DNA of 64,000 nt, from positions 5,338-69,337 of the forward strand of contig VEXD01000004.1 of the NCBI GenBank assembly GCA_009391235.1, in the 5' to 3' direction. How positions within the stretch are numbered: position 1 is the first letter of the stretch; the number at the start of each line of letters is the position of its first letter. The notes beneath the pieces are model-generated. The model made no database searches, had not been told where the DNA came from, and worked only from the letters and a program-made list of their open reading frames with translations. This DNA comes from SAR202 cluster bacterium AC-409-J13_OGT_754m. Its GTDB lineage: Bacteria > Chloroflexota > Dehalococcoidia > Lucifugimonadales > GCA-2712585. The translations under genes and the position numbers were made by a program. This document shows positions 1-64,000 of this stretch, piece by piece.

Positions 1-735
1 ACCTGGTGACCCCTTTGCTTTACGGGCATGGTATTTGCCCGAAATGTAGAAGGACAAACACTAACATTTGGAGTTTCAGGGAAACTTATTATGAATGCCC
101 TGGTAATGTATGACCATCAAACACAAAGTTTGTGGAGTCAATTTCTGGCTGAGAGCGTGGATGGGGAATTGGAAGGAACTCCTTTAGAATTTATACCAGC
201 CTTACATACAAATTGGGGTACATGGTCGTCTCTGTATCCAAATACTGAGGCTTTAAATAAGGGTTCTTCCAACAGTTTTGATCCGTATGAGTCATATTAT
301 ATTGACAATAAAACCGGTGTTTTGGGTGAAACAAATTCTGATAATCGACTTCCAGCGAAAACTATAATTTTGGGCTTACGCACCAGTAATTTGGTGCGAG
401 CATACCCCTTGGATTTGTTAAAAGACAAACCAGTAATTAATGATTCAGCAAACGATATTCCTACTCTAGTTGCGTTTGATTCAGATTCCGGAGCAGGGGT
501 GGTTTTTCATAGAGAGATAGAAGGAAAAACGTTGACGTTTGATTTACATCGGATTGAAATGGAATCAACTCCTATGGTTATAGATAGGGAAACTGGAACG
601 GTATGGGAAATGTTGACTGGTAGAGCTGTGGAGGGCTCTCTTAAGGGACAAAAACTTGAGCAGTTGCCTACTACATTGGCTTTTTGGTTTGCGTGGAAGG
701 ATTTCTATCCCAATACTGAAATTTATGGAGAATAA
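1..735 (+). CDS. DUF3179 domain-containing protein, probable selenoprotein (5'-truncated by window edge; in-frame TGA at 7-9)
   Basis: Frame 1 reads T-W-(TGA)-P-L-C-F-T-G-M-V-F, matching the DUF3179 CPLC motif, then FGVSGKL, MYDHQTQSLWSQ, DRETGTVW and FWFAWKDFYPNT. The ORF-track start at 28 is internal. Confidence 0.85.
12..53 (+). promoter_or_regulatory. Candidate bacterial SECIS hairpin directly 3' of the UGA
   Basis: CGGGCA (23-28) pairs with TGCCCG (36-41) around the loop TGGTATT. The stem extends via TTT/AAA and CCTTTGC/GTAGAAGG with a bulge. Confidence 0.6.
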
Positions 736-741
736 GACATC

Positions 742-1773
742 CTAAATAGGTTCTATATTTGCCAACTGTGTTATAGAGTCTAAATTATTCTTGTTCAGAT
801 AATCTTTTAATCCAAGGTTGATCTTTTTTATAACCCCTGGCCCTTCATAAATAAGAGCACTGTATATTTGTATAGTGGTTGCTCCTTGTTTAATCGCTAA
901 TATAGCGTCCTCAGCGCTTGATATGCCCCCACAGGCATTTATGGCTATAGCGGCACCCACTTCGTTTCTAACATCCTTTATCATCTTTAACATATCGTTA
1001 AAGATTGGTTTGCCGCTAAGCCCACCTTTTCCCATCTTTAATTTTGGTTCGGTTATTGGTTTAGTGTTGGCTATAGTGACTCCTTCTATTCCCAAGGAAG
1101 TCCCAACATTTACTAGCTGAAGTACTTGGTCCTGTCCCTTGTCGTTGTCGTAGGGAGGAAGCTTTATAAATAGAGGTTTTTTGCGATTTGAGTTAAGTCG
1201 GGATAGCATTTCACGAAACATGTGAGGATCATGGAATATTTTGAGACCTTCCGAATTAGGAGAACTAATATTTATCTCTATCCCATCAGACCAAGGCTCA
1301 AGTTTTAGAGCGCAAGTTACTAGTTCATCTATGGTGAACCCAGATGCACTCAAAATTAGAGGGCTTACTCGTTCCTTTTCTAGGTTAGATATGACCTGTT
1401 GTATACCGTGACTAGGAAATCCGAGTGAGTTGATTATGGAATTGTTTTTTCGGTCTCTTAACAATCTTGGTTTCGGATTACCATCTCGCGGGTTCAGTGT
1501 GACTGTTCCTCCTACTACGTAACCAAACCCTAATCGCATCATAGAATCGAGGTATTGGCAATTTTTATCAAAGCCAGCCGCTAAGCCTATTGGGTTCGAC
1601 AACGGTATCGCTGAAAGAGATGTATTAAGGACTGAATGATTGACCATATAATACTGGGATAGAATTTTCCAAATCAACTTTCTTTTTAGTATGAATTCAG
1701 AAATCTTGTGAGCGGGCTCAGCTGGTACTTGGAATAGCAGCGGACGTAATAACCTTTTATATGGAAGCATCAT
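742..1773 (-). CDS. pyrD: Dihydroorotate dehydrogenase (quinone), class 2
   Basis: NPIGLAAGFDKN, GNPKPRL, INISSPN, GGLSGKP and IQIYSALIYEGP motifs. Confidence 0.93.
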   Translation of the reverse strand: MMLPYKRLLRPLLFQVPAEPAHKISEFILKRKLIWKILSQYYMVNHSVLNTSLSAIPLSNPIGLAAGFDKNCQYLDSMMRLGFGYVVGGTVTLNPRDGNPKPRLLRDRKNNSIINSLGFPSHGIQQVISNLEKERVSPLILSASGFTIDELVTCALKLEPWSDGIEINISSPNSEGLKIFHDPHMFREMLSRLNSNRKKPLFIKLPPYDNDKGQDQVLQLVNVGTSLGIEGVTIANTKPITEPKLKMGKGGLSGKPIFNDMLKMIKDVRNEVGAAIAINACGGISSAEDAILAIKQGATTIQIYSALIYEGPGVIKKINLGLKDYLNKNNLDSITQLANIEPI

Positions 1774-1865
1774 TCACGTTTTGTTGGTGATTCTCTTTAG
1801 TATAAAAAGTCTTCCAAGATTGTGATTATTGCACGAATTTTTAGTGAAGGCGGTTCTTTCTAGTT

Positions 1866-3428
1866 CTAAAGGGGTATATTACCATGTTTTTTGGGAGGCA
1901 AACTGTCTCGTTTGTTTTGAAGCATCTCTAAGGCTCGTATTAGGTGGCTTCTAGTTTCAGACGGATCTATAACTTCGTCAAGAAATCCGTGACTTGCAGC
2001 TACGTAAGGGTTGGCAAAGTTATCTCGATATTCCTGAGTCAGCTCCTCTTTTGTTTTACTTGGCTCGACGGATTTACTGATTTTGTCGCGGAATATAATA
2101 TTAACTGCCGCTTCTGGTCCCATTACAGCTATTTCAGCTGATGGCCAAGCTAGGTTTATATCGCCCCTTAGATGTTTGCTACCCATAACAATGTATGCTC
2201 CGCCATATGCTTTGCGTATCATCAGGCTAACCTTAGGTACAGTTGCCTCTGCATAAGCGTATAGCAATTTTGCACCATGCCGGATTATGCCGCCATATTC
2301 CTGATCAGTTCCCGGCAAAAATCCAGGAACATCCACGAAGGTTACAATTGGGATATTGAAGGCGTCACAAAAACGGACAAATCTTGCAGCTTTTACCGAG
2401 GCGTTTATATCCAGAACGCCTGCAAGGTGGTCTGGCTGATTTCCTACTAATCCTACAGTTGATCCACCTATTCTAGATAAAGCCACAACGATATTAGGGG
2501 CATAATTGGCATGTACTTCCATCAGGTCATTATCATCAACAACTCGTACCATGACATCTCGAATGTCATACGAGTGGTTTGGTTCTTCTGGAACAATACT
2601 TGATAAGTTTGGATCTGTATCAGCCCTATCTGGGACGTTTCCTATGAAAGGTGAATCTTCCATATTGTTTTGAGGAAGGAAACTCAGCAGCCTGCGCACA
2701 TGTTCGAAGCATTCCTCCTCAGTTTCTGAAATGAAGTGAGCCACACCGCTTTTGAAAGCATGAGTAGCGGCACCCCCAAGGTCTTCATGTGTTACTTCTT
2801 CGCCTAGTACCGCCTTTATTACTTCAGGGCCAGTGATGTACATTTGCCCGATTCCTTGAACCATAAAGACGAAGTCAGTGATAGCGGGGGAATATACAGC
2901 TCCTCCAGCACTAGGTCCTAGAATTATAGAAATTTGAGGTATTACACCTGATGATAATGTGTTACGGAGGAATATGTCTCCATATGCTGCTAGACTGAGA
3001 ACTCCCTCTTGTATTCGGGCCCCACCCGAGTCGTTTAGCCCAACTATTGGAGCACCAGTTTTGAGGGCAAGATCCATGACTTTGCATATCTTGCTTCCTA
3101 CGGCCTCAGATACAGAACCACCCATAATTGTGAAATCTTGAGCGTATGCAAAAGTTAATCTATTCCTTATTCTTCCGTAGCCTGTAACTACAGCATCTCC
3201 AGAAGGCCTGTTATCCTTTAGTGGAAAGTCGTTAGTTCGAGGTGTTACGAAAGGATCTAACTCTGTAAACGTATTGTCGTCAAACAATAAACTCAGTCTT
3301 TCCCTGGCAGTCAACTTGCCTTTTGAGTGTTGCCGATCTATTTTTTCTTGACCACCTCCAAGTTGAGATTGCTCCCTAAGTGTTTGTAATCTTTCAACTC
3401 TTCGGTTGGATTCAGGTTCAATTGCCAT
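1866..3428 (-). CDS. pccB: Acyl-CoA carboxylase carboxyltransferase subunit (propionyl-CoA carboxylase beta / methylmalonyl-CoA decarboxylase alpha family)
   Basis: GKLTARER, DSGGARIQEG, DVPGFLPG, RKAYGGAY and KKHGNIPL motifs. Confidence 0.9.
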   Translation of the reverse strand: MAIEPESNRRVERLQTLREQSQLGGGQEKIDRQHSKGKLTARERLSLLFDDNTFTELDPFVTPRTNDFPLKDNRPSGDAVVTGYGRIRNRLTFAYAQDFTIMGGSVSEAVGSKICKVMDLALKTGAPIVGLNDSGGARIQEGVLSLAAYGDIFLRNTLSSGVIPQISIILGPSAGGAVYSPAITDFVFMVQGIGQMYITGPEVIKAVLGEEVTHEDLGGAATHAFKSGVAHFISETEEECFEHVRRLLSFLPQNNMEDSPFIGNVPDRADTDPNLSSIVPEEPNHSYDIRDVMVRVVDDNDLMEVHANYAPNIVVALSRIGGSTVGLVGNQPDHLAGVLDINASVKAARFVRFCDAFNIPIVTFVDVPGFLPGTDQEYGGIIRHGAKLLYAYAEATVPKVSLMIRKAYGGAYIVMGSKHLRGDINLAWPSAEIAVMGPEAAVNIIFRDKISKSVEPSKTKEELTQEYRDNFANPYVAASHGFLDEVIDPSETRSHLIRALEMLQNKRDSLPPKKHGNIPL

Positions 3429-3598
3429 TTCGTCTCCAAGGTTTCATAACTGTTAGGCTATAAATGCTATCAGAGGGGGCATCCTGGGTGCAAGGAAATA
3501 ATGGCGATGTTACAATCGTATGAAAACATAGTCCATATCTAAAACTTAGATAGTTCTCTGTTTTTTCGCAACATTCTTTTCGAGGGTCTTATCTAATT

Positions 3599-4453
3599 AT
3601 GGAATTGCCCAAGCCTGAATTAATGACTTGTCGAGGAAAAGATTTCATATGGGGAACCCGAACTTTCATTATGGGAATCATAAATTTGACACCTGACTCA
3701 TTTTCGGGTGATGGATTTACTGGTAATACAAAAGCGGCTTTGGGTAAAGCTATTGAGCTTGAAGCAATGGGAGCAGACATAATAGATATTGGAGCTGAAT
3801 CTACACGACCAGGGCATAGTGTGGTTTCTATTGATGAAGAGTTGCGGCGATTATTACCAGCCCTTGATGCTATCTTGCCACGAGTGAATGTACCGGTAAG
3901 TATTGATACATATAAGCCGGAAGTGGCAAAAAGAGCATTGGATGTAGGGGCTAGCATGTTGAATCACGTTTGGGGAGTACTGGGAGATGCTGAGATGTTG
4001 GAATTGGCTGCTTTAAGACAGATTCCTATTGTATTAATGCATAACCAATTAACGCTATCCTATGTGGACCCAGTCAACGATGTAATTTCGAGTCTAAAAG
4101 CCACCACGGATAGGGCATTAAAAGCCGGGATTGAGAGTAAAAATATTATCATAGATCCGGGATTTGGATTTGGAAAAACGGCTGATCATAATATTGAGAT
4201 AATGCGTAGGCTACAAGAATTTAAAACTTTACCATACCCTTTGTTAATTGGCACCTCCAGGAAGTCTACTATCGGTCTAATTTTAAATTTACCAGTAAAT
4301 GAACGATTAGAGGGTGCTATTTCTACGGTGGCTTTGTCTGTTGCCAATGGGGCAGACATTGTTAGAGTACATGATGTTCAGGAGACTTTGAGAGCATCTC
4401 GAGTGGCTGATGCTATTGTAAGAAATTGGAGACCTGATAATTGGATAGAATAG
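3599..4453 (+). CDS. folP: Dihydropteroate synthase
   Basis: MGIINLTPDSFSGDG, DIGAESTRPG, DPGFGFGK, GTSRKS, VRVHDV. Confidence 0.96.
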   Translation: MELPKPELMTCRGKDFIWGTRTFIMGIINLTPDSFSGDGFTGNTKAALGKAIELEAMGADIIDIGAESTRPGHSVVSIDEELRRLLPALDAILPRVNVPVSIDTYKPEVAKRALDVGASMLNHVWGVLGDAEMLELAALRQIPIVLMHNQLTLSYVDPVNDVISSLKATTDRALKAGIESKNIIIDPGFGFGKTADHNIEIMRRLQEFKTLPYPLLIGTSRKSTIGLILNLPVNERLEGAISTVALSVANGADIVRVHDVQETLRASRVADAIVRNWRPDNWIE

Positions 4454-4965
4454 AAGTTTATATTGGGATTGGGTCCAATCTGGGAGACCGCATGGTCAAT
4501 ATAGTGAATGGATTAACCTTACTGGGTAGGAAAATACAAATTAAGCAAATGTCCTCGATATATGAAACAGTACCTGTCGGCTTTGTTAACCAGCCGGTGT
4601 TTCTAAATTGTGTATTCGGAGGTACTACCTATTTGAGTCCTAAAGATTTACTGTCGTTTCTTAAGGAGATTGAGGGTTTGATGGGACGTACTGAAACGTT
4701 TCAAGGAGGTCCACGGGTTTTTGATGCAGATATATTATTTTATGGGAAGACTGTTTTGGAATCCCACTCTTTAACGATTCCACATCCAGGGATAAAGGCT
4801 AGAGCATTTGTATTAATACCTCTATGTGAAATTGCCTGCGAGTTGTTACATCCAGGACTCGGTAAAACCGCATTGGAACTACTCGAGGAGCTTAAAGACA
4901 CCAATGGAGTTGTTTTCCATTCGCAACCTCCTACCATAGATATAATTCCCTCTCAAAAGTGTTAG
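4441..4965 (+). CDS. folK: 2-amino-4-hydroxy-6-hydroxymethyldihydropteridine diphosphokinase
   Basis: YIGIGSNLGDR, SSIYET, GPRVFDADIL, IPHP, RAFVLIPL; overlaps folP. Confidence 0.95.
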   Translation: MDRIEVYIGIGSNLGDRMVNIVNGLTLLGRKIQIKQMSSIYETVPVGFVNQPVFLNCVFGGTTYLSPKDLLSFLKEIEGLMGRTETFQGGPRVFDADILFYGKTVLESHSLTIPHPGIKARAFVLIPLCEIACELLHPGLGKTALELLEELKDTNGVVFHSQPPTIDIIPSQKC

Positions 4966-4972
4966 TGTAGGG

Positions 4973-5152
4973 TTAAACTAAGCCAGGAGGTAGAAGATTG
5001 GGAATAGATTCCCTGATTGCATATTGCAAGGCACAACTTTGACACTTTAGTGAACCTTCAATAATGAGATCCCCACAAGATTTTTTAGACTTTAGTTTTA
5101 AATCGCCATTACATATTGGGCAAACAAGCATGTTCACTAATTGTCTTCTCAT
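4973..5152 (-). CDS. Trm112-family zinc-binding methyltransferase activator (59 aa; absent from ORF track)
   Basis: Manual translation MRRQLVNMLVCPICNGDLKLKSKKSCGDLIIEGSLKCQSCALQYAIRESIPNLLPPGLV*, with the Trm112 pattern LxCPxC...EGxLxCxxC...YxIxxxIPxLL. Confidence 0.88.
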   Translation of the reverse strand: MRRQLVNMLVCPICNGDLKLKSKKSCGDLIIEGSLKCQSCALQYAIRESIPNLLPPGLV

Positions 5153-5206
5153 TGTGGGGCGTGGATCATTAACGATTCTATTATAGATTGACTCAACATA
5201 TGTTGA

Positions 5207-5662
5207 TTAACTGACTAATCCTTTCTCAAAGATGGAATTTAAGATGTCTGCGAGCAAGAATATTACGGCTCCCAAAATTACCACTGTAGTGGGCCCAGAT
5301 ATTAATGAGGTTAATTTCCCATAGGAATTTTCTCTATATCGCGTTTTGATGAATCTAACCAAATAGAACATATATAAAGCTAATGCGATTTTAGTTCCTA
5401 GTGTGACTACATATAATGTCCCAACAAACCCCGAGGTTAAACGTTCGAATGTGAGTATGGCACCAGTAATTAGAAGTACTGTCATAGCGGTGGTTACCAT
5501 AGTGCGAAAATCTTCTGCAATAGAAAGCATAGTATCGCTTTTTAATTGCTTAAGTGATGGCCTAAGGACCAAAACGTAAAAAATACCACCCCCTACCCAG
5601 GTAGCTGAAGCTATGGCATGGAGCCACCTTATTATTATTAAAAGAACTTCCGTAATATCCAT
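5207..5662 (-). CDS. Four-TM membrane protein, CopD/DUF4149-like
   Basis: RWLHAIASATWVGG helix and four hydrophobic segments; likely start ATG 5662, just after the sbcD stop. Confidence 0.65.
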   Translation of the reverse strand: MDITEVLLIIIRWLHAIASATWVGGGIFYVLVLRPSLKQLKSDTMLSIAEDFRTMVTTAMTVLLITGAILTFERLTSGFVGTLYVVTLGTKIALALYMFYLVRFIKTRYRENSYGKLTSLISGPTTVVILGAVIFLLADILNSIFEKGLVS

Positions 5663-5669
5663 TTGTAAT

Positions 5670-6917
5670 TCATTCTTCTGAGTCAGATAATTCTGATTCA
5701 ATCAAATCTTTAGCAACATTCATGAGGTTATCCCTCATTGCTGAATCTGTGTTACGACTGTCTAAATATATGCCTAAAGCTTCTATGGTACTAAGCTTTT
5801 CTATTACGTCTGCTGGTATACGGGTTCTGCGTTCATCTTCTTTCACATGGCGGGTAATGGATGTTATGAAGTGAGCCTCGGACAAGGCTTGCCTAATAGA
5901 ATTCTCGTCAAGTTGTGTGGAGTGTTCGGCATCAAGGTATATTCGGACTCTGACAATTGCATCATTTACCGCATGTTTCGATATTATACTTATCACCTCT
6001 GAATTTGGATCATGACTTGTTTGTTCTATATCGACATCAATTGTGACGAATTCACGAGCTTTTACTTCGTGGAAAGTGAAATCAATTAGTCTTTTACCCT
6101 GTTTAAACTCTGAGTTAAGCTCTATAACACAAAAGCCTTTTTTATCTCCCTCTTCTCCGAAATCCACCCGTTGTAGACTGCCTGCATAAACCATTAGCGG
6201 GTCTTGTCTTAAGATTTGATGTCTATGGATATGGCCCAATGCGATGTAGTCGAATTCCGGAAGATGTATATCGCTTGGCATTAAAAAATGATCCTGCCCC
6301 AGAATCATGGAACGTTCCGAACCTAATTTAGCCCCTGATATTGTTAGGTGGCCTGTCAATATAGCAGGAATATTGGGATTTAGTTGTTTTGCGGAGAGTT
6401 TAATCCCTGTTGAAAAAAGGTATTGTATGCGCTCATTAACTTCTTCTATTGACATTCCTCGGGTTTCTTCTCTCGTTAGCAACTGGCTACGTTTGGGCCA
6501 CGGTACTGATACTATCTGTAATGGTCCACTAGGTGTCTCAATAGTAAAGGTTTTTAATTCATTTCCTACGTGAATATTAGGCACACGTAAAGTATCAAAG
6601 ATATCAATTGAGGTAGCTTTTCCTGCCCCATGGGGTAAGTCGTGGTTTCCCACTAGTAAAAATATCGGGATTCCTGCCTCAGATATTTTGGCCAGACGCT
6701 TTGCTAATTCTCGCTGCTGAGTTTGAGAAGGGTCTCGATTTTTGTAAGTATCACCGGCAAGTAACACAAGGTCAACTTTTGCAGTTATGGAATATTCTAC
6801 AACTTCATCCAAGGCTGCTAAGAAATCCATTAGTCTCGTAGACAACCCGGTACTTGGATCTATACGACCGTAATTTTCGACTCCAATATGAAGGTCAGCA
6901 AAATGAAGGATTCGCAT
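5670..6917 (-). CDS. sbcD: Exonuclease SbcCD subunit D (Mre11-like)
   Basis: Metallophosphoesterase motifs HFADLHIG, AGD, GNHD, YIALGHIH and YAGSLQRVDFGEE. Confidence 0.92.
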   Translation of the reverse strand: MRILHFADLHIGVENYGRIDPSTGLSTRLMDFLAALDEVVEYSITAKVDLVLLAGDTYKNRDPSQTQQRELAKRLAKISEAGIPIFLLVGNHDLPHGAGKATSIDIFDTLRVPNIHVGNELKTFTIETPSGPLQIVSVPWPKRSQLLTREETRGMSIEEVNERIQYLFSTGIKLSAKQLNPNIPAILTGHLTISGAKLGSERSMILGQDHFLMPSDIHLPEFDYIALGHIHRHQILRQDPLMVYAGSLQRVDFGEEGDKKGFCVIELNSEFKQGKRLIDFTFHEVKAREFVTIDVDIEQTSHDPNSEVISIISKHAVNDAIVRVRIYLDAEHSTQLDENSIRQALSEAHFITSITRHVKEDERRTRIPADVIEKLSTIEALGIYLDSRNTDSAMRDNLMNVAKDLIESELSDSEE

Positions 6918-6950
6918 TAAAGTTCTATCCCATTTAATACTTTATCTGGT

Positions 6951-7307
6951 CTATGTTGTGGTTGAAAGGCCCATAAGAGAACCAATTGCAGCTAACATCT
7001 TTTGAAGGTCGTCTTTATGGAGAGAACCAAGCTGACGAATAACTGATGTGCTGTGAAGAGTGGTAATTCTTCCCCTAATTAATGATGGCCTTAGAAGGCC
7101 TGAGTCCTGCCATCTGGCTAAGGTATAATCTCCCCTCCTAGGTTGGCTGTTAAAGTTACCTGTGATTTGGGCCACTACAAGTTCTGAATTGCCGTCCGAC
7201 AGGTCTATTTCCGCCAATACCGCAACGGGCCGTTGCTTAGAAGGCATGCTATCACCGGTGGATACAAACGGGACTAATAAAATATCCCCACGATTATATT
7301 TTGACAT
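6951..7307 (-). CDS. PemK/MazF-family endoribonuclease toxin
   Basis: RGDILLVPF, KQRPVAVL, AQITG, GLLRPSLIR and LGSL; catalytic Arg and Thr equivalents present. Confidence 0.85.
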   Translation of the reverse strand: MSKYNRGDILLVPFVSTGDSMPSKQRPVAVLAEIDLSDGNSELVVAQITGNFNSQPRRGDYTLARWQDSGLLRPSLIRGRITTLHSTSVIRQLGSLHKDDLQKMLAAIGSLMGLSTTT

Positions 7308-7404
7308 GATTGAAGTTGCTCAAAACTGATGATATTGACATACTTTTAATTTTGCGAGACCGAGATACGCTCTTGATTTTATAGGGTTGCATGGATTTGG
7401 AATT

Positions 7405-7728
7405 TCAAGCCGTGTCATATATAGAATCCTCCTGACTATCCCAGTCCTTTCCTAACTCATCCTGTGCCGAATTAGGGAATTCAGTCAATAAAATGATTCG
7501 CCCCAAACTTTGTTCTTCGATGGCTTTTTGGGTCACTCTATAGAACATAGTTCCTCCGGCTGAATTCCACATTTCTAGGTAACCCGCTCTACTTTGGGCG
7601 CCTATCCACGTATGCGGAATTCTCCTTTGGTCAAGCAGATTAAATAACTTGTGTTGATCTACCACGCCCAACACGTAAATTTGTTCTAGTAATTCAATTC
7701 TAGGACTTTGAGGACCTGAATGCTCCAC
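7405..7728 (-). CDS. Putative antitoxin / hypothetical protein upstream of the PemK toxin; probable true start ATG 7827 with an in-frame TAG at 7762-7764
   Basis: Acidic C-terminus DELGKDWDSQEDSIYDTA resembles tails of PemK-associated antitoxins. The frame extends to ATG 7827 (preceded by GGGTGGGGGTG) through one TAG. Confidence 0.5.
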   Translation of the reverse strand: MEHSGPQSPRIELLEQIYVLGVVDQHKLFNLLDQRRIPHTWIGAQSRAGYLEMWNSAGGTMFYRVTQKAIEEQSLGRIILLTEFPNSAQDELGKDWDSQEDSIYDTA

Positions 7729-8037
7729 ATTATTGGAGGATTCACTAATAAGAGATTCTAGCTACTCAAGATTTTGTCGTATGCTTTTGATATGCTTTTG
7801 GACTTGAGATTCACGTTTGATTCTCATTTTCACCCCCACCCGACAGAATGCATTTTATATGACGTTGCTTCTTACGTCTAGATGAGAAAGCAAAATGGTA
7901 ATTCTGGTCAAATATTCACTGAATTAGTTTTTGGATTATAGTACCAATTGGCATATATTTAAAATGCTTTAATCGCATACATGTTGATGATGAACTGAGT
8001 TTGGGCAGGGTGCTAATAGGGCAAGCTATTAGTGATT

Positions 8038-9531
8038 CTAATTTCCTTTTAGTTTGGCGTCGAGCGTTCCCACTAGGGTTTTTACAGGTAAGCGTATCTG
8101 CATCATAGTATCCCGATCTCTGATAGTAACCTGTCCATCATTTAAAGAATCAAAGTCGATTGTAATGCAATACGGAGTTCCTATTTCGTCCTGTCTGCGA
8201 TATCTGCGACCAATACTTTGGCTCGTATCGTATGTTGAAGAATATTTAGCCCTAACCAGTTCGTATACCTCTAGAGATAAAGGAATAAGCTGTTCGTTTC
8301 TACTGAGTGGAAGAATCGCTACTTTATAGGGGGATAAAAGCGGATTCAGTTTAAGAAGAGTTCGATTGTCGGTTTTTCCACCAGGTTGGGTTGGTTGTAT
8401 TATCTCTTCAGAATATGAGTCTAATAATATTGCCAACGCAGCTCTATCTACCCCTCCTGATGGTTCAATTATGTATGGGTAATAGTGTTCATGGGTTTCT
8501 TCATCAAAGTATGTTAAATCTTGTCCGCTAAACTCTGAATGTTGTCTAAGATCAAAATCCGTTCGGTTGGCGATTCCTTCTAGTTCTGCCCAACCCCATG
8601 GAAAGTTATATTCTATATCAATCACTTTTTTGGCATAGTGCGCTAGATTCTCTGAACTATGCTCTTGTAATCTGAGGTTATCTTTATTTATTCCTAAGTT
8701 AATGTACCAGTTGAGTCTGTTTTCAACCCAGTAGTTGAACCAGTCTTCATCAGTTCCTGGCTTTACAAAAAACTCAAGTTCCATTTGTTCAAACTCTCTG
8801 GTTCGAAAAGTGAAATTACCAGGTGTAATTTCGTTTCGGAAAGCCTTCCCAATCTGTGCTATGCCAAACGGTAATTTGAGCCTAGTCGTATTGGCTATAT
8901 TGGCAAAATTGGTGAATATGCCTTGAGCAGTCTCGGGGCGGAGATAAATCCTTGAGCGTTGCAATACTGATGATACCTCTTTCATCCTTTCTTCTAATAT
9001 AGATAATTCCGAACTAATTGATTCAATTTCCAATGATTTTTCTTGAAAAGATTCGATAGTTGTTTGCAAATGTTTGGAAACTTCCTGGGATAGTTTCAAC
9101 AACTCTTGTAAACTGTCTAACGGACCCATTGTTGTACTAAACATTAAGTTGAATTGCCGCTCATCACTCAATATGCCCCCGCACGTTGGACAATTTGATG
9201 AGTTTAATAAGTCGTCAACCCGGAATCTTTGATGACATTCGTTGCATTCTACCAGTGGGTCTGTGAAATTCTGCAAATGCCCGCTTGCTTCCCATACACG
9301 TGGATGCATAAGTATAGCGGAATCTAGACCAACCACATTAGGATGCTCATGAACCATCGATTGCCACCAGACTTGATTAATATTTCGCTTTATTTCAACT
9401 CCTAGAGGACCGTAGTCCCAAGTTGCGTTGATGCCACCGTATATTTCACTGTTTTGGAATATAAAGCCTCTTCGTTTGGATAAAGAAAGAAACTTCTCCA
9501 TGACAGTTGATTCGTGATTAATAGAAGCCAA
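8038..9531 (-). CDS. glyQS: Glycine--tRNA ligase, alpha2 (GlyQS) type
   Basis: WDYGPLG, YLRPETAQGIF, GKAFRNEITP, FRTREFEQME, ELEGIANRTDFDL, SIGRRYRRQDEIGTP; TTG start after AAGAGGAA. Confidence 0.96.
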   Translation of the reverse strand: MASINHESTVMEKFLSLSKRRGFIFQNSEIYGGINATWDYGPLGVEIKRNINQVWWQSMVHEHPNVVGLDSAILMHPRVWEASGHLQNFTDPLVECNECHQRFRVDDLLNSSNCPTCGGILSDERQFNLMFSTTMGPLDSLQELLKLSQEVSKHLQTTIESFQEKSLEIESISSELSILEERMKEVSSVLQRSRIYLRPETAQGIFTNFANIANTTRLKLPFGIAQIGKAFRNEITPGNFTFRTREFEQMELEFFVKPGTDEDWFNYWVENRLNWYINLGINKDNLRLQEHSSENLAHYAKKVIDIEYNFPWGWAELEGIANRTDFDLRQHSEFSGQDLTYFDEETHEHYYPYIIEPSGGVDRAALAILLDSYSEEIIQPTQPGGKTDNRTLLKLNPLLSPYKVAILPLSRNEQLIPLSLEVYELVRAKYSSTYDTSQSIGRRYRRQDEIGTPYCITIDFDSLNDGQVTIRDRDTMMQIRLPVKTLVGTLDAKLKGN

Positions 9532-9620
9532 TTTAATTCCTCTTGAAAGGATTGTGATCTTCAGGTTACCAAGCAGATATCCAAGTGTAAAGACAACTGA
9601 GATTGTTTTCGAGCATATTA

Positions 9621-9649
9621 TTGACAGGCGTTATTGGTTAGACTAGTCT
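9621..9649 (+). promoter_or_regulatory. Sigma70-type promoter of the tRNA gene
   Basis: TTGACA (9621-9626), N17, TAGTCT (9644-9649), 12 nt before the tRNA. Confidence 0.6.
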
Positions 9650-9661
9650 GGAGTTAGCAAG

Positions 9662-9736
9662 GGGCCCGTAGCTCAGTGGCAGAGCGGCCGGCTCATAACC
9701 GGTTGGTCGTAGGTTCGAACCCTGCCGGGCCCACCA
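9662..9736 (+). tRNA. tRNA with CAT anticodon, most likely tRNA-Ile2 (lysidine-modified)
   Basis: Acceptor stem GGGCCCG/CGGGCCC, discriminator A, encoded CCA, D-arm AGCTCAGTGGCAGAGC, anticodon arm GCCGG-CTCATAA-CCGGT, T-loop GGTTCGAAC. It lacks the initiator C1:A72 mismatch and GGG/CCC anticodon stem. Confidence 0.9.
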
Positions 9737-9771
9737 AACTGCGATTGCAATTGGTTTAAACTAAGTTCGTT

Positions 9772-10389
9772 TTAGGGCCATTGTGGGCGTTCCATAGAGA
9801 ATTTGTTGTTTACTTCTACGAAGTCTAGGTATCCCAGCCTACCTACGGGATTGACTTTCAAGACATCAATAATACCGTCTACTATAACCTCATCATCTAT
9901 ATGAATTCCGACCACTTCTCCAAACACAACAACGTTGGGTTTATCTTCTGATTTAGACAATATGTTTTGTGAATATAAGTATCTGCATTCTAATTGAAGT
10001 GGGCTTTCTGCTACACGAGGACATTTTACTATTAAAGACGGTGCTTTAGTGAGGCCTGCATATTGGAATTCATCGATATCGGGAGGGGCAGGCACTGCGG
10101 TTGCATTCATCTTTGCACTTAGCTTTTTTGTTGCAATGTTGACCACAAATTCCCCGGTGGTTTGGGCGTCCAATACTGCATCTTTGAGTCGTCCATTTCT
10201 GTGACTGCCGGTAGATGCGAACATCACTTGGGGTGGTTCATAGGCAACTGCGTTGAAGAACGAGTATGGCGCCAGGTTAGGAATTCCCGAGATACTGATA
10301 GTGGATATCCATCCTATAGGTCGTGGTACTACCATTGCATTTAGAGGATCGTGGCGCAGTCCGTGGCCGTTTTTGGGTTCATAAAACAT
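9772..10389 (-). CDS. Flavin reductase-like (DIM6/NTAB) FMN-binding protein
   Basis: VVPRPIGWIST, NLAPYSFFN, GEFVVN, PRVAESP, VGRLG; ATG 10389 follows AAGGA. Confidence 0.88.
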   Translation of the reverse strand: MFYEPKNGHGLRHDPLNAMVVPRPIGWISTISISGIPNLAPYSFFNAVAYEPPQVMFASTGSHRNGRLKDAVLDAQTTGEFVVNIATKKLSAKMNATAVPAPPDIDEFQYAGLTKAPSLIVKCPRVAESPLQLECRYLYSQNILSKSEDKPNVVVFGEVVGIHIDDEVIVDGIIDVLKVNPVGRLGYLDFVEVNNKFSMERPQWP

Positions 10390-10673
10390 GGTAGCGTCCT
10401 TTGAGAACAACTGAATTGGGGCTGCATGATTTGTCAATATCAAAGACTATGGTAACACACAGTAACCAGGATTATAGGTTATTCAGACAATCAAGTGTGC
10501 TGTGTCTAAAAAGTTCATTTAATGTTGTCATTTAATATTGTTTATGATAGGGTTGTGATGCCCTAAATTGTTGCATCGTCTCATCTGCTTCCTAGGTTCA
10601 GCATTGGAACCCCCGCTTAGTTGCCCGTGTGACGCTGCCTCGAGGGAAATTAAGCGCATTTAAGGAGCGTTGC

Positions 10674-10955
10674 ATGAACATCTACGTTGGAAATCTGTCG
10701 TACGATAGTGGGGAAGACGACATTAAGGTCGCTTTCACTGCTTTTGGTAACGTCAGTGAAGTAAGGTTGATTACTGACCGGTATTCGGGTCGCTCGAAGG
10801 GGTTCGCCTTTGTCGAGATGCCTGATGCAGGTGAAGCTGAGTCAGCCATACAGGGATTAAATGGTACAAGTCTAGAGGGACGCACTTTAACTGTTAATGA
10901 GGCAAGGCCTCGCGAACAGAATGGTGGAGGCAATCGGGGCTCTAGGCCCTATTAG
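10674..10955 (+). CDS. RRM (RNP-1) RNA-binding protein
   Basis: RNP2 IYVGNL, RNP1 KGFAFVEM, GRTLTVNEARPRE and Gly-rich tail; ATG 10674 after TAAGGAG. Confidence 0.95.
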   Translation: MNIYVGNLSYDSGEDDIKVAFTAFGNVSEVRLITDRYSGRSKGFAFVEMPDAGEAESAIQGLNGTSLEGRTLTVNEARPREQNGGGNRGSRPY

Positions 10956-11004
10956 TAACAAACACCCGTTGATGCTATTTATAGCATCCTAGGTTAAACA
11001 ATTT

Positions 11005-11035
11005 GGGGGCACGCAAGCGGGGTGCCTCCTTTTTT
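11005..11035 (+). terminator. Intrinsic terminator after the RRM gene
   Basis: GC-rich stem GGGGGCAC/GTGCCTCC followed by a T6 run. Confidence 0.7.
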
Positions 11036-11185
11036 ATTAGCTTTTTCGCATCCATATGTTTGGTTATTATTAATTGGAGTATTGAAAAGTTGGCATTCTG
11101 ATGCGCTTTATGTAGGATTGATTGCATAGAATTACCAGGACTGTTTGATCGATATACGTAAGTATGTAAATCTTGGGGGTATATT

Positions 11186-12679
11186 ATGACTAAGATTGCT
11201 TTTAGAGGTGGATGGGTAGTCGGATGGATCGATGGCAGACATCAAGTACTGGAAGGCGGGACAGTAGTAGTTGAAAAAGATCGGATCATATTTGTAGGAT
11301 TTCCTGATGATCCAGCATGCCCGTCCGCTGATCGGGTTATTTTCACACAAGGCAAATTGGTTTCACCTGGGCTAATAAATTTACATTGTATTGCTAATTT
11401 AGACCTGCAGCCCTTGAGTATTGATACAGGAAGATCCCTTGGCCCTGGTTTGCCGATATCAATGAGTGATTCTCACCCAGACAAAACCCATATATTTTCA
11501 GATGAGGATTTCCGAACAAGTGCTCAATTCTGTGTTGCGACTCTTCTAAAGGCAGGAAATACTTCTTATGCAGGAGTTACTACCGGTCTAAATAAAATGT
11601 GGGAGGACCCGATTCAGGAACCTTACGCCTTGGCAGAAGCATCAGAGAACATGGGTGTACGGGCATGGCTAGCGCATTTTTATGAAGAAGCTAAGGATTT
11701 TGCTGAAGTAAACGGCAAAATGACAACCATTTGGGATAGAGGGAAGGCTCAGCACGGACTCGATCGAGCTATTGAGTTTAATAAATTTCTTAATGGTAGA
11801 GGAGATGGGCGACTGACCGGTTTTCTATTTCCATATCGGACTGAAAAATGTTCTGATGAATTGTTACAAGAAACTATGCGTCAATCTAGGCTTTTAGGAG
11901 ATACGCATGTTCGTTCACATTTTTCACAGCATTTGGACGAATTCGAGGATGCAAAAAAACGGAATGGGAAGTCCATGATTGAATGGCTCCAGGATATTGG
12001 ATTTCTTGGTTCTCAGGTATGTCTTACGCATGCCAGGTATATTGCGGGCCATCAATTAACAGGTGATCCCCCTGGAAAAGATTTGGAGATATTGTCTAAT
12101 TCCTTGACGAGTGTTTGTCACTGTCCTGTAATATCTGCCAGGAATGCTAGGGGAGGATTGCAATCTCTTAGCAAATATGTATTCGCGGGAGTTAATGTGG
12201 GAATAGGATGTGACGCATTTCCTCCTGATTTGATAGAGGAAATGCGTGTTGGAGCTTTGGTTAACAAAGAACTGGATCATCATAAGGATTCTGGTACTGT
12301 GAAAGAGTTTTTTGATGCTGCTACTATTGGCGGTGCGAAAGCTTTGGGTAGAAATGATATTGGGCGTTTGGAGGCAGGTTGTTTAGCCGATATTAGCGTT
12401 TTTAATTTAGAATCACTTGCATTAGGCCCTCTAGATGATCCAATGCGCACATTTTTCCATTATGGCCACGGGTCTGATTGTGAGAAAGTGATGGTAAATG
12501 GGCGGTTAGTGGTAGATGAAGGACGTGTTATCGGTGTTGATGAGGAGGAGCTGTTAAGTAGAGTTAACGATACGTGGGCTAGATATAGAACTGGGACAGT
12601 AAGTAGGAATCATCCAGGCAAATTAGTGGATGAAATATACCCTCCGGTAATTCCTATAGTACGACCAACCACTCACTAG
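11186..12679 (+). CDS. Amidohydrolase, TRZ/ATZ (N-ethylammeline chlorohydrolase-like) family
   Basis: SPGLINLH, VCHCP, GIGCDAFPPD, ATIGGAKALGRNDIGRLEAGCLAD, VMVNGRLVV. Confidence 0.8.
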   Translation: MTKIAFRGGWVVGWIDGRHQVLEGGTVVVEKDRIIFVGFPDDPACPSADRVIFTQGKLVSPGLINLHCIANLDLQPLSIDTGRSLGPGLPISMSDSHPDKTHIFSDEDFRTSAQFCVATLLKAGNTSYAGVTTGLNKMWEDPIQEPYALAEASENMGVRAWLAHFYEEAKDFAEVNGKMTTIWDRGKAQHGLDRAIEFNKFLNGRGDGRLTGFLFPYRTEKCSDELLQETMRQSRLLGDTHVRSHFSQHLDEFEDAKKRNGKSMIEWLQDIGFLGSQVCLTHARYIAGHQLTGDPPGKDLEILSNSLTSVCHCPVISARNARGGLQSLSKYVFAGVNVGIGCDAFPPDLIEEMRVGALVNKELDHHKDSGTVKEFFDAATIGGAKALGRNDIGRLEAGCLADISVFNLESLALGPLDDPMRTFFHYGHGSDCEKVMVNGRLVVDEGRVIGVDEEELLSRVNDTWARYRTGTVSRNHPGKLVDEIYPPVIPIVRPTTH

Positions 12680-12751
12680 TACAACAAGCTTTTATAAGAC
12701 CCTAAATAGATCAACAGTATCTTAATGCAGGTAATAAACGAGAGGTGTTAA

Positions 12752-14278
12752 ATGAGTGGCGATAATAGCCAGACAATTATTGCGCACTGTATTAAATCGG
12801 GCTCTTTGGATAAACCAGCAATTGTAGTCCCTAATGGTCCAGTTATTACCTATAGCTCGCTCGTCGACCAAGTAGACAGGGTTAGAGGGTCTTTAGAGTC
12901 AATGGGTTTGAAGAGAGGGGATAGAGTCGCAGTAGTATTACCTAACAGTATTGAGGCACTTATTTGTTTTTTTGCGGTTACTTCTGTTGCGACTGTAGCT
13001 CCGTTAAATCCATCATATACGTCAGAGGAGATCAAGTTTTATATAGAAGATATAGGTGCAACGACCTTAATAACATCAGAAACATCAGGAATCGGAATCA
13101 GAGAAAGTGCTCCAGCCCACGTAAACCATATCAAGGTTTCCCTTGACGATAACGGGGATATGAACCTTGTTTTCTCAGGTGGTAATACCTCAAATCAAGA
13201 GACCATGGTTCCTAATGCTGATGATGTTGCTCTTATACTCCATACGAGTGGTACTACTAGTAGACCTAAAAAGGTGCCGTTAACACATGGAAATCTTTTG
13301 ACATCAGTTAACAATATAGTGGGCACTTATCTTTTGACAGAAGAAGATGTTTCACTTTGCGTGATGCCTTTATTCCATGTGCACGGTCTTATAGCCTCTT
13401 CACTTTCTACCTTTGCTTCTGGTGGAACTCTTTTGTTGCCCACGCCGTTTAATGTAATTAAATTCAGGGATTTAATTAGTAATTACGGTGCCACTTGGTG
13501 TTCTGCGGTTCCAGCGATATATCAGACTGTACTTAATCGCATAAAGGTGAGAGACAAAGTGTTAAATGAACCTAATCAGTTGCGGTTTCTCAGGTCGTGT
13601 AGTGCTGCTCTGCCTGGTTCGCTTATGTTGGAGTTGGAAGATCAATTTGGAGTTCCAGTATTAGAAGCATATGGCATGACTGAAGCTTCTCACCAAATGT
13701 CATCTAATCCATTGCCACCAGATAAACGTGTTCCAGGTTCTGTCGGTAAGGGCACTAATGTCGATATTTGTATTATGGATGCTAATGGGAACATATTAGG
13801 GGCTGATACACTGGGTGAGATAGTAATTAAAGGGTGCAATGTGATTAACGGATATGAAGATAACCCCTTAGCAAACATCGATTCGTTTACGGATGGATGG
13901 TTTCGCACCGGTGATGAAGGGATTATTGGGGAAGATGGACATTTGATTATCAAGGCACGCATTAAGGAAATTATTAATCGTAGTGGAGAAAAGATTGCGC
14001 CTGGTGAAATTGATGAGGTATTGATGATGCATGACGCTGTAGTAGAGGCGGTGGCCTTTGGTGTTCCACATTCTGTCAGGGGTGAAGATCCATGTGCAGC
14101 AGTAGTAACTAATTATCCCGTTACCAGTCAAGAACTAGTTTCGCATTGTAGGTTACATTTGGCTCCGTTTAAATGTCCAAGAACTATTTATGTTGTTGAC
14201 AGTATTCCACGGACTGCGACGGGGAAGGTTCAACGGAAAAAAGTTGCGGAATATGTGTTAGAAAATCTTGGTATCTGA
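12752..14278 (+). CDS. AMP-forming acyl-CoA synthetase, oxalate--CoA ligase (AAE3/Pcs60/Oxs)-like
   Basis: LHTSGTTSRPK, PLFHVHGL, LRFLRSCSA, EAYGMTEASHQMSSNPLPP, WFRTGD, RTATGKVQR. Confidence 0.82.
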   Translation: MSGDNSQTIIAHCIKSGSLDKPAIVVPNGPVITYSSLVDQVDRVRGSLESMGLKRGDRVAVVLPNSIEALICFFAVTSVATVAPLNPSYTSEEIKFYIEDIGATTLITSETSGIGIRESAPAHVNHIKVSLDDNGDMNLVFSGGNTSNQETMVPNADDVALILHTSGTTSRPKKVPLTHGNLLTSVNNIVGTYLLTEEDVSLCVMPLFHVHGLIASSLSTFASGGTLLLPTPFNVIKFRDLISNYGATWCSAVPAIYQTVLNRIKVRDKVLNEPNQLRFLRSCSAALPGSLMLELEDQFGVPVLEAYGMTEASHQMSSNPLPPDKRVPGSVGKGTNVDICIMDANGNILGADTLGEIVIKGCNVINGYEDNPLANIDSFTDGWFRTGDEGIIGEDGHLIIKARIKEIINRSGEKIAPGEIDEVLMMHDAVVEAVAFGVPHSVRGEDPCAAVVTNYPVTSQELVSHCRLHLAPFKCPRTIYVVDSIPRTATGKVQRKKVAEYVLENLGI

Positions 14279-14318
14279 CAATTGCAGCGCGGGATTGAGT
14301 GGATATGGGGTATTTAAG

Positions 14319-15293
14319 ATGAAATTTGCCATTGTAGGAGCGGGCGCTATAGGTGCCTATATAGGGGCCAAACTTTGGTTATCAGGGCATGATGTTTCCC
14401 TTATAGCGCGTGGTGACCATTTGAAGAAGATGCGCGAGGATGGAATTCAAATACTTGACCGGGGAGGGGACTTCGTAGCTCGTCCCAAGGCGACAGATGA
14501 TTATGATGAAGTTGGACCCGTAGACTTTGTTTTTCTGACAGTTAAAGCACACAGTCTTATAGAAGTGGTGGATAAATTAGGCCCATTGATGGGACATAAC
14601 ACGTCAGTAGTGTCGGCTCAAAATGGTATTCCATGGTGGTATTTTTTTGGTCATGAAGGTGTCTGGAATGGAACCCAACTTAAAAGTGTGGATCCGGGAG
14701 GCATTATTTCCAAATATATCGCTCCAGAACGTATCATCGGATGTATCCTATATTTGTCAACTGAGATTGTTAAGCCTGGAGTCATCAGGTTTACGGAGGG
14801 CGACCGTTTAGCTATTGGAGAACTTGATGGTTCTAATTCGGAGAGGTGCAAAGAACTAGCGGATGCGATAAAAAAAACTGGGTTAAGGTGTCCTATTAGG
14901 GGTAGGATTAGGGAGGATTTATGGGTCAAGTTACTGGGAAATGTTGCCTTTAACCCAATTAGTGCATTAACACGTTCGACTCTGGATCTTATCATCAGTG
15001 ATAAAGGAGTAGCGTCACTGGCTCGAAAGTTAATGGAAGAAGCTGACTCGGTGGCCAGAGCGCTGGGTGTGAAGGTTCCTATATCTATAGAACAGCGCAT
15101 GGTAGGTGCATCAAAAGTAGGACCGCATAAAACATCGATGCTTCAAGATGTGGAAAAGGGTCGAAAAATGGAATTAGATAGTATTTTGGGGGCAGTTGTG
15201 GAATTGGGTGATAAACTAGGAGTATCCGTAAATACCACAAGGTATATTTATTCGTGCGCTAAGCTATTGGAAAGGAACCTGATTGACGAATAA
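14319..15293 (+). CDS. panE: Ketopantoate reductase family protein, PanE2/oxalyl-CoA reductase-like clade
   Basis: GAGAIG, VKAH, AQNGIPWWYF, WVKLLGNVAFNPISALT, HKTSMLQD; start ATG 14319. Confidence 0.82.
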   Translation: MKFAIVGAGAIGAYIGAKLWLSGHDVSLIARGDHLKKMREDGIQILDRGGDFVARPKATDDYDEVGPVDFVFLTVKAHSLIEVVDKLGPLMGHNTSVVSAQNGIPWWYFFGHEGVWNGTQLKSVDPGGIISKYIAPERIIGCILYLSTEIVKPGVIRFTEGDRLAIGELDGSNSERCKELADAIKKTGLRCPIRGRIREDLWVKLLGNVAFNPISALTRSTLDLIISDKGVASLARKLMEEADSVARALGVKVPISIEQRMVGASKVGPHKTSMLQDVEKGRKMELDSILGAVVELGDKLGVSVNTTRYIYSCAKLLERNLIDE

Positions 15294-15347
15294 ACTGGTT
15301 TTATGGGTCCTAGTTATATTTAATGATGTTTTAGGTATTAATTAACG

Positions 15348-16634
15348 TTGTCATTCGGTAAAAATAAATCCAGATTGCGGTTTTTCTATGGTTGGATCAT
15401 CTTGGCAGTTGCTATGTTGGGCGGATTTATGTCAGGGCCTGGACAAACATATGGGGTATCTGGATTCATAGATCCTATGATTAATAGTCTTGGTTGGTCA
15501 AGAACTCGAATATCTGGTCTTTATAGTGCTGGTTCTATGACTGCTTCCTTCGGAATGATTTTTGTAGGACAGTTATTGGATCGATATAGCGCACGCCTAG
15601 TCTTAACTATTGTTGCCATTCTGTTTGGATTGGTTCTTATTGGTATGAGTAGGATAAATAGTGAAATTGAAGCCTACCTGGGATTTTCCGCTATAAGAAC
15701 TTTAGGACAGGGATCAATAATGCTTATAACCACAACTATGGTTGCCATGTGGTTCGTTAGGCTTAGAGGTAGGGTGATGGCAATAGCTATGATGGGTACT
15801 GCGTTAAGCCAAGCTTCATTTCCCCCATTAATACAATACCTGATCAACCATTTAGGATGGAGGGATGCTTGGGTAGCCTTAGGAATTATAGTTTGGGTAT
15901 TTTTGGTGGCTCCAGTATTGATTTTAGTTCGACGCTCGCCAGAGGCGATAGGATTGCTACCCGATGGAGATTTAAAGCCATCTTCTAAAGATGATAGTGA
16001 TTTAGCCCTAAAAACCACTATTGAAGAACCAAAGTGGACTTTAGGTGAAGCAATAAGGACAAGATCATTTTGGTTAATATTGTTTGTTGGATCGACTCCC
16101 TCACTTATTAGCACGGCTATGACATTCCATAATGAGTCACTTTTGGTCAATCGCGGATTAAACCCGGAATTAGCAGCGGCTGTTTTGGCTACTGTAGCAC
16201 CGGCAAGTTTAGGCGCAAGCATTGTCATTGGCTATTTGTCTGAAAGGCTTCCTAACAGGTATTTATTAGCGGTTGGACAGATATTTTTGGCGGCTACGAT
16301 GATGTTCTATTTTGTTATGAATAAAGGATGGCATGCATTTATTTATGGAGGATTACTTGGTTTGAGTGGAGGGTCGAATATGGTTGTAAATTCAGTAATT
16401 TGGCCAAATTATTATGGTAGGCATCGCCTAGGGAGTATACGAGGAGTGGTTACTACTAGCATGGTTGCCATGTCCGCTTTAGGCCCTCTACCATTTGGAT
16501 TGATGTTCGATGTCACTGGAGGATACACTTCAGCAATGTTGGTTTTCTTGATATTGCCTGTTAGTGGAATAATTGCAGCAGTCATAGCAAAACCTCCCAG
16601 TAAGGGTAAAGACCTCCGAGAGGTTCTCACATGA
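15348..16634 (+). CDS. MFS transporter (OFA/MCT-like)
   Basis: About 12 TM segments, FFYGWIIL, GQLLDRYSAR motif A, WFVRLRGR, YYGRHRLGSIRG. Confidence 0.88.
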   Translation: MSFGKNKSRLRFFYGWIILAVAMLGGFMSGPGQTYGVSGFIDPMINSLGWSRTRISGLYSAGSMTASFGMIFVGQLLDRYSARLVLTIVAILFGLVLIGMSRINSEIEAYLGFSAIRTLGQGSIMLITTTMVAMWFVRLRGRVMAIAMMGTALSQASFPPLIQYLINHLGWRDAWVALGIIVWVFLVAPVLILVRRSPEAIGLLPDGDLKPSSKDDSDLALKTTIEEPKWTLGEAIRTRSFWLILFVGSTPSLISTAMTFHNESLLVNRGLNPELAAAVLATVAPASLGASIVIGYLSERLPNRYLLAVGQIFLAATMMFYFVMNKGWHAFIYGGLLGLSGGSNMVVNSVIWPNYYGRHRLGSIRGVVTTSMVAMSALGPLPFGLMFDVTGGYTSAMLVFLILPVSGIIAAVIAKPPSKGKDLREVLT

Positions 16635-18049
16635 ATGAGAGAGATTTGGCTTTTTTGCCTGCTTGGCAACTTGGGAGACTGATTAAAACCAAAGAGATTT
16701 CCCCAGTTGAATTGACGGAGTTATATATCCGTAGAATAGAGGAATTCAATCCTGCTCTAAACGCTTTTATTACGATTGCCGCGGATTATGCAATTCGCGA
16801 GGCAAAATTGGTTGAGGCTAAGATTGCAGCTAATGATATCAGCAGTTCGTTTTTTGGAGTACCCATAGGCATTAAGGATCTGGAGTTGACCTCTGGTATT
16901 AGGTCAACTATGGGCTCACTGGTTTATGAAAATTATATTCCTGATAGAGATACTGTCGTTGTTGAGAGAATCAGGAATTCTGGGCAGATAATTTTGGGAA
17001 AGACGAATACACCTGAATTCGGTTTATCTGGGACCACTGAAAACCGTCTTGGAGAGGCATGTCGCAACCCATGGAATCTTGAACGGACTAGTGGTGGTTC
17101 TAGTGGTGGTTCAGGATCTGCAGTCGCAGCAGGGCTTTGTCCATTAACAACAGGCAGTGACGGCGGTGGATCCATCCGTATACCGTCAAGTTTTTGTGGA
17201 ATTTATGGCATCAAGCCCACACTGGGTCGTATTCCTCGTTTTGGTGGTTTGGGCAAACCGTCCCCCAATCTAACTTCGCAAGCAGGTCCTATGACTCGTA
17301 CTGTTCGTGATTCCGCATTATTACTGGACATTTTAGCGGGATATGATAAGAGAGACCCATATTCATTAAAAGATGCCCCTGCTAATTTTGCAGATGGTCT
17401 GGATCTAGGGATTAAAGGAGTCAAAATCGCTTGGAGTTCTGATCTAGGATATGCGGCTGTTGAGAAAGAAACACGAGACATTACATACGCGGCAGCTAAG
17501 GTATTTAGAGATTTGGGAGCTGACATTGATGAGCCAGTACTCTCTTTGGAACATCCTATGGAAGCATTTCTGAGCATATTTGCTGCTAATAACTATGCTT
17601 CATATGGTGATTTGATGGATTCGAGGAATGATATGCTTACTGAGTATGGAAGGCAAAATCTGGAATTAGGTCGAGACGTCACTGGAGTGGATTATGCTAG
17701 AGCGTTGCTGTCTGTACAGATCATGAGGGCAAAAATCGATGAATTAATGGACACATATGACTTGTTGGTGACTCCTACCATGGCTATTTCGGCTTTTCCG
17801 ATAGATCAACAACCAGAATCTATAGATGGTTATTCAGTTCACTCTAGATGGGGCTATCTGCCATTTACCCCTGTCTTTAATTTAACAGGCCAACCAGCAG
17901 CAAATGTGCCATGTGGTTTTTCACATGACGGAATGCCTATTGGGCTTCACATTGTAGGTAGACGTGGAGAGGAAGGACTAGTGCTTAGGGCCTCCGCTGC
18001 TTTTGAACAGGCCAGACCATGGATTAATATACTACCTCCTATATGTTAA
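16631..18049 (+). CDS. Amidase signature family enzyme
   Basis: GVPIGIKD, GKTNTPEFG, GGSSGGSG and GSDGGGSIRIPSS (Ser-cisSer-Lys triad); ATGA overlap with the MFS gene. Confidence 0.92.
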   Translation: MNERDLAFLPAWQLGRLIKTKEISPVELTELYIRRIEEFNPALNAFITIAADYAIREAKLVEAKIAANDISSSFFGVPIGIKDLELTSGIRSTMGSLVYENYIPDRDTVVVERIRNSGQIILGKTNTPEFGLSGTTENRLGEACRNPWNLERTSGGSSGGSGSAVAAGLCPLTTGSDGGGSIRIPSSFCGIYGIKPTLGRIPRFGGLGKPSPNLTSQAGPMTRTVRDSALLLDILAGYDKRDPYSLKDAPANFADGLDLGIKGVKIAWSSDLGYAAVEKETRDITYAAAKVFRDLGADIDEPVLSLEHPMEAFLSIFAANNYASYGDLMDSRNDMLTEYGRQNLELGRDVTGVDYARALLSVQIMRAKIDELMDTYDLLVTPTMAISAFPIDQQPESIDGYSVHSRWGYLPFTPVFNLTGQPAANVPCGFSHDGMPIGLHIVGRRGEEGLVLRASAAFEQARPWINILPPIC

Positions 18050-18155
18050 GTTATAACACCCCTAAACCAGGTTTTATAATTATATTCGATTAAAGTGGCT
18101 ACATGATAATAATCTTGTTGTTTCACATATAAAGGACTCTCCAAATACGAATAAT

Positions 18156-18189
18156 TCAGTCAACTTTAGCCTGCTTTTATGTTGACTGA
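18156..18189. terminator. Hairpin between the convergent amidase and tenA genes
   Basis: TCAGTCAAC (18156-18164) and GTTGACTGA (18181-18189) form a perfect 9-bp inverted repeat. Confidence 0.4.
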
Positions 18190-18297
18190 GATTTCTGACT
18201 GTGAAACGGTTGCCCCACTCGTGAGCAGGTGAGGGACTTAGTTTTGCCCAAAGTGGGATGGGAAATAGATTTGATAATTTGTTGGGCTCTACGTTAG

Positions 18298-18972
18298 TTA
18301 CACTGACCACGTTTCCTTTTTGTATGACATATCCCAAAACGAATACTCATACTTTAGGCTTAGACGATATGCGTTTTCCATTTTGGCTAGAGTATCTTTA
18401 TTTTGTGTTTGGGCCACTTCGTCGACCAGATCACGTATCCAAAAAGCCAGACCTTTGAAATCAAGGGCTGAATACATTTGTATCCATTGTTGATAAAGTG
18501 GCGCGTTTTGAGGCATGCCGGCAAGGCTCAATTGGTTCCCTATTTCCCAATAACCCCATTGGCATGGGAGCAGCCCTGCAATCAATTCAGGGTATGAATG
18601 GTCGGAAGCTAGTGTTAAGAGAAATCTGGTATATGCTAACGTAGCCGGTGCTATTTTGGTTTCTTCTAATTCTTTTTTGGATATTCCGAATTGGGCGCAA
18701 TAAGCACGATGAAGATCCATTTCATGATTGAGAGTCTGGTTTAGAAGATCAGCAAACCATCCCATAGAGGCCAAATCAGGTGAACGGGAAGAGGCAATGG
18801 CTAACACGCGACTATAGTCTATAAGATAAAGATAATCCTGGCGTATATAAAACTTGAATGATTCTACATCCAGTGTTCCGTCACCGATACCTGTGATAAA
18901 TGGGTGGGTTAGTATGGCTTGACGGAGTTCTACGGCGCGAGCTTCGATTTCTTTTGTATAACTCATAGTCAT
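18298..18972 (-). CDS. tenA: Thiaminase II / aminopyrimidine aminohydrolase
   Basis: HPFITGIGDGTL, FKFYIRQDYLYL, LLPCQWGY (catalytic Cys), YQQWIQMY, EYSFWDM. Confidence 0.93.
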   Translation of the reverse strand: MTMSYTKEIEARAVELRQAILTHPFITGIGDGTLDVESFKFYIRQDYLYLIDYSRVLAIASSRSPDLASMGWFADLLNQTLNHEMDLHRAYCAQFGISKKELEETKIAPATLAYTRFLLTLASDHSYPELIAGLLPCQWGYWEIGNQLSLAGMPQNAPLYQQWIQMYSALDFKGLAFWIRDLVDEVAQTQNKDTLAKMENAYRLSLKYEYSFWDMSYKKETWSV

Positions 18973-19048
18973 CCTCGAAAATATATTTATGTGTTTTTAG
19001 TTGATGCTAGTCAAATACCCATAGATAAATGAATATCCTTGCGTACAA

Positions 19049-19936
19049 CTATGCAAATATTTTAATGGCTTGTTTCAACATTTTTACCGTAATTGGTGTA
19101 GTGCCAATCAGCTCACCGTCAATGTTTAGAATATCGTTTGTTTCTGGAAACAAAGAAAAACTGGAGGCCTGATAATAGGTAACTTCTGGTTCATTTATAT
19201 GTGTGCCATTAAAGAGTTTGGGGAGCACTGAAATCAATCTTTGTCTGGTTATATTCGCATCTACCACTACCAGATCAGCAAGCCCGTCATCCAATTTAGC
19301 TAAAGGTGCCATTTTCATGCCCTTTCCAATATGTATGGAGTTACATGCGACTACAAAGGTGAAATCGCCAACGATTGTTTTATCATTAACAACCAAAGTG
19401 GCTCGCCGACTATTTTTTAGAAGTATCTCAATAATGCTAGCAACAGTGTAACGACTAGGCCCTAACCATCGAAGTGACTCAGATCGTTTTCCTACATCTG
19501 TTACCAGTCCCCAACCTACAAGATTAATTGAGAATATTACACTATCGTTCATCTTAATTTGGGCTACATCTATAAAACGGGTATTCTGACCAACTATTGC
19601 TTTAGCAGCTGCAATTGGATTTAAAAGCCCAAGATCATGAGCCACAGAATTACCGGATCCCCCTGGAATTAGGCCTATAGGTAAGGCCATTCCGTCTTGT
19701 CTGCCAAGCATTCCGTTGACGACTTCATGGAAAGTTCCATCACCTCCCAGGATTAAAAGTCCATCGTAATTAGTTAACTCTAATTCTGATGCGAGTTCTC
19801 TGGCATGTCCTGGGAAATCTGTTGTAATTACTGATAGTTCGATTGCGCTTGAGTCAAAAATAGGCTTGATTGTATCCAAAAGCGCGGCGCTTTGTTTTTT
19901 TCCACTCTGTGGGTTAACAACAAGTACGAATCTCAT
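19049..19936 (-). CDS. Diacylglycerol/sphingosine kinase family lipid kinase
   Basis: VNPQSGK, GGDGTFHEVVNG, IPGGSGN, DDGLAD, NIDGE. Confidence 0.9.
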   Translation of the reverse strand: MRFVLVVNPQSGKKQSAALLDTIKPIFDSSAIELSVITTDFPGHARELASELELTNYDGLLILGGDGTFHEVVNGMLGRQDGMALPIGLIPGGSGNSVAHDLGLLNPIAAAKAIVGQNTRFIDVAQIKMNDSVIFSINLVGWGLVTDVGKRSESLRWLGPSRYTVASIIEILLKNSRRATLVVNDKTIVGDFTFVVACNSIHIGKGMKMAPLAKLDDGLADLVVVDANITRQRLISVLPKLFNGTHINEPEVTYYQASSFSLFPETNDILNIDGELIGTTPITVKMLKQAIKIFA

Positions 19937-19978
19937 TTAATATCCAGTTGGTTTCATCTGGTTAGGACATTCATTAAA

Positions 19979-21088
19979 TTAAGGTATTCTGAAAATACCA
20001 ATCACAGGTAAATGGTCGGAAATCAAAAGAGTATCATTTGAACGTACTTTTTGGCCGACAAGAGTTAGAGCATTTGTATAAAACAGGTAATCAATAGTTC
20101 TATCTGGTGAAGCACCACTAATATGGTTGGGTGAGTGGGTGAACCAGTCCGCATAATCTTTACCATTGATAAGTTCTATTGAAGGTATACTTCCCAATAC
20201 CTCTAAGATGGGTGACAATTCTGTGCCGCTTGGGTTGTAATAGCTTTTTCCTTTGGTATCCAGAAGGTTGTATGCAAAGGAAGAAGAAAGTAAATTAAAA
20301 TCTCCTCCTATAATAATGTTATCATGTCCCTGAGCTTGCTTTTTTGTAATTAAACCCATTACCTGTTTCACTTGAATTTCCATAGTATTATCAGATTGAG
20401 CAAACGCACTCAGGTGAGTATTCATAACATTGAGTGTGCCCGAATTAGTGATGGGTAATTGAATTTCTAAAATCGCTCTTTTCGGATTCATTTGTTGCAT
20501 AATCCAGGATTGTGATTGAATGCTAGTCAACGCATAACGAGTGGCTTCTGTAATTTGATACTTGGATATAGTGGACAATTTCATTCCTACTGAGCCCATG
20601 ACGGAAGGATGTGGAACAAAGTCTGCTTTCCAATAAAAGGCTGAAGAGTGGTTTCTGTATTCTTTGGGTAATAGATTCAGTAGAGCTGCAAGTTGGTCCG
20701 CGTGACCTGTGCGTTTTGCTCCTTCGTCTACTTCTTGCAGTAGTACCACATCTGGATTCTCGGCGATAATGATTTCTGCTATTTGCTCTAGGACCTGTTG
20801 GCGTCTACTGATGGATGGCCAACTATCCTCTCCGCCATCAAAGAAAAAGTTGTTGTTTTTGTTTCCTGCTAAAAATTGGATGTTCCAGGATAATACTTTT
20901 AGGTTTTGTCCTGATTCGAGCATTGGCGCATTTGTTAGGTTAACGAATGTAGCGGATTCAACTTCTTCTACCTGCAGTGTAGAGAGATAAATCCAGGCAA
21001 AGAATGAGATGCCAATAAGAGATACAAGTAAAACTAAACAAAAAAGTAATTTCTTAGCGGTGGTATTTAAGGAAATAAAGCGTTTCAT
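19979..21088 (-). CDS. Membrane-anchored endonuclease/exonuclease/phosphatase (EEP) family protein
   Basis: N-terminal TM helix; SWNI, LQEVD, NTHLSAF, GGDFN, IDY, SDHLPV. Confidence 0.88.
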   Translation of the reverse strand: MKRFISLNTTAKKLLFCLVLLVSLIGISFFAWIYLSTLQVEEVESATFVNLTNAPMLESGQNLKVLSWNIQFLAGNKNNNFFFDGGEDSWPSISRRQQVLEQIAEIIIAENPDVVLLQEVDEGAKRTGHADQLAALLNLLPKEYRNHSSAFYWKADFVPHPSVMGSVGMKLSTISKYQITEATRYALTSIQSQSWIMQQMNPKRAILEIQLPITNSGTLNVMNTHLSAFAQSDNTMEIQVKQVMGLITKKQAQGHDNIIIGGDFNLLSSSFAYNLLDTKGKSYYNPSGTELSPILEVLGSIPSIELINGKDYADWFTHSPNHISGASPDRTIDYLFYTNALTLVGQKVRSNDTLLISDHLPVIGIFRIP

Positions 21089-21108
21089 TTAGAATGAGTC
21101 TGAGCCAG

Positions 21109-21204
21109 TTAGGTTCCCCAAAGTTTGCGGAAAATTCTTAAAACTATGTACAAAAGTCCTACAACAACGACAAAAAACTTTAAGTACCCTATAAAGGATT
21201 CCAT
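21109..21204 (-). CDS. Small single-TM protein (31 aa; absent from ORF track)
   Basis: MESFIGYLKFFVVVVGLLYIVLRIFRKLWGT*; hydrophobic core followed by basic residues; TTGGCG-N17-TATAAG promoter ends 6 nt before the ATG. Confidence 0.55.
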   Translation of the reverse strand: MESFIGYLKFFVVVVGLLYIVLRIFRKLWGT

Positions 21205-21266
21205 ATTTTACTTATACACCAATTATGTTCTTGCGCCAACTAAGATTATGGGCCGATATGCTGCTT

Positions 21267-22313
21267 TCATTTGCATTCATAGAGTTCAATGGTTTTAAAC
21301 TCCGCGTCAGAAAATGTACCGGTGTAATATGATGGGATAGACTTTAGAAACATGTCCGTCTCTGGTTGTGCTTCAAAAACCCACCTTTCTTTAGGGCTGA
21401 GACAACCTCCTCCCTTTAAAAACTTCGTGTTGTGCAGACTCTTATGTAAGATGTGTCCATCGATATCCCTAACGGTCATTTCTCCTGTCCAACCTATGTT
21501 AATCAACGAATTATTCGAGACGACTACATCAAATCCGAGAGGTCGGCCCTCCGTATGATTCGAGGCAGCTTCTCTTGTAAGCTCTATTGAATAATCTGGG
21601 ATAAGGGATTCATCTATTCCCTTACGATCAGTGCAATAGTTCGAATACAGGCTTTTAAGTTTGTAATCTCGAAGCACTCCTAGATCAGGGCTATCTGATT
21701 TTAATCTCATTGTGGCTGTTTCACCTGGAGATAGACAGGGGAAAATGCCGATACCCATCTCCTGGAACACGGTTTTTTCACCTTTCCAGACTGTATAGCC
21801 TTCTTCGTCTTTATAGTTTACTTCGTAGACTATATAGATTCCCCCAACAGCCTGAGAGGAATGAAGGTTTGTCACTAGCCCGTGCACATCGTTCCCATGA
21901 CGGGTGGAAGTAAGTTGAATGAATTCTGATGAAGGGATGGGCGTAGGTGCAGGCGTAGGCGTAGGCGTAGGCGTAGGCATGGGTGTAGAGGTAGGAGTAG
22001 CTAGAGGTGTCACGGGCACCGGAGTAGCAGTAAGTGGAGGGGTAGTTATAGGTATAGGGACTTCTTTTATTACTTCCACCTCTACGATCTTCTCTATTAT
22101 TTGAGCAACAGGAGTAGGGGAATCGAGAAAGCGAGCTTTCACCATTGCTTCAACCGTTGCGGGAATATTAATGGCTTTTATTCGGGCACTAATTGTGGCT
22201 TCAATGTCGGGTGTAGGTTCAACAGGTGAGGCTTCCTCGGAATTTGAAGAGCAAGCAACAGAAAGCAATAGAAGTAATGAGACTACTGTGATTAGAATGT
22301 ATTGCTTAATCAC
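21267..22313 (-). CDS. Lipoprotein with Pro/Thr-rich linker and two putative beta-sandwich domains
   Basis: Lipobox LSVAC, PTPDIEATI motif, PT repeats, duplicated CLSPxE motif (CLSPGE, CLSPKE); GTG start after GAGG. Confidence 0.7.
   Translation of the reverse strand: MIKQYILITVVSLLLLLSVACSSNSEEASPVEPTPDIEATISARIKAINIPATVEAMVKARFLDSPTPVAQIIEKIVEVEVIKEVPIPITTPPLTATPVPVTPLATPTSTPMPTPTPTPTPAPTPIPSSEFIQLTSTRHGNDVHGLVTNLHSSQAVGGIYIVYEVNYKDEEGYTVWKGEKTVFQEMGIGIFPCLSPGETATMRLKSDSPDLGVLRDYKLKSLYSNYCTDRKGIDESLIPDYSIELTREAASNHTEGRPLGFDVVVSNNSLINIGWTGEMTVRDIDGHILHKSLHNTKFLKGGGCLSPKERWVFEAQPETDMFLKSIPSYYTGTFSDAEFKTIELYECK
21951..21978. repeat. Hexanucleotide tandem repeat (AGGCGT) x4.6 encoding the Pro-Thr linker
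   Basis: aggcgt aggcgt aggcgt aggcgt aggc read directly. Confidence 0.85.
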
Positions 22314-22422
22314 CTGACCACCTCATGTTCAAGTCAATTCATGTATTACTTATACATCAATTCCGTTACCGATCCAAGGTTGAGCCATTTTACAAATAAA
22401 TTGCGTATATCATATAGTGGGA

Positions 22423-22809
22423 TTACCTGGGGTCTGTGACGTTAACTACCATGTAGTTAGCAGAATTCCTGGAAACTAGCATTCTTGCAATATCGGTTTT
22501 GCTAATGTTTTCTTCTACGTGTACTACGTTAGCCGGCACATAGAGAAAATCGCCCTCTTGGGCCAATAAATTATACTCAAGTGTATTACCGTAGTGCATG
22601 CGAATTGTACCTGAGAGTATGTAAATCCCTGACTCTGCGTCACCATGATGGTGAGGTGCGCTTTGACCTGGTGGAGCAGTTACCAAGCCAACCCATAATC
22701 CGGAACTGCCACAGGTATCTGATGCTATTCCTGAGGTTCGATGCATGCCGGGGGTTTGCGTAGTCTGTATGCTTTGTTGCTCTGGTTTAATCAAGGAAAT
22801 TTGGTTCAT
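22423..22809 (-). CDS. Cupin domain protein
   Basis: PHHHGDAESGIYILSG and GDFLYVPANVVHVEEN cupin motifs. Confidence 0.88.
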   Translation of the reverse strand: MNQISLIKPEQQSIQTTQTPGMHRTSGIASDTCGSSGLWVGLVTAPPGQSAPHHHGDAESGIYILSGTIRMHYGNTLEYNLLAQEGDFLYVPANVVHVEENISKTDIARMLVSRNSANYMVVNVTDPR

Positions 22810-22886
22810 ATTCTCTCCAACAGAAGATTAAATTTATGTGTGTATAGCTTTGCTCTAGGTAAATTGTTGGATATAAACACGTGATT

Positions 22887-23684
22887 TTATGTAGAGGCCG
22901 ATATGCCACCATCAATGTTTATGGATATACCAGTTAAGTAACTGGCTCTCTCAGAAGCTAGGAATGCAATAACATCCCCTGCTTCTTGTGATTCGCCCAC
23001 TCTTCCTAGCGGTACAGCTCTATTTGTCGCAATCTGATTGTAATATGTCTCAATCGTGAGATCTTTATTTACCTTAATTTGGTTCATAAAACCGTCTGAC
23101 TGTTGGCCGCTTTTTATTACTCCGATACAAACTGTATTTACAAGAATATTATATTCAGCTAGATCTTTGGACATGGCTTTTGTTAATGCTATACCTGCTG
23201 CTCTTGTTACAGAGGTAGGAAGAGAGGATTTCCCTGGCGTTTTTCCAGATATCGCAGTTACATTGATGATCCTGCCGGATCCTATTTTACGCATATAAGG
23301 GATGACATCTCTGCTAAACCGTATTGCCGCAAAAAGCTTTAAGTCCAAGTCAGTTTCCCAAATTGAGTCCTCTACATTTTCGAACTGATTAGCTGATGAC
23401 CGCCCGGCATTATTGACCAAAATGTCTATTCGCCCAAATTTACTATAAGCTGTCTCTATAGTCCTTTGTATATCTAACTTCTTGGTAACGTCACCTACAA
23501 CCGTTATAATTTCGGCCTTGCTTTTACCCCTGATTTCAGATGCTGCTTTTTCTAAGACGTCTTCACGGCGTGCAATTATGACCGTATTAGCCCCTTCTTG
23601 TCCGAGGCGAATGGCAGTGGCCTTTCCAATTCCATCGCTTCCCCCTGTTATGATGGCTACCTTTCCTTTGAGACCTAATTCCAT
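22887..23684 (-). CDS. SDR family oxidoreductase (atypical catalytic motif)
   Basis: TGGSDGIG, ILVNNAG, ASYLTG and IDGG; TSVTR replaces YxxxK. Confidence 0.88.
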   Translation of the reverse strand: MELGLKGKVAIITGGSDGIGKATAIRLGQEGANTVIIARREDVLEKAASEIRGKSKAEIITVVGDVTKKLDIQRTIETAYSKFGRIDILVNNAGRSSANQFENVEDSIWETDLDLKLFAAIRFSRDVIPYMRKIGSGRIINVTAISGKTPGKSSLPTSVTRAAGIALTKAMSKDLAEYNILVNTVCIGVIKSGQQSDGFMNQIKVNKDLTIETYYNQIATNRAVPLGRVGESQEAGDVIAFLASERASYLTGISINIDGGISAST

Positions 23685-23801
23685 GACTCCTCCTGTATGC
23701 GTGCAATTATTAAATATGAAGTAGTATAACTATAGTTACTTTCTTCTAATAAATTGGGGCTGCAAAATTATAGGGTGTTGTTCCAGAAGAAAAACAGGCA
23801 T

Positions 23802-24176
23802 TTAGTTTTTATCTTGTGACCATCCAATAACGGATGCTACTGCATAATTACGTGAATGGGAGATGCTAATGGCGAGCTCTTGGATACCCAGATTGTCTGC
23901 TATGATCTTTGCGTTACCATGAAGCGATATGGTAGGAGCCTGGCCAGGCAATCTCAATATTTCAAAATCCTTCCACTTTACGCCTCTTATTCCAGTACCC
24001 AAAGCTTTCATTGCTGCTTCCTTGGCCGCGAATCTTGCTGCGAGACGTTCAACTTTATCACGACAATATATTAGTTCATCAGCTGTATAGATTCGATGTA
24101 AAAACCGTGTCCCCCATCGTTGAATAGTCTGCTGGATACGGTCAATTTCAATTATATCTATTCCAGTTAACAACAT
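23802..24176 (-). CDS. acpS: Holo-[acyl-carrier-protein] synthase
   Basis: GIDIIEI, LAARFAAKEAAMKALGTG, SISHS. Confidence 0.95.
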   Translation of the reverse strand: MLLTGIDIIEIDRIQQTIQRWGTRFLHRIYTADELIYCRDKVERLAARFAAKEAAMKALGTGIRGVKWKDFEILRLPGQAPTISLHGNAKIIADNLGIQELAISISHSRNYAVASVIGWSQDKN

Positions 24177-24385
24177 CTTTGATGGTTATATCAACTCTAA
24201 TATGGGTAAGTTTGTAGAAGGAGTGTATTATATATATGTCATACCTACCGTGTCTAACGGATTTGGATGAGCATTTGATATTTATAGTATGTAGAAGGAT
24301 GGTTTGTTTGGCATTTATAAGTTCTCATCAGGTACAATCAAACCGAATAAAATGTAATTTGCCTGATTAGATTGAGGAGAAAGGA

Positions 24386-25267
24386 ATGACCATATTGCTG
24401 GATGGTAAGGCAACTTCGCAAGTAATTCGAGAAGAGATAGCAGCTTCAGTTAAAGATTTGGTAACCAACACTGGGATTACCCCTGGATTAGCTGCAGTCC
24501 TTGTTGGAGATGATCCTGCATCTGCCGTGTACGTTAGGAACAAGAGTCGTGCTTGTGGAGAGGTTGGGATATTTGCGGAGACTTTTAGACTATCTGCTGA
24601 CTCAACGCAGCACGAACTAGAAGAATTGATTGATAGTCTTAATAGCAATGATAAGTTTCATGGTGTATTAATTCAGTTACCGTTACCGCAACATATGGAT
24701 GAAATTAAGGTGATAGCTCGATTGGATCCCAATAAAGATGTTGATTGTATGCATCCGTTGAACATTGGTCTTTTAATGCAAGGCAGGTCGGATTTTATAC
24801 CAGGCACCCCAGGGGGAATACAACAACTCCTAGTTCGTAATGGATATAGCACGAATGGCAAGCACGTAGTTATCTGTGGTAGAAGCAATATTGTGGGCAA
24901 ACCACTTGCAATACTGATGCTACAGAAAACATTGGATGCCAATGCTACTGTAACAGTATGTCATACCGGCACCTCGGATTTGCCTTCTATAACTAAGAAA
25001 GCTGACATATTGGTAGCCGCGATAGGTAAACCTAAAGCAATTAGAGCGGACATGGTAAGAGATGGGGCTATAGTCGTAGATGTAGGTATAAATAGGATAG
25101 ATGATGCTAGTAAACGCCGGGGATACAGGCTAGTTGGGGATGTGGATTTTGATGGAGTAGTAGGCAAGGTGGCGGCAATTACTCCTGTTCCAGGAGGGGT
25201 AGGCCCTATGACTATTGCTATGCTTCTAGTTAATACTATTACCGCTGCGAAGAAGCGTCTAGGTTAA
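24386..25267 (+). CDS. folD: Bifunctional methylenetetrahydrofolate dehydrogenase/cyclohydrolase
   Basis: YVRNK, QLPLP, GRSNIVGKP, DVGINR, TPVPGGVGPMT. Confidence 0.96.
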   Translation: MTILLDGKATSQVIREEIAASVKDLVTNTGITPGLAAVLVGDDPASAVYVRNKSRACGEVGIFAETFRLSADSTQHELEELIDSLNSNDKFHGVLIQLPLPQHMDEIKVIARLDPNKDVDCMHPLNIGLLMQGRSDFIPGTPGGIQQLLVRNGYSTNGKHVVICGRSNIVGKPLAILMLQKTLDANATVTVCHTGTSDLPSITKKADILVAAIGKPKAIRADMVRDGAIVVDVGINRIDDASKRRGYRLVGDVDFDGVVGKVAAITPVPGGVGPMTIAMLLVNTITAAKKRLG

Positions 25268-25289
25268 ATTGTATGCCACTCTATACGAT

Positions 25290-26786
25290 TTATTCTGCGT
25301 TGGGTCCGTGTGGTGCGTATGAAGTTGCATTTGGGTTGCCCTTGACGTATCTAGCCTGACCCTGTTTACCGACAAGTTTACCGTCGTCGATAACAACATG
25401 GCCTCTTACCATAGTAAGCACTGGCATCCCGAGGAGTTCCATTCCTCTGAAGGTAGATAGGTCACTAATACCATGCTCATCAGTTACTGTATGAGGTCTA
25501 GATTGGTCCCATATGGCTAGGTCGGCATCTGAACCTGGCTGAAGTATACCTTTTTGAGGATATATACCGAATATTTTAGCTGGATTTTCACAGAATAATT
25601 GAACAAATCTGGGCATTGTAATACGACCTGTGTTAACCCCATGTGACCAAACTACTGGCATCATGAATTCCAGTGTAGAAAGTCCTGCAGCGATATCGAA
25701 GATATTTTCATTTTCCAAATCAGGCTCTTTGGCATTTCCAATAACAGAACCTAGACTACCAGTTAATTTCAGGTTACGTGTGTAACCAGTGAAGTCACTA
25801 CCGATGGTATTAAGTGTACCTCTGGCTATGCCGTCCCACATGGCGATCTTATCCTCATCTTGTCTTAATGGAGGAGCCACCTTAAGAGCATAGCCCTGTT
25901 TTAGCATGTCATTATCTGTCAGAGTTAGGTAATGAGGACATGTTTCTCCGTAAAGATTGAGGCCTTTATCCTTGTAATGGTCCAATATAGGCAGTACATC
26001 ATGAGTGCTTAAATGAACTGGATATAGAGGAGAGCCAGTTACCATGGCCATTGTAGCTGCTCTATTAACAGCTTCAGCTTCTAATATGTTCGGCGCTGAC
26101 TTAAGGTGGAATTGGCGAGAAGTTTGTCCTTGACTGCGAAAGCGGTTTTCCAGAAACACCTTACAACATCCATTTTCAGCATGAACCATTGCCATGCCCC
26201 CATCTTTTGCAGATAGGTCCATAACTCGCATGATCATATCGTCTGGGAGAGCCATTTGATTAGAAGACGCATCAGATACCCAGGGATTCCAGGTCATAAA
26301 CATTTTGAATGAAATGGCGCCTAGGCGAATAAGTTCTGGGATAACCTTATCTATAGTGTCTTCGTCTCGCATGGTGATGAGCCCATGTACAGCGAAGTCG
26401 GTATATGATACTTCCTCGGCGTATTCTATGAATCCTTTTACGATATCCGGGTTGTATTTTCGTATGCCCCATGTATTTTCAAAGTGTTCGTGTCTATGAG
26501 TTTCTGAGCCTATAAATGCATGTACGGTAGTTACTCCTCCATAAGCGGCACAAATGGAGTAAGTATCCATTTTATCTCCAAATATAGGATGAGCATGACA
26601 ATCTATTCCACCTGGCAGGATATAACGACCCTTAGCATCTATTACATTGCGAGCCTTGGAATCAGCAATATTAGTTCCGAGTTCTTCCACCTTTCCGTTG
26701 GATATAAGGATATCTGATCGAGTGATACCTTCACCGGATACAAGCAGTCCGCCTTTAATGAGCAAATCACTGAGTTGCGTAGTCAT
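25290..26786 (-). CDS. Dihydropyrimidinase/hydantoinase-family cyclic amidohydrolase
   Basis: PGGIDCHAH, SFKMF (carbamylated Lys), VHAEN, GETCPHYL, PPLR, NPAKIFGIYPQKG. Confidence 0.85.
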   Translation of the reverse strand: MTTQLSDLLIKGGLLVSGEGITRSDILISNGKVEELGTNIADSKARNVIDAKGRYILPGGIDCHAHPIFGDKMDTYSICAAYGGVTTVHAFIGSETHRHEHFENTWGIRKYNPDIVKGFIEYAEEVSYTDFAVHGLITMRDEDTIDKVIPELIRLGAISFKMFMTWNPWVSDASSNQMALPDDMIMRVMDLSAKDGGMAMVHAENGCCKVFLENRFRSQGQTSRQFHLKSAPNILEAEAVNRAATMAMVTGSPLYPVHLSTHDVLPILDHYKDKGLNLYGETCPHYLTLTDNDMLKQGYALKVAPPLRQDEDKIAMWDGIARGTLNTIGSDFTGYTRNLKLTGSLGSVIGNAKEPDLENENIFDIAAGLSTLEFMMPVVWSHGVNTGRITMPRFVQLFCENPAKIFGIYPQKGILQPGSDADLAIWDQSRPHTVTDEHGISDLSTFRGMELLGMPVLTMVRGHVVIDDGKLVGKQGQARYVKGNPNATSYAPHGPNAE

Positions 26787-26890
26787 AATATGCCTCCGAA
26801 GGGAACTTAGACGAATGGTATGCTAGCATTCACGTGATGGGATAACAAGGCGATAAATTTAGTTTGTGATATAATTTGCTCCTTCTTTGT

Positions 26891-27919
26891 ATGAAGACAA
26901 GTGATTTTGACTACTCTTTGCCTCCAGAATATATCGCTCAAACTCCTCTGAAGTGTCGCGATGATAGTAGAATGTTGGTTGTCGATCGCTCAACAGGTCT
27001 CCTAAAAGACTCCAAATTCCGTAATTTGGTTGAACATTTGAACTCTGGGGATGTTCTGGTATTTAATGATACTAGGGTAATACCCGGACGAATATATGCA
27101 AGAAATGTGATTACTCAGCGTAATGTTGAATTGTTGTTGTTGCGAAGAATTGAACCCGGAATATGGCATGCGATTGGCAAACCCGGAAAATATTTGAAAG
27201 CAGGATCTCGCTTTAATGTCAAAGGTTCAGACGTAATTATTGAAGTGATTGATTGGCATGAAGGTGGAATCCGTGTTTTGAAGTTATCAACGGAGAAGGA
27301 TATGGAATCCTGGGGGCATACCCCTCTTCCTCCGTACATTCGACAGCCTCTAGAGGACCCAGAGAGATACCAGACTATATATTCCCAGACATTGGGTAGC
27401 GTTGCAGCTCCTACTGCCGGTTTGCATTTTACTAAGAAGGTTTTAGATGATCTGAAACGGAAAGGAGTTTGCCAAACATCTATTACGTTACATATAGGTA
27501 TCGATACTTTCAGACCAGTTGATGTTGAGGATCCTATGAATCATCATATTCATAGAGAATATATTTTTTGCGATTCGGATACAGCAAAAAAGATCAAATC
27601 AGCTAAACAAAATGGTGGAAGGGTTATTGCAGTTGGAACAACTGTAGTTCGCACACTAGAACAGCTAGCTCTTTGGTATGATTTAGGTGCGGAGGACATT
27701 TCCTCCTCTATGGAAGGATGGGCTGACATTCTAATACTTCCTGGACATAAATTCAGGGTGGTTGATTCGATGATAACTAACTTTCATTTGCCTAAGAGTA
27801 CGGTTTTAATGATGACAAGTGCGTTTGCAGGATGGGACAGGATTGAACATGCATATATGGCAGCTATGAAAATGAATTATCGGTTTTACAGCTTTGGGGA
27901 TTCTATGTTGATTCTTTAG
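26891..27919 (+). CDS. queA: S-adenosylmethionine:tRNA ribosyltransferase-isomerase
   Basis: FDYSLP, PLPPYI, YQTIY, AAPTAGLHFT, TNFHLPKST, YRFYSFGDSM. Confidence 0.96.
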   Translation: MKTSDFDYSLPPEYIAQTPLKCRDDSRMLVVDRSTGLLKDSKFRNLVEHLNSGDVLVFNDTRVIPGRIYARNVITQRNVELLLLRRIEPGIWHAIGKPGKYLKAGSRFNVKGSDVIIEVIDWHEGGIRVLKLSTEKDMESWGHTPLPPYIRQPLEDPERYQTIYSQTLGSVAAPTAGLHFTKKVLDDLKRKGVCQTSITLHIGIDTFRPVDVEDPMNHHIHREYIFCDSDTAKKIKSAKQNGGRVIAVGTTVVRTLEQLALWYDLGAEDISSSMEGWADILILPGHKFRVVDSMITNFHLPKSTVLMMTSAFAGWDRIEHAYMAAMKMNYRFYSFGDSMLIL

Positions 27920-27990
27920 GATGCTTTTGGTTTGGATGTGAGTCGGTAACGTTAAACAAGGTGTTGAAGCAGCCTTATTGAGATTAACTA

Positions 27991-28344
27991 TTAGATCTGG
28001 ATCAATTGAAGAATATTCCCGTCGGGGTCACAAAAAGTAGACACCCAACCTCCCCAATCCTCTTTTTCAGGAATTCGCATAAAGACGACTCCTTTTTTCG
28101 ATAGTCGAGAATACTCCTCGGAAATATCGGTTACACCTAGGTTAATCATTATTCTGAATGGATCGCTATTTGGACCATTTACTTTATCATGAAGGCCTAA
28201 ATTGAGACGGAAACCTTTGAATTTAAATGCGACGAAATCACCATGATTTGAATGCAAAGGTAATTTCATAATATCTCTATAGAATGGCAACATATTGTCA
28301 ATATTTGACGTCCAGATGGTGACACCTATAACTCCATAGATCAT
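27991..28344 (-). CDS. VOC/glyoxalase family protein
   Basis: C-terminal WGGWVSTFCDPDGNILQL; SD AAGGAGG. Confidence 0.85.
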   Translation of the reverse strand: MIYGVIGVTIWTSNIDNMLPFYRDIMKLPLHSNHGDFVAFKFKGFRLNLGLHDKVNGPNSDPFRIMINLGVTDISEEYSRLSKKGVVFMRIPEKEDWGGWVSTFCDPDGNILQLIQI

Positions 28345-28462
28345 ATGACCTCCTTAAAATTCTTCCTCATTAGTGGGCTAAGCTTTATACTTATATAACA
28401 TAGGATCACTGTTAATATAATGGAAAGTACATATCATTGCTCTACTATTTCGGGAGGTTACT

Positions 28463-29644
28463 GTGCGAAATGCTGTTATATTAGGCGCCACTAGGACGCC
28501 TATAGGAAAATTTGGAGGCGGGCTCTCTAATGTCTCGGCAGTCAAGCTGGGTGGAATTGTTATTGCAGAGGCATTAAAGCGTGCTGAGCTTGCAGTAGAA
28601 AATGTTGATGAAGTGATTATGGGGAACGTCATTTTTGCAGGACAGGGAATGAACCCTGCTAGGCAAGCTTCCATTGCGGGAGGTTTGCCAACAACAGTGC
28701 CCGCTATGACTATCAATAAAGTTTGTGGTTCGGGGCTTAAAGCGGTAGCCCTAGCTGCTCAGGCTATTCGATCTGGGGATGCAGATGTAATAATTTGTGG
28801 TGGATTTGAGAACATGAGTCTTGCTCCCTACTTGTTAAGGAAAGCGCGCTACGGTTATAGATTAGGGGAGGGTGAATTAATTGATTCCGTAATAAACGAT
28901 GGTCTTTCAGATTGTATGATTGATTGCCATATGGGTGTTACTGCAGAACATCTCGCTAAAATCTATGGTTTGAGTCGCCAAGATATAGATCATTACGCTT
29001 TGCGCAGTCAAAAACGGGCCAATAAAGCGATTAAAGAAGGCCTGTTTGATGAAGAGATAGTAAATGTATATGTGGAGCAACGGAAAGGTGACGTTGCTGT
29101 CATTTCGAGTGATGAGCACCCGAGATTAGATACAAGTATAGAAGGATTGGCACAGCTTAGTCCTGCATTTGCAAAAGATGGCTTAGTGACTGCTGGAAAC
29201 TCTTCAGGGATTAATGATGGAGCTTCGGCAATGGTAGTTATGGATGAAACCAAGGCTAGGGAATTATCTTTGGAGCCAATGGCTTTAATACGCAGTTATG
29301 CTTCTGCCGCATTAGAACCTATGATGATGGGGGTTGCTCCAGTGCAAGCGATACGTGGTGCTTTGGATAAAGCAGAAAAGACTTTAGAAGATATCGATTT
29401 AATTGAAATTAATGAAGCTTTTGCCGCACAAGTTTTGTCTGTAGGTGCAGAGTTAGACTTAGACTGGGGAATTACAAATGTTAACGGGGGAGCCATAGCA
29501 TTAGGGCATCCAATAGGCGCCAGTGGAGCGCGTATTCTTACTACTCTTCTTTATGAAATGAAACGGCGGGATGATAGGTTCGGGCTTGCAAGTTTGTGTA
29601 TTGGCGGTGGCCAAGGTATTGCTATGGTAGTTGAACGAGTTTAA
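28463..29644 (+). CDS. atoB: Acetyl-CoA C-acetyltransferase (thiolase)
   Basis: NKVCGSG, NEAFA, GHPIGASG, LCIGGGQG. Confidence 0.93.
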   Translation: MRNAVILGATRTPIGKFGGGLSNVSAVKLGGIVIAEALKRAELAVENVDEVIMGNVIFAGQGMNPARQASIAGGLPTTVPAMTINKVCGSGLKAVALAAQAIRSGDADVIICGGFENMSLAPYLLRKARYGYRLGEGELIDSVINDGLSDCMIDCHMGVTAEHLAKIYGLSRQDIDHYALRSQKRANKAIKEGLFDEEIVNVYVEQRKGDVAVISSDEHPRLDTSIEGLAQLSPAFAKDGLVTAGNSSGINDGASAMVVMDETKARELSLEPMALIRSYASAALEPMMMGVAPVQAIRGALDKAEKTLEDIDLIEINEAFAAQVLSVGAELDLDWGITNVNGGAIALGHPIGASGARILTTLLYEMKRRDDRFGLASLCIGGGQGIAMVVERV

Positions 29645-29662
29645 TTAACTCATCCAGAGCGG

Positions 29663-31714
29663 TTACAGGTCTTTTATTTGTTGATATAGGGCTTCAGAAT
29701 CTGTAACGGGCAGTTTGCAGACATTGTTTTCGCATACATATGCAGTTGGTTTGCCTCTGAGTTTAGTTCGGTAGTTTAGCAGCGGTATATCATCAATCGA
29801 ATCTTGAATAGCATCATTAAATCCAGCAAGTATCTTATTGGGAATGTAACTGTTGTGGATTACTTTCAGCAACGCTTTGGTAGCAGGATCGGTTGGCTGT
29901 CCTATAACAACAATGTCTTTTGAAGGATTTTGATAAAGGTCTAGACTTGATAGCCAGCGACCCATCCCGTTTGGGTAGCGTGCCATAATTTGATGCATCG
30001 AGCTTAATGCGGTTTCAGCGATGGACAGATATCGTTTTTGTGAAGTGAGTCTGGATAATTTAACGAGCACCTCTACAGCTATAGAGGAGCCTGACGGAGT
30101 AGCATTGTCGAAGAATTCCCGCGGCCTGATTATTAATGCTTCATGATCCTTGCTTGTATCGTAAAATAAACCTGTCTCAGGATCCCAAAATAGGTCAATC
30201 ATAATGTCGACCAACTTTTTAGATTGGGTGAACCAGATTGGGTCAAAAGTGGCTTCATAAAGTGCTAATAGTCCGTCTGCTAAAAATGAATAATCTTCTA
30301 AATACCCGTTTAGTTTAGCTTTTCCATCTTTGTAGGTTCTACATAGTCGGTCATTGACTAACAGGTTGTTTATTATGAAGTGGGCGTTGTTAATAGCGGC
30401 TTCAAGATAATCCTCTCTCTCAAATACAGAGGACGCCTGAGCGATTGCTCGTAGAGTTAAGCCATTCCAGGCAGTAAGTATTTTATCATCGCGCTGAGGA
30501 GCAACACGACTATTCCTAAAATGCAGTAAGATGATTTTGCATCGTTCTATAGTTGAATCAAAGTCATGTTCAGTCAAATTGAATTTTCTAGCTAACTCTT
30601 TAGAGCTAATGGTAATGTTTAGTATATTTTTGCCTTCAAAATTACCAGTGGCGGTCACATTGAAATATTTTTTAAATATTTCGACATCTGGATTGTCAAG
30701 GGCTTCATCTATTTCGTTTTGTGTCCAAACAAAAAATTTACCTTCAATATTTTCGCTATCTGCATCTTGAGATGAACAGAATCCTCCCTCATTCGTTGTC
30801 ATTTCCCTTAAGATATAATCTATGGTTTCCTCGGTTACCTTTCTATACCGGCTTTTTCCAGTAGCTTGGAATGCGTGTGTGTATAAGCTGGCCAATAGGG
30901 CATTGTCATAGAGCATTTTTTCAAAATGGGGCACTAGCCAAGACTCATCTGTTGAATATCTATGAAAACCTCCACCTAGCTGGTCGTAGATTCCACCATT
31001 AGCCATCTTATTCAAGGAAAATTCCACCATGTGTAAAGCTACTTTGTTTTTAGTTGAGTGGTGGTTATGAAGTAGGAAGTCATAAATCATTGGCTGTGGG
31101 AATTTGGGAGCCATTCCAAACCCACCCTCTACTGAGTCGAATCCTTGCTTTAATTGGGTAAAAGCCGCGTCTATTAACTCCATGTAAGGCATTTCTTTAT
31201 GTGATCGTATCTTTGCCATATTTTCTAAATGTTCCAATAATCCAGATGTAGCATTAGCAAGTTCTGTCTTGCGATTTAAGTATGCTTCTGCCATTGCAGT
31301 TAAAACCCTGGGGAATCCGGGCATTCCTCCCCGATCCTCTGGGGGATAGTATGTTCCTCCGTAAAAAGGTTTGCCTTCCGGAGTAAGGAATACGGTCATT
31401 GGCCATCCACCATGGCCAGTTAAGGCTTGAACTGCTTGCATATAAATGGAATCAATATCAGGTCGTTCTTCTCTATCTACTTTAATGCTTACAAAATGTA
31501 AGTTCATCAAGTCAGCGATGGCACTATTTTCAAAGGATTCATGTTCCATAACATGACACCAATGGCAAGCGGAATACCCTACACTGAGAAGGATAGGTTT
31601 ATCTTCTTCCTTTGCTTTTTTCAGCGCTTCAGGGCCCCATGGATACCATTGCACGGGGTTATTAGCATGTTGAAGAAGATATGGACTGGTTTCGTATTGG
31701 AGTTTATTAGCCAA
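29663..31714 (-). CDS. Thioredoxin domain-containing protein, YyaL/SSP411 (DUF255) family
   Basis: [46 protein letters not shown]. Confidence 0.92.
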
Positions 31715-31847
31715 TAGATTTCTTCCCCGTTATAAAATACGTTGATTTATTTTGGACTAGGAAGTATAAAATAGCCAGTGTTAACTTACTGGAACCCATG
31801 GGGCAATGTTAGGCATCATGGGGTGTTGTTAGAACTGGAGCAAATAT

Positions 31848-33032
31848 ATGAAGTGGGCATCCGCATTATCAGAAAACCCAGATACTATTACTGGTTTATC
31901 CGAATGCATTTCGGAAATCGAAAAGCAAACCGATGTGAATTCAATTGATCTAGCAGTATTGTTTATAACAGATGATCACAAGGGAGACTTCAGAAGGATA
32001 CCTCTGGTGATACATGAGAGGCTTAATCCCACCCAGTTTGTTGGCTGCTCGGCCGGAGGGGTGATAGGTAACGGGAAAGAAGTAGAACATAGGTCTGGCA
32101 TATCCTTGACCGTGGCCAGTTTACCTCAAGTCAACCTGAATTCATTCCATGTTGATGATGATGCGCTTCCTGATTTGGATGCACCCCCAACAGAATGGGA
32201 AACACTAACAGGGATGTCTGCTGATAAGGATCCGCAATTCTTAATTATTACAGACCCATTCACAATTCGCAGTCAGAATCTCTTGTTAGGATTGGATTAT
32301 GCTTTTAAGAAAGGGACAAAAATAGGCGGTATGGCCAGCGGTTCTTCACCGGAAGGAGGAAACACTCTCTTTCTAGGTGATAAAACATTTGACTCTGGGG
32401 CAGTTGCGATCATATTTGATGGTAATATTGTTATTGATCCAGTTGTCGCTCAAGGGTGCAGACCGATCGGCACCCCAATGCGTATAACCAGAAGTGAACG
32501 CAATGTACTGATAGAATTGGATGGACGCCCAACGGTCGAAATTTTGAAAGAGATATATAAAGATCTTACTTCTCATGATCGGGAGTTGGTAAGGCATTCA
32601 CTATTCTTAGGAATGGTAATGGATAAATTTGAAGAAGATCCTCAATTGGGAGATTTTTTGATCAGAAATATAGTCGGCATAGATCCTAGTACTGGAGCTA
32701 TGGCCATTGGAGAAGGGTTGGAAGAAGGCCAAATTGTCCAATTCCACCTTAGAGACGCTAATACGTCACAAGAAGATCTTAGTGGCATCCTTTGCAACTA
32801 TTCAGACCAACATGCCCCTATGGATTCAGCTGGAGCTTTATTGTTTTCATGTTTAGGAAGGGGGGAATATCTTTATGGCCTAGCTGATCACGATACTAAT
32901 ATGTTTAAGGATATAATAGGTGACATTCCATTAGGGGGATTTTTCTGCAATGGTGAAATAGGCCCTGTTGGTGGAACTACTTATCTCCACGGGTATACTA
33001 GTTCCTTTGGCATATTCAGAACGCGGGGATGA
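31848..33032 (+). CDS. FIST N/C domain signal-transduction protein
   Basis: GCSAGGVIG, VAQGCRPIG, FSCLGRG, GFFCNGEIGP, LHGYT. Confidence 0.9.
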   Translation: MKWASALSENPDTITGLSECISEIEKQTDVNSIDLAVLFITDDHKGDFRRIPLVIHERLNPTQFVGCSAGGVIGNGKEVEHRSGISLTVASLPQVNLNSFHVDDDALPDLDAPPTEWETLTGMSADKDPQFLIITDPFTIRSQNLLLGLDYAFKKGTKIGGMASGSSPEGGNTLFLGDKTFDSGAVAIIFDGNIVIDPVVAQGCRPIGTPMRITRSERNVLIELDGRPTVEILKEIYKDLTSHDRELVRHSLFLGMVMDKFEEDPQLGDFLIRNIVGIDPSTGAMAIGEGLEEGQIVQFHLRDANTSQEDLSGILCNYSDQHAPMDSAGALLFSCLGRGEYLYGLADHDTNMFKDIIGDIPLGGFFCNGEIGPVGGTTYLHGYTSSFGIFRTRG

Positions 33033-33170
33033 TTCCGCTAACCGAGAGGTTTACATAACACTCTCTTATTAATTATTAGGGTCGGGAATTTACAGAATAA
33101 ACAATTTTTGAATATTTCGTTAGGTAGCAATACTTGATATGCGAGAATATTGGAATTAAAATTAACGGTA

Positions 33171-33692
33171 ATGGAACAGTACCAATCAAACAATAGCTTT
33201 GGCCTTTTGACCGAAATAGGCGTAGAAGCTGTGGGCAAACCCGGAAACCGAACTTTCAGGCTTTCCCTAGGAGCTGGTGAAGCTCAAGCAGTGCTTTGGC
33301 TAGAAAAAGAACAATTGCAACAGTTAGCTATATATATTCAGCAGATAGAAGAGTCACTATCACCGGCTAAATCTAGTCAGGGGAATAGTGTTCCAGAGGA
33401 CACCTGGAACGGGGGTCCTACTTTCGTAGAATTCCAGGTAGGCGGTCTATCCATGGGGCACGATTCTCCGTCGAATGCGTTCTTATTTTTGATTTATGGA
33501 CTAGACACTGAAGAAAACTTCCCAGCTGATTTGAGTTTCTGGATTTCCGGTGAGATGGCTGACAACCTTTCCAGGCAAGCTCTACAGGTTTGTGCGGCAG
33601 GCAGGCCACGCTGTTTTCTTTGTGATAAACCTATTGGGCCAGATGGTCATAAATGTATGCGTTCAAACGGACATCAAGCATATAAAGGATAG
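33171..33692 (+). CDS. DUF3090 family protein
   Basis: AVGKPGNRTFRL, LEKEQL, AAGRPRCFLCDKPI and GHKCMRSNGH. Confidence 0.85.
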   Translation: MEQYQSNNSFGLLTEIGVEAVGKPGNRTFRLSLGAGEAQAVLWLEKEQLQQLAIYIQQIEESLSPAKSSQGNSVPEDTWNGGPTFVEFQVGGLSMGHDSPSNAFLFLIYGLDTEENFPADLSFWISGEMADNLSRQALQVCAAGRPRCFLCDKPIGPDGHKCMRSNGHQAYKG

Positions 33693-33723
33693 TGATTAAT
33701 TCAGATCGTATTAGTCGGAAGAA

Positions 33724-34395
33724 ATGGGTAAATTCCTTAGTAAAGGCGAAATTCTATCGTGTGACCGTTTCCCAGTGGGTTCGAATTACACATTTCTAGT
33801 TAAAATAGGGAATGGGACGGGTCGCCATCGGTTTGCCATTTATAAGCCAAAATATGGTGAAGTCCCGCTATGGGATTTTCCTTCCGGCACTCTGTACAAG
33901 AGGGAATATGCAGCCTACTTGCTTAGTGTGATTCTGGGTTGGAATTTTATCCCTGAAACAGTTATAAGAGGTGGGCCTTATGGTGTTGGATCGGTGCAAA
34001 GGTATGTAATCCCATCTCAAACAATTTCATACGGAGATATTCCTGAGAATTATCGGTGTGCTCTTCGAGAAATTGCTTGTTTCGATATATTGGCGAATAA
34101 TGCTGACAGAAAAGCCATGCATTGCTTTATAGGATCAGAAGGGCGTGTTTGGGGTATAGATCATGGACTTACTTTCCATCAGCATCATAAATTGCGAACG
34201 GCTATCTGGGACTTTTGGGGAGAGGAATTTCCTGTGTATTTCAGTAAACCTTTGACAAAATTAATGACTGGCTTAAATAAACCTAGAGGAAAAATTAAGG
34301 AGCTAGTGGATCTTTTGGAACCTATTGAGATAGAAGCCCTAAAGATCCGCCTAAATTGGTTAGTGGAATTAAATGCTTTTCCAACCTTAAGATAA
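33724..34395 (+). CDS. SCO1664-family (PI3/4-kinase-like) protein
   Basis: GSNYTF, IYKP, PLWDFPSGTLYKREYAAY, GPYGVGSVQ, NNADRK, GIDHGLTF. Confidence 0.88.
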   Translation: MGKFLSKGEILSCDRFPVGSNYTFLVKIGNGTGRHRFAIYKPKYGEVPLWDFPSGTLYKREYAAYLLSVILGWNFIPETVIRGGPYGVGSVQRYVIPSQTISYGDIPENYRCALREIACFDILANNADRKAMHCFIGSEGRVWGIDHGLTFHQHHKLRTAIWDFWGEEFPVYFSKPLTKLMTGLNKPRGKIKELVDLLEPIEIEALKIRLNWLVELNAFPTLR

Positions 34396-34446
34396 GACCC
34401 TACTTTAGGTTGTTTGGCCTGACATTCTGGTTAAAATTCTATTCCC

Positions 34447-34476
34447 TTGACACTTAACGAAGACCAACTCTACAAT
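34447..34476 (+). promoter_or_regulatory. Sigma70-type promoter of the DUF151 gene
   Basis: TTGACA (34447-34452), N18, TACAAT (34471-34476). Confidence 0.6.
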
Positions 34477-34507
34477 TAGTTCGAGATTGGGCAGGAGGTA
34501 TCCAAGC

Positions 34508-35065
34508 ATGCAAGAGATGACCATAGATAGCATTCGGGTCAGTCTCATGAATTACCAACGAGTAGTTATTCTTAAACACAAGGATTCGGATCGGTATTTG
34601 CCTATTTGGATTGGCCCAGCGGAAGCGGACGCAATTGCTGTTAAACTTCAGGAAATATCGGTACCTAGGCCGTTGACGCACGACCTGCTTCAATCTTTTG
34701 TAGATACTTTGGGTGCCCAAATTACGCATATCCTGGTATACGATCTTAAGGATGACACCTTTTTTGCAAAGATAGGTCTTTCGAAAGGTGGGAAAAAATT
34801 TGATATTGATTCCCGTCCAAGTGATGCGATAGCTTTAGCGGTTAGGGCTCAGGTGCCAATCTACGCTGAAGACTCTGTGATGGAAGTGGCCAGCATTCAA
34901 CTTGATTCGGAAACGGGCAAGCCCATAATACTAGGTGAATCGGAATATGATGGAGAACAACCAAGCAAGGTGAATGAAGAGGAATTGCGGAGACTTTCTG
35001 CTTTTACTGATTTTATAGACACCTTGGATTTGGAAGATTTCGGCAAAACTTCTTCTAGTGGTTGA
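34508..35065 (+). CDS. Bifunctional nuclease (DUF151) family protein
   Basis: LPIWIGPAEA, PRPLTHDL, DSRPSDAIALAVR; ATG 34508 after AGGAGG. Confidence 0.92.
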   Translation: MQEMTIDSIRVSLMNYQRVVILKHKDSDRYLPIWIGPAEADAIAVKLQEISVPRPLTHDLLQSFVDTLGAQITHILVYDLKDDTFFAKIGLSKGGKKFDIDSRPSDAIALAVRAQVPIYAEDSVMEVASIQLDSETGKPIILGESEYDGEQPSKVNEEELRRLSAFTDFIDTLDLEDFGKTSSSG

Positions 35066-35079
35066 AGCGATCTATTTGT

Positions 35080-35114
35080 TTGACTTGGGTAGGGGCTAGT
35101 GATAAAGTTCACTA
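35080..35114 (+). promoter_or_regulatory. atp operon promoter overlapped by a Rex-like operator
   Basis: TTGACT (35080-35085), N17, TGa-extended TAAAGT (35103-35108); palindrome TAGTGA-TAAAGT-TCACTA (35097-35114) versus Rex consensus TTGTGAAnnnnTTCACAA. Confidence 0.6.
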
Positions 35115-35131
35115 AGTTTCTAGAGTAAAAG

Positions 35132-35386
35132 ATGTCTGCGTATTCACTTGCGCTTAGACTTGTCGGTGTTGGGTGGTTTATATCTAGTAGTGTAGTAATT
35201 GGCCTACTGGGAGGGAAGTGGCTTGATGACAAAACTGAGAGTTCCCCGCTATTTGTGTTGTCGGGAGTTGCCTTAGGTTTATTAGTCTCAAGTTACAGTA
35301 TTTATAAGACGTTGGCACATATAATACGGCAGTCGGATAGCAGTGTTTCTCCTCTACAAGAGGATGATAAAGAAGAAGGTGATTGA
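35132..35386 (+). CDS. AtpZ/AtpI-family two-TM protein
   Basis: GLLGGKWLD...PLFVLSGVALGL pattern; first gene of the atp operon. Confidence 0.85.
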   Translation: MSAYSLALRLVGVGWFISSSVVIGLLGGKWLDDKTESSPLFVLSGVALGLLVSSYSIYKTLAHIIRQSDSSVSPLQEDDKEEGD

Positions 35387-36444
35387 TAGGACTTATGGCG
35401 AAACCACTCGTGATGGGCATTGGGTTAGGGATAATAACCCTCCTGGTATTGGGGTTTATAGTTGGAGCGATAGGTCAAAAATTCATCGAGTCCCGAACGC
35501 CTATTTCTGCACTTTCACTAGATGCACCTGAGATTCATCTTCCTGCCCAGGCGGTTTATCCCGCAGACAAGAGAGAAGAGGCCATGCAAGGGCATAATCT
35601 TGGGTTTATGGGATTTGCCATCACGAATACTATGATGTCTTCCTTTGCAACTACACTGGTTCTAATATTAGTGTTGGTACTTGGTGCTCGTAGAAAGCGA
35701 TTAATCCCAGGTAGATTCCAGTGTTTTGTAGAATTAATAGTGGAAAGCCTATTTAATTTTGTGGAAGGTGTGTCCGGTAAAGAGATGGCGCGTAGATTCT
35801 TTCCAGTAATAGCGACTATATTCTTGTTTGTAATGTTTAACGCGTGGATGGGTTTGTTACCGTTTTATCCTGCCTGGGGTTTTGATCCACAAGCTCCAGA
35901 TGGAGGTGTTTACTGGGCAAGCAGCCAGGAATTGGACGTTAAAGCTGCATCCTATGATTCACATGGGATTATTCATCAAGAAGCGGTTCCTATTGATGGG
36001 CACGATACTCATATGTCTAAGGTAGATTTGTTTAGACCAGCAGGTACAGATATTAATATGCCTCTAGCGCTTGCTATAGTAGCCTTTGTGTTTGTCGAAT
36101 TTTGGGGATTCAAGGTTTTGGGTATTGGATATTTGAGCAAGTTTATACGGGTCAGGAATTTATTTAGAGGACCTAAATATCTTTTTACTGCCCTGATAGA
36201 CCTTTTTGTAGGCATATTGGAAACGTTAAGTGAATTGATTCGTGTTGTAAGCTTCACTTTTCGTTTGTTTGGTAATATGCTAGCTGGAGAAATACTTATA
36301 TTGGTATCAGCTTTTCTGATTCCATTTATATTTAGTGTTCCATTTTATGGACTGGAATTATTGGTAGGATTTATTCAGGCAATGATATTCGCAGGGTTAA
36401 CGGTGACATTTGCCGCTGTAGCGATTGCACATCACGAAGAATAG
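35383..36444 (+). CDS. atpB: F0F1 ATP synthase subunit a
   Basis: PGRFQ, SFTFRLFGNMLAGE (essential Arg), LELLVGFIQAMIF. Confidence 0.95.
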   Translation: MIGLMAKPLVMGIGLGIITLLVLGFIVGAIGQKFIESRTPISALSLDAPEIHLPAQAVYPADKREEAMQGHNLGFMGFAITNTMMSSFATTLVLILVLVLGARRKRLIPGRFQCFVELIVESLFNFVEGVSGKEMARRFFPVIATIFLFVMFNAWMGLLPFYPAWGFDPQAPDGGVYWASSQELDVKAASYDSHGIIHQEAVPIDGHDTHMSKVDLFRPAGTDINMPLALAIVAFVFVEFWGFKVLGIGYLSKFIRVRNLFRGPKYLFTALIDLFVGILETLSELIRVVSFTFRLFGNMLAGEILILVSAFLIPFIFSVPFYGLELLVGFIQAMIFAGLTVTFAAVAIAHHEE

Positions 36445-36490
36445 GATTAAAAGTAGTTATTTATTAAACCAGCTATTAAGGAGGTAAACG

Positions 36491-36592
36491 ATGGATGTAC
36501 TTCTTCTTATATTTACTGTTGTAGGCGTAGCGTTACTTGGGCTCGTAGTAGGTGGAGTATGGGCGATTTACGCTGCAGGTCAAGACCGATAA
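36491..36592 (+). CDS. Unannotated 33-aa single-TM protein inside the atp operon
   Basis: MDVLLLIFTVVGVALLGLVVGGVWAIYAAGQDR*; SD TAAGGAGGT 5 nt upstream of the ATG; sits in the atpB-atpE gap. Confidence 0.75.
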   Translation: MDVLLLIFTVVGVALLGLVVGGVWAIYAAGQDR

Positions 36593-36612
36593 GAAAACTA
36601 GAGAAAAAATGA

Positions 36613-36924
<312 letters not shown>

Positions 36925-36957
36925 TCCTAGTGTAATGGCATAAATGAGAGGTTAGTT

Positions 36958-37461
36958 ATGGCCGACTTAGGTTTAAATATACCGAGTTTAGTGGTATTCC
37001 TGGTCAACTTCACTATCCTTTTGGCAATTTTGTACCTTTTTGCATTTAAGCCCATATTGAAGCTCTTGGATCAAAGGTCTGAACGCATTAGAGAAAGCTT
37101 AGAGGCGGCAGATAGTGCCCGTCAGGCTGCAACTGCTTCAGAAGCCAAAACACAAGAACAACTTAATGAGGCTAGACTGGAAGGACAACGTTTGTTAGAA
37201 CAGGCACGCCAAATAGCGGAGAAATTCCGAGAGGATGAAATGACCAAAACCCGGAATGAAGCTGAGGCTTTCATAGAACGGGCTAGGCAAGGTATAGAGC
37301 AAGAAAAAAGTGAAGCAATTGAGGAAGTAAAAACTCATTTTGCAGGACTTGCTATTTATGCTGCAGAACGTGTGATAGAGAGATCTTTGGATAGGGAATC
37401 TCATAAAGATCTTATAGGGAAAGTTTTGAGTCAGGAATCTAATGTGGATAAAGAGAGCTAA
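36958..37461 (+). CDS. atpF: F0F1 ATP synthase subunit b
   Basis: N-terminal TM (VNFTILLAILYLFAFKPI), LDQRSERI and long coiled coil. Confidence 0.94.
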   Translation: MADLGLNIPSLVVFLVNFTILLAILYLFAFKPILKLLDQRSERIRESLEAADSARQAATASEAKTQEQLNEARLEGQRLLEQARQIAEKFREDEMTKTRNEAEAFIERARQGIEQEKSEAIEEVKTHFAGLAIYAAERVIERSLDRESHKDLIGKVLSQESNVDKES

Positions 37462-37466
37462 CTGTT

Positions 37467-38048
37467 ATGGCGTCTTCTATATCGGCAAAAAGATATGCTC
37501 AAGCTGTTTTTGAAATAGCTGTTTCAGAGGAAGACTCTTCATCCTCAGAGCGTTTGAATAAGTGGGCCCAGGATCTGGCACTTATGAAGGCATTTGTGGA
37601 TGAAGAGGAATTCAGGCTATTTTTGCAGGCTGCTAGTATCTCATTAGAAAAGAAGGTTAGCGTCATAAGTGAAGTTTTACCTGATACGATTGCTTCAGCG
37701 CGCAACCTGCTTTCTTTAATGGCATCTCGTGGCCACGCCGAAAGGATTAGAGATGTGGAAGCTGAGTTTCTGAAATTATTAGACCACTATAATGGTGTAG
37801 TTAGAGTGAAAACGTTTTCTGCGGTTACCATTGACGATAGACAAATGGATGGCATTAAAGAATTTGCGAGTAAACTAACTGGTAAAAATATTATTTTAGA
37901 ATCTCAAATAAGTGAAAAAATGATTGGGGGCCTTACGATTGTAGTTGGCGATCGTATGCTGGATGGTAGCACCAAGTCTCGGTTATTTGATTTGGGACGC
38001 AGTCTTGGGGCGATTTCATTACAAACTGTTGGATTGGGGAATAGTTAG
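37467..38048 (+). CDS. atpH: F0F1 ATP synthase subunit delta
   Basis: [25 protein letters not shown]. Confidence 0.93.
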
Positions 38049-38058
38049 GAGGTCAGGG

Positions 38059-39579
38059 ATGACGACTCGTGGTTCAGATATAGTTTCGGTAATTAAGCGT
38101 CAAATAGAAGAGTTTCAGGGCGACCTTAAAATGATTGACGTCGGCACTGTTGTTGAAGCAGGCGATGGGATAGCTCGCATTCAGGGTCTCCAGGGAGTTC
38201 AATACAGTGAACTGCTGGAATTCCCGAATGGCATATTTGGCATGGCTCTAAACTTGGAAGAAGATACGGTCGGAGCGGTTGTTATGGGTGATCCTAACGC
38301 CGTTCGAGAGGGTGACACGGTTCGGTCTACAGGTCGAACTATTGAGGTTCCTGTTGGGGATGGACTACTGGGACGTGTAGTTGACGCTTTAGGAAGGCCT
38401 CTTGATGGTAAGGGCCCGATTGTTTCTGAAAAGACCAGACCTATGGAAAGGCTAGCTCCTAACGTAGTTGCAAGGCAATCAGTGGATACCCCAGTTCAGA
38501 CCGGTATTAAAGCGATAGATTCTATGATACCTATCGGTCGTGGACAGAGAGAGTTAATAATTGGAGATAGGTCAACAGGTAAATCTGCTGTTGCGATAGA
38601 TACTATCATTAATCAAAAAGGCCAAGACTTGCTTTGCATCTATGTAGCCATTGGGCAGAGGCAAGGCAAAGTGGCTCAAGTGGTTGCTACATTGGAGGAG
38701 GCAGGTGCTATGGAACATACGATAATAGTAGCTGCTAATGCTGCTGATCCTGCTCCATTGCAATATATAGCTCCCTATGTTGGATGTGCTATGGGTGAAG
38801 AATTTATGGAGTCAGGGAAAGAGGCGTTGATTATATACGATGATCTTACTAAACATGCTTGGGCCTATAGGGAAATGTCGCTGTTATTGCGACGACCAGC
38901 AGGTAGAGAAGCATATCCAGGCGATGTTTTCTATCTACATAGCAGACTTTTGGAACGAGCTGCTAAATTAGCTCCAGAGTATGGTGGCGGCTCTTTGACG
39001 GCCTTGCCAATCATTGAGACTCAAGCTGGCGACGTTGCTGCGTATGTTCCCACTAACGTGATATCTATCACAGATGGTCAAATTTATCTGGAACCTGAGT
39101 TGTTCAATGCTGGTGTAAGACCAGCAGTAAACGTAGGATTATCGGTATCCAGAGTAGGTGGTGCTGCACAAACGAAAGCAATAAGGAAAGTAGCCGGCAG
39201 ACTGCGTTTGGATCAGGCTCAATTTAGAGAGTTGGCGAGTTTTGCTCAATTTGGTACAGCAGATCTTGATCGTGCAACTAGAGCACAATTAGAAAGAGGA
39301 CAGCGCAGCACAGAGATTCTGAAGCAACCTCAAAATAAACCAATGTCTATGGCTAGGCAAGTTGCTGTATTTTATGCAATAACCAATGGATATATGGACG
39401 ATGTGCCAATTGCAAAATGCAGAGAATTCGAATTCAGTTTTCAAGCATATATGGAAACCTCCCAATCGGCTTTGGAGTCAAAAATATCAGATGTAAAGGA
39501 TTTGACTCCTGACCTAGAAGACGAATTGAAAAAGGCGATAGAAGATTTTAAATCAACTTTTATGCTTTCTGTACAATAG
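38059..39579 (+). CDS. atpA: F0F1 ATP synthase subunit alpha
   Basis: [42 protein letters not shown]; ATG 38059 after AGGAGG. Confidence 0.97.
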
Positions 39580-39594
39580 GAGTAGTTATTAGCG

Positions 39595-40458
39595 ATGCCT
39601 AGTTTGAGGGAGTTAAGGAGACGGATACGCAGTATAGAAAACACTGCGAAGGTCACTCATGCAATGGAAATGATAGCTGCTTCTAAGATGAGAAAGGCGC
39701 AAGGAGCAGTATTGTCTGGTAGGCCGTATGCGGAGAAAATACAGGAAGTAATCGCTAATCTTGAAGCTCAACAAGATGCTGTGGAATTAGTGCATCCTCT
39801 TTTAGAACGTAGGAACGTCCAAGATGTTACTCTAATTCATTTTACCCCTGACCGGGGTTTATGTGGTGGACTACATGGTAATTTAAATCGAGCGGTAGCG
39901 GAATTCATTTTGTCAAAAAAGGGATCCTCAGTTCAGGTAATTGCAGTAGGTAGAAAGGGAAGGGACTTTATAGTTAGAACAGGACTGAATCTGAAAGCAG
40001 AGTTTACTAATATGGGAGATCAACTCAAAGTCTCCGACATACTTCCACTTTCACAGATGGTTTTAGATGAATACTCGTCTGTTAGTACGGATGAGGTGTA
40101 TATAGCGTATCCTAGATTCGTATCCATGGCTGTTCAGCGTCCAACTATTGAACGAGTTATTCCGGTGGATCCTTCTGATCTACCTTATGAAGCAAAAGTT
40201 GGGTACATATATGAGCCGGATCCGATGGGTGTTCTAAATGTTCTATTACCCAGATATATAGAAATGCAAATATATCATGGATTATTGGAACTTAACGCTA
40301 GTGAACAGTCGGCAAGAATGGTTGCGATGCGCAATGCGACTGATAGTGCGAACGAAATGGTGGACGATCTGACACTTGAGTTAAATAAGGTCAGGCAAGC
40401 CAGTATAACTAATGAGCTTCTCGATATCATTGCTGGCACCATTGCCCTGAAAGGTTGA
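39595..40458 (+). CDS. atpG: F0F1 ATP synthase subunit gamma
   Basis: AMEMIAASKM, DRGLCG, SEQSARMVAM, RQASITNEL. Confidence 0.96.
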   Translation: MPSLRELRRRIRSIENTAKVTHAMEMIAASKMRKAQGAVLSGRPYAEKIQEVIANLEAQQDAVELVHPLLERRNVQDVTLIHFTPDRGLCGGLHGNLNRAVAEFILSKKGSSVQVIAVGRKGRDFIVRTGLNLKAEFTNMGDQLKVSDILPLSQMVLDEYSSVSTDEVYIAYPRFVSMAVQRPTIERVIPVDPSDLPYEAKVGYIYEPDPMGVLNVLLPRYIEMQIYHGLLELNASEQSARMVAMRNATDSANEMVDDLTLELNKVRQASITNELLDIIAGTIALKG

Positions 40459-40509
40459 ACGTAATTCGATAACATATTACTAACGTGGGGTTCAAGAACG
40501 ATATCTTGA

Positions 40510-41925
<1,416 letters not shown>

Positions 41926-41954
41926 ATACAGAATTGTTGAATTTGGATTAGAAA

Positions 41955-42383
41955 ATGAATTCTATTGAACTGCAAATTATCACTGCTGAGAGAGTAGTTT
42001 ACTCCGATAGTGTTGAGGCGGTTGTCGCCCCAGGCATTGAAGGAGAATTGGGTATTTTGCCCCATCATTCTGCTCTTATGACTAATCTTAAAGCAGGACC
42101 TCTAATGATACGAAAAGATGGCGAGGAGAGCTTTTTCGCCGTTACAGGTGGTTTCTTAGAAGTGATGGATAACCGAGTAACCATCTTGTCAGATGCTGCT
42201 GAGCATTCACAAGAAATAGATGAGAGTAGAGCTCAATTGGCTATGGAAAGAGCCAGTGAGAGACTGGAAAACAGGGAAGGGAATTTAGATTTAGAGAGGG
42301 CGTTGGCTCAGTTGAAACGAGCCCAAATACGTGTGGCTGTTTCACGTTTAAGAAAAATGCGTAGGGCTAATAGAGGTTTGTAG
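41955..42383 (+). CDS. atpC: F0F1 ATP synthase subunit epsilon
   Basis: GELGILPHH, GGFLEV and C-terminal helical hairpin. Confidence 0.95.
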   Translation: MNSIELQIITAERVVYSDSVEAVVAPGIEGELGILPHHSALMTNLKAGPLMIRKDGEESFFAVTGGFLEVMDNRVTILSDAAEHSQEIDESRAQLAMERASERLENREGNLDLERALAQLKRAQIRVAVSRLRKMRRANRGL

Positions 42384-42576
42384 TTTGCTGTAGGTCTGAG
42401 CGAAGCTGGCTGGCGAAAATATCGTATTCGTTCATTCCCTATTTTTCCACGACAATACCATTTAGGCTTAATATAATTTCTATCCTATCTGCAGTTCAGA
42501 CTTAAATGGATTAATTGTTGCATCATGTTACAATTGGTAATTCTTGCACGAGGGGACAAGACCTTTGCGAGAATTA

Positions 42577-42612
42577 GCTAATGGTCCCATAGAGTGGGAC
42601 CATTAGCATTTA
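42577..42612 (+). terminator. Strong hairpin (probable terminator) between atpC and plsY
   Basis: Perfect 13-bp stem GCTAATGGTCCCA/TGGGACCATTAGC, loop TAGAG, weak U-tract. Confidence 0.65.
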
Positions 42613-42720
42613 TGGCGTAGTAGAAATGAGTAGCGACTTAGGTGTATAAGTAGGTTTGGCTTGTTGAAATTAACGTGTGTTATTTGATAAGCCATTAATT
42701 TAAATTTTAGAAGGTATGAT

Positions 42721-43308
42721 TTGCATTCAATATGGTTTTATATAATTTGGTTGTTAGGCTCATATATCTTGGGTTCTGTGTTAGTCGGTGAATTGATTTG
42801 TAGGGCTAAAGGTATTGATATCAGAAAGTTGGGGACAGGAAATCCGGGCACTGCAAATATTTGGAGGCAGGTGGGGAAAAAGTATGGGATTGTTGTTTTC
42901 ATTCTGGATGTATTAAAGGGTGTTTTAGTAACACTCCCACTAGCCTTAATGAATGTAGAATTAACCTGGATAGCTGCCACTATGATTTGCACCTTGCTGG
43001 GGCAGTTTTTCCCCGTGTTCTTCAAGTTTAGAGGAAATACTGGCATGGCGGTGCTTTTTGGAACGTCTGCTGGATTAGTTCCTTTTGGGGCTCTGATAGG
43101 AGCTCCTATATTGATTTTGATGTTCATCATAAGTAAGAATTCGGGATTGTCTGGAGCTGTATTCTTTCTGGTGTGTGGGATCTCAGGAGCGTTTATATAT
43201 GTAGACGATTGGGAATGGTTAGGAGCCATCTATTTGTTGCTAGGAAGTGTCTTAGTCCTTATTAAGCAGCACTTTCAATATTCAGGCGACGATTCTCCTG
43301 AGCAATAG
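42721..43308 (+). CDS. plsY: Glycerol-3-phosphate acyltransferase
   Basis: SYILGS, DIRKLGTGNPGTAN, DVLKG, FPVFFKFRG; motif 2 is divergent (GNTG instead of GGKG). Confidence 0.8.
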   Translation: MHSIWFYIIWLLGSYILGSVLVGELICRAKGIDIRKLGTGNPGTANIWRQVGKKYGIVVFILDVLKGVLVTLPLALMNVELTWIAATMICTLLGQFFPVFFKFRGNTGMAVLFGTSAGLVPFGALIGAPILILMFIISKNSGLSGAVFFLVCGISGAFIYVDDWEWLGAIYLLLGSVLVLIKQHFQYSGDDSPEQ

Positions 43309-43373
43309 CGGTCGCAACACTCCGTACCCCCAAAAGGGACTATCCGTATAGAAGCCTCATTTCGTGCCTATAA

Positions 43374-44045
43374 TTACACTTTGTCGCCATCAGGTGACCT
43401 ATTAAGGTAGTAGGTCATTGATTGAAGGGCTAGGACTGGGTCCACATTTCTGACTTTTACATGCGGTGGCACTTGAGGATACATTGGAGCATAGTTCAGG
43501 ATTGACGTGATACCGCACGAAGTTATTAGTGCTACAACCTGTTGAGTCATATTGCTTGGCACTGCGGTGATACCTATTTTTATGTTGTGTTTATTTATAC
43601 TATCGTTTAGTTCATCAATAGGTTGGATAGTCAAACCCCCAATTGTTTGACCTATTATAGACGGATCTATGTCAAACGCTGCTTTAACCCTGAATCCTTC
43701 TGGAACAAATCCTGGATAGTTCAATATAGCTCTGCCTAGACGACCAGTTCCTATCAGGCAGACATGCCAATTTTTATTTAACCCTAAGACTCTCTGCAAT
43801 TCTGCAGCTAAATACCTGACGTTGTATCCTTTACCTTGTTTGCCAAATCTACCTATATGACTAAGGTCTTTGCGAATTTGTGTTGGAGTGACCTGCATTT
43901 TGACCCCTAATTGCAGTGAACTTATGACATCTATTCCAGCATCAGCGATGGAATTGAGGACGCGTAAGTATTGAGGTAGTCTTGCTATTACTATCTCTGG
44001 CACCTCAGTGCCGTTAGCAAACTGATTGGTGTCTTGGGGGGCCAT
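43374..44045 (-). CDS. rex: Redox-sensing transcriptional repressor Rex
   Basis: RLPQYLR, QIRKDLS, GKQGKGYNV, IGTGRLG, ILNYAP. Confidence 0.95.
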   Translation of the reverse strand: MAPQDTNQFANGTEVPEIVIARLPQYLRVLNSIADAGIDVISSLQLGVKMQVTPTQIRKDLSHIGRFGKQGKGYNVRYLAAELQRVLGLNKNWHVCLIGTGRLGRAILNYPGFVPEGFRVKAAFDIDPSIIGQTIGGLTIQPIDELNDSINKHNIKIGITAVPSNMTQQVVALITSCGITSILNYAPMYPQVPPHVKVRNVDPVLALQSMTYYLNRSPDGDKV

Positions 44046-44135
44046 GCAGCCTCCTTAAAAAGGACGAATCTGTGATAAATGTGTCTGCTTGGGAGTTAAG
44101 TTTAAGGAGTATAGAGATTCGTTATCCTTGTCCGG

Positions 44136-44164
44136 ATTGTAATTATGGCTCAAACAAGTGTCAA
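44136..44164 (-). promoter_or_regulatory. Near-consensus sigma70 promoter of rex
   Basis: Minus strand TTGACA (44164-44159), N17, TACAAT (44141-44136). Confidence 0.7.
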
Positions 44165-44219
44165 GGATAGTGATGTTTGGATTAAAGGGTTAGTTGTTTT
44201 CTAAGACAGGGAAATGCTC

Positions 44220-45026
44220 CTATGGGTATGGATGGATGGTCCAATCATTCCTTTGTGATTGCCTGCGTGGCCACAACGGATTACCTTTCACGAGATTATA
44301 AAATGTAGCAACGACAATTCCGGCTATAAAACCCCCTATATGGGCCCAATATGCAACGCCGTCATCAAATCCTCCAAGCGTACCTATTCCTTTTAGCAAT
44401 TGAAGGATAAACCAAAAGCCAAGCAATACAATGGTTGGCAGATGGACTACTGTTATAAAATAAAATATCACCAAGGTTCGTATTTTGCTAAACGGAAATA
44501 AAACCAAATATGCTCCTGTCACTCCTGATATGGCTCCACTTGCTCCGATCATTGGTGATATAGATTCAGTATCAAATATACTTTGAGCAAATATAGCTGC
44601 CAAGCCTGAAGCAATATAAAATACAAGGAATTTAAAATGACCGAACTTGAATTCTATATTGTCGCCGAATACCCACAAGTACAACATGTTGCTGGATAAA
44701 TGTATCCAACCGCTGTGAATGAACATTGAAGAGAATGCGGTCACCCAAGGGGTTACAGGTGAGGATATATCTGCCCTCAAAGGTATGGGCAGCCCCATGT
44801 ATTGTCCAGGTAAAATGGCGTGGGTTTGTTCTCTGCCTGAAAAGAGTTCTTTGGGTATGGCCCCCCATTTGTGAAAGAATTGCGTTACATCGAAAGAGTT
44901 GGACACAAAAATCGAACCGGCTAGCATTAATTCATAGAGAAATACTAAGCCATTAAGCCCTATAATAGCGTATACAATATATGGCTTTGCACCATGACCG
45001 ATATTTTGGTCCCCTATTGGAAGCAT
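44220..45026 (-). CDS. Rhomboid family intramembrane serine protease
   Basis: MFIHSGWIHL, FGDNIE, GASGAISG, AHIGGF. Confidence 0.93.
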   Translation of the reverse strand: MLPIGDQNIGHGAKPYIVYAIIGLNGLVFLYELMLAGSIFVSNSFDVTQFFHKWGAIPKELFSGREQTHAILPGQYMGLPIPLRADISSPVTPWVTAFSSMFIHSGWIHLSSNMLYLWVFGDNIEFKFGHFKFLVFYIASGLAAIFAQSIFDTESISPMIGASGAISGVTGAYLVLFPFSKIRTLVIFYFITVVHLPTIVLLGFWFILQLLKGIGTLGGFDDGVAYWAHIGGFIAGIVVATFYNLVKGNPLWPRRQSQRNDWTIHPYP

Positions 45027-45174
45027 GGGTTTTAGTTTAGCAGAAACAAGGATAATCCGGCCATAAAGATAGATATATTAATTATTTACTGATATAGATG
45101 CCCTAAGCATCGTTGATGCATGTTAATGTGTCCTTTATAATCAGCGGGTATATAAATGAACAGGGGAATAACAG

Positions 45175-46965
45175 GTGAAGGATAGAATCTATTGTAATCA
45201 GGTGGATATTTCGCAAATTGGCTCCACTTTAACAGTTGCGGGTTGGGTTCATCGTAGAAGAGACCACGGAGGATTGATTTTCATTGATCTCCGTGACCGG
45301 TCTGGTATTTTGCAGGTAGTATTTAATCCCGACATTAATCCTGAAGCCCATTCTTTGGTCCAAGAGGTTCGCTCAGAATGGGTTTTGAAGATCGATGGAA
45401 TAGTAGAAAAAAGACCTTTAGGAACAGTGAATACCCAAATGGATACAGGGCATGTTGAATTACATGCTAGTAATCTAACTATTCTTAATTCCTCTAAGGT
45501 GCCTCCATTCTACATTAATGAAGATCAGAAAATAGATGAAACCCTTAGATTGGAGTACAGATATTTAGATCTTAGAAGGGAAAGACTTCAGAAGAATATT
45601 CGTTTGAGATATGAGGTCGTGAAATTCATGAGGGATTTCTTCGACAAGAACGGATTTGTGGAGATTGAGACTCCGATTTTGATTAAGAGTACCCCAGAAG
45701 GAGCACGGGATTTTCTTGTGCCGAGTAGATTGCAACGAGGTTCATTCTACGCATTACCTCAATCGCCTCAGCAATTAAAGCAATTACTTATGGTGGCGGG
45801 CTTTGAAAAATATTTTCAGATAGCTCGTTGTTTCAGGGATGAAGATCTGAGAGCAGACAGACAACCAGAGTTTACGCAACTAGATATTGAGATGAGTTTT
45901 GTAGATGAGGAAGACATTTTGGACTTGATTGAAAACTTGTACGTTTCATTGGTCAGGGCGCTGACGCCTAACAAAAAGGTCACTACACCACTAGTGCGTC
46001 TTTCATATGAGGAAAGCATTGAAAAATACGGGAGTGATAAACCTGATTTGCGATTTGGATTGGAATTAGCAACCATTACAGATATAGCTCTCGATTCTAA
46101 GGCTCAAATTCTTCATAATATTGCTAACTCTGGGGGACTGGTTAAAGGATTTAGTGCGCCAGGATGCAGTGAATATAGCAGGAAACAAATAGATGAATTG
46201 ATAGAAATTGCTAAGGATTGCGGTGCGGCTGGGCTTGTGACAATCGGAATAGAGGATGGCGGTTCTATTGATGGATTAGAAATGGGCCAAGTTCGTTCGG
46301 GCCTGGCTAAGTATCTAGAGATAGAAGAAGTTAAAGCAATTTGCAGTAGAATGGGTGCAGGCAGAGGAGACTTGGTTTTAATAGTTGCGGGTGATTCTCT
46401 GATAGTAAACAGAGCTCTTTCTGTTTTAAGACAAGAAATGGCTAGGCGGCTCGATTTGATGGATTCTGATGTGTTGTCTTTAGCCTGGGTGGTTAATTTC
46501 CCTCTTTTAGAATGGCAACCTGATGAGAATAGATGGGATTCTCCACATAACCCGTTTTCTTCTCCCAAGGATGAACACGTAGGTCTTTTGTTGAGTGAAC
46601 CAGGGTCGGTAACTGCTAAGCAATATGATCTAATATGTAATGGATTTGAAATGGGAGGAGGGAGTATAAGGAATCATAAAGTGGACATGCAAAAGAAAAT
46701 ATTTGAGCTGATGGGACACTCAGAAGAACAAATGTATTCAGAGTTCGGACAATTATTAAATGCGTTGGAATATGGTGCTCCTCCCCACGGAGGGATAGCA
46801 TGTGGTGTTGAGAGGTTGGTTATGTTATTGGCTGATGAAGAGAATATTAGAGAAACCATGGTATTCCCCAAAACCCAGAGTGGCAGTGACCTGCTCTTTG
46901 GGTCACCAAGTCCTGTTGACGAAAGCCAACTTAAAGAATTGGGCTTGGAAATTATAAGTGAATGA
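45175..46965 (+). CDS. aspS: Aspartate--tRNA ligase, probably non-discriminating
   Basis: RRRDHGG (His typical of ND enzymes), LPQSPQ, CFRDEDLRADRQPEFTQ, GAPPHGG. Confidence 0.96.
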   Translation: MKDRIYCNQVDISQIGSTLTVAGWVHRRRDHGGLIFIDLRDRSGILQVVFNPDINPEAHSLVQEVRSEWVLKIDGIVEKRPLGTVNTQMDTGHVELHASNLTILNSSKVPPFYINEDQKIDETLRLEYRYLDLRRERLQKNIRLRYEVVKFMRDFFDKNGFVEIETPILIKSTPEGARDFLVPSRLQRGSFYALPQSPQQLKQLLMVAGFEKYFQIARCFRDEDLRADRQPEFTQLDIEMSFVDEEDILDLIENLYVSLVRALTPNKKVTTPLVRLSYEESIEKYGSDKPDLRFGLELATITDIALDSKAQILHNIANSGGLVKGFSAPGCSEYSRKQIDELIEIAKDCGAAGLVTIGIEDGGSIDGLEMGQVRSGLAKYLEIEEVKAICSRMGAGRGDLVLIVAGDSLIVNRALSVLRQEMARRLDLMDSDVLSLAWVVNFPLLEWQPDENRWDSPHNPFSSPKDEHVGLLLSEPGSVTAKQYDLICNGFEMGGGSIRNHKVDMQKKIFELMGHSEEQMYSEFGQLLNALEYGAPPHGGIACGVERLVMLLADEENIRETMVFPKTQSGSDLLFGSPSPVDESQLKELGLEIISE

Positions 46966-47139
46966 AACAGTATGAGTCATGATGTGCCTTGGATTTGACT
47001 ACCCATGGCGTGGCTTTCGCGAGTCTGCGTTGGATGAAAAAACAGGGAATATGATCAAGCAATATAAATAATTCTTGTGGGAACGGTTTCAGGATAGAAG
47101 CCATGTTGTTATAATTGATAGATGGGAGAACAAAACTAG

Positions 47140-48453
47140 TTGAATATTACAAGAGACGAATCTCTTCCAATAGAAGCCAACATTCTAGTAGAACTGGAAG
47201 AACAAGATATAGAGCCATATTTAGATAGGGGATACAGGAAAGTAGTATCTAAGGTGCGAGTGCCTGGATTTAGACCTGGGAAGGCTCCTAGAACTGTTAT
47301 AGAAAGAATGCTGGGTCGCGATCAGTTAATACATGAAGTATTGGATAGATTGATTGCAGAGTCGGTGGATTTGGCCGTAGAAAAAGAAGGCATTACACCA
47401 TTTGCAACTCCGGCAATTGAACTCATTAATCTTGATCCTATATCATTTAAGGCGAAGATTCCATTAGAACCTCAAGTAGATTTAGGTTCTTACCTTGATA
47501 TTAGACTTGACCAAGATATTGTATCAATAGAGGAAACCCATGTGGATGATGCAATTGAAAGAATTAGGATAAGTGTAGCTCCATGGGAACCGGTCGAACG
47601 TGCTGTTGAGTTTGATGATTTAGTGACATTGGATGTACACGGGAGCGTTGAAGGTAAAGTTATAATTGATCAAAAAGGAATAGATTATATACCGTCTGCA
47701 GATAACAACCTGCCGATTCCCGGATTTGCGGAACAGCTACAAGGTATTGATAAAGACGGTTCGAAGTCCTTTGGCATTATCATTCCTGAGGACTTTGGAG
47801 ATCCTGAAATGGCCGGCAAAGAATGTGAATTCTTTGCCAAAATAAATGGCATCAAACATAAAATGCTTGCTGAATTGGATGATGAGTTTGCCAAGGGAGT
47901 GGGAGAAGGATACGAGACATTCCAGCAATTAAGGGATTCCATAAGAGATAATTTGTCTAATACCGCTCAAAATCAGGCAGATCAGGAATTCCAAGAGAAG
48001 TTGTTACAAGAAGTCATCTCGGTGACTACTATGGAATTTTCTGATGTGATTGTAGAAAGAGAGATAGACAGGATTTTAGACGATCAAGAAGAATCTCTTA
48101 AATCTCAACGCATGGATATGGACACATATCTTAAACAAGTTGGAAAAACGCAAGAAGAAGTTAGGGAAGAACTTGATCCTGTCGCAAGAGATAGAATAAA
48201 GAGATCTCTAGTTCTTAGAAAACTTTCCGAGGAACAAAAAATAGAAGTATTAGATGAAGAGGTAGATGAAGGGATAAGTAAAATGTTAATGGGTTCGGGT
48301 GAGGTTAATGAATCGTTTAGACGTGCGATTGAAAAAGATTCATTCAAGAATTCATTTAGGTCTTCAATTGTAACTAGTAAAACTTTTGAAAGATTGATGG
48401 CAATAGCGAAAGGCGAAAAAGAGAATAATTTAGAGATTGAGAAAAAAGCATAG
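47140..48453 (+). CDS. tig: Trigger factor
   Basis: PGFRPGKAP ribosome-binding motif; FKBP-like domain (IPGFAEQL); upstream of clpP. Confidence 0.94.
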   Translation: MNITRDESLPIEANILVELEEQDIEPYLDRGYRKVVSKVRVPGFRPGKAPRTVIERMLGRDQLIHEVLDRLIAESVDLAVEKEGITPFATPAIELINLDPISFKAKIPLEPQVDLGSYLDIRLDQDIVSIEETHVDDAIERIRISVAPWEPVERAVEFDDLVTLDVHGSVEGKVIIDQKGIDYIPSADNNLPIPGFAEQLQGIDKDGSKSFGIIIPEDFGDPEMAGKECEFFAKINGIKHKMLAELDDEFAKGVGEGYETFQQLRDSIRDNLSNTAQNQADQEFQEKLLQEVISVTTMEFSDVIVEREIDRILDDQEESLKSQRMDMDTYLKQVGKTQEEVREELDPVARDRIKRSLVLRKLSEEQKIEVLDEEVDEGISKMLMGSGEVNESFRRAIEKDSFKNSFRSSIVTSKTFERLMAIAKGEKENNLEIEKKA

Positions 48454-48484
48454 ATTTATAGATTTAATGTAGGAGGTATCCAGA

Positions 48485-49096
48485 GTGATAAGCAACCCCG
48501 AAAATATTATACCGATGGTAATCGAAACAGGCCCTAGGGGTGAACGGGCCTTTGATATTTACTCACTACTTTTGAGAGAAAGAATCATTTTTTTGGGAAC
48601 AGCTATAAACGATCAGACATCTAATTTGATCGTTGCTCAATTGTTGTTTTTAGAACGCGAAGATCCAGATAAGGACATCAACCTGTACATAAACAGTCCC
48701 GGTGGTGTAATAACTTCTGGGTTAGCTATTTATGACACTATGGGTCTAATATCATGTGATGTTGCAACCATATGCGTTGGTATGGCTGCTAGCATGGCTA
48801 CGGTTTTGCTTACTTCAGGCACGAAAGGGAAGCGTTATGCTTTGGCCAACTCTACAATTCATATGCACCAGGCAATTGGTGGAGCTCAAGGCCAGGCCAG
48901 TGATATTGAAATCCAGGCTAGAGAGATACTGAGACTTCAGGATAAGATAAGAACTATCATTGCGAATAATACCGGACAGGATTATGAAAAAGTGGCGAGA
49001 GACACAGATAGAGATTATTATCTTTCTCCGGAAACGGCTTTGGAATATGGAATAATTGATGAGGTGCTTACGAAGAAAAAGGACCAGACTAAATAA
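48485..49096 (+). CDS. clpP: ATP-dependent Clp protease proteolytic subunit
   Basis: YINSPGG, GMAASMA (catalytic Ser), MHQ, DRDYY. Confidence 0.96.
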
Positions 49097-49163
49097 TCCG
49101 AAACAGGTTTAGGTGCTGATTCTAGCGATACAAAATAAACACTGCATGTTCTATTAGAAGCAG

Positions 49164-49820
49164 TTAAAGTTTAAATACCCGATTAGCTATCTTTGCATAT
49201 GTTGGGGCAAAGCGTGATAGCAATCTAGCCCTTTTGGTCACCTGGCTAGCCTTTGCTAAAGAAGCCTTGAATCCTTCTGGGGTGCCGTCGAATTCAGGCA
49301 TGGTTTGGTAGGTTCTGCCTAGTTCAGCAGCAGTGTGCGCGTCTGAGGATACAGCTGAGATGAAATTATAATAATCCGCTATTTGCCTGGCTTTTTTGTC
49401 GTCCGCTCGGAAAAGATTACGTGCATTAAAGCTCTCAACTATATCAACAAATTCTAGAATTTCCATGAAACCTTTATCTCCAAGTGCTGATGACCTGACT
49501 CTGTCGAATGGGTGAGGTATCATAACTAGACCGTGTTGGGCTTTAATTGCCTGAGCTGTTTCAGTAGGGGTTAAATTTGGTGGAATGTCTTCTTGAAGGA
49601 ATAATCCTATGATGTCACCGTAGGACGACTTAACTTCACTACCGGTTATAACGGTAAAAGGAGCTATTTTTTGTATTTCGAGAGCTCCTTTGATCGAGTT
49701 GTGATCAGTAATTGACACACAATTGATTTCGTGAAGAACACACATGCGGATTATTTGTTCCGGGGTTGCTCTAGAATCATTTGAAAAATGACTATGTATA
49801 TGTAAGTCTACTTTAAGCAC
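49164..49820 (-). CDS. PHP domain metal-dependent phosphoesterase
   Basis: DLHIHS, ITDHN, PHPFD, SSDAH. Confidence 0.9.
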   Translation of the reverse strand: MLKVDLHIHSHFSNDSRATPEQIIRMCVLHEINCVSITDHNSIKGALEIQKIAPFTVITGSEVKSSYGDIIGLFLQEDIPPNLTPTETAQAIKAQHGLVMIPHPFDRVRSSALGDKGFMEILEFVDIVESFNARNLFRADDKKARQIADYYNFISAVSSDAHTAAELGRTYQTMPEFDGTPEGFKASLAKASQVTKRARLLSRFAPTYAKIANRVFKL

Positions 49821-50113
49821 TAGGATTCTATTTCTGTATTGAGCAGGAGAGTCGAATTGCCAAATTGAGTTTTAAGGGTTTCGATTTTAAGCTCAGTGGC
49901 CTTAAGAAGTTCATTACAGTGTTTGGCTAATTCCATCCCTTGCTTATAAAGGTTGGTCGATTCTTCCAGAGTGAGATTGCCAGCTTCCAATGCTTTAGTG
50001 GTTTCTTCAAGTTTGTTATAGGCATCTTCAAAGGACATGCTTGCAACCACAGCAATTTCTTCAGAATCTTGAGATTTATCCATAGGATTCACCTTAATAT
50101 TAGTCTTTGTCAC
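49820..50113 (-). CDS. xseB: Exodeoxyribonuclease VII small subunit
   Basis: SFEDAYNKLE, LTLEES, YKQGMEL; adjacent to xseA. Confidence 0.9.
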   Translation of the reverse strand: MTKTNIKVNPMDKSQDSEEIAVVASMSFEDAYNKLEETTKALEAGNLTLEESTNLYKQGMELAKHCNELLKATELKIETLKTQFGNSTLLLNTEIES

Positions 50114-50144
50114 TATAACAGTACACTATTGTCATCCGGACTCT

Positions 50145-51341
50145 TTATGATTCGTTCTTAATAACATCGTTAACAGTAGTTGAAACGGTGCCGTCACTGA
50201 GTGATATGCTCAAAAGTTGATTGGGGGATAGCATCTTTATGCTAGAAACTACTTCGCGTGCATTATGGGTGGATATAATTGCATACCCTCGCTGTAACGT
50301 AGCCTGAGGACTTAGAGCTTCTAGGTGGATTGTTCTTGAAATAATCTGTTGTTTTAGCAAAGCAGTTTTCGATGATACGGAGAAATCCATACGTTGACAT
50401 TGATCGTCGACATTCCTGTAGATAGTGGTTATGTCTGGGATGTTATGCTCTAATTTAGATACCAGAGCCTGAATTTGTTGGGTTAAAGCAGCAGATTTAT
50501 ACGATAGTCTAATATATGCCTGTTGCATCATCAAGTAAATTTCTGTTACTAGGGCAGATCCGTCTGGAGTGGTTATTTCTGCTGCGGCTGACGGGGTTGG
50601 GGCACGAAGGTCTGCTACATAATCCGCAATCGTAAAATCTGTTTCATGTCCTATTGCACTTACTGTAGGGATGTTGCTTTTATAAATTGTCCGTGCAAGT
50701 GATTCATCATTGAATGCCGACAATTCCTCTTGGGATCCTCCACCTCTAGCTATTATGATTACGTCCGGCCTTCCGTCTAGATTAAGGGCATCTATTGCAT
50801 TACAAATGCTGGCGGGTGCATTCGCACCCTGAACTTGAGCTGATGCTAATATTACTTTAGCCAGTGGGTACCGTCTTTGTATTACATTGCATATATCGTG
50901 GAATACAGCGCCAGATGAAGAAGTAACCACACCAATGACTTTGGGAAATTTAGGAATTGTTCGTTTGCGAGAGATATCGAACAAGCCCTCATTTTCCAAT
51001 TGAGATTTTAGGCGTTCGTATTCCATAGCTAAAAGGCCGAGTCCTTCTGCCATGACGATATCACCTATGAAATCGACACTTCCTCTGGCTTCATAGAAGG
51101 TGATTCTTCCATGGCAACTAACAGATACACCACTTTCAAGAAGGTCTCGACCTTTGGTTCGCTTAAACATCACGCATTGGAGTTGGTTTGTGTCATCTTT
51201 CAGAGTGAAGTATGCGTGACCGGCTTGTGAAGTACGAAGATTAGAAATCTCCCCAGTTATCCACAAATCCAGTAACAACTCATCGTTCTCAACTAGTTGT
51301 TTTATGTAATCGGAAATCTGAGAAACAGTAAATATAGGCAA
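50145..51341 (-). CDS. xseA: Exodeoxyribonuclease VII large subunit
   Basis: GEISN, GHAYFTLKD, ARGGGS, GHETDFT, RAPTPSAAAE, LQRGYA. Confidence 0.95.
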   Translation of the reverse strand: MPIFTVSQISDYIKQLVENDELLLDLWITGEISNLRTSQAGHAYFTLKDDTNQLQCVMFKRTKGRDLLESGVSVSCHGRITFYEARGSVDFIGDIVMAEGLGLLAMEYERLKSQLENEGLFDISRKRTIPKFPKVIGVVTSSSGAVFHDICNVIQRRYPLAKVILASAQVQGANAPASICNAIDALNLDGRPDVIIIARGGGSQEELSAFNDESLARTIYKSNIPTVSAIGHETDFTIADYVADLRAPTPSAAAEITTPDGSALVTEIYLMMQQAYIRLSYKSAALTQQIQALVSKLEHNIPDITTIYRNVDDQCQRMDFSVSSKTALLKQQIISRTIHLEALSPQATLQRGYAIISTHNAREVVSSIKMLSPNQLLSISLSDGTVSTTVNDVIKNES

Positions 51342-51911
51342 TTAATTAACTCGTTCTACATACTGGCTATTTCGCGTATCTATTTTCACAACGTTACCCT
51401 CTTGGACAAATAATGGAACGTTAACATTAAGTCCAGTTTCTAGGGTGGCCGGTTTTGTTCCGCCTTGGGCACTATCCCCTTTGAGACCAGGTGGGCTATG
51501 AGAAACAACCAAGTCTACGAAAGTTGGTAGTTTAATACCGATGATTTTCCCGTTATAAAAAGTGATATCTATAGTAATCTCTTCTTTTAGGAAATCAGTA
51601 TTTGATCCAATTTGGTCTTTTGATAATTCATATTGATCATAGGTTTCATGGTCCATGAAAAAATAGAAGACAGCATCAGTGTATAGGTACTGGCTTGCTC
51701 TAGACTCTACATCAGCAGGAGAAAAACTTGTTTCATAAGCCTGGAAAGTCTTTTCAGTTACGCTACCAGTTAGGAGGTTTCTAACTTTAATTCTAGTTAC
51801 AGGAGCCCTTTGTTGCATCTTATGACGTTGATAGTCAAGGACTTCGAAAGGTTGTCCATCTATCTCGATGTTAAGTCCCTTTCTAAGGTCTCCAAATCCT
51901 AAAGATGCCAT
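51342..51911 (-). CDS. efp: Elongation factor P
   Basis: QYLY, PGLKGDSA, KPATLETG, VPLFV, IDTR; tip loop KMQQR. Confidence 0.95.
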   Translation of the reverse strand: MASLGFGDLRKGLNIEIDGQPFEVLDYQRHKMQQRAPVTRIKVRNLLTGSVTEKTFQAYETSFSPADVESRASQYLYTDAVFYFFMDHETYDQYELSKDQIGSNTDFLKEEITIDITFYNGKIIGIKLPTFVDLVVSHSPPGLKGDSAQGGTKPATLETGLNVNVPLFVQEGNVVKIDTRNSQYVERVN

Positions 51912-51929
51912 TACAAGCGTCTCCTTTTT

Positions 51930-53000
51930 TTATTTCCTAGCTTTACTTAGAGGGCGGGTCCCACCAGATTCTAACACCACTAGGTCTTCGATTCTAACAC
52001 CTCCCCAACCACTGAGATAGATGCCAGGTTCGACGCTGAATACCATGCCTTCCTTTAGTACATTTGGAGATCTAGGTCCTAAGCCAGGGTGTTCATGTAC
52101 TTCTAGCCCAATTCCGTGACCAAGGCTATGGCCAAAATATCCTTGGTAACCAGCCCTATCAAGTACTTGTCTTGCTAGGCCGTCTCCTTCTTCGCCGGTC
52201 ATTTCAGGTTTTATTGTAGCGATGGCTGTTAGCTGGGCCCCTAATACCAAGTTATAGATGTTTTGGAATCGTTCATCTGTTTCTCCCACACATATAGTCC
52301 TTGTAATGTCACTGCAATAGCCATCAAACTTCGCTCCCATGTCAATTACGAGAGGGTCACCTGATTTCAAAATCTGAGTAGTGGGCCTGTGGTGGGGCAT
52401 GGCTCCATTGGATCCAGTTGCGACGATGATTTCAAAACTCATTGAATCCGCTCCCAGTTCTCTCATTTCCCGTTCTAACTTCCAGGCTACTTCTTTTTCA
52501 GTTTGGCCTACTTGGATCGAAGGTGTGATATTTTCCATGGCTTTATCAGAGATATCTATCGCTCGTTGTAAGGCTTCTAGTTCTTGTGAATCTTTGATTG
52601 AACGCAATTTTTCAATTACTCCTTCTGTAGGAAGGAAGGAGACTTGTGTATTAGACGGTTGATTCTTGTTTAGCTCAACAAGGTGTTTTAGAGAGTTGAC
52701 TGTCATAGTTGTGCCTTCAAATCCGACAGTTTGCAGTTTCATCTCCGAAGCGATGTCTAAAAGCCAATGCCAAGCTCTTTCTATATGAATGATCTCGAAG
52801 TCAGGGGATTGTGCCTGAGCTTGTTCTATGTAGCGGAAATCTGTGGCCAGCACTGCCCGATCCCTGGATATGAGTATGTGCCCAGACGATCCAGTAAACC
52901 CGGACATATATCGACGATTTTCTGGGTGTGTTATTAAAAGCGCATCCTGTTTGCTTTCATCCAACTGGTCACGGAGTCTTTGAATTCTGGTATTCAACAT
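51930..53000 (-). CDS. Xaa-Pro aminopeptidase (M24B)
   Basis: YCSDITRT, HSLGHGIGLEVHE, SVEPGIY, GVRIED; upstream of efp. Confidence 0.93.
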   Translation of the reverse strand: MLNTRIQRLRDQLDESKQDALLITHPENRRYMSGFTGSSGHILISRDRAVLATDFRYIEQAQAQSPDFEIIHIERAWHWLLDIASEMKLQTVGFEGTTMTVNSLKHLVELNKNQPSNTQVSFLPTEGVIEKLRSIKDSQELEALQRAIDISDKAMENITPSIQVGQTEKEVAWKLEREMRELGADSMSFEIIVATGSNGAMPHHRPTTQILKSGDPLVIDMGAKFDGYCSDITRTICVGETDERFQNIYNLVLGAQLTAIATIKPEMTGEEGDGLARQVLDRAGYQGYFGHSLGHGIGLEVHEHPGLGPRSPNVLKEGMVFSVEPGIYLSGWGGVRIEDLVVLESGGTRPLSKARK

Positions 53001-53443
53001 TAGACCTCCATATTGTTAAGAGATGTTAGGTATTCCAACGCGGCGATGTAGCCTACCCATTTCATTCCTGAAACGGTGGAGTCTGCTATCCTAGAGAAAA
53101 TAGAGTTAGAGCGCCATTCTTCTCTTTTATATATGTTGCTTAAATGAACTTCTACCACAGGTTTTCGAGAATCTATGCATGCGTCTAGTAGAGAGTAGCC
53201 AACTTGAGTTAAACCTGCCGGATTAATTATTATTCCAGATGCAGTCTCAGCATTGTTGTTTAAAAATCCTACCAGTTCCCCCTCTATATTAGACTGACAA
53301 AATGAAACATCGACACCAAGTTCTTTTGCCCTGTTTTTGATTTTATCTTCGAGCGTCTTCAAGGTTATAGAGCCGTAGTGCTCGGGTGCCCTGGTTCCTA
53401 ACATGTCCAGGTTGGGTCCGTTTATGATCAGAAAAGTAGCCAT
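53000..53443 (-). CDS. aroQ: 3-dehydroquinate dehydratase, type II
   Basis: INGPNLDMLGTR, QSNIEG, IINPAG, EVHLSN. Confidence 0.93.
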   Translation of the reverse strand: MATFLIINGPNLDMLGTRAPEHYGSITLKTLEDKIKNRAKELGVDVSFCQSNIEGELVGFLNNNAETASGIIINPAGLTQVGYSLLDACIDSRKPVVEVHLSNIYKREEWRSNSIFSRIADSTVSGMKWVGYIAALEYLTSLNNMEV

Positions 53444-53448
53444 TAGTA

Positions 53449-54396
53449 TCAATTATCCTCCTCGTCTGCTGGGACATGTGCCCTAGGGTGAGTAGCTAAG
53501 TATACTTCTTTAGCTTTGCTTTGAGTTACATGAGTGTATATTTGAGTAGTGGCTGGACTGGCGTGGCCGAGCAGGGTCTGTACAACTCGTAGATCTGCTC
53601 CTCCTTCCAACAAGTGGGTAGCAAACGTATGTCTTAAAGTATGCGTATGCACTCCCGGTCTGACACCAGCTCTTTTAGCAGTGGCAGATACAACTTTCTC
53701 GATGCTTCGTTGAGATAACCTGAATCCATAGCGGTTCAGAAATAGGGCAGGAACGGGATTCTGTTCTAAGTTAGGTCTTCCTACTTGCAAATAATGTTTT
53801 AACGCATCAGCTGTCATTTGCCCTATTAATGCGATTCGTTCTTTAGAACCTTTCCCGACGACTTTCACTTCTCGGCTATCTATTTCTAAACTTGATATAT
53901 CTAAATTCGCCAATTCAGAAAGGCGAATGCCTGAGGAGTACAGTAATTCCAATAGAGCTTTGTCACGAATGCCAAAAGGTGTGGTTGTATCTGGGGTTTC
54001 AAGTAAAAGTTCAACTTCTTTCAATCCAAGAAATACCGGCAAGTGTTTCTCAACCTTTATTTGGAGGGTCTTGCTTTTGGGTATTGGATTCTTGTTTATC
54101 GTCCCATTGCGCTCGAGGAATAAGTAAAAAGAACGGAGTACCACCAACATTCGAGCCATGCTCACCCGTGCATATCCCACCCCTTTTTTAGATGCTGAGG
54201 TTGCTAACCAAGCCAAATATTTACGCAACGATTGTCGATTAAAATCCCATAAGTTCAGACCCTCATTTAGCATGAATTGCCTAAAAGGTTGTAAGTCGTT
54301 CATATAGACCCGAGTTGTGTTTGGTGAGCGGCCTTTAGTTCCTGTGAGAAATTCCGAATATTTTAACAAGAGCTGGTCCATATGATTAGGTTTCAT
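53449..54396 (-). CDS. xerC: Tyrosine recombinase XerC/XerD (start uncertain: 54426, 54396 or 54381)
   Basis: YSSGIRLSE, GKGSKER, HTLRHTFATHLL, LLGHAS and TTQIYTHV; directly follows topA. Confidence 0.88.
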   Translation of the reverse strand: MKPNHMDQLLLKYSEFLTGTKGRSPNTTRVYMNDLQPFRQFMLNEGLNLWDFNRQSLRKYLAWLATSASKKGVGYARVSMARMLVVLRSFYLFLERNGTINKNPIPKSKTLQIKVEKHLPVFLGLKEVELLLETPDTTTPFGIRDKALLELLYSSGIRLSELANLDISSLEIDSREVKVVGKGSKERIALIGQMTADALKHYLQVGRPNLEQNPVPALFLNRYGFRLSQRSIEKVVSATAKRAGVRPGVHTHTLRHTFATHLLEGGADLRVVQTLLGHASPATTQIYTHVTQSKAKEVYLATHPRAHVPADEEDN

Positions 54397-56644
54397 CCTT
54401 ACTGGGCGGATCTCCTTGCCAGGCACAATTTAAGCATGCCACTTTGTTTCGGCCTTTCATAACCATCAACCCATCGCATTCGGGGCATTGTGTGGTGAGG
54501 GGCTTATTAAAAACCGCGAATTTGCAATCGGGGTAGTTAGCACACCCAAAAAATACCCTGAACTTGGCTTTGGACCTTTTTTGAACTATATCACCTCTGC
54601 ATTCAGGACATTGGACTCCAATCTTGCTAAGAATTGCTTTGGTATTTTTACAATTGGGATATCCGGTGCAAGCCATAAATTCACCAAAACGACCAGCTTT
54701 AATGACCATTGGCTTGTTACATTTATTACATACTTCATTCGTAGGTTTTTCGTCGTTGGATTTTTTGATGTTTTTACAATCCGGGAATCCTGAGCAGGCG
54801 GTGAATTCGCCAAAACGACCAGTCTTAATGACCATTGGCTTGTTACATTTGTCGCATACTTCGTCAGTTGGTTTTTCAATTTTCAGAAGAGGCATAGCGG
54901 TTTGCGCTTCGTCTAAGGTTTTTTTGAATGGTAGATAGAAAGCCTGTAGCATAGGTACCCATTCGCGCTCTCCCCTAGCTATCTCGTCAAGTTCGTCTTC
55001 CATTTGTGCAGTAAACCCGACATCCATGACATTAGGGAAAAACTGTTTAAGCAGATCGCTAACCTGGACTCCTAGTTCCGTAGGATGGAGAACGCGTTTG
55101 TCTTTAACAACATACCCTCTGTCTGAAATGGTTGATAAGGTTGGAGCGTAGGTGCTGGGTCTGCCTATACCTTGTTGGTCGAGTAGTTTTATTAGGCTTG
55201 CCTCTGTAAAGCGTGGGGGAGGTTGAGTGAAGTGCTGACCTTTCTGTATTTCTTGGCATGACACCAAATCTCCCATTCCCAATGAGGGGAGATTTTCTGT
55301 TGGCTCGTTAGTTTCTTCGTCTGTATCCTCTACGTAAACTGTTGCAAAACCTGGAAACTTAGATCGATAGTTGTTAGCCTTTAATATGTAAAATGTTTTG
55401 TTATCTTTAGAAGTGGATTCTATATCTACTGATGTGGATTCGTATATGGCATTGGTCATTTGACAGGATAGCATTCTGGACCAAATTAACTTGTATATCT
55501 TAAGTTGATCATTGCTCAAATTTGCTCTAAGCAAGTCTGGTACCCTTAGAATAGAAGTTGGTCGTATTGCTTCGTGTGCTTCTTGGGATGTCTTGGATTT
55601 GGTTTTATATATTCTAGGTGAAGGTGGAAGGTATTTATTGCCGTATGTTTCAGCTATATACTTACGTGTTTCATTAACAGAGGTTATTGACAAGGATGTA
55701 GAATCAGTCCGCATATAAGTTATAAGACCGTCTGTTCCCTTTCCGCCAATCTGGATACCTTCATACAGTTGTTGTGCTATTACCATTGTTCTTTTTGGTG
55801 AGAACTTAAACTTTCTCCATGCCTCTTGCTGAAGAGTGCTAGTCATAAACGGAGGAGAAGGTTTGCGTTGTTTATCTTCAATCTTCACTTGCTTAACTTT
55901 AAAGGTTGATTCTTTTAGCACTGTTTCTATGGCATCAGCTTCCTTAGCAGTAGAGATCGCCAATTTGCCCTTCTGTCCCTTTATTGATGATAAGGTTGCT
56001 ACAAAAGGAGTCGATTCTTTTAATAAAGAAACCGCAATAGTCCAATATTCTGATGCCGTGAAGTTGTCGATTTCTTTTTCGCGATCACATATTAGCCTAA
56101 GAGTTACAGATTGGACTCGTCCGGCGGAGAGACCTCTTCGAACTTTTTTCCACAATAATGGGCTTAATTGATAACCAACGATTCGATCTAATATACGTCT
56201 TGCCTGTTGAGCATTTATCAGGTCATAATCCAGTTCTCGCGGATGTTCAAAAGCTGATGAGATGGCTTCTTCGGTAATCTCGTGGAAGGAGACTCGTTTT
56301 AGGGTTTTATCGGATTTGTCCCATCCTGTTGCATTGATCAGATGCCATGATATGGCTTCGCCCTCTCTATCAGGGTCGGTTGCTAAATATATTGACCTGG
56401 CATCCTTTCCGAGAGCTTTTAATTCTTTTACGACAGCTGCTTTGGGTTTCATCACCGAGTAAGATGGAACAAAGCCGTTATCAATGTCTATGCCCAACTT
56501 GCCTTTTGGTAGGTCTCTTACATGGCCAAGCGATGCAACAATCTTGTATTTATTCCCTAGAATACGGGCTATGGTTTTTGCCTTAGCAGGCGACTCTACT
56601 ACGACCAAATCAGCAGTAATGTTCTTTTTTGTTTTGGCTGCCAT
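54386..56644 (-). CDS. topA: DNA topoisomerase I (type IA) with C-terminal zinc ribbons
   Basis: VESPAKA, ATDPDREGE, SAGRVQS, LITYMRTDS (catalytic Tyr), GIGRPST, C4 zinc ribbons. Confidence 0.97.
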   Translation of the reverse strand: MAAKTKKNITADLVVVESPAKAKTIARILGNKYKIVASLGHVRDLPKGKLGIDIDNGFVPSYSVMKPKAAVVKELKALGKDARSIYLATDPDREGEAISWHLINATGWDKSDKTLKRVSFHEITEEAISSAFEHPRELDYDLINAQQARRILDRIVGYQLSPLLWKKVRRGLSAGRVQSVTLRLICDREKEIDNFTASEYWTIAVSLLKESTPFVATLSSIKGQKGKLAISTAKEADAIETVLKESTFKVKQVKIEDKQRKPSPPFMTSTLQQEAWRKFKFSPKRTMVIAQQLYEGIQIGGKGTDGLITYMRTDSTSLSITSVNETRKYIAETYGNKYLPPSPRIYKTKSKTSQEAHEAIRPTSILRVPDLLRANLSNDQLKIYKLIWSRMLSCQMTNAIYESTSVDIESTSKDNKTFYILKANNYRSKFPGFATVYVEDTDEETNEPTENLPSLGMGDLVSCQEIQKGQHFTQPPPRFTEASLIKLLDQQGIGRPSTYAPTLSTISDRGYVVKDKRVLHPTELGVQVSDLLKQFFPNVMDVGFTAQMEDELDEIARGEREWVPMLQAFYLPFKKTLDEAQTAMPLLKIEKPTDEVCDKCNKPMVIKTGRFGEFTACSGFPDCKNIKKSNDEKPTNEVCNKCNKPMVIKAGRFGEFMACTGYPNCKNTKAILSKIGVQCPECRGDIVQKRSKAKFRVFFGCANYPDCKFAVFNKPLTTQCPECDGLMVMKGRNKVACLNCAWQGDPPSKDET
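54645..54877. repeat. Tandem duplication with 126-bp period of a topA zinc-ribbon unit
   Basis: 54645-54751 versus 54771-54877: about 87 of 107 nt identical by hand count, including a 26-nt exact stretch. Confidence 0.85.
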
Positions 56645-56874
56645 TTTAATAAACGGATCCTAACGGGTGATTGAGTCTATTTGTGGTACTTAAGTTTGCC
56701 CATATACGACATTTCATAATAAGACTGTGGTTTTAGCATAGCATAGGGGAGGATACCTCACAACGGAATTTGCAGACAATGCGAAGGAAAGCAGAATTCG
56801 TCTTATTTGGTGTTGTATGAGGAACTTACAGGTTTTGCTGATAGGAGCGACAATGAAATTAGATTGTGGGTTTG

Positions 56875-56966
56875 TGGCGGAGAGGGCGGGATTCGAACCC
56901 GCGAGACCAGTCACCCAGCCTACGCGCTTTCCAGGCGCGCCTATTCGTCCACTCTAGCACCTCTCC
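56875..56966 (-). tRNA. tRNA-Ser(GGA)
   Basis: Acceptor GGAGAGG/CCTCTCC, discriminator G, encoded CCA, anticodon arm CGCGC-CTGGAAA-GCGCG, long variable arm, GGTTCGAAT. Confidence 0.95.
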
Positions 56967-57021
56967 TGGTTTACCCGCGGAAATTTGGCTCTCTATGCTG
57001 GCAGGTTTGTAGAGCCTAGTC

Positions 57022-57050
57022 AGTATGAAGAACCCTTTTAGTAGTGTCAA
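57022..57050 (-). promoter_or_regulatory. Sigma70 promoter of tRNA-Ser
   Basis: Minus strand TTGACA (57050-57045), N17, CATACT (57027-57022). Confidence 0.65.
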
Positions 57051-57179
57051 CGGATCGTCGCAAATAACTCGGTATTGAACTTTGTTCAGCGTTAAAGTAT
57101 TGCCAAATAAGTTTCTAGCTGATACAACAAATTTATCCTGAGTAAATTTATACTCTGCTTGCGAGTAGGAGGAAATATT

Positions 57180-58304
57180 TTGGATCAAACAAACAAGAGC
57201 AAGTCACCTCAAATAGAGGATTTAACCGGCAAAGCTATGACGGTTAATGGCCCGGTCAATGGCGACGAGCTTGGTTTCACGTTAATGCATGAGCATATGT
57301 TTCTTGAATTCTTTTTACACCAAAGCCCCAGATATAACACGCCTGCAACCGAGATACATTTGTGGGATGAGAAACTTACATTGGCGAATTTGCATTACGT
57401 CAGAGAGGGAAGGGCTATTAAGGATAATCTTATTCTGGTAGATGAAGAAGTTGCTATAAATGAGGTTAGTTATTTTAAACGTCATGGTGGCAATACGATC
57501 GTGGAACTTACGAATATTGGAATGGGTCGTGACCCGATGGCCTTGAGACGAGTGTCCAACGCGACCGGACTGAAAGTCATAATGGGCTCAGGGTGGTATG
57601 AAAAAAGATATTATCCCGACAACATGGACCAACTTACTGTCGAATATATGACTGACGAGATTATTAGGGATTTAACTGTAGGGGTAAACAATACTGGTAT
57701 ACGTTCCGGTATCATTGGAGAAGTTGGGATAAATGGTAACCCTGTCACAGTAAACGAAGAAAAAAGCATTAGAGCATCAGGTAGAGCTAGTGTAGCTACA
57801 GGAGCTGCTATATCGTTCCATCACGGTGGAACAGGAAGGGAAAGATTTGATGTCGCAACGATGTTACAAGACGAGGGAGTAGACCTAACAAGGGTAATTT
57901 ACGGTCATAGTAATTCATATTGCGGTGACGTGAAGTTCCTGCTGGAATTGTTGGCCCTAGGGGTGTATGTGCAATTTGATACCTTGGGCAGAGTTGGTGC
58001 ACCAGTTGCTCGAAAAGCTCCAATACCTGGGCCTGTTGTTGCGGGGATGCATCAGGTAGCTACTGATGTGTTAGTGGCAGAGGCGATTCCTCAATTAATT
58101 CACGCCGGGTTTGAGGATAGAATATTATTGTCGCAAGATGTATGCAAAAAAGATTGCCTAAAATCTTATGGAGGGATGGGGTATTCTTTTCTGCAGGAAA
58201 AATTTCTTCCTTACCTAACTGATCAAGGTGTAACGCCACAACAAATAAATAAAATGATGGTTGATAATCCTAGAAGGCTGTTGACTTTTGTTGCACCTAG
58301 GTAA
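57180..58304 (+). CDS. Phosphotriesterase-related (PTE/PHP) amidohydrolase
   Basis: GFTLMHEH, GIIGEVG (bridging Glu), FHH, GHS, LSQD, NPRRLL; TTG start after AGGAGG. Confidence 0.9.
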   Translation: MDQTNKSKSPQIEDLTGKAMTVNGPVNGDELGFTLMHEHMFLEFFLHQSPRYNTPATEIHLWDEKLTLANLHYVREGRAIKDNLILVDEEVAINEVSYFKRHGGNTIVELTNIGMGRDPMALRRVSNATGLKVIMGSGWYEKRYYPDNMDQLTVEYMTDEIIRDLTVGVNNTGIRSGIIGEVGINGNPVTVNEEKSIRASGRASVATGAAISFHHGGTGRERFDVATMLQDEGVDLTRVIYGHSNSYCGDVKFLLELLALGVYVQFDTLGRVGAPVARKAPIPGPVVAGMHQVATDVLVAEAIPQLIHAGFEDRILLSQDVCKKDCLKSYGGMGYSFLQEKFLPYLTDQGVTPQQINKMMVDNPRRLLTFVAPR

Positions 58305-58402
58305 GTTTAGGTCTTCTTGCAACTTAAGAAATCTGGCTTGTTATGGTTAAGCTTGAGTACTGAAAACGGGTTTAAATATTGCATGAGTAAAAGGAGTTAT
58401 AT

Positions 58403-59815
58403 ATGAAAAAGGAACTTCTCCAAAAAGTTTTAACTGAGATGCAGTCATATATTGGAGATATTCTTCTCCAAGAGCGGGTTGTAGGCTGTTCTATTGGAGT
58501 TGTGCTTGACCAGGAATTGATTTGGGTGAAAGGGTATGGTTATTCAAATATTGATAAACAAACCAAACCTCAGGGACACACTTTATTTAGAGGAGACTCC
58601 AATACTAAGCCATTCACAGCTATGAGCATTATGCAACTTCGTGATGAAGGGAAACTAGATATCAACGACCCGGTGATCAAGTATATACCGGAATTTGGGC
58701 GAATTGACTGTCGATATGGCTCTATTGAGGACGTTACTCTTCGTCGATTATTAACGCACAGGTCCGGGCTTCAGGGCGAACCTCCCAGCGACAGACCCAG
58801 AACGGGAATAGGTCCTACTGAGGAAGAACTTTTGAACAGCCTCCATGATATAAGCGTTGTTATTCCACCTGATTGGCAACATAAATATTGCAATTTGGGT
58901 TTTATGTTATTGGGAGTAGTAGTGTCTAGATTGTCTGGAATTAAGTACGAAGATTATATAGATAACTATATATTCAGCCCATTGGGTATGATTGCTAGCA
59001 CGTTTAACCCCGATCAATCTGAGGTTGATAGGGTTATTCAATATTACGGCCCTGAATATCAAGAAAAGTCGGCTGAGGCAATGCGATTGGAGCTTAAATC
59101 TTGGATACCGGCTGGAGGAATATATTCAAACATAGACGATATGGCAAAATGGATATCCCTGCAATTTCGAACCGATAATGATATAAGGGCTGACTCCCAA
59201 ATTCTTAAAGGTACTTCAATTGAAGAAATGCATCGTCCTCAATATTTGGAGTCTGATTGGAGCAGTGGATTGTGTATTTCATGGCATGCTTTGCGAAGTG
59301 GTGATAACGTGTATTTGGGACATGGTGGGAGTAACGCGGGTTCCAATTCGCAAACGTATTTCAACAAGCGATATAAAGTTGGGGTAATAGTCTTTACAAA
59401 TTCGGATGCCCATTCGGCCCACAATAGGATTTCAAAAGAAATAATGGATCATTGTGTGGATACTCTCGGAAGTATAAAAGAAAAGACTCAGACATCTCCG
59501 ACTATTCCTGCCCCTTCAGAAATGGAACCATTAATTGGCAGATACGCCACGGACCGCCCCCATAGTGCTATGCGTATTGTATGGTTAGACGGTACACTTA
59601 TGATGGTTGATTCTGGGCAAACCCTGCCAACTTACTTGCTTTATAAAGGAGGCAGTGGAACTCCGGCACACTTGGTTCCTACAGAAAACTCTAACGTATT
59701 CATGGCACGAGAAGGAAGACTGGCCGGGGAAAGTATCAGTTTTGAAATTGGCCCAAATGGGAAAGCGACTGGTTTCATTATGCAGACTGGGGCTCTTTAT
59801 AAAAGGATTGGATGA
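58403..59815 (+). CDS. Serine hydrolase, beta-lactamase class C-like family
   Basis: SNTK (SxxK), LLTHRSG, YCN (YxN), HGG; no signal peptide. Confidence 0.88.
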   Translation: MKKELLQKVLTEMQSYIGDILLQERVVGCSIGVVLDQELIWVKGYGYSNIDKQTKPQGHTLFRGDSNTKPFTAMSIMQLRDEGKLDINDPVIKYIPEFGRIDCRYGSIEDVTLRRLLTHRSGLQGEPPSDRPRTGIGPTEEELLNSLHDISVVIPPDWQHKYCNLGFMLLGVVVSRLSGIKYEDYIDNYIFSPLGMIASTFNPDQSEVDRVIQYYGPEYQEKSAEAMRLELKSWIPAGGIYSNIDDMAKWISLQFRTDNDIRADSQILKGTSIEEMHRPQYLESDWSSGLCISWHALRSGDNVYLGHGGSNAGSNSQTYFNKRYKVGVIVFTNSDAHSAHNRISKEIMDHCVDTLGSIKEKTQTSPTIPAPSEMEPLIGRYATDRPHSAMRIVWLDGTLMMVDSGQTLPTYLLYKGGSGTPAHLVPTENSNVFMAREGRLAGESISFEIGPNGKATGFIMQTGALYKRIG

Positions 59816-59877
59816 TCCGAAAGACAATAAAGATTAATAGGTTGTTTAGATATGATTAACTACTATGTTGATTTATT

Positions 59878-60153
59878 ATGAGGCTTCTGGGAATACCAGT
59901 TCAATTTTTATCGGTCTTCGCAATAAGTTTACTATTAACTATTTATCTTGGTGCTTGGTCGGCTCAGGGAAGAATAGAAGAAAGAACCCATAATGCTATA
60001 GTTGCTCAAGATGCTCAGTTATTAAAGGTGAACACCGTCATGATGTATTCTAGGACCATATTTGGTGACTCGGTTGCTTTGAATCAACCGCAACCTGACA
60101 TTGAAAAAGAATGGTGGGAGAATACTACTCTTTTTTTATGCCCATTACACTAG
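59878..60153 (+). CDS. Small hypothetical membrane-anchored or secreted protein ending in CPLH
   Basis: N-terminal hydrophobic segment; fills the gap co-directionally with its neighbours. Confidence 0.55.
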   Translation: MRLLGIPVQFLSVFAISLLLTIYLGAWSAQGRIEERTHNAIVAQDAQLLKVNTVMMYSRTIFGDSVALNQPQPDIEKEWWENTTLFLCPLH

Positions 60154-60184
60154 TAAGTAATCAATTAATAATTTAGATGGTTTT

Positions 60185-61492
60185 ATGAAAGTCTTTCACA
60201 AGGGATCAAGCAAAAATAATATAGCGGACACAAATAAGACTTTTTATTTTCATTATGCTTGGGTAATAGTGGCAATAATAGCAGGCATGCAAATGGTGGG
60301 TGCTTCCGTTCGTATGGCATTTGGGGTTTTCATAGAACCTATGAGTGAAGGGTTTGGCTGGAGTCACGGATCGATAACTTTGTCGTATGCCATATCTCAT
60401 GTAATATCTGCTCTTGCTTCACCGTGGGCAGGCAGATTTGGCGATAAGCATGGTGCTAGACGGGCTATGTTTTTGGGGTGTGGTTTGTTTGTAGTTGGTA
60501 TGATCCTAACCGGTATGGCTACAGAGTTGTGGCAAATATATGCCTCTTTTGGAATATTAATCGGGATTTCTGAAGCCCTGTTTTTGGTTCCTCTGATACC
60601 GTCAGCGATGATATGGTTTCGACGTCATCTTGGATGGGGTATGGGCGTTCTAATGCTTGGTTGGGGATTAGGACCGGCGGTGTCGGCTCCTTTAATGGGA
60701 TTTATGATAGAAAGATTAGGTTGGCAGTGGACTTTTTGGGTTACTGCTGGAGTTTCATCTATTATCATGGCACCCATGATTTACTTCTTTAGAAATAAGC
60801 CATCAGATATGGGGTTGCTACCCTATGGGGCAATTAAAAATGATGGCCCGGAAATCGTTGCTAATCTTGATAAAGATAAGGTTCGTGTGTTTACCAAATA
60901 TATTAGTAAGACTAGTGCTTATTGGAACATGAGCTCAATTCACTTTTTGGGTTGTGTAGGGCATGCTGTAATCCTTGTATACCTAATACCTATTGCATTG
61001 CATGAAGGAATCTCTTTAGTAGTCGCGGCTAGTTTATTAACTGTAATGTCTGGGGTTAGTATTGTGACTAGGTTAGCTACTCCTGTTCTTGCAGACAAGC
61101 ATGGGCCTAAACTGGTGATGTTTTGCTTTTACTTTATCCAGGGTGTCACCGTTCTGATGCTATTTGGGGCTCATGAAACATATGTGTTTTATTTATTTGC
61201 AGTTAGTTTTGGGATCGGCTACGGTGGTGAAACCGGTGGATTTCCGATACTAAACAGAAAGTATTATGGGTATGCGCCAGTAGGTTCGGCCCACGGTTTC
61301 CAAATGCTTGGGGCTGGGCTGGGAATGGCCTTAGGTGGATGGATAGGTGGAGTTTTATTTGATATATACGGGACATATGATATTGCGTTAGCAGTGTCCG
61401 TGCTATCTAGTATTGCTGGTGCCCTAAGCATACTGTTATTAGAATCCACCAATAAACTTCTTATACCGGACTGGGAAACAAGCCAGGCGTAA
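60185..61492 (+). CDS. MFS transporter
   Basis: FHYAWVIV, GRFGDKHGAR motif A, about 12 TM segments, GGVLFDIYGTYD. Confidence 0.9.
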   Translation: MKVFHKGSSKNNIADTNKTFYFHYAWVIVAIIAGMQMVGASVRMAFGVFIEPMSEGFGWSHGSITLSYAISHVISALASPWAGRFGDKHGARRAMFLGCGLFVVGMILTGMATELWQIYASFGILIGISEALFLVPLIPSAMIWFRRHLGWGMGVLMLGWGLGPAVSAPLMGFMIERLGWQWTFWVTAGVSSIIMAPMIYFFRNKPSDMGLLPYGAIKNDGPEIVANLDKDKVRVFTKYISKTSAYWNMSSIHFLGCVGHAVILVYLIPIALHEGISLVVAASLLTVMSGVSIVTRLATPVLADKHGPKLVMFCFYFIQGVTVLMLFGAHETYVFYLFAVSFGIGYGGETGGFPILNRKYYGYAPVGSAHGFQMLGAGLGMALGGWIGGVLFDIYGTYDIALAVSVLSSIAGALSILLLESTNKLLIPDWETSQA

Positions 61493-61576
61493 AAAGGAAA
61501 GCACTCTGTGTATCCTTCCACGGATGAGGTTCTACCATAAATTGTTATACGACCTAGTACTGCTTTACTAGGGAAT

Positions 61577-61636
61577 TTGCATTGTTACTTTCCCTTATGT
61601 ATACTCTGGAATCTACGTAAGTAAGTCATTACTTAC
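61577..61636 (+). promoter_or_regulatory. Promoter and palindromic operator of the tetR-SBP operon
   Basis: TTGCAT (61577-61582), N17, TATACT (61600-61605), then perfect inverted repeat GTAAGTAA-GTCA-TTACTTAC (61617-61636). Confidence 0.7.
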
Positions 61637-61659
61637 CAAATATGTAAGGTGTAATCTGT

Positions 61660-62337
61660 TTGATAACCGCAGGGCGACAACGTCACTATATTAGGCAAAT
61701 TCAAATCTTAGCTGCAGTCAGAAGGATTGTCAGCAACTATGGTTTGCAGAGGTTAACCATACACGATATCGCTAGAGAGATAGGTGTTACCGAAGGCGCT
61801 ATTTATCGGCACTTTAGAAGCAAACGAGAAATACTGAACTATGTTGTAGAAGCATGGAAGGAAACCCTTATGGGGGCTTTACCAGATATAGGGTTCGACC
61901 ACATTTCCCCTATAGATGATTTGCGGAATACCTTTCTTGAACAACTGAGTGATGTAGAAGAATATAGAGGATTAGCTTTTGCAGTAGTAGCTGAATCAAT
62001 GATCATGCATGGTGCCGGCGTAGGTGATCAGATAGCGCAAGTCATACGGGAATATATGGACCGTATCAAGTCAATTCTTCAACGTGGGGTAGTAGATGGA
62101 AGTATTCGTTCTGATCTAGACATAGAAACGGCATCTATTATGTTTTTAGGAATGGTTCAGACTACTGCTAGACTCTGGTCTTTGGGGCATTTTCGTGATG
62201 GGATATCTAAGCATGCAAATTCCGCTTGGGATTTATATATGACAGGAATATCTTCCCCAAATGATTCTTCGATGAAGAATATGATTCCTAATATGTTAAT
62301 ACAGGAACAAAACAAAGCAAAGAACTTAAGTAAGTAG
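61660..62337 (+). CDS. TetR/AcrR family transcriptional regulator
   Basis: HTH LTIHDIAREIGVTEGAIYRHFRSK. Confidence 0.92.
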   Translation: MITAGRQRHYIRQIQILAAVRRIVSNYGLQRLTIHDIAREIGVTEGAIYRHFRSKREILNYVVEAWKETLMGALPDIGFDHISPIDDLRNTFLEQLSDVEEYRGLAFAVVAESMIMHGAGVGDQIAQVIREYMDRIKSILQRGVVDGSIRSDLDIETASIMFLGMVQTTARLWSLGHFRDGISKHANSAWDLYMTGISSPNDSSMKNMIPNMLIQEQNKAKNLSK

Positions 62338-62347
62338 AGGAGGAGTA

Positions 62348-63904
62348 ATGGAGCAAAGAAATATGAGGCCTCGGTTTGTGATGCGAGGTATTTGGTACAC
62401 TTTTGGACTTTTGATGATATTGGTCCTTGGCATTACCGCTTGTGGCGATTCCACTAAATCAGGAGGAACGCTTAAAGTTGGCATGCTATCAGACCACGTT
62501 ACGTTCGACCCCCCATTGGTACTGGGGATGCCGGATATTTATACAGCGGTACATGCATATGATGTGTTGGTTTTCAGGAATCCTGACATGACGCTTAGTC
62601 CGGGATTGGCAGAATCATGGGAGACTAATGATGATGCATCCCATTGGACTTTTAACTTGCGCAAAGGTGTTCATTTTAACAGTTATGAAAATGGACAGAT
62701 TGTTCAAGGCAAAGAGTTTAAGGCTGAGGACGTAGTATTCAGCATAAACAGGATTTTCGAGGTTGAATCACCCATAGCTGGCACCTTGGTTAAGCCTGAA
62801 GCTATGATAGTTATAGATGATTACACAATACGTATGGAGTTTGATGGACCTAACGCACCGCTTCTAGATGCATTGGTGAAGTATGCGTCGCAGATGACTC
62901 CTTCTGACGTAGATACAGACCTTTTTCAAGCACGAACATTTGGGAGTGGTCCGTTCATAGCGACAGAACATGTAATCGGCGAGCGTACAAGCTTTGTGAA
63001 AAACCCAAACTATTGGAATAAACCATATCCAATGGTAGATGAGATGATCTTCGTGTTTTTACCGAGTCCTGAGGCTAGAGCAGAAGCTTTGAAGGCTGGG
63101 ATAATTGACGTTATTGCAGACTTGGACGCTACCAGCATTCCTGGCTTGGAAAGTCATGCTGACACAGCGGTTTTGGAAGCGCCAAGCGGTGGCTACATGA
63201 ACCTTGCGATGAATATCACCCAAGCCCCTTTCGATAACAAAAAACTGCGGCAAGCAATCCAGGCGGCAACTGATAGAAAAGCCGTTATACAAGGTGCACA
63301 GTTCGGTAAAGGTTCAATCGGTTACGACCATCCGGTCGTGCCAACTGACCCTGTATTCAATGAAGCTTGCGTGCCTCCAGATTACGATCCTGAGTTAGCT
63401 AAGAGCTTGCTTAAGGAAGCTGGATATCCGGATGGCATTGATCTTACTTTGCACACTTCGACAGCCGGAGCTTCCATGGTGGAAATGGCTACTGTTCTTA
63501 AAGAGAGTTTTAGGCCTGCAGGTATTAATCTAGAGATAGTAGTTATGCCAGAGGATGGTTATTGGGCTGAAGGTTGGATGGTAAAACCGTTCGTCACTGT
63601 CTGGTGGGGAGGAAGACCTCCTTATGAGGGATTCAGTGTAGTGTATAGAGGCGGTGGTTCTTGGAATGAGACCTTCTATGCTAACGACCGAGTAGATGCT
63701 TTATTAGACGAAGCATTAGGCGCAGCCAGCCTTGAAGATCAGAAGAGGATTTATGGGGAACTCCAATGCATTGTTGTAGATGAGGTTCCTCGAGTGGTAG
63801 TAGCATTTAGACCAGTGACTCTAGGTGTCAGAACTGACGTACAGGATGCTGTACCTATGTGGGATGCCACTATAGATATGCGTAGGGTCTGGTTGGATAG
63901 ATAG
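62348..63904 (+). CDS. ABC transporter substrate-binding lipoprotein, family 5 (peptide/nickel)
   Basis: Lipobox ITAC, PGLAESWE, WTFNLRKGVHF, GSGPF, NPNYW, PFDNKKLRQAI. Confidence 0.92.
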   Translation: MEQRNMRPRFVMRGIWYTFGLLMILVLGITACGDSTKSGGTLKVGMLSDHVTFDPPLVLGMPDIYTAVHAYDVLVFRNPDMTLSPGLAESWETNDDASHWTFNLRKGVHFNSYENGQIVQGKEFKAEDVVFSINRIFEVESPIAGTLVKPEAMIVIDDYTIRMEFDGPNAPLLDALVKYASQMTPSDVDTDLFQARTFGSGPFIATEHVIGERTSFVKNPNYWNKPYPMVDEMIFVFLPSPEARAEALKAGIIDVIADLDATSIPGLESHADTAVLEAPSGGYMNLAMNITQAPFDNKKLRQAIQAATDRKAVIQGAQFGKGSIGYDHPVVPTDPVFNEACVPPDYDPELAKSLLKEAGYPDGIDLTLHTSTAGASMVEMATVLKESFRPAGINLEIVVMPEDGYWAEGWMVKPFVTVWWGGRPPYEGFSVVYRGGGSWNETFYANDRVDALLDEALGAASLEDQKRIYGELQCIVVDEVPRVVVAFRPVTLGVRTDVQDAVPMWDATIDMRRVWLDR

Positions 63905-63959
63905 CAGCCTGCACACTTAATTAGGCAGGGCAAACCAAAAAAAAGTTTAAGCAAATAGA

Positions 63960-63989
63960 GCTTGAGGGGCCCTATAGGGCCCCTCAAGC
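63960..63989. repeat. Perfect 30-bp palindrome downstream of the SBP gene
   Basis: GCTTGAGGGGCCCTA|TAGGGCCCCTCAAGC is exactly self-complementary. Confidence 0.85.
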
Positions 63990-64000
63990 AGTTTCTAGGT

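Follow-up and report, generated by a model that had tools for sequence, protein, structure and literature searches.

Bacterial F1Fo ATP synthase is taken to be a minimal eight-subunit form, with extra small membrane subunits regarded as a mitochondrial elaboration, and the operon described here raises the question of whether a short open reading frame (ORF) between its atpB and atpE genes is a real gene and, if so, what its product does. The operon, which is of the F type and complete, is encoded on the + strand of a 64-kb window (the whole stretch of DNA that was analysed). Its first gene is an atpZ-like gene (35132..35386, +; 84 aa; PF09527 ATPase_gene1, E 2.1e-10), the 3′ end of which overlaps the start of atpB (35383..36444, +; Fo subunit a, 353 aa; PF00119, E 6.6e-40; TIGR01131); we place the atpB start at TTG 35383, with ATG 35395 as the alternative. 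A gap of 192 nt separates the end of atpB at 36444 from the start of atpE at 36637 (36637..36924, +; Fo subunit c, 95 aa; PF00137, E 9.4e-17), which is followed by atpF (36958..37461, +; Fo subunit b; PF00430, E 9.8e-27) and by five long ORFs (37467..42383, +) that correspond in order, sizes and translations to atpH, atpA, atpG, atpD and atpC (F1 and delta). The Pfam scan took in the first four operon genes, and the names of atpH to atpC rest on translations.

The sequence-only reading of this DNA had placed an ORF in the gap at 36491..36592 (+), and these coordinates match: the micro-gene runs from ATG 36491 to TAA 36590-36592 and codes for a 33-aa product, MDVLLLIFTVVGVALLGLVVGGVWAIYAAGQDR, with one predicted transmembrane helix. 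A Shine-Dalgarno site (TAAGGAGGT, 36477..36485, +, read directly) lies 5 nt before the ATG, as had been claimed, and the finer sequence details check out as well, including the GxxxG motif in GLVVG of the micro-peptide and the DVLL common to the N-termini of the micro-peptide and subunit c. The initiation context said to be shared with atpE is there too: TATTAAGGAGG precedes both genes, but the spacer to the atpE ATG is 11 nt, not 5. This second Shine-Dalgarno site (36615-36625, +; AGGAGG core at 36620..36625) has its core 27 nt past the stop codon of the micro-gene and is distinct from it.

Being just 33 codons long, and having an N-terminus and Shine-Dalgarno context that resemble those of atpE in the window, the ORF could be no gene at all, but either a frame open by chance in AT-rich spacer DNA or the decayed remnant of a duplicated atpE. 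We therefore turn to its relatives as the evidence that bears on this reading. Among 69 loci examined (L001-L030, L044-L074 and L079-L086), 39 have an intact ORF, and all 39 intact copies read sit between atpB and atpE. They are 31 (six copies), 32 (28 copies) or 33 (five copies) codons long, they start with ATG (35 copies), GTG (two) or TTG (two), and a GGAG, GAGG or AGGA core is present 4-18 nt upstream in 37 of them. The micro-gene start lies 9-246 nt past the atpB stop, across an unalignable spacer, and the length of the ORF shifts by no more than one codon. Of the 26 loci listed, 25 have 28-94 nt between the micro-gene stop and the atpE start; the remaining one (L023, at -41) has a mis-assigned atpE start.

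The upstream spacers hold an additional element. In one relative (G006, L013) the spacer between atpB and the micro-gene is filled with repeated palindromic elements, and the element, with the core ...GGATTCCCGC(C/T)T(T/G)CGCGGGAATGACGG..., occurs in one to four copies in the spacers of L013, L015, L016, L060 and L073. The copies are always upstream of the micro-gene Shine-Dalgarno site and never within the ORF.

The pattern of substitutions in the ORF is of the coding type. In frame, pN/pS is 0.57, compared with 0.88 and 1.27 in the other two frames (276 pairs, 24 sequences), and the summed column entropy for codon positions 1, 2 and 3 is 30.9, 22.0 and 46.3, respectively (24 sequences), with third positions varying most. 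The median dN/dS is 0.40 (97 pairs with 0.05 < pS < 0.6), a value that points to moderate constraint only, and mean column identity is 51% for the micro-peptide as against 75% for subunit c. Five loci from one genus code for an identical 32-aa peptide despite 12 variable nucleotide sites (11 in third positions, plus one first-position Leu change), all of which are synonymous, and their flanks differ freely. The micro-gene is under purifying selection, and it is evidently a real, translated gene for a single-pass membrane peptide of 31-33 residues. The sequence-only reading had set as its own test that an SD-led ORF with dN/dS below 1 be conserved in relatives, and this is what we find, with a constant ORF length and flanking spacers of 9-246 nt.

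Descent from atpE has fared less well. We aligned 38 family members (alignment A5; 16 loci plus 22 database representatives), and hhalign of A5 against subunit c (A6) gives a probability of 0.2% over 1 aligned column; PF00137 is matched by 0 of the 38 members. The micro-peptide is thus rejected as a fragment of subunit c, and the kinship with atpE that the Shine-Dalgarno context and DVLL motif had seemed to hint at finds no support; moreover, the DVLL-bearing extension of subunit c is confined to a few genera and the micro-gene is far wider. A chance ORF or decayed atpE duplicate is refuted by the substitution pattern, the fixed length and this profile comparison, conservation of the family also speaks against it, and we regard it as scarcely credible that the ORF is not a gene.

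The peptide has a simple and consistent anatomy. AlphaFold2, run on the family alignment, predicts one uninterrupted helix spanning residues 2-31 with a mean pLDDT of 95.6. The peptide is of about 3.3 kDa and contains no internal tryptic site, which puts it beyond the reach of standard shotgun proteomics. An acidic residue, Asp or Glu, occupies position 2 in 36 of the 38 members of A5, and small residues account for 97%, 89%, 92%, 95%, 61% and 71% of columns 15, 18, 19, 22, 26 and 29, respectively. The spacing of 3-4 between these positions places them on one helix face, forming a Gly/Ala/Ser stripe that is conserved on a single face of the C-terminal half; a one-sided stripe of small residues is the usual mark of tight helix-helix packing. 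The body of the peptide is aliphatic and is followed by an aromatic residue, usually Tyr, and then by Ser/Thr, Arg/Lys, Gln, Asp/Glu and the stop codon, with Arg/Lys, Gln and Asp/Glu predominating at the last three positions of A5; the polar C-terminal tail is GQDR in the window peptide and SRQD in the family consensus. Acidic residues are found just at position 2 and in the tail, and the basic residue is in the tail only. Basic residues favour the cytoplasmic side of a membrane (the positive-inside rule), and since the sole basic residue is in the tail, the peptide is predicted to insert with its acidic N-terminus outside and its Arg/Lys tail in the cytoplasm. Insertion would probably be post-translational, because a 32-residue peptide is finished before it leaves the ribosome.

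The family appears in none of the collections of named families that we searched. Pfam has no family for the window peptide at E 0.1 (with scattered weak matches among the 38 members), NCBIfam has no match (the best, at E 0.15, is to an unrelated model), and among PDB sequences there is no relative (best E 5.6, to PetG). The micro-peptide family is undescribed in Pfam, NCBIfam and the PDB. The best ESM Atlas scores, 0.82-0.83, are to unnamed 'hypothetical protein' clusters and are below the level that we rate above a lead. In titles and abstracts, we found no paper on a bacterial gene between atpB and atpE. The gene had been called unannotated and missed by length-limited gene callers, and this needs correction: the exact 33-aa peptide is on record in JGI/IMG, Logan and ENA, so the gene is uncharacterised, not uncalled. 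Its public relatives at NCBI are unnamed or entered as 'hypothetical protein', and a library of 1.84 billion representative proteins contains 36 clusters of the peptide at E <= 1e-3, almost all of them 31-33 aa long.

Other identities were considered and rejected. A subunit c hairpin, with its ion-binding Glu/Asp in the second helix, does not describe a peptide that is a single helix with acids at position 2 and in the tail. Membership in AtpI/UncI (PF03899) or AtpZ (PF09527) is likewise discounted, as the micro-peptide matches neither; it is the 84-aa gene upstream that is a PF09527 member. At two loci, L079 and L080, the match lies in a long frame (267 and 186 aa) that is simply left open upstream; in both, the peptide gene is a separate ORF starting after the atpB stop, and among the profile matches we found no fusion with subunit a, b or c.

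How widely the micro-gene is distributed bears on whether it is a core or an accessory part of the operon. Relatives were found via subunit a, which is matched in all 61 genomes of the set (the source genome and 60 relatives), and the DNA from the end of atpB to the start of atpE was read in each. The micro-gene is intact in 31 of these genomes, frameshifted in one, absent from 27, and undeterminable in two (G034, at a contig end, and G009, a fragment); in each of the 31 it is a 31-33-codon hydrophobic ORF preceded by a ribosome-binding site of its own. In the family of the source genome, 18 of 20 genomes have the gene, and G005, of the same family, is without it. Whole-genome searches (E up to 1) of two non-carriers, G005 and G039, found no copy at any other site.

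In a sample of 401 genomes of the same order, a profile built from A5 matches 113, of which at least one (G906, in a 364-aa frame) is probably spurious. The matches are patchy within families (16 of 24 genomes in f14, 16 of 21 in f24 and 4 of 24 in f25), and there is one copy per genome, with the sole second match, in G047, lying inside a 508-aa frame. Eight more profile matches were fetched, and all eight lie between atpB and atpE. Two of the order-sample matches are damaged copies, with a frameshift in G038 (L028) and an in-frame TGA in G868 (G868:C20:7240-7335); each could reflect either decay or an assembly error. In a class-wide sample of 401 genomes, nine match at E <= 0.01, but full-length short ORFs are present in just three of them (G000, G042 and G049), all of which belong to the order of the source genome; the other matches are partial, in long frames, or in one case in a 52-aa frame (G311, E 0.005). 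A match in G440, which lies within a 435-aa ORF for a multi-helix membrane protein, is spurious. In a phylum-wide sample of 401 genomes, the profile matches 0 of the 400 other than the source genome, and named records with the micro-gene are all uncultured Dehalococcoidia or Chloroflexota MAGs. The family is confined to a sub-clade of one Dehalococcoidia order, which is uncultured and largely marine. Its absence from 27 of the 59 genomes with a readable gap (58 relatives and the source genome), including G005, indicates that some, at least, of these ATP synthases can do without the micro-gene, and its loss from several lineages marks it as an accessory rather than a core part.

The presence of the micro-gene is related to the type of its neighbours. 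Two sharply distinct types of subunit c occur within one order (L046-L074 versus L001-L027), which can be told apart by the cytoplasmic end of helix 1 (AAKAMEA in L046-L074, GA(A/S)AM(N/S)A in L001-L027) and by the loop (EAAGPIQQ versus EARGAIL(T/Q)). The micro-gene is almost restricted to the GA(A/S)AM(N/S)A / EARGAIL(T/Q) type, and most non-carriers have a visibly different subunit c (...AAKAMEALGRNPEAAGPIQQ...). The exceptions are G024, a carrier with an intermediate type, and G031, G032 and G043, which are non-carriers with a carrier-type subunit c, with G005 as a further non-carrier exception. The C-terminal half of subunit a is also more alike among carriers.

These associations bear on the reading that the peptide has no connection with ATP synthase, acting instead as a regulator of another transporter or as a membrane-stress peptide and residing in the operon for expression only. 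Many small bacterial membrane proteins do act on targets unrelated to their neighbours, and the nearest named ESM Atlas cluster by features is MgtS-like, with a score of 0.78 that makes it a lead only. However, a passenger gene should in some genomes have changed place or been duplicated, and in about 40 genera the 39 copies read are all between atpB and atpE, with one per genome; the tracking of subunit a and c sequence type by the micro-gene argues in the same direction. We consider a role outside ATP synthase improbable.

Several other features of the Fo genes were noted in the course of these comparisons. Subunit c has a conserved, hydrophobic N-terminal extension of about 15-20 residues in the window (36637-36693) and in L003, L006-L018, L059 and L062, with the motif M-L/F-G-L/F-E/D-V/I-L-M/L-S/A-V-G/A...; the Shine-Dalgarno site is in front of it, so the extension is translated. 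In the window, where it has 19-20 residues, its last residues are A-E-A, followed by M-G-K, an arrangement similar to a signal-peptidase site. The extension is limited to a few genera, and most other micro-gene carriers have a canonical subunit c of 76-80 aa. Subunit a has an extra N-terminal transmembrane segment ahead of the canonical first helix, and a variable insertion between LLP(F/I)YP..GF and L(F/L)RPAGTD (~35880-36020 in the window; residues ~165-210; columns 180-280 of alignment A3). The insertion has a length of ~45 residues in the window and ~110 in genus g2, whose version includes a conserved G-C-x-P-(A/G)-P-C motif; in the other families it is nearly absent. Finally, G043 has a second atp-like cluster (L057, G043:C33) where a b-like gene comes immediately after the subunit a gene and a c gene between the two is missing.

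Metatranscriptomes provide evidence on how the region is represented in RNA. Contigs from three runs, belonging to three seawater or marine studies, join the micro-ORF with atpE (36397-37091, 36403-37197 and 36526-36724) and have no difference from the window inside the micro-ORF; contigs of this kind show presence in RNA libraries and contiguity, and neither translation nor transcript ends. In two of the studies the contig starts fall within the last 50 nt of atpB (at 36397 and 36403, 6 nt apart), and both contigs extend across the micro-ORF and atpE as far as atpF, a weak hint that 36397-36403 might be an RNA 5′ end or processing site. A scan for sigma-70-type promoters found no + strand site in 36081-36491, and five sites in the whole region compared with 5.5 expected. 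Rfam has no family in the atpB-atpE gap, and the RNA fold of the gap is no better than that of shuffled sequences (z +0.78).

This arrangement invites the explanation that the micro-ORF is a cis-acting leader, the translation of which prevents the initiation region of atpE from closing up, or makes the mRNA more stable, and so allows the high-copy subunit c to be produced in excess, the peptide itself having no job. The ORF is directly upstream of atpE, at the distances given above, both genes have strong Shine-Dalgarno sites, the contig starts at 36397 and 36403 weakly hint at a separate or more stable RNA, and in Escherichia coli subunit c is known to need translational enhancement. A regulatory leader would be recognised by a lack of amino-acid constraint, apart perhaps from a short stalling motif, and by coupling to the downstream start through overlap or a conserved RNA switch, and we find neither. 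The peptide itself is what is conserved, remaining identical across the 12 synonymous changes and being under frame-specific purifying selection, with the small-residue stripe and R-Q-D/E tail kept and a length of 31-33 residues in 39 of 39 copies. Moreover, atpE has its own Shine-Dalgarno site and begins clear of the micro-ORF stop at 25 of 26 listed loci (all but L023), neither the gap fold nor Rfam points to a structured RNA, and there are relatives with the same subunit c type that have no ORF. We therefore give this leader reading little credence.

A role for the peptide in the making of Fo, rather than in the finished enzyme, has more in its favour. The peptide could be a transient helper for c-ring formation or for the joining of a and c, similar to UncI/AtpI, which then leaves the complex. 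UncI (PF03899) is not recognisable in the source genome or its relatives (one of 61 genomes is over the cut-off), the micro-gene sits between the genes for subunits a and c, the two that are joined last in Fo assembly, and dispensability in many lineages is compatible with such a helper. Yet the non-carriers are without UncI too, and since it is missing in carriers and non-carriers alike, the micro-gene fills no carrier-specific gap; we accordingly reject the idea that it replaces UncI. A single helix of 32 residues also offers little surface for chaperone-like action, and on balance we think a departing helper unlikely, although the present results fit it and a resident subunit alike.

We lean instead towards the micro-peptide being a resident accessory component associated with Fo, and think this somewhat probable. 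The sequence-only reading had proposed a lineage-specific Fo subunit, c-ring plug or assembly peptide. The first part of that proposal stands: an SD-led ORF that is kept with dN/dS below 1 and a constant length between variable spacers is a lineage-specific protein gene inside the Fo part of the operon. As for the specific role, whether subunit, plug or assembly factor, an accessory function in Fo is plausible and is what we infer from position and sequence. Through its small-residue stripe the peptide would pack against either one of the transmembrane helices of the stator in Fo (those of subunit a and/or b) or the outer surface of the c-ring, and it would act as a non-catalytic accessory that stabilises Fo or aids its assembly. 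Against this stand the moderate constraint on the peptide, its much greater variability compared with the subunit c that it might contact, the lack of fusions among the profile matches, and the ATP synthases that work without it. Complex prediction with subunit a (A3) and the micro-peptide (A4) gave a score of 0.00 in two runs, performed without controls, and counts neither for nor against such an association.

The stronger version of this resident-component reading, that the peptide is a stoichiometric ninth subunit of F1Fo in a widespread marine Dehalococcoidia clade, we put forward tentatively, as possible but doubtful. Such a subunit would be located next to subunit a or the c-ring, where it could tune stator stability or coupling. 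The non-carriers (G005, the carrier-type-c genomes G031, G032 and G043, and those in the patchy families) indicate that their ATP synthases work without the micro-gene, and these repeated losses offer natural with/without pairs to compare. The carrier group is abundant in seawater, and transcripts of this operon are present in seawater metatranscriptomes.

In comparing the micro-peptide with known systems, we begin with its closest neighbours. It is like subunit c in its Gly/Ala-rich helix that leads into a polar R-N/Q-x-E/D turn, in the adjacency of the two genes and in their similar Shine-Dalgarno context in the window, but it is predicted to form a single helix where subunit c forms a hairpin, and it carries no intramembrane carboxylate. 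AtpI/UncI, AtpZ and the AtpQ/AtpR of N-ATPases are, like the micro-peptide, membrane proteins of atp operons beyond the eight core subunits; they are larger, multi-helix proteins with genes upstream of atpB, whereas the micro-gene is between atpB and atpE and the window has an AtpZ-like gene of its own. We know of no bacterial F1Fo structure with such a small single-helix subunit. Passages of a structural study of the Chloroflexus aurantiacus ATP synthase (PMC12002316) describe eight subunits from an eight-gene cluster, with no extra small subunit, and in passages of a 2026 preprint on how rotary ATPases evolved, additional small membrane genes come up for N-ATPases only. A conserved, selected, operon-internal micro-gene with a single-helix product is thus a concrete candidate for an added bacterial Fo component.

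Within ATP synthases, the nearest counterparts would be the supernumerary single-helix Fo subunits of mitochondria (8/A6L, f, i/j, k, 6.8PL and DAPIT), which surround subunit a. These are eukaryotic and serve dimerisation and cristae shaping. The micro-peptide is similar to them as a small single-pass helix and a lineage-specific addition to a conserved core, although there is no sequence similarity. If it does prove to be a ninth subunit, bacteria would have their first known supernumerary Fo subunit of the single-helix kind, and the mitochondrial trend towards small helices around subunit a would have arisen independently in free-living bacteria.

The nearest functional kind, judged by analogy, appears to be that of KdpF in the KdpFABC K+ pump and CydX in cytochrome bd oxidase, which are operon-encoded, non-catalytic and lineage-restricted single-helix micro-subunits of ~30-37 residues. 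Accessory micro-subunits of this kind have fewer than about 50 residues, one transmembrane helix and a conserved place inside the operon of their complex; the peptide described here has 31-33 residues in 39 of 39 copies and one predicted helix, and its gene holds the same place at 39 of 39 loci, with RNA contigs that run from it to atpE. It has no sequence relationship to KdpF or CydX, and its host would be an F-type ATP synthase; what it shares with them is small size, a single transmembrane helix, a gene inside the operon of a membrane complex, and restriction to a lineage.
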